Below, in pieces: positions 1 to 4,553 of a stretch of 4,553 bases of DNA. The notes beneath the pieces are model-generated. The model worked only from the letters and a program-made list of their open reading frames with translations. It was not told the DNA's origin and did no database searches. The stretch comes from a virus (lineage: Duplodnaviria; Heunggongvirae; Uroviricota; Caudoviricetes). The translations under genes were made by a program, and so were the position numbers. The stretch lies in IMG/VR virus record IMGVR_UViG_2671180770_000005. One strand, written 5' to 3'. Numbering within the stretch: the first letter of the stretch is position 1; every line of letters begins with the position of its first letter.

Positions 1-16
1 TCGTAAACAATCCCAT
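1..16 (-). CDS. E: Major capsid protein (lambda gpE-like), first 5 codons only (MGLFT...); CDS continues beyond the window start
   Basis: Minus-strand ATG at 16..14 is preceded by an AAGGAA Shine-Dalgarno (plus 24..29) with ~8 nt spacing. It lies ~57 nt downstream of the D stop, matching lambda D-E order and spacing. MGLFT resembles the lambda gpE N-terminus (MSMYTT...) as recalled. Too short for the ORF track. Confidence 0.35.
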
Positions 17-44
17 AAATCAGTTCCTTTCATTCAGAAATCAG

Positions 45-66
45 TCAGGCCACCGCGGTGGCCTGA
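45..66. repeat. 22-bp perfect palindrome TCAGGCCACCGCGGTGGCCTGA in the D-E intergenic spacer (potential GC-rich RNA hairpin, ~9-bp stem with CGCG loop)
   Basis: Read directly from the sequence: positions 45..66 are identical to their reverse complement. It sits 7 nt downstream of the D stop codon (76..74) and upstream of the putative E ribosome-binding site. Confidence 0.6.
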
Positions 67-73
67 TAACGTG

Positions 74-421
74 TTACGGCAGCGCCGCATGACTCAGGGC
101 ACTGCCGGCAAAGGCATTTGCCTTTTTGTGTTCATCCACACTTTCAGGCCAGCGGATTGCCTCCGTCGCAAAGGTCCCCGACTTGTAATAGGTCAGTACC
201 GTCTCTGTGCCTTCAAGCGGCAGTACCAGTATGCCAACTGCACTACCGGCTTTCTGTCCGTCCCAGACCACCAGTTTCCCGGTAGCTTCATCCAGCATCA
301 GGGGCGTCAGTGCCGGTGTTGCCGAGGAAATCCCGCTGCTGCCTGTGGCGGTATGAGCCGGATCATTACCGGCAAAAATACGTACTTCCGCACGCTGTTC
401 AGTGATGGTTTTCGTCACCAT
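74..421 (-). CDS. D: Head decoration protein (lambda gpD-like), 115 aa
   Basis: ORF-track translation MVTKTITEQRAEVRIFAGNDPAHTATG...TPLMLD...KLVVWDG...AVGIL...YKSGTF...AFAG matches recalled lambda gpD motifs (SDPAHTAT, TPLMLD, KLVAWDG, FYKSGTF, AFAGTA). ATG at 421..419; position immediately downstream of C as in lambda. Confidence 0.9.
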   Translation of the reverse strand: MVTKTITEQRAEVRIFAGNDPAHTATGSSGISSATPALTPLMLDEATGKLVVWDGQKAGSAVGILVLPLEGTETVLTYYKSGTFATEAIRWPESVDEHKKANAFAGSALSHAALP

Positions 422-457
422 TTTGTTAAAACCTCATATTGATGGTCAGCACTGACT

Positions 458-1060
458 TCATGGCATGGCCATGAGCATTTTCACGTCCGCATCACCGTCT
501 GCTGACGTCTGTGGCACGCCACCCCGCACCGCTGCCGGTGAATGATTCGCCATGAAATGTTCAAACAGGGCTGTTGTGGATGCAGAGACCGGTTCGGCCT
601 TACCTGATCCCGCAGCCAGCACAGCCCGGGCGTTCTCCACGGTCATTCCCGGGCAGGCCGCCAGTTTTTCAGCCTGCGCTTCTGCCCCTTTTGCCTCATC
701 CAGGGCCATGATCTGATCACGAAGTGAGGGCCCGGCATCCGCCAGTGGTGCAGCCGCCAGGATCGGGCGGGCTTTTTCCACCGTCATCTCCGGCATCGCC
801 GCCAGCGTTGCCGCCAGTTGTTCACGACCTTTCGCTTCTTCACACGCCATAATGCGATCGGCTTCACTCTGCGCGGATGCCACCGGCTGCTGCGGTGCCG
901 CCGCGGCCAGAATCGCCCGGGCCTGTTCAACGCTCATGCCCTGTTGTCCTGCCAGCATCGTGGCAAGCTGTTCACGTCCTTTCGCTTCCTGGCATGTCAG
1001 GATCCCCATCACTCGCTGGTTCTCCTGCGCGGCGGCTTCCGTTGCAGTTAATTGCGGCAT
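458..1060 (-). CDS. nu3: Nested in-frame scaffolding protein (lambda Nu3-like), ~200 aa, translated from an internal start within C
   Basis: Internal ATG at 1060..1058 (Met292 of the C ORF) is preceded on the minus strand by AGAGGAGG-CACT-ATG, a strong Shine-Dalgarno embedded in the codons for R-G-G-T. In lambda, Nu3 is the in-frame C-terminal portion of gene C. The local sequence (GGTMPQLTATE) parallels lambda (SGGRMTKETQ) as recalled. Confidence 0.5.
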   Translation of the reverse strand: MPQLTATEAAAQENQRVMGILTCQEAKGREQLATMLAGQQGMSVEQARAILAAAAPQQPVASAQSEADRIMACEEAKGREQLAATLAAMPEMTVEKARPILAAAPLADAGPSLRDQIMALDEAKGAEAQAEKLAACPGMTVENARAVLAAGSGKAEPVSASTTALFEHFMANHSPAAVRGGVPQTSADGDADVKMLMAMP

Positions 1061-1933
1061 AGTGCCTCCTCTGACATTACTGTTCAGCGCCGTGGCCATC
1101 ACACTGATGGCATCCGACGCATTGATTAATTCATCCGCCAGCCCGGCCTCAATGCCGGACTGACCTTCAAAAACAGCGGCCTCTGTTCCCGTGACTGCAT
1201 CAACAGACAGACCGGTAAACATCGCCACTTTTTCGGCAAACATCCGGCGCGCCGCATCAATCCGCTGCTGCATGTCCTGGCGAACCTCTGCCGGCAACGC
1301 TTCAAACTGATTGCCATCCACCTTGTGCGCCCCTGAGTAAATCAGCGTGATATCCACACCGGCCTGCGCCAGATGACCGGCATAGCTGACATGGCTCATC
1401 ATCACGCCAATGGAACCGATACGGGATGTCTGGGTAACCAGCCGTCGGGAGCAGGCCGACGCCAGCAGCATGGCCGCAGAACAGGCCGTGTCATTACACA
1501 GTGCCCAGACCGGCTTCTGCTGCCGGAGGCGGTAAATCATGTCAGCGCAGTCAAACGCGCCGGCGGCCTGCCCGCCCGGACTGTCAATGTCCAGCAGTAT
1601 GCCCCGCACCTGGCTATCTGCCATTGCCTGCTGAAGACAGGCGACAATGCCGTCATAGCCAGTCATTCCGGAAAATGGCCGCATCCCCCCCAGCCGGTGC
1701 ACCAGCGTGCCGGTCACCGGCAGTACCGCAATACCGTTCACCACCCGGTAAACACGGGCCGGTCGTTTACCTCCGGCCATGTACTCGTCCGTTTCAGCCA
1801 GCATAGGTACCGAAAGACTTGCTGCCCCCATCTCGCGCCCGAGCGCGCAAAAGAAAACCCGCGCATAGGCGGGCTCCAGAAGCAGCGGTTCATTGAATGC
1901 TGCGGCAATAATGTGTGAAAGATTACGTCTCAC
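458..1933 (-). CDS. C: Prohead protease / scaffold protein (lambda gpC-like, S49/ClpP-type serine peptidase domain followed by a Nu3-like scaffold region), 491 aa, GTG start
   Basis: N-terminal ~280 aa resemble recalled lambda gpC (AFNEPLLLEPAYARVFF, GYDGIVACLQQA, GILLDIDSPGG, AGAFDCADMI, KPVWAL, RLVTQTSRIGSIGVMM, ITLIYSGAHKVDGN, TEAAVF, AGLADELIN). The C-terminal part carries a Nu3-like module. The ORF is in-frame with a stop 12 codons upstream of the GTG, so GTG at 1933..1931 is the only plausible start. Confidence 0.9.
   Translation of the reverse strand: MRRNLSHIIAAAFNEPLLLEPAYARVFFCALGREMGAASLSVPMLAETDEYMAGGKRPARVYRVVNGIAVLPVTGTLVHRLGGMRPFSGMTGYDGIVACLQQAMADSQVRGILLDIDSPGGQAAGAFDCADMIYRLRQQKPVWALCNDTACSAAMLLASACSRRLVTQTSRIGSIGVMMSHVSYAGHLAQAGVDITLIYSGAHKVDGNQFEALPAEVRQDMQQRIDAARRMFAEKVAMFTGLSVDAVTGTEAAVFEGQSGIEAGLADELINASDAISVMATALNSNVRGGTMPQLTATEAAAQENQRVMGILTCQEAKGREQLATMLAGQQGMSVEQARAILAAAAPQQPVASAQSEADRIMACEEAKGREQLAATLAAMPEMTVEKARPILAAAPLADAGPSLRDQIMALDEAKGAEAQAEKLAACPGMTVENARAVLAAGSGKAEPVSASTTALFEHFMANHSPAAVRGGVPQTSADGDADVKMLMAMP
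611..1015 (-). repeat. Three tandem degenerate repeats (period ~141-159 nt) inside the C/Nu3 coding region, each encoding a ~40-aa module (IMxxxEAKGxE...LA...PGMTVExARxILAA)
   Basis: Protein level: C ORF residues ~307-346, ~360-396 and ~406-441 align with each other. DNA level: near-identical core TTCACG(A/T)CCTTTCGCTTC at ~971-990 and ~821-840; the third copy (~611-718) is more diverged. Confidence 0.7.
1065..1072 (-). promoter_or_regulatory. Internal Shine-Dalgarno (AGAGGAGG) for the nested Nu3-like start
   Basis: Minus-strand AGAGGAGG lies 4-7 nt upstream of the in-frame ATG at 1060..1058. It is the strongest SD-like element inside the C reading frame that I could see. Confidence 0.5.
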
Positions 1934-3515
1934 GTGGTGTTGTCTCCTCTTCCGGCCTGCGACTCTCCGCTATCTGCTGCTGATACGCCTGCGCTATCCA
2001 CACCGGACGTGAGAGTCCGGCTTTTTCCCGCTCTGCAGATTCCCTGACCTGCTGGCGGAAAATGTCCTGATAATCCTCGCCCATCAGCGCCAGCTCTTTC
2101 TCATACGTGCTCAGTCCGGCCTCAATGCGCATCACTGATTCCTGAACCTCCTTGAGCCCGTCAATGGCCATTCTTCCGGCTCCAATCCACTCAGCCCGTG
2201 ACCAGGCTGATCGCGCCTGATAAAAATCAAAACGTGCCCGTGGCGGACGAATAATCCCCCGAAGAAGTGCCTCTTCCAGCCAGCAGGAAAACATCTGCGT
2301 GGCCAGCCGGGACGCAATAAATTTTCGCCGCCCCATAAAATAGCGCCACGACTCATTGGCGGATGCGCGGGCACTTGAATAACTGACCTTCGAGTAATCA
2401 CGGGACAACTGTTCGTAGGAAACGCCAAGACCGGCGGCGATATACCGCAGCAGCGCCTGTTCAAGCGCCGAAAATCCATTGTCTGAATCCTGCGCGGTCT
2501 GAAGTTTCAGATCATCACCGGGGAAAAGGTGCGGAATTTTGACACCGCCCAGCGTCACGCTATTCGTGTCATACCAGGTGGAGAACTTATCCAGAATATT
2601 AATAAGCGGATTATCCTTCTGCCCCTGCGGCGCACCGGCGATATATTCAAAGGCCTTTTCGGTATCAAGGTCACTTTCAATCGTCGCTGCATACATCGCC
2701 TTCACTATGGCCGACTGAAGCTGTGTTGCCTGCAGGGAATCGAGCATCTTCAGCCGTTCCATTACGCTGTAAAACTGATTGGCCCCACGGGTCTGCCCGT
2801 CCTCCACCGGCTCGAAAATATGCAGCATGGCCGGACGCCCGGTGGGAAGTTCACGCGGGATCCGTTCCCATCGTCCACTCCCGGAGAACGGAAAATCATC
2901 CTCACAGATATGGTACGCAACGGCACGACCATATCGATCGACCTCCACACCGGCCCGCAGAAAACGGTTCCCCATACCGTGTCCTGGCGTGTCCACCCGT
3001 TTCGGACTCACGGCTTTAAAACGCGTACGAAACAGTTGCGTGCTCTCCGTATCCCAGACCGGCTGCACAAAGATTTCGCCGTTAAACGCATGAACGCCCA
3101 CACCTTCACGAATAAATTCCGTAAACGTGCGTTTCTCTTCCACGTCGATCTCGCCAGACATCCCTTCGGCGTATTCCGACCAGGCCGCCTCCACCTCATC
3201 GACAAAACTTTTTGCCGCAGTCTCCCGCATCCCCAGCCAGCGCCAGTTCGGACGATAGCTGATCAGAAACATATGCCCGACAATATGATCCTTATGCAGG
3301 GCCACCGCATTGGCCGCTATCCCGTTATTGCGCACCAGATCATCTGCCCGGGCATTCCCCAGACGCAACGCAGGCAGCAGGGCTGCATCGGCACTCTGCG
3401 CCGGTGGCAACCACTCCGCCATTTGCCCGCCAAATCCTGCGCCGCCCCCGTTGTAGCTGAGACTCTCACGAAGCGGAACGCCGTTCACATCAATCAGGAC
3501 AGGCGTTCGTTTCAT
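1923..3515 (-). CDS. B: Portal protein (lambda gpB-like), 530 aa
   Basis: ORF-track translation matches recalled lambda gpB along its length (DAALLP, GNARADDLVRNNG, SPKR, IPRELP, HIFEPVEDGQTRGANQFYSVME, LQSAIVKAMYAATIES, PGDDLKLQTAQDSDNG, LLRYIAAGLGVSYEQLSR, SARASANESW, GRMAIDGLKEVQESVMRIEAGLSTYEKE). ATG at 3515..3513 overlaps the W stop (ATGA). Confidence 0.95.
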   Translation of the reverse strand: MKRTPVLIDVNGVPLRESLSYNGGGAGFGGQMAEWLPPAQSADAALLPALRLGNARADDLVRNNGIAANAVALHKDHIVGHMFLISYRPNWRWLGMRETAAKSFVDEVEAAWSEYAEGMSGEIDVEEKRTFTEFIREGVGVHAFNGEIFVQPVWDTESTQLFRTRFKAVSPKRVDTPGHGMGNRFLRAGVEVDRYGRAVAYHICEDDFPFSGSGRWERIPRELPTGRPAMLHIFEPVEDGQTRGANQFYSVMERLKMLDSLQATQLQSAIVKAMYAATIESDLDTEKAFEYIAGAPQGQKDNPLINILDKFSTWYDTNSVTLGGVKIPHLFPGDDLKLQTAQDSDNGFSALEQALLRYIAAGLGVSYEQLSRDYSKVSYSSARASANESWRYFMGRRKFIASRLATQMFSCWLEEALLRGIIRPPRARFDFYQARSAWSRAEWIGAGRMAIDGLKEVQESVMRIEAGLSTYEKELALMGEDYQDIFRQQVRESAEREKAGLSRPVWIAQAYQQQIAESRRPEEETTPRET

Positions 3516-3718
3516 AACCTCACTCCCAGCGGACGACGGCGACGCCGGGTTGTCCCCAGTACCGACTCCGCATCATTGATCGCCCGGTTAAGCTCATCCA
3601 GAGAAGCCGCCGTATATTCAATTCTGCGACCATCTTTCTGGACAGACACCACCCGTTTACCGGTTAATAAATCAAGGCGCGCCTGACGTAGCGCCTGTAG
3701 TTCAGCGACTGTAACCAT
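3512..3718 (-). CDS. W: Head completion / head-tail joining protein (lambda gpW-like), 68 aa
   Basis: 68 aa, the same length as lambda gpW. LLTGKRVVSVQKDGRRIEYTAASLDEL resembles recalled lambda W ([27 protein letters not shown]). Strong SD (GGAGGAG) 5 nt upstream of ATG 3718..3716. Lies between terminase and portal as in lambda. Confidence 0.85.
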   Translation of the reverse strand: MVTVAELQALRQARLDLLTGKRVVSVQKDGRRIEYTAASLDELNRAINDAESVLGTTRRRRRPLGVRL

Positions 3719-4553
3719 TCACTCCTCCGGACAGCTTCGCTGCCAGTTCTTTAAGGGTTGGCCGGGTCGTCTCTTCTTCCCGGGATTTTGCTAGTACAGC
3801 CAGATCAAGCTGCCAGCGTTGCACGGACACACGTAATGCCGCGTAGGCATACACCAGGCAGTCCAGCGCTTCGTTACGCCGCTTTTTGTTATCCCACAGC
3901 AGACGCATCTTTCCTTTTTCCCACTTCTCCACAAGCTCTTCCGCGACCAGTTGCTGCGCCTCTGTCTGCGAAAAAATCTCCGGATCATCAGGAAAACGGA
4001 TGGCATACGACGTGGCTTCATCCGCAGGCGTGGGATCGGCTTTCATACGGGCATAGAGAATTTCTTTTGCGGTGTCCGTCCCCACTTCACACAGATACAC
4101 GCCCCGCTGATTGCGGGTTTTCGGCATGGTGATCACCGGCTTGCCATAGACAGATGCGCCTTTTACCGGCAGCACCCGGAAAACACCGTGTTTTTTTGAC
4201 CTCTGATAGACAATTTCACCATCGATCCCCCCGGTGTCCCAGCAGACACGGGAAATGGTCATTTCGGTTCCGTCTGCATGGCAGTATTTTTTGTTGATCG
4301 CCGCATCCACACGTAACAGCGTCTCTTCCTCATCGGGACGGCCCATAATGATGATTTTATCCACCAGAAAAGCTTCCTCTCCCGGTGCCCATCCCCAGAC
4401 ATACATCTCAAAACGGTTTCGCTGCGAGTCAATGCCCGCCGTCAGATAAACCACCCGGGCAGGTACCGCCGCCGTGTAATGCACGACCTTATCCATCAGT
4501 ACCTGGTGATCGAGTTTTTCGCCCACGGCTTCTTCCCAGGTCTCGCCCAGCGT
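3702..4553 (-). CDS. A: Terminase large subunit (lambda gpA-like), C-terminal ~283 codons; 5' portion of the gene lies beyond the window end
   Basis: ORF-track protein (GEKLDHQVLMDKVVHYTAAVPARVVYLTAGIDSQ...CWDTGGID...KHGVFRV...KGASVYGKP...GTDTAKE...TEAQQL...KKRRNEALDC...RWQLDL) closely matches the recalled lambda gpA C-terminal region. The frame stays open through 4527..4553 (TLGETWEEA, as in lambda), so the track start at 4526 is an internal GTG/Val codon, not the true start. Confidence 0.92.
   Translation of the reverse strand, partial: TLGETWEEAVGEKLDHQVLMDKVVHYTAAVPARVVYLTAGIDSQRNRFEMYVWGWAPGEEAFLVDKIIIMGRPDEEETLLRVDAAINKKYCHADGTEMTISRVCWDTGGIDGEIVYQRSKKHGVFRVLPVKGASVYGKPVITMPKTRNQRGVYLCEVGTDTAKEILYARMKADPTPADEATSYAIRFPDDPEIFSQTEAQQLVAEELVEKWEKGKMRLLWDNKKRRNEALDCLVYAYAALRVSVQRWQLDLAVLAKSREEETTRPTLKELAAKLSGGVNGYSR

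What the first reader, a model, noticed from the sequence alone, without database searches (positions are those of the whole stretch)
45..66. 22-bp perfect palindrome between decoration-protein and major-capsid genes
TCAGGCCACCGCGGTGGCCTGA is a perfect inverted repeat able to form a GC-rich hairpin in the late transcript, 7 nt after the D stop and ahead of the E ribosome-binding site. It is followed on the minus strand by CTGATTTCTG, which has only a short T-run, so it is not a canonical intrinsic terminator. It could be an RNA processing or stability element, a translational modulator of E, or a dimeric protein-binding site.
Basis: seen in the sequence. Interest (0 to 1): 0.35.

Follow-up and report, generated by a model that had tools for sequence, protein, structure and literature searches.

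The report
Terminator-type hairpin between phage capsid genes
The 22-base palindrome is real, and it is the phage-21 version of a GC-rich RNA stem-loop that almost all lambda-like phages carry between their decoration gene and major capsid gene; it is an ordinary terminator-type hairpin inside an operon, here with a weak U tail, and its physiological role has never been measured.

Summary
Window 45-66 is a perfect 11+11 palindrome. It lies 7 nt after the stop of the decoration gene (shp/D, minus strand) and 28 nt before the ATG of the major capsid gene. About 0.001 such palindromes are expected per window by chance.

The window is a phage-21-type head module. The same spacer occurs in 1865 of 5426 complete E. 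coli genomes, always at this locus.

Eleven of the 12 diverged decoration-capsid spacer lineages I collected carry a GC-rich hairpin here, each with a different sequence. These include lambda, Gifsy-1, Serratia, Erwinia and Trabulsiella prophages. The stem is kept by compensatory and G·U changes. In 9 of the 11 it is followed by a T-rich tail, so it looks like an intrinsic terminator pointing along late transcription. The 21-type allele has one of the two weakest tails (4 T in 8, one in the first three).

My best reading is a sense-strand RNA stem-loop inside the late operon. It is at most a weak terminator for RNA polymerase not modified by Q, Q-modified polymerase reads through it, and it probably blocks 3' exonucleases.

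A protein-binding site, a dispersed repeat and a translational switch are not supported. No 3'-end data could be accessed. Interest is low: a new member of a known but functionally unresolved kind.

The parts
45..66 (-). Core palindrome and hairpin: 9-bp stem UCAGGCCAC/GUGGCCUGA with loop CGCG
   Evidence: Perfect inverted repeat. RNA fold -16.8 kcal/mol, z = -4.9. Top terminator-like hit on the minus strand.
40..70 (-). Extended stem: GUUA (70-67) pairs with UGAU (43-40), with C44 bulged
   Evidence: Minimum-energy and centroid fold of window 35-73 on the minus strand, -18.4 kcal/mol. The same extension appears.
35..44 (-). 3' tail CUGAUUUCUG: a weak, interrupted U tract
   Evidence: Only 4 T in the 8 nt after the G-C core and 1 in the first 3. 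The family mean is 5.8 in 8, against 2.5 expected from the rest of the spacers.
74..421 (-). Head decoration gene (shp / lambda D homologue, 115 aa); stop codon TAA at 74-76
   Evidence: ORF list. 97% DNA identity over window 1-500 to phage 21, where shp is annotated. Homologues carry PF02924.
25..29 (-). Shine-Dalgarno AAGGA of the major capsid gene
   Evidence: Ribosome-binding site annotated at the same position in phage 21 records. The 18 nt before the ATG are invariant in 62 haplotypes.
1..16 (-). First 16 nt of the major capsid gene (phage 21 gene 7 / lambda E homologue), ATG at 16-14, MGLFT...
   Evidence: Sequence. Identical start annotated in M81255 and OL657228.

Best explanation
The palindrome is the DNA image of an RNA stem-loop that forms in the late (minus-strand) polycistronic mRNA, directly after the decoration-gene stop codon. 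It is the phage-21 allele of a hairpin that lambda-like head modules keep between the decoration gene and the major capsid gene.

In most lineages that hairpin is a co-directional intrinsic terminator: a GC-rich stem followed by a U tract. In the 21 lineage the proximal U tract is interrupted (ACUGAUUU).

Proposed mechanism:
1. RNA polymerase modified by the late antiterminator Q reads through it.
2. Polymerase that is not Q-modified (spurious or read-in transcription in a lysogen) is stopped weakly at best.
3. In the finished or processed transcript, the -17 to -18 kcal/mol stem blocks 3'-to-5' exonucleases and so protects the upstream scaffold-and-decoration-gene segment.

Shown here: the hairpin exists, is non-random, is conserved as a structure on the sense strand, and belongs to a family with T-rich tails. 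Inferred: read-through by Q, weak termination, and stabilisation.
For: 1. The hairpin is real and stable.
2. 11 of the 12 distinct D-E spacer lineages collected from 319 loci carry a GC-rich hairpin with a different sequence. The exception is a 26-nt Providencia spacer. Spacer folding z-scores are -2 or lower in 10 of the 11.
3. On an alignment of 20 hairpin variants, 94.9% of cells pair, against 84.4% in shuffles (0 of 500 reach the observed value) and 24-43% when the 3' partners are slid by 1 to 3 columns. Five of 9 pairs change on both sides, in 22 cells. For example, G-C in most lineages becomes A-U in the 21 type.
4. Non-Watson-Crick cells are 15 G·U on the sense strand against 3 A·C, which would be G·U on the antisense strand.
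5. The 8 nt after the G-C core average 5.8 T, against 2.5 expected from the rest of the spacers. Nine of 11 lineages have at least 5 T. This points to a terminator oriented with late transcription.
6. In phage 21 the other sizeable late-operon gaps also carry sense-strand GC-rich hairpins with T-rich tails: E-FI, I-J and J-stf. The depositors annotated the last two as terminators. Lambda and Gifsy-1 also have a hairpin in the E-FI spacer.
7. Among 62 haplotypes of the 21 type, variation sits mostly in the loop and the two loop-proximal pairs. 40 haplotypes (111 of 153 loci) keep a perfect stem.
8. A genome paper on phage L states that terminators inside lambdoid late operons are not unique to that phage. 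It adds that their roles are unknown, and suggests partial termination or stopping transcription that lacks antitermination.
Against: - No transcript 3'-end, decay or termination measurement was available for this site.
- The U tract of this allele is poor, so termination may be negligible.
- Within the 21 type the stem is only modestly conserved. Stem diversity is about 0.035 per site (mean of the two arms), against 0.048-0.075 at third codon positions. Four of 62 haplotypes carry a destabilising internal mismatch, -5.8 to -9.4 kcal/mol. Many of these are probably decaying prophages.
- Whole-spacer sense and antisense folding energies do not differ consistently.
- A stabiliser after D would not by itself explain the high output of E, and D and E are needed in roughly equal amounts (established lambda biology).
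- The Providencia prophage manages with no hairpin.
Confidence: 0.6

Rival explanations
1. A relic with no present function. The hairpin descends from a true D-E terminator, lost its U tract in the 21 lineage, and now persists only because it is harmless and closely linked to essential genes.
For: It has one of the two weakest T tails of the 11 lineages. Stem diversity in the 21-type population is close to that of synonymous sites, and 22 of 62 haplotypes carry a mismatch. A Providencia prophage has no hairpin. One E. coli strain carries an IS200C insertion right next to it.
Against: The 5' arm is nearly invariant (1 of 9 sites polymorphic). Most changes fall in the loop or the loop-closing pairs, where they cost least. 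The 21-type A-U pair is a two-sided change from the G-C found in relatives, so pairing was kept after the lineages split. 73% of sampled loci keep the perfect stem.
Confidence: 0.17
2. An RNA processing landmark. An endonuclease such as RNase E cuts the AU-rich single strand just 3' of the stem (GA/UUU at window 42-38). This separates a hairpin-capped upstream RNA from the capsid-gene mRNA, which has its own 3' hairpin, and so sets segment-specific stability.
For: The capsid gene is bracketed by hairpins in phage 21, lambda and Gifsy-1. The tail is AU-rich and predicted to be unpaired.
Against: Purely positional; no cleavage data. A 9-13 bp stem is too short for a classical RNase III site. The resemblance to the RNase E motif rests on my memory of its consensus and is weak.
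Confidence: 0.1
3. A translational modulator or coupler. The hairpin, or the helix that closes around it, tunes ribosome access to the capsid-gene start or couples it to termination at the D stop codon.
For: Minimum-energy folds pair CCGUAA (last D codon plus stop) with UUAUGG (capsid-gene start) around the hairpin, in both 21 and Gifsy-1. The hairpin core begins only 8 nt after the stop.
Against: Predicted unpaired probability changes little when the hairpin is disrupted or deleted: Shine-Dalgarno 0.38 against 0.58 and 0.39, AUG 0.42 against 0.40 and 0.48. The closing helix is absent in the L230 and lambda types. The distance from stop to hairpin ranges from 3 to 29 nt across lineages. In lambda, late-gene yields are set by each gene's own initiation region (Sampson et al. 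1988, from memory).
Confidence: 0.08
4. A DNA-level element: a binding site for a dimeric protein, a cruciform, or a target for a hairpin-recognising mobile element.
For: Perfect dyad symmetry including the centre. Both common alleles (CGCG and CATG) are self-complementary. An IS200C sits 5-6 nt 3' of it in one strain.
Against: Other lineages have 3-nt or 6-nt asymmetric loops and different stem sequences, with pairing kept through G·U. The CATG allele forms essentially one clade, so it reflects about one event. The L087 allele has an asymmetric loop, TGCG. The motif occurs only at this locus: the 30-nt and 140-nt queries hit the same 1865 genomes. Only 8 of 1870 records lack 80% coverage of the 140-nt query, and the one I examined is an IS insertion.
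Confidence: 0.04

Closest known systems
Lambda D-E intergenic hairpin (AAAGGCCGC-CUGU-GCGGCUUUUUUU, lambda 6101-6125) and its counterparts in Gifsy-1 and in Erwinia and Serratia prophages
   Same: Same position (between the decoration-gene stop and the capsid-gene ribosome-binding site), same strand, a GGCC-containing GC-rich stem of 8-10 bp, a 3-6 nt loop, and alignable stems with compensatory changes.
   Different: Lambda, Erwinia and Serratia have 7 T in the 8 nt after the stem and look like canonical intrinsic terminators. The 21-type tail is ACUGAUUU. The 21-type stem has A-U where the others have G-C, and its self-complementary 4-nt loop is what makes the DNA a perfect palindrome.
Intra-operon intrinsic terminators of lambdoid late operons, read through by Q-type antitermination (for example the phage 21 I-J and J-stf terminators, and the phage L procapsid-module terminator)
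   Same: Sense-strand GC-rich hairpins in the few sizeable intergenic gaps of a long Q-dependent operon. The literature calls their role unknown and suggests partial termination or blocking transcription that lacks antitermination.
   Different: This one fails a strict U-tract criterion. The phage 21 genome record that annotates the I-J and J-stf terminators does not annotate it.
Intercistronic mRNA-stabilising stem-loops, such as REP elements between malE and malF (from established knowledge, not tested here)
   Same: A stable stem-loop just 3' of a highly expressed cistron inside an operon, able to block 3' exonucleases.
   Different: It is not a dispersed repeat. The downstream gene is needed as abundantly as the upstream one. 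No decay data exist.

Membership tests
Rho-independent (intrinsic) terminator | GC-rich stem-loop (about 5-14 bp, loop 3-8 nt) on the transcribed strand | tested here: met
   9-bp stem, 6 G-C pairs, 4-nt loop, -16.8 kcal/mol, on the late-transcript strand.
Rho-independent (intrinsic) terminator | U-rich tract immediately 3' of the stem, especially in the first 3-4 nt | tested here: not met
   ACUGAUUU: 4 T in 8 and 1 in the first 3. Nine of the 10 other lineages have 5-7 in 8. It passes only the lenient scan criterion, 5 T in a window starting 1 nt after the stem. If the weak extended stem forms, the tail is UUCUGAAU.
Rho-independent (intrinsic) terminator | RNA 3' ends or transcription stop at the site, in vivo or in vitro | not testable with these tools
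   A Term-seq dataset for E. coli O157:H7 Sakai, a serotype whose prophages carry this spacer, is mentioned, but no supplementary data are held.
Conserved D-E intergenic hairpin of lambda-like head modules (defined here) | Hairpin in the spacer between a PF02924 decoration gene and a lambda-E-type capsid gene, sense strand, stem kept by covariation | tested here: met
Dispersed extragenic palindromes (REP or miniature mobile elements) | Many copies at unrelated intergenic sites in a genome | tested here: not met
   The 30-nt palindrome query hits the same 1870 records and 1865 genomes as the 140-nt locus query. The extra places fit the palindrome matching on both strands.
Operator for a dimeric DNA-binding protein | Conserved symmetric half-site sequence across relatives, independent of RNA pairing rules | tested here: not met
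   Half-sites differ between lineages with compensatory and G·U changes and asymmetric loops.
RNase III processing site | Roughly 20 bp or more of near-continuous double-stranded RNA | tested here: not met
   9 bp, or 13 bp with a bulge.
Any curated Rfam family | Covariance-model score at or above the gathering threshold | tested here: not met
   The only match is isrG at 10.5 bits against a threshold of 100, E = 1.8.

The most novel reading that the evidence does not exclude
The hairpin is not a vestigial terminator. It is one half of a conserved pair of stem-loops that bracket the major capsid gene; D-E and E-FI hairpins are both present in phage 21, lambda and Gifsy-1. Together they would cut the late transcript of more than 20 kb into segments of different stability, giving the decoration and capsid messages (each needed at about 400 copies per head) a longer life than the neighbouring low-copy genes.

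A variant of this idea: because the G-C core starts only 3-8 nt after the stop codon in four of the 11 lineages, a ribosome terminating on the decoration gene would mask the 5' arm. The element would then stop only untranslated transcripts.
Probability: 0.15. Interest if true: 0.45.

Novelty: new member of a known kind. Interest (0 to 1): 0.2.

Why it matters
This head module sits in about a third of complete E. coli genomes, including O157:H7 prophages. Even so, the only sizeable non-coding element between its two most abundant structural genes is unannotated and unstudied.

Showing that it belongs to a structurally conserved, terminator-type family gives a concrete test case for an open question: why do operons that depend on antitermination keep internal terminators? 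The candidate answers are insulation against transcription that lacks antitermination, dosage steps, and segmental mRNA stability.

The 21-type allele is close to a natural 'hairpin without U tract' variant of the lambda element, so comparing the two could separate termination from stabilisation. In itself it is an ordinary feature.

Tried and rejected
- **Rfam:** a permissive scan of window 1-600 gave only a meaningless isrG match.
- **Genome scan:** one genome per species returned only 8 loci. Diversity came instead from four viral-contig scans with different decoration proteins.
- **Terminator score:** a d'Aubenton-Carafa-style score, with the formula recalled from memory, was uninformative. 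My hairpin finder extended stems into the U tracts, so even lambda scored negative. I replaced it with T counts after the G-C core.
- **Accessibility of the capsid-gene start:** modelling with the hairpin intact, disrupted or deleted showed no clear effect.
- **Sense versus antisense folding of whole spacers:** no consistent difference. Strand evidence therefore rests on the G·U to A·C counts and the T-tail orientation.
- **Central CGCG/CATG dimorphism:** I asked whether it signals selection for DNA symmetry. The CATG allele forms essentially one clade, so it reflects about one event and is uninformative.
- **Literature:** six full-text searches and several papers found nothing on this hairpin or on the lambda D-E terminator. 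The lambda ribosome-profiling paper and the Casjens-Hendrix review are not held.
- **Tandem repeats:** the repeat finder did not recover the scaffold-gene repeats at the DNA level.

Full report
**What the window is**

All long ORFs lie on the minus strand:
- large terminase (partial), 3702-4526
- a W-like head-completion gene, 3512-3718
- portal, 1923-3515
- protease/scaffold (C/Nu3 type), 458-1933
- a 115-aa decoration protein, 74-421
- the first 16 nt of the next gene

Window 1-500 is 97% identical to phage 21, whose records name these genes 4, 5/6, shp (the lambda D homologue) and 7 (major capsid, the lambda E homologue). The decoration-protein homologues carry PF02924.

**Checking the observation**

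Window 45-66, TCAGGCCACCGCGGTGGCCTGA, is a perfect palindrome with 11-nt arms and no spacer. It is the longest in the window.
- Base composition predicts 0.0011 such palindromes per window, and 2 of 1000 dinucleotide shuffles reached that length.
- On the minus strand the layout is: stop TAA 76-74, seven bases, palindrome 66-45, CTGATTTCTG 44-35, AAGGA 29-25, ATG 16-14.
- As RNA it forms a 9-bp stem with a CGCG loop, -16.8 kcal/mol, z = -4.9.
- Four weak extra pairs and a bulged C extend it to window 70-40, -18.4 kcal/mol.
- The simple terminator scan lists it as the best minus-strand hit, but only through a lenient T-window.

**How widespread it is**

- The spacer is identical in phage 21. 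Neither phage 21 record annotates it.
- A 140-nt query around it hits 1865 of 5426 complete E. coli genomes, always between 'head decoration protein' and 'major capsid protein'.
- A 30-nt query centred on the palindrome hits exactly the same 1870 records and 1865 genomes. It is therefore a single-locus feature, not a dispersed repeat.

**Comparison with diverged relatives**

I collected 319 loci using the decoration proteins of this window, lambda, Gifsy-1 and a Serratia prophage. I extracted every spacer between the decoration-gene stop and the capsid-gene start, which gave 40 distinct spacers falling into about 12 lineages.

Eleven lineages carry a GC-rich hairpin, each with its own sequence:

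| Lineage | Stem-loop-stem | Tail |
|---|---|---|
| 21 type | UCAGGCCAC-CGCG-GUGGCCUGA | CUGAUUUCUG |
| lambda | AAAGGCCGC-CUGU-GCGGCUUU | UUUU |
| Gifsy-1 | AAGGCCGC-GAA-GCGGCCUU | UAUCGUAUUU |
| L230 type | CAGGCCGC-ACA-GCGGCCUG | UUCUGUUUUU |
| Serratia | AAAGGCUGCC-AAUU-GGCGGCCUUU | UUAUUA |
| Erwinia | GGGCCGC-AAAA-GCGGCC | UUUUUUU |

The others are similar. Only a 26-nt Providencia spacer has none. Spacer folding z-scores are -2 or lower in 10 of the 11.

**Covariation**

I aligned 20 hairpin variants and counted pairs for the 9-bp stem.
- 94.9% of cells pair, against 84.4% in column shuffles (0 of 500 reach the observed value) and 24-43% when the 3' partners are slid by 1 to 3 columns.
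- Five of nine pairs show changes on both sides, in 22 cells.
- The clearest case is the second pair from the loop: G-C in 13 sequences and A-U in the five 21-type sequences that keep it paired.

Caveats: I cut the segments out by eye, the structure was derived from these same sequences, and the sequences are related. The numbers overstate independence, but the direction is unambiguous.

**Which strand and which molecule**

- Among non-Watson-Crick cells, 15 are G·U on the sense strand. Only 3 are A·C, which would be G·U on the other strand.
- The 8 nt after the G-C core average 5.8 T, against 2.5 expected from the rest of the same spacers. Nine of 11 lineages have 5-7 T.
- Loops of 3 or 6 nt and differing half-sites exclude a conserved symmetric DNA site.

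Together this says the selected object is an RNA hairpin on the late transcript, of the intrinsic-terminator type and pointing along late transcription. Whole-spacer sense and antisense energies do not add to this.

**Where the 21-type allele stands**

- It has one of the two weakest tails: ACUGAUUU, 4 T in 8, with only one in the first three positions.
- Its nearest structural relative is the L230 type, whose decoration protein is 78% identical. The two share AUCAGGCC...GGCCUG, but in L230 this is followed directly by UUCUGUUUUU.
- So the 21 lineage looks as if it lengthened the stem (UCAG...CUGA) and pushed the U-rich run away.
- The perfect DNA palindrome follows simply from the 4-nt loop being self-complementary.

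**Variation within the 21 type**

Among 153 loci and 62 distinct 555-nt haplotypes:

| Region | Polymorphic sites | Diversity per site |
|---|---|---|
| loop | 3 of 4 | 0.245 |
| 3' arm | 4 of 9 | 0.067 |
| 5' arm | 1 of 9 | 0.004 |
| 18 nt before the ATG | 0 of 18 | 0.000 |
| third codon positions (D, E) | 37%, 28% | 0.075, 0.048 |

- 40 haplotypes (111 loci) keep the perfect stem.
- 18 haplotypes only open the loop-closing or second pair (-12 to -13 kcal/mol).
- 4 haplotypes carry an internal mismatch (-5.8 to -9.4 kcal/mol).
- The two common loop alleles, CGCG and CATG, are both self-complementary. However, CATG forms essentially one clade, so it reflects about one event and tells us nothing about selection for DNA symmetry.

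Constraint on the stem is therefore real but mild at this shallow depth. That is what one expects for a robust 9-bp GC-rich stem sampled largely from prophages, many of which may be decaying.

**Operon context**

In phage 21 the late operon from Nu1 to the side tail fibre has only five sizeable gaps. Four carry sense-strand GC-rich hairpins: D-E, E-FI (GCGGGGGC-GAAAU-GCCCCCGU followed by GUCUUUUUUC), I-J and J-stf. The depositors annotated the last two as terminators. Lambda and Gifsy-1 also have a hairpin in the E-FI spacer. The capsid gene is thus bracketed by hairpins in three lineages.

**Mechanism**

Shown:
- A stable, non-random stem-loop on the sense strand.
- Its structure is conserved.
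- It belongs to a family whose members mostly have terminator-type U tracts.

Inferred from established lambdoid biology (late transcription from a single promoter by Q-modified, terminator-resistant polymerase):
- The element is transparent to productive late transcription.
- It can act only on unmodified polymerase, weakly here because of the tail.
- After transcription it can act as a 3'-exonuclease barrier.

[quoted passage not shown] It offers partial termination, or stopping transcription that lacks antitermination, as possibilities.

I put 0.6 on the statement 'terminator-type sense-strand RNA hairpin, with weak or no termination in this allele and a likely stabilising role'. Within that, I have no basis for choosing between insulation and stabilisation.

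**Rivals**

- Translational role: gets no support from accessibility modelling. The helix that pairs the D stop with the capsid-gene AUG in 21 and Gifsy-1 is not seen in other lineages.
- Processing-site role: compatible with the bracketing of the capsid gene, but has no direct evidence.
- Pure relic: cannot be excluded (0.17).
- DNA-level role: contradicted by the covariation pattern and the single-locus distribution.

**Literature**

Six full-text searches found no study of this hairpin or of the lambda D-E hairpin. Term-seq data exist for E. coli O157:H7 Sakai, a serotype whose prophages carry this spacer, but I could not reach them.

**Verdict**

This is an ordinary, previously unannotated member of a known but functionally unresolved class. 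Its main value is as a natural low-U-tract variant for testing what intra-operon terminators do.

Noticed in passing
L004 1590-2320 (E. coli B19429, NZ_CP142919), corresponding to window ~38-40: An IS200C element (tnpA plus its own terminal hairpins) is inserted in the D-E spacer 5-6 nt 3' of the palindrome, between the hairpin and the capsid-gene ribosome-binding site. The junctions read ...GGCCTGACTGATT|IS|TTTCTGAATG. Only 8 of 1870 E. coli records fail to cover 80% of the 140-nt query, so disruptions of this spacer are rare.
   Followed up: partly
L320 (phage 21, OL657228) 7389-7409, 15649-15673, 19194-19213; L003 1464-1481; L005 2913-2933: Every sizeable late-operon gap in phage 21 except C-D has a sense-strand GC-rich hairpin with a T-rich tail. 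The E-FI spacer has one in phage 21, lambda and Gifsy-1, so the major capsid gene is bracketed by hairpins in all three.
   Followed up: partly
window 599-993, minus strand (inside the C/Nu3 ORF 458-1933): The scaffold part of the protease/scaffold protein contains three tandem repeats of about 35 aa (…EAKGREQLA…ARxILAAA…). These are the 'Tri boxes', function unknown, annotated in phage 21 record M81255. They are too diverged for Tandem Repeats Finder at the DNA level.
   Followed up: partly
window 107-122, plus strand: A terminator-like hairpin, GGCAAAGGCATTTGCC followed by TTTTTGTGTT, lies on the strand antisense to the decoration gene, inside its coding region. A similar hit lies at the matching position in phage 21.
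   Followed up: no
window 54-57 (centre of the palindrome): The loop is dimorphic in E. coli prophages: CGCG (makes a SacII site, CCGCGG) or CATG (makes an NcoI site, CCATGG). Both are self-complementary, so both alleles are perfect 22-bp palindromes. The CATG allele forms essentially one clade.
   Followed up: yes
window 17-34, minus strand: The 18 nt upstream of the capsid-gene ATG (GAATGAAAGGAACTGATTT) are invariant in all 62 haplotypes of the 21 type. This is far more conserved than the hairpin or than synonymous sites.
   Followed up: partly
window 74-79 with 12-17, minus strand; also L005 1816-1821 with 1874-1879: Predicted folds pair CCGUAA (last decoration-gene codon plus stop) with UUAUGG (capsid-gene start codon region), closing a helix around the hairpin in both phage 21 and Gifsy-1. 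It is absent in the lambda and L230-type spacers and may be a by-product of the coding sequence.
   Followed up: partly

Follow-up and report, generated by a model that had tools for sequence, protein, structure and literature searches.

A probable internal translation start for a nested scaffolding-protein gene within the head maturation protease gene of a phage 21-like Escherichia coli prophage

Judging from sequence and homology, a short purine-rich element that lies within the head maturation protease gene of an E. coli prophage of the phage 21 type very probably serves as the site where translation of a nested scaffolding-protein gene begins. The window, meaning the whole 4,553-bp stretch analyzed, is an E. 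coli contig with a lambdoid head operon; end to end, it shares 96–97% identity with phage 21 and relatives. Pfam matches follow one another on the minus strand as GpA_nuclease, gpW, Phage_portal_2, Peptidase_S49, and HDPD. The gene order (terminase large subunit, W, portal, C, and D, with the start of E at window position 16) is that of a lambda-type head operon.

Both the internal ribosome-binding site (RBS) and the nested scaffold gene are already known, being annotated in phage 21 records. M81255.1 lists a nested gene 6 of 603 nt with an RBS feature "GAGGA" at the homologous site, and OL657228.1 gives a nested 200-aa "scaffolding protein" with RBS "AGGAG", also at the homologous site. The phage 21 annotations in M81255.1 are labelled "putative", and phage 21 gp6 (200 aa) appears in databases as "head-tail preconnector gp6". 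Genes 5 and 6 of phage 21 match the window in having a ~97% identical locus, the same nested frame, a 200-aa product, and three Tri boxes; the 63 nt compared around the internal start are identical. The two differ in the full-length protein, which has 501 aa in phage 21 and 491 in the window, where QQQVQFDAPG (10 residues) of an N-terminal variable region is missing. A few substitutions separate gp6 from the nested product of the window, whose exact sequence is absent from the protein collection.

The protease gene and its probable internal start site

The features of the full-length gene are as follows (all on the minus strand).

458..1933, minus strand: gene C/5 in full, coding for a 491-aa S49 protease–scaffold fusion from a GTG start (ORF; exact protein match in databases)
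1943..1948, minus strand: RBS of the full-length gene, AGGAGA, 9 nt before the GTG at 1931–1933 (mapped from the RBS annotation of M81255.1)
1085..1735, minus strand: S49 (SppA/ClpP-fold) protease domain, residues ~67–283 (Pfam, structures, NCBIfam)
458..1060, minus strand: nested ORF, 200 aa plus stop, gp6/Nu3-type scaffolding protein (same sequence as the last 200 residues of the 491-aa protein)
890..993, minus strand: Tri1 box; the scaffold part has three such tandem repeats, which have diverged, and this is the first (mapped via the repeat_region of M81255.1)
743..853, minus strand: Tri2 box (same mapping)
599..712, minus strand: Tri3 box (same mapping)

The exact 491-aa protein is deposited as CTT79131.1/WP_054496487.1, [quoted passage not shown]. 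Its GTG start overlaps the end of the portal gene by 11 nt, and its RBS pairs with the 16S 3′ end at −9.1 kcal/mol, weaker than the internal site. Pfam Peptidase_S49 covers residues 136–283 (E = 1.4e-34), SppA structures match residues 67–280, and NCBIfam SppA_dom matches residues 68–281. Ser152 aligns with residue 166 of lambda C, the Ser of a conserved CSA motif, and lambda C Ser166 is said to have been identified as the active-site serine by Medina et al. 2010.

Searched against PHROG, the nested ORF matched phrog_8399 ("head scaffolding protein", E = 1.2e-34) and phrog_8940 (E = 3e-30), with phrog_53 also among the matches; it had no Pfam or NCBIfam family match. The ENxR..IL..EAKGRE motif of the scaffold part aligns with lambda. 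The Tri boxes are mutually 41–52% identical at the amino-acid level and went undetected at the DNA level by Tandem Repeats Finder; M81255.1 labels its Tri repeat_region "function unknown".

Between these two parts, 9–12 residues past the end of the S49 domain, lies Met292, with the following elements.

1065..1072, minus strand: Shine–Dalgarno element AGAGGAGG, codons R288-G289-G290, core AGGAGG at 1065–1070 (direct reading)
1061..1064, minus strand: 4-nt spacer CACT between AGGAGG and ATG (same spacing in relatives)
1058..1060, minus strand: internal in-frame ATG, Met292 of gene C/5, predicted scaffold initiation codon (alignment column 323)

The reverse complement of window positions 1058–1072 is AGAGGAGGCACTATG, read on the minus strand as 1072..1058; its codons AGA GGA GGC ACT ATG correspond to R288 G289 G290 T291 M292 of the ORF at 458..1933. 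An earlier sequence-only reading had described a Shine–Dalgarno and ATG at 1058–1072. Direct reading bears out the sequence but not the strand, as plus coordinates had been attached to a minus-strand sequence. The same reading called the Shine–Dalgarno strong and placed it directly upstream of in-frame Met292, which agrees with the pairing energies. At −12.0 kcal/mol, the Met292 site pairs best with the 16S 3′ end among all 46 in-frame ATG/GTG/TTG codons, and it surpasses six other gene starts in the window (−5.6 to −9.5 kcal/mol), these being assigned by homology with phage 21. The prediction, in that reading, of a nested scaffold product of ~200 aa in the C frame likewise holds for the sequence: Met292 to the stop spans exactly 200 aa, and phage 21 records annotate the homologous putative product.

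For AGGAGG by itself, the window holds about as many copies as chance predicts (2 observed versus 1.91 expected). The composite AGGAGG-N4-ATG has an expectation of 0.03 in the window and was present in 6 of 200 shuffles, a figure for which coding strand and reading frame were not yet required. A single occurrence of the composite is not the source of significance; homology and conservation are. The minus strand has one further AGGAGG, inside the portal gene and followed 11 and 14 nt downstream by in-frame GTG and ATG codons. It was rejected as a start on the ground that it is unconserved in lambda, and it serves as a negative control: lambda encodes the identical K-E-V as AAA GAA GTT.

The mRNA around the internal start is unremarkable in accessibility. 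Partition-function calculations on 100-nt segments for every AUG on the strand gave a probability of being unpaired of 0.39, the 43rd percentile of same-strand AUGs, which is evidence neither for nor against an internal start. Among functional spacings, the 4 nt between Shine–Dalgarno and ATG are on the short side, which counts against initiation here. An Rfam search of the window returned no RNA family match. On the opposite strand, just past the internal ATG, OL657228.1 annotates a CII-binding-site pattern; TTGYN6TTGY occurs twice in the window against 0.84 expected, and we took this instance as chance.

Conservation of the predicted start across homologs

The chance-level frequency of AGGAGG in the window, together with the clearly incidental copy in the portal gene, gives some footing to a reading without internal initiation, in which a Gly-Gly linker incidentally creates the Shine–Dalgarno-like string and any scaffold-only form would come from (auto)proteolytic cleavage of the fusion protein. 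Precedents point the same way: a single fused protease–scaffold gene is reported for P2 (PMC8508860), and herpesvirus pUL26 frees its scaffold part by self-cleavage (PMC4498786). Comparison across homologs makes this reading very unlikely.

Among 17 diverse homologs, the Met at the protease–scaffold boundary has the best anti-Shine–Dalgarno pairing of all in-frame starts in 11. The conservation of Shine–Dalgarno and ATG that the sequence-only reading proposed as a check is found. Counted by lineage, this holds in 9 of 15 (crude binomial P = 2.8e-8), which argues against cleavage as the sole source of the short form. In the other 6 of the 17, which are distant homologs, the boundary Met lacks the best Shine–Dalgarno, and the boundary Met selected in Aeromonas phiA034 has none.

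Nucleotides are kept where the amino acids differ, an outcome that a Gly-Gly linker does not account for. The pattern xxA/T GGA GGx xxx ATG is maintained in the enteric lineages except Providencia, while the residue before GG varies among R, T, S, L, and I; in Providencia, RGGT is replaced by KEDK, yet GAGG is retained. The claim that the RGG residues are jointly constrained by protein and translation signal is therefore sustained for the purine-rich nucleotides and fails for the Arg. AGA makes up 4% of Arg codons in the window genes, and GGA 12–24% of Gly codons in the compared C genes. The constant 4-nt distance to the ATG in enteric lineages other than Providencia also speaks against cleavage. 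The same spacing is seen in lambda (GCGA), Gifsy-1, and Trabulsiella, and 4 nt likewise follow GGAGG in phi80, N15, and the N15-like Enterobacter phage MStein-2023a. Within a coding sequence, the site is a clean instance of nucleotide-level constraint on a translation signal, in which amino acids drift and the purine string stays. Within the phage 21-like group, AGGAGGCACTATG is invariant among 61 distinct sequences, with 10 of the 30 positions immediately upstream variable; the invariance of 13–15 nt is not significant alone, since 11% of 15-nt windows contain no variable site.

Annotated relatives weigh against cleavage as well. Beyond phage 21, the N15 and phi80 records both describe gene 6 as an "internal in-frame translational start within gene 5", and the Met concerned is the aligned one, preceded by GGAGGA-ACT. 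These two systems differ from the window in having a nested product of 137 aa with a single box and a protease of the lambda-like, not the phage 21-like, sequence type.

A further arrangement that counts against cleavage is that of Sinorhizobium phage phi2LM21, whose scaffold is encoded by its own gene at the same boundary. This phage has the same S49 protease (p33) and the same gene neighborhood, but its protease ORF stops at the boundary and scaffold p34 follows 24 nt downstream with its own Shine–Dalgarno, an unfused state. The 184-aa ORF resembles the nested products of Ppu-503 (E = 1.5e-8) and lambda (E = 5e-6) in a search of a five-sequence database, and BLASTP detected no similarity between p34 and the nested product of the window.

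The location of the site between the protease domain and the scaffold would also suit a signal acting mainly in full-length translation, as a translational pause site or as a cue for domain folding. Such a role leaves unexplained both the conserved ATG at fixed spacing and the separate-gene arrangement of phi2LM21, and as the main function we regard it as extremely improbable. Pausing could coexist with initiation.

Herpesvirus UL26/UL26.5 is a comparable case outside phages: the genes overlap in frame, their identical 3′ ends encode the scaffold, and the unique 5′ part of the longer gene encodes the protease (PMC4498786). In contrast to internal initiation at a Shine–Dalgarno on a polycistronic mRNA, the short UL26.5 product comes from its own promoter and transcript. 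The herpesvirus protease fold (assemblin) is unrelated to S49, making this an analogy and not a homology.

Comparison with lambda C/Nu3

Met292 shares alignment column 323 with the gene 6 starts of phage 21, N15, and phi80 and with Met309 of lambda C. The lambda system is alike in its S49 protease, its in-frame nested scaffold with a common C-terminus, and its order of portal, C, D, and E, and differs in that amino-acid identity across the protease part is ~54%. The ATG at lambda position 5342 (C Met309), aligned to Met292, carries the same AGGAGG-N4-ATG and would open a product of 131 aa. Purified gpNu3 is said to have been subjected to N-terminal analysis that, with the phrase "C-terminal third of C", points to this 131-aa product.

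RefSeq annotates lambda nu3 differently, as a CDS at 5132..5737 that starts at C Met239, encodes 201 aa, and is not aligned with Met292. The sequence-only reading had likened the arrangement to that established for lambda C/Nu3. The nested type of gene is indeed shared, whereas the RefSeq nu3 start at 5132 does not correspond to Met292, the aligned site being the ATG at 5342. Against the single Tri-like box of lambda, the window has three, which accounts for the greater length of the window's nested product, and the match in length (~200 aa) between this product and RefSeq lambda nu3 is a coincidence.

The RefSeq annotation raises the prospect that the nested product of the window starts elsewhere, at the position of lambda C Met239, at Met279, or at GTG308/ATG309, the last of these having a moderate upstream AGGAG (−7.4 kcal/mol). 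The column of lambda Met239 is occupied by Ile in the window as well as in phi80, the N15-like MStein-2023a, Trabulsiella, and Providencia; in lambda itself, Met239 has a weak Shine–Dalgarno (−6.9) and falls within the S49 domain. Met279 has no Shine–Dalgarno, and the pairing at GTG308/ATG309 is ~4.6 kcal/mol weaker than at Met292. Any of these starts is, in our estimate, highly implausible beside Met292. For lambda, the alignment suggests that the RefSeq nu3 start appears 70 codons too early and that the conserved start is 5342; the reference record appears to set nu3 at a non-conserved Met instead of the conserved Shine–Dalgarno and ATG.

The overlap of C and Nu3 in lambda was established experimentally (Shaw & Murialdo 1980, as cited in PMC8508860). 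Lambda Nu3 is a scaffolding protein that interacts with C, and C may degrade it (PMC3224144).

Proposed expression and annotation in databases

We infer that two polypeptides are made from the gene on this contig, with a ratio and assembly roles as follows. Initiation at the upstream GTG (1933) would yield the 491-aa S49 protease–scaffold fusion; the moderate Shine–Dalgarno there and the overlap with the portal stop suggest coupling to portal translation. Ribosomes bound at the strong AGGAGG (1065–1070) would start at the AUG 4 nt downstream, Met292, and produce the 200-aa protein. If lambda biology is a guide, the scaffold-only product would be needed abundantly to drive coat-protein polymerization, and the rarer full-length form would co-assemble with it owing to their shared C-terminal sequence. 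In that way, again following lambda, the procapsid may come to enclose a small number of protease molecules, which would later degrade the scaffold. By analogy, we infer that the short product would be the procapsid scaffold removed by the protease.

For the window itself these results have little import, the nested gene and its RBS being annotated in phage 21 and following the example of lambda C/Nu3, and their practical value is in annotation. We consider it somewhat probable that a Shine–Dalgarno and ATG at the boundary are a general feature of S49 protease–scaffold fusions beyond lambda, phage 21, and N15, that they are largely unannotated, and that the RefSeq lambda nu3 start is too early. 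Three records of Casjensviridae, those of Salmonella phage SeWh-1, Burkholderia AH2, and Rhodobacter RcSalem, were examined: only one CDS is called, although the boundary Met has the best Shine–Dalgarno; the unclassified Vibrio phage HY01 likewise has a single CDS called and a boundary Met with the best Shine–Dalgarno of the gene. NCBI PGAP left the nested gene uncalled in the single E. coli prophage copy inspected and reported only "S49 family peptidase", so that a likely essential head-assembly protein goes unlisted. The module was found in 2047 of 5426 complete E. coli genomes.

Gene content and the predicted internal start

Every gene in the window is encoded on the minus strand. The gene carrying the internal start, designated gene C, specifies an S49 protease fused to a scaffold.

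Genes of the window (Pfam, assignment from a Pfam match)
3702..4553, minus: large terminase, lambda-type, C-terminal endonuclease part (Pfam)
3512..3718, minus: gpW (Pfam)
1923..3515, minus: portal, lambda-family (Pfam)
458..1933, minus: gene C, 491-aa protein with a Peptidase_S49 domain, GTG start (Pfam)
74..421, minus: decoration protein, lambda gpD-type (Pfam)
start at 16, minus: major capsid gene, first five codons only

Phage 21 and its relatives match the window at 96-97% identity over its full length, and the head module was found in 2,047 of 5,426 complete E. coli genomes, in up to six places per genome. The exact 491-aa protein has a single database record (CTT79131.1 / WP_054496487.1, E. 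coli), named at source [quoted passage not shown]. Relative to phage 21, gene C carries an in-frame 30-nt deletion (window 1804/1805, minus; codons 43/44) that removes QQQVQFDAPG after "SVP". None of the 80 IMG/VR relatives shares the deletion, nor do phage 21 or the best-matching E. coli genomes. The N-terminal segment concerned is poorly conserved, and the deletion may be either a rare variant there or an artefact that arose when a prophage repeat collapsed during assembly.

The reverse complement of window 1058-1072, AGAGGAGGCACTATG, reads in frame as R288 G289 G290 T291 M292, with 200 residues from Met292 to the stop. The codons, Met292, and ~200-aa length described in the sequence-only reading match the sequence; the strand is minus. 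The internal AUG lies 4 nt 3' of the Shine-Dalgarno (SD) and 9-12 residues past the end of the protease domain. AGGAGG alone occurs at chance level (2 found versus 1.9 expected in the window); the composite AGGAGG-N4-ATG is expected 0.03 times. The predicted pairing of the internal SD with the 16S rRNA 3' end is -12.0 kcal/mol, the best among the 46 in-frame ATG/GTG/TTG codons of gene C and stronger than at the starts of W, portal, C, D, and E (-5.6 to -9.5). The GTG start of gene C and the portal stop overlap by 11 nt. The SD serving that GTG, placed 9 nt upstream, is moderate and much weaker than the one before Met292. Predicted local RNA accessibility at the internal start gave no signal for or against initiation.

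The second AGGAGG, and the only other one on the minus strand, belongs to a perfect AAGGAGGT in the portal gene (window 2130-2152, minus); a GTG lies 11 nt and an ATG 14 nt downstream, both in frame (portal codon 462). This match, which served as a negative control, was rejected as a start and is incidental, because its codons encode K-E-V and lambda spells the identical residues AAA GAA GTT.

Conservation across homologs

We aligned 17 homologs: the window, phage 21, lambda, Trabulsiella and Providencia prophages, Gifsy-1, phi80, an N15-like Enterobacter phage, two Vibrio phages, Rhodobacter RcSalem, Burkholderia AH2, Aeromonas phiA034, the chi-like Salmonella phage SeWh-1, Pectobacterium MA12, Proteus P-07, and Pseudomonas Ppu-503. 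The variable linker that joins the S49 domain to the conserved ENxR..IL..EAxGRE motif contains a Met in all 17. This boundary Met has the strongest anti-SD pairing among in-frame starts in 11 of the 17 genes, or, counted by lineage, in 9 of 15 (mean chance 0.058 per gene; crude binomial P 2.8e-8).

Codons at the boundary start
AGA GGA GGC ACx ATG: window, phage 21, Trabulsiella
ACA GGA GGC ACT ATG: Gifsy-1 and three phage 21-like variants
TCA GGA GGG CGA ATG: lambda
CTT or ATT GGA GGA ACT ATG: phi80 and N15

Conservation of the SD and ATG, proposed as a check in the sequence-only reading, is borne out in the enteric lineages except Providencia: the purine string, 4-nt spacing, and ATG are kept, and the residue preceding Gly-Gly varies. 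In Providencia, RGGTM is replaced by KEDKM, but GAGG is retained. AGA makes up 4% of the Arg codons in the window's genes. Across 61 distinct phage 21-like sequences, AGGAGGCACTATG is invariant, and 10 of the 30 positions just before it vary.

In Sinorhizobium phage phi2LM21 (extract L098), a stop codon falls at the boundary, separating a 302-aa protease ORF (1498-2406) from a 184-aa ORF (2431-2985, annotated hypothetical) that follows a 24-nt spacer and has its own GGAG SD. The 184-aa product is similar to the nested proteins of Ppu-503 and lambda and has no detectable similarity to that of the window. We read this two-gene arrangement, from sequence, as an unfused form of this module.

Were the scaffold generated by proteolysis only, the SD would be incidental; this is contradicted by conservation of nucleotides over protein sequence at the SD, the fixed spacing of the ATG, and the unfused phi2LM21 arrangement. 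A competing reading, that the SD-like string is a pause signal, leaves the conserved ATG unexplained. The comparisons support the internal-start interpretation and a predicted nested scaffold product. The earlier proposal that this product is Nu3-like agrees with the aligned gene 6 starts of phage 21, N15, and phi80 and with the conserved SD-ATG.

Annotation in relatives and the lambda nu3 start

A nested scaffold start within the protease gene is textbook knowledge for lambda. The nested gene is already known, being annotated in phage 21, N15, and phi80. The phage 21 head gene operon record (M81255.1, "Bacteriophage 21 head gene operon") gives gene 5 as 1506 nt and, nested within it, a 603-nt gene 6 that encodes 200 aa. 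It also marks "GAGGA", seven bases 5' of the ATG, as a putative ribosome-binding site and lists three "Tri box" repeats labelled "function unknown". The 2021-era complete phage 21 genome (OL657228.1) pairs a "capsid protease/scaffolding protein" CDS with a "scaffolding protein" CDS, and all 63 nt compared between phage 21 and the window around the internal start are identical. The N15 gene 6 record notes an [quoted passage not shown], and the gene 6 starts of phi80 and N15 share one alignment column with Met292. The remaining value is in annotation: for E. coli O103:H2 12009 (NC_013353.1; extract L104 2921-4426), PGAP calls an "S49 family peptidase" alone and omits the nested scaffold gene, and Casjensviridae and other distant phages, recorded with a single CDS, also show this boundary SD-ATG.

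The lambda RefSeq record (NC_001416; extract L004) places nu3 at 5132..5737 (L004 2633 for 5132), a 201-aa product starting at C Met239. That Met lies within the S49 protease domain, has weak anti-SD pairing (-6.9), and is Ile in the window, phi80, the N15-like phage, Trabulsiella, and Providencia. The lambda partner of Met292 is C Met309 (ATG 5342; L004 2843), which has AGGAGG and a 4-nt spacer upstream, yields 131 aa, and aligns with the annotated gene 6 starts of phage 21, N15, and phi80; the start that the N15 annotators chose "by similarity with lambda" is likewise the Met309 equivalent. Both lambda lengths exist as database entries, and PHROGs holds a 131-position "head scaffolding protein" family alongside a 201-position "capsid assembly protein" family. 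Sequence evidence clearly favours 5342 over 5132, and the RefSeq nu3 CDS is probably 70 codons too long, with a start that looks misplaced. Nothing supports a scaffold start at a different in-frame codon of the window, where the lambda RefSeq position is not Met and GTG308/ATG309 pair much more weakly than Met292.

The ~200-aa length that the earlier reading likened to lambda is thus a coincidence: the window's product owes its length to three Tri boxes, against one in lambda. The three copies (window 599-993, minus, inside the nested ORF) are diverged tandem repeats of ~35-45 aa with 41-52% amino-acid identity and the motif ENxRxxxIL..EAKGRE..A..LA....M(S/T)VE.A..IL; no Pfam or NCBIfam family covers the region. 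phi80 and N15 also have one copy each, and a single recognisable copy occurs in Casjensviridae, Rhodobacter, and Vibrio phages.

Proposed function and neighboring elements

By analogy with lambda, internal initiation at Met292 would supply abundant scaffold, and the rarer protease-scaffold fusion would enter the procapsid by co-assembling with it through their common C-terminal sequence. For lambda, the overlap of C and Nu3 is established (Shaw & Murialdo 1980, as cited in PMC8508860), and the scaffolding protein, Nu3, interacts with C, which may degrade it (PMC3224144). Herpesvirus UL26/UL26.5 follows the same logic but uses a separate transcript rather than the internal SD proposed here (PMC4498786).

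Antisense to gene C are two TTGYN6TTGY matches (window 1042-1055 and 808-821, plus), both homologous to sites annotated as CII-binding in phage 21 (OL657228.1). They are probably chance matches, since 0.84 are expected from shuffles of the window and no convincing -10 element follows either. Between D/shp and the major capsid gene lies a 9-bp GC-rich hairpin (window 45-66, minus), TCAGGCCACC GCGG TGGCCTGA, then CTGATTTCTG, which is terminator-like in sequence. At the matching intergenic position, N15 has an annotated "putative rho-independent transcription terminator", and phi80 has an annotated promoter and transcription start. A possible role for the hairpin is in setting the ratio of D to E expression or in stabilising the mRNA.
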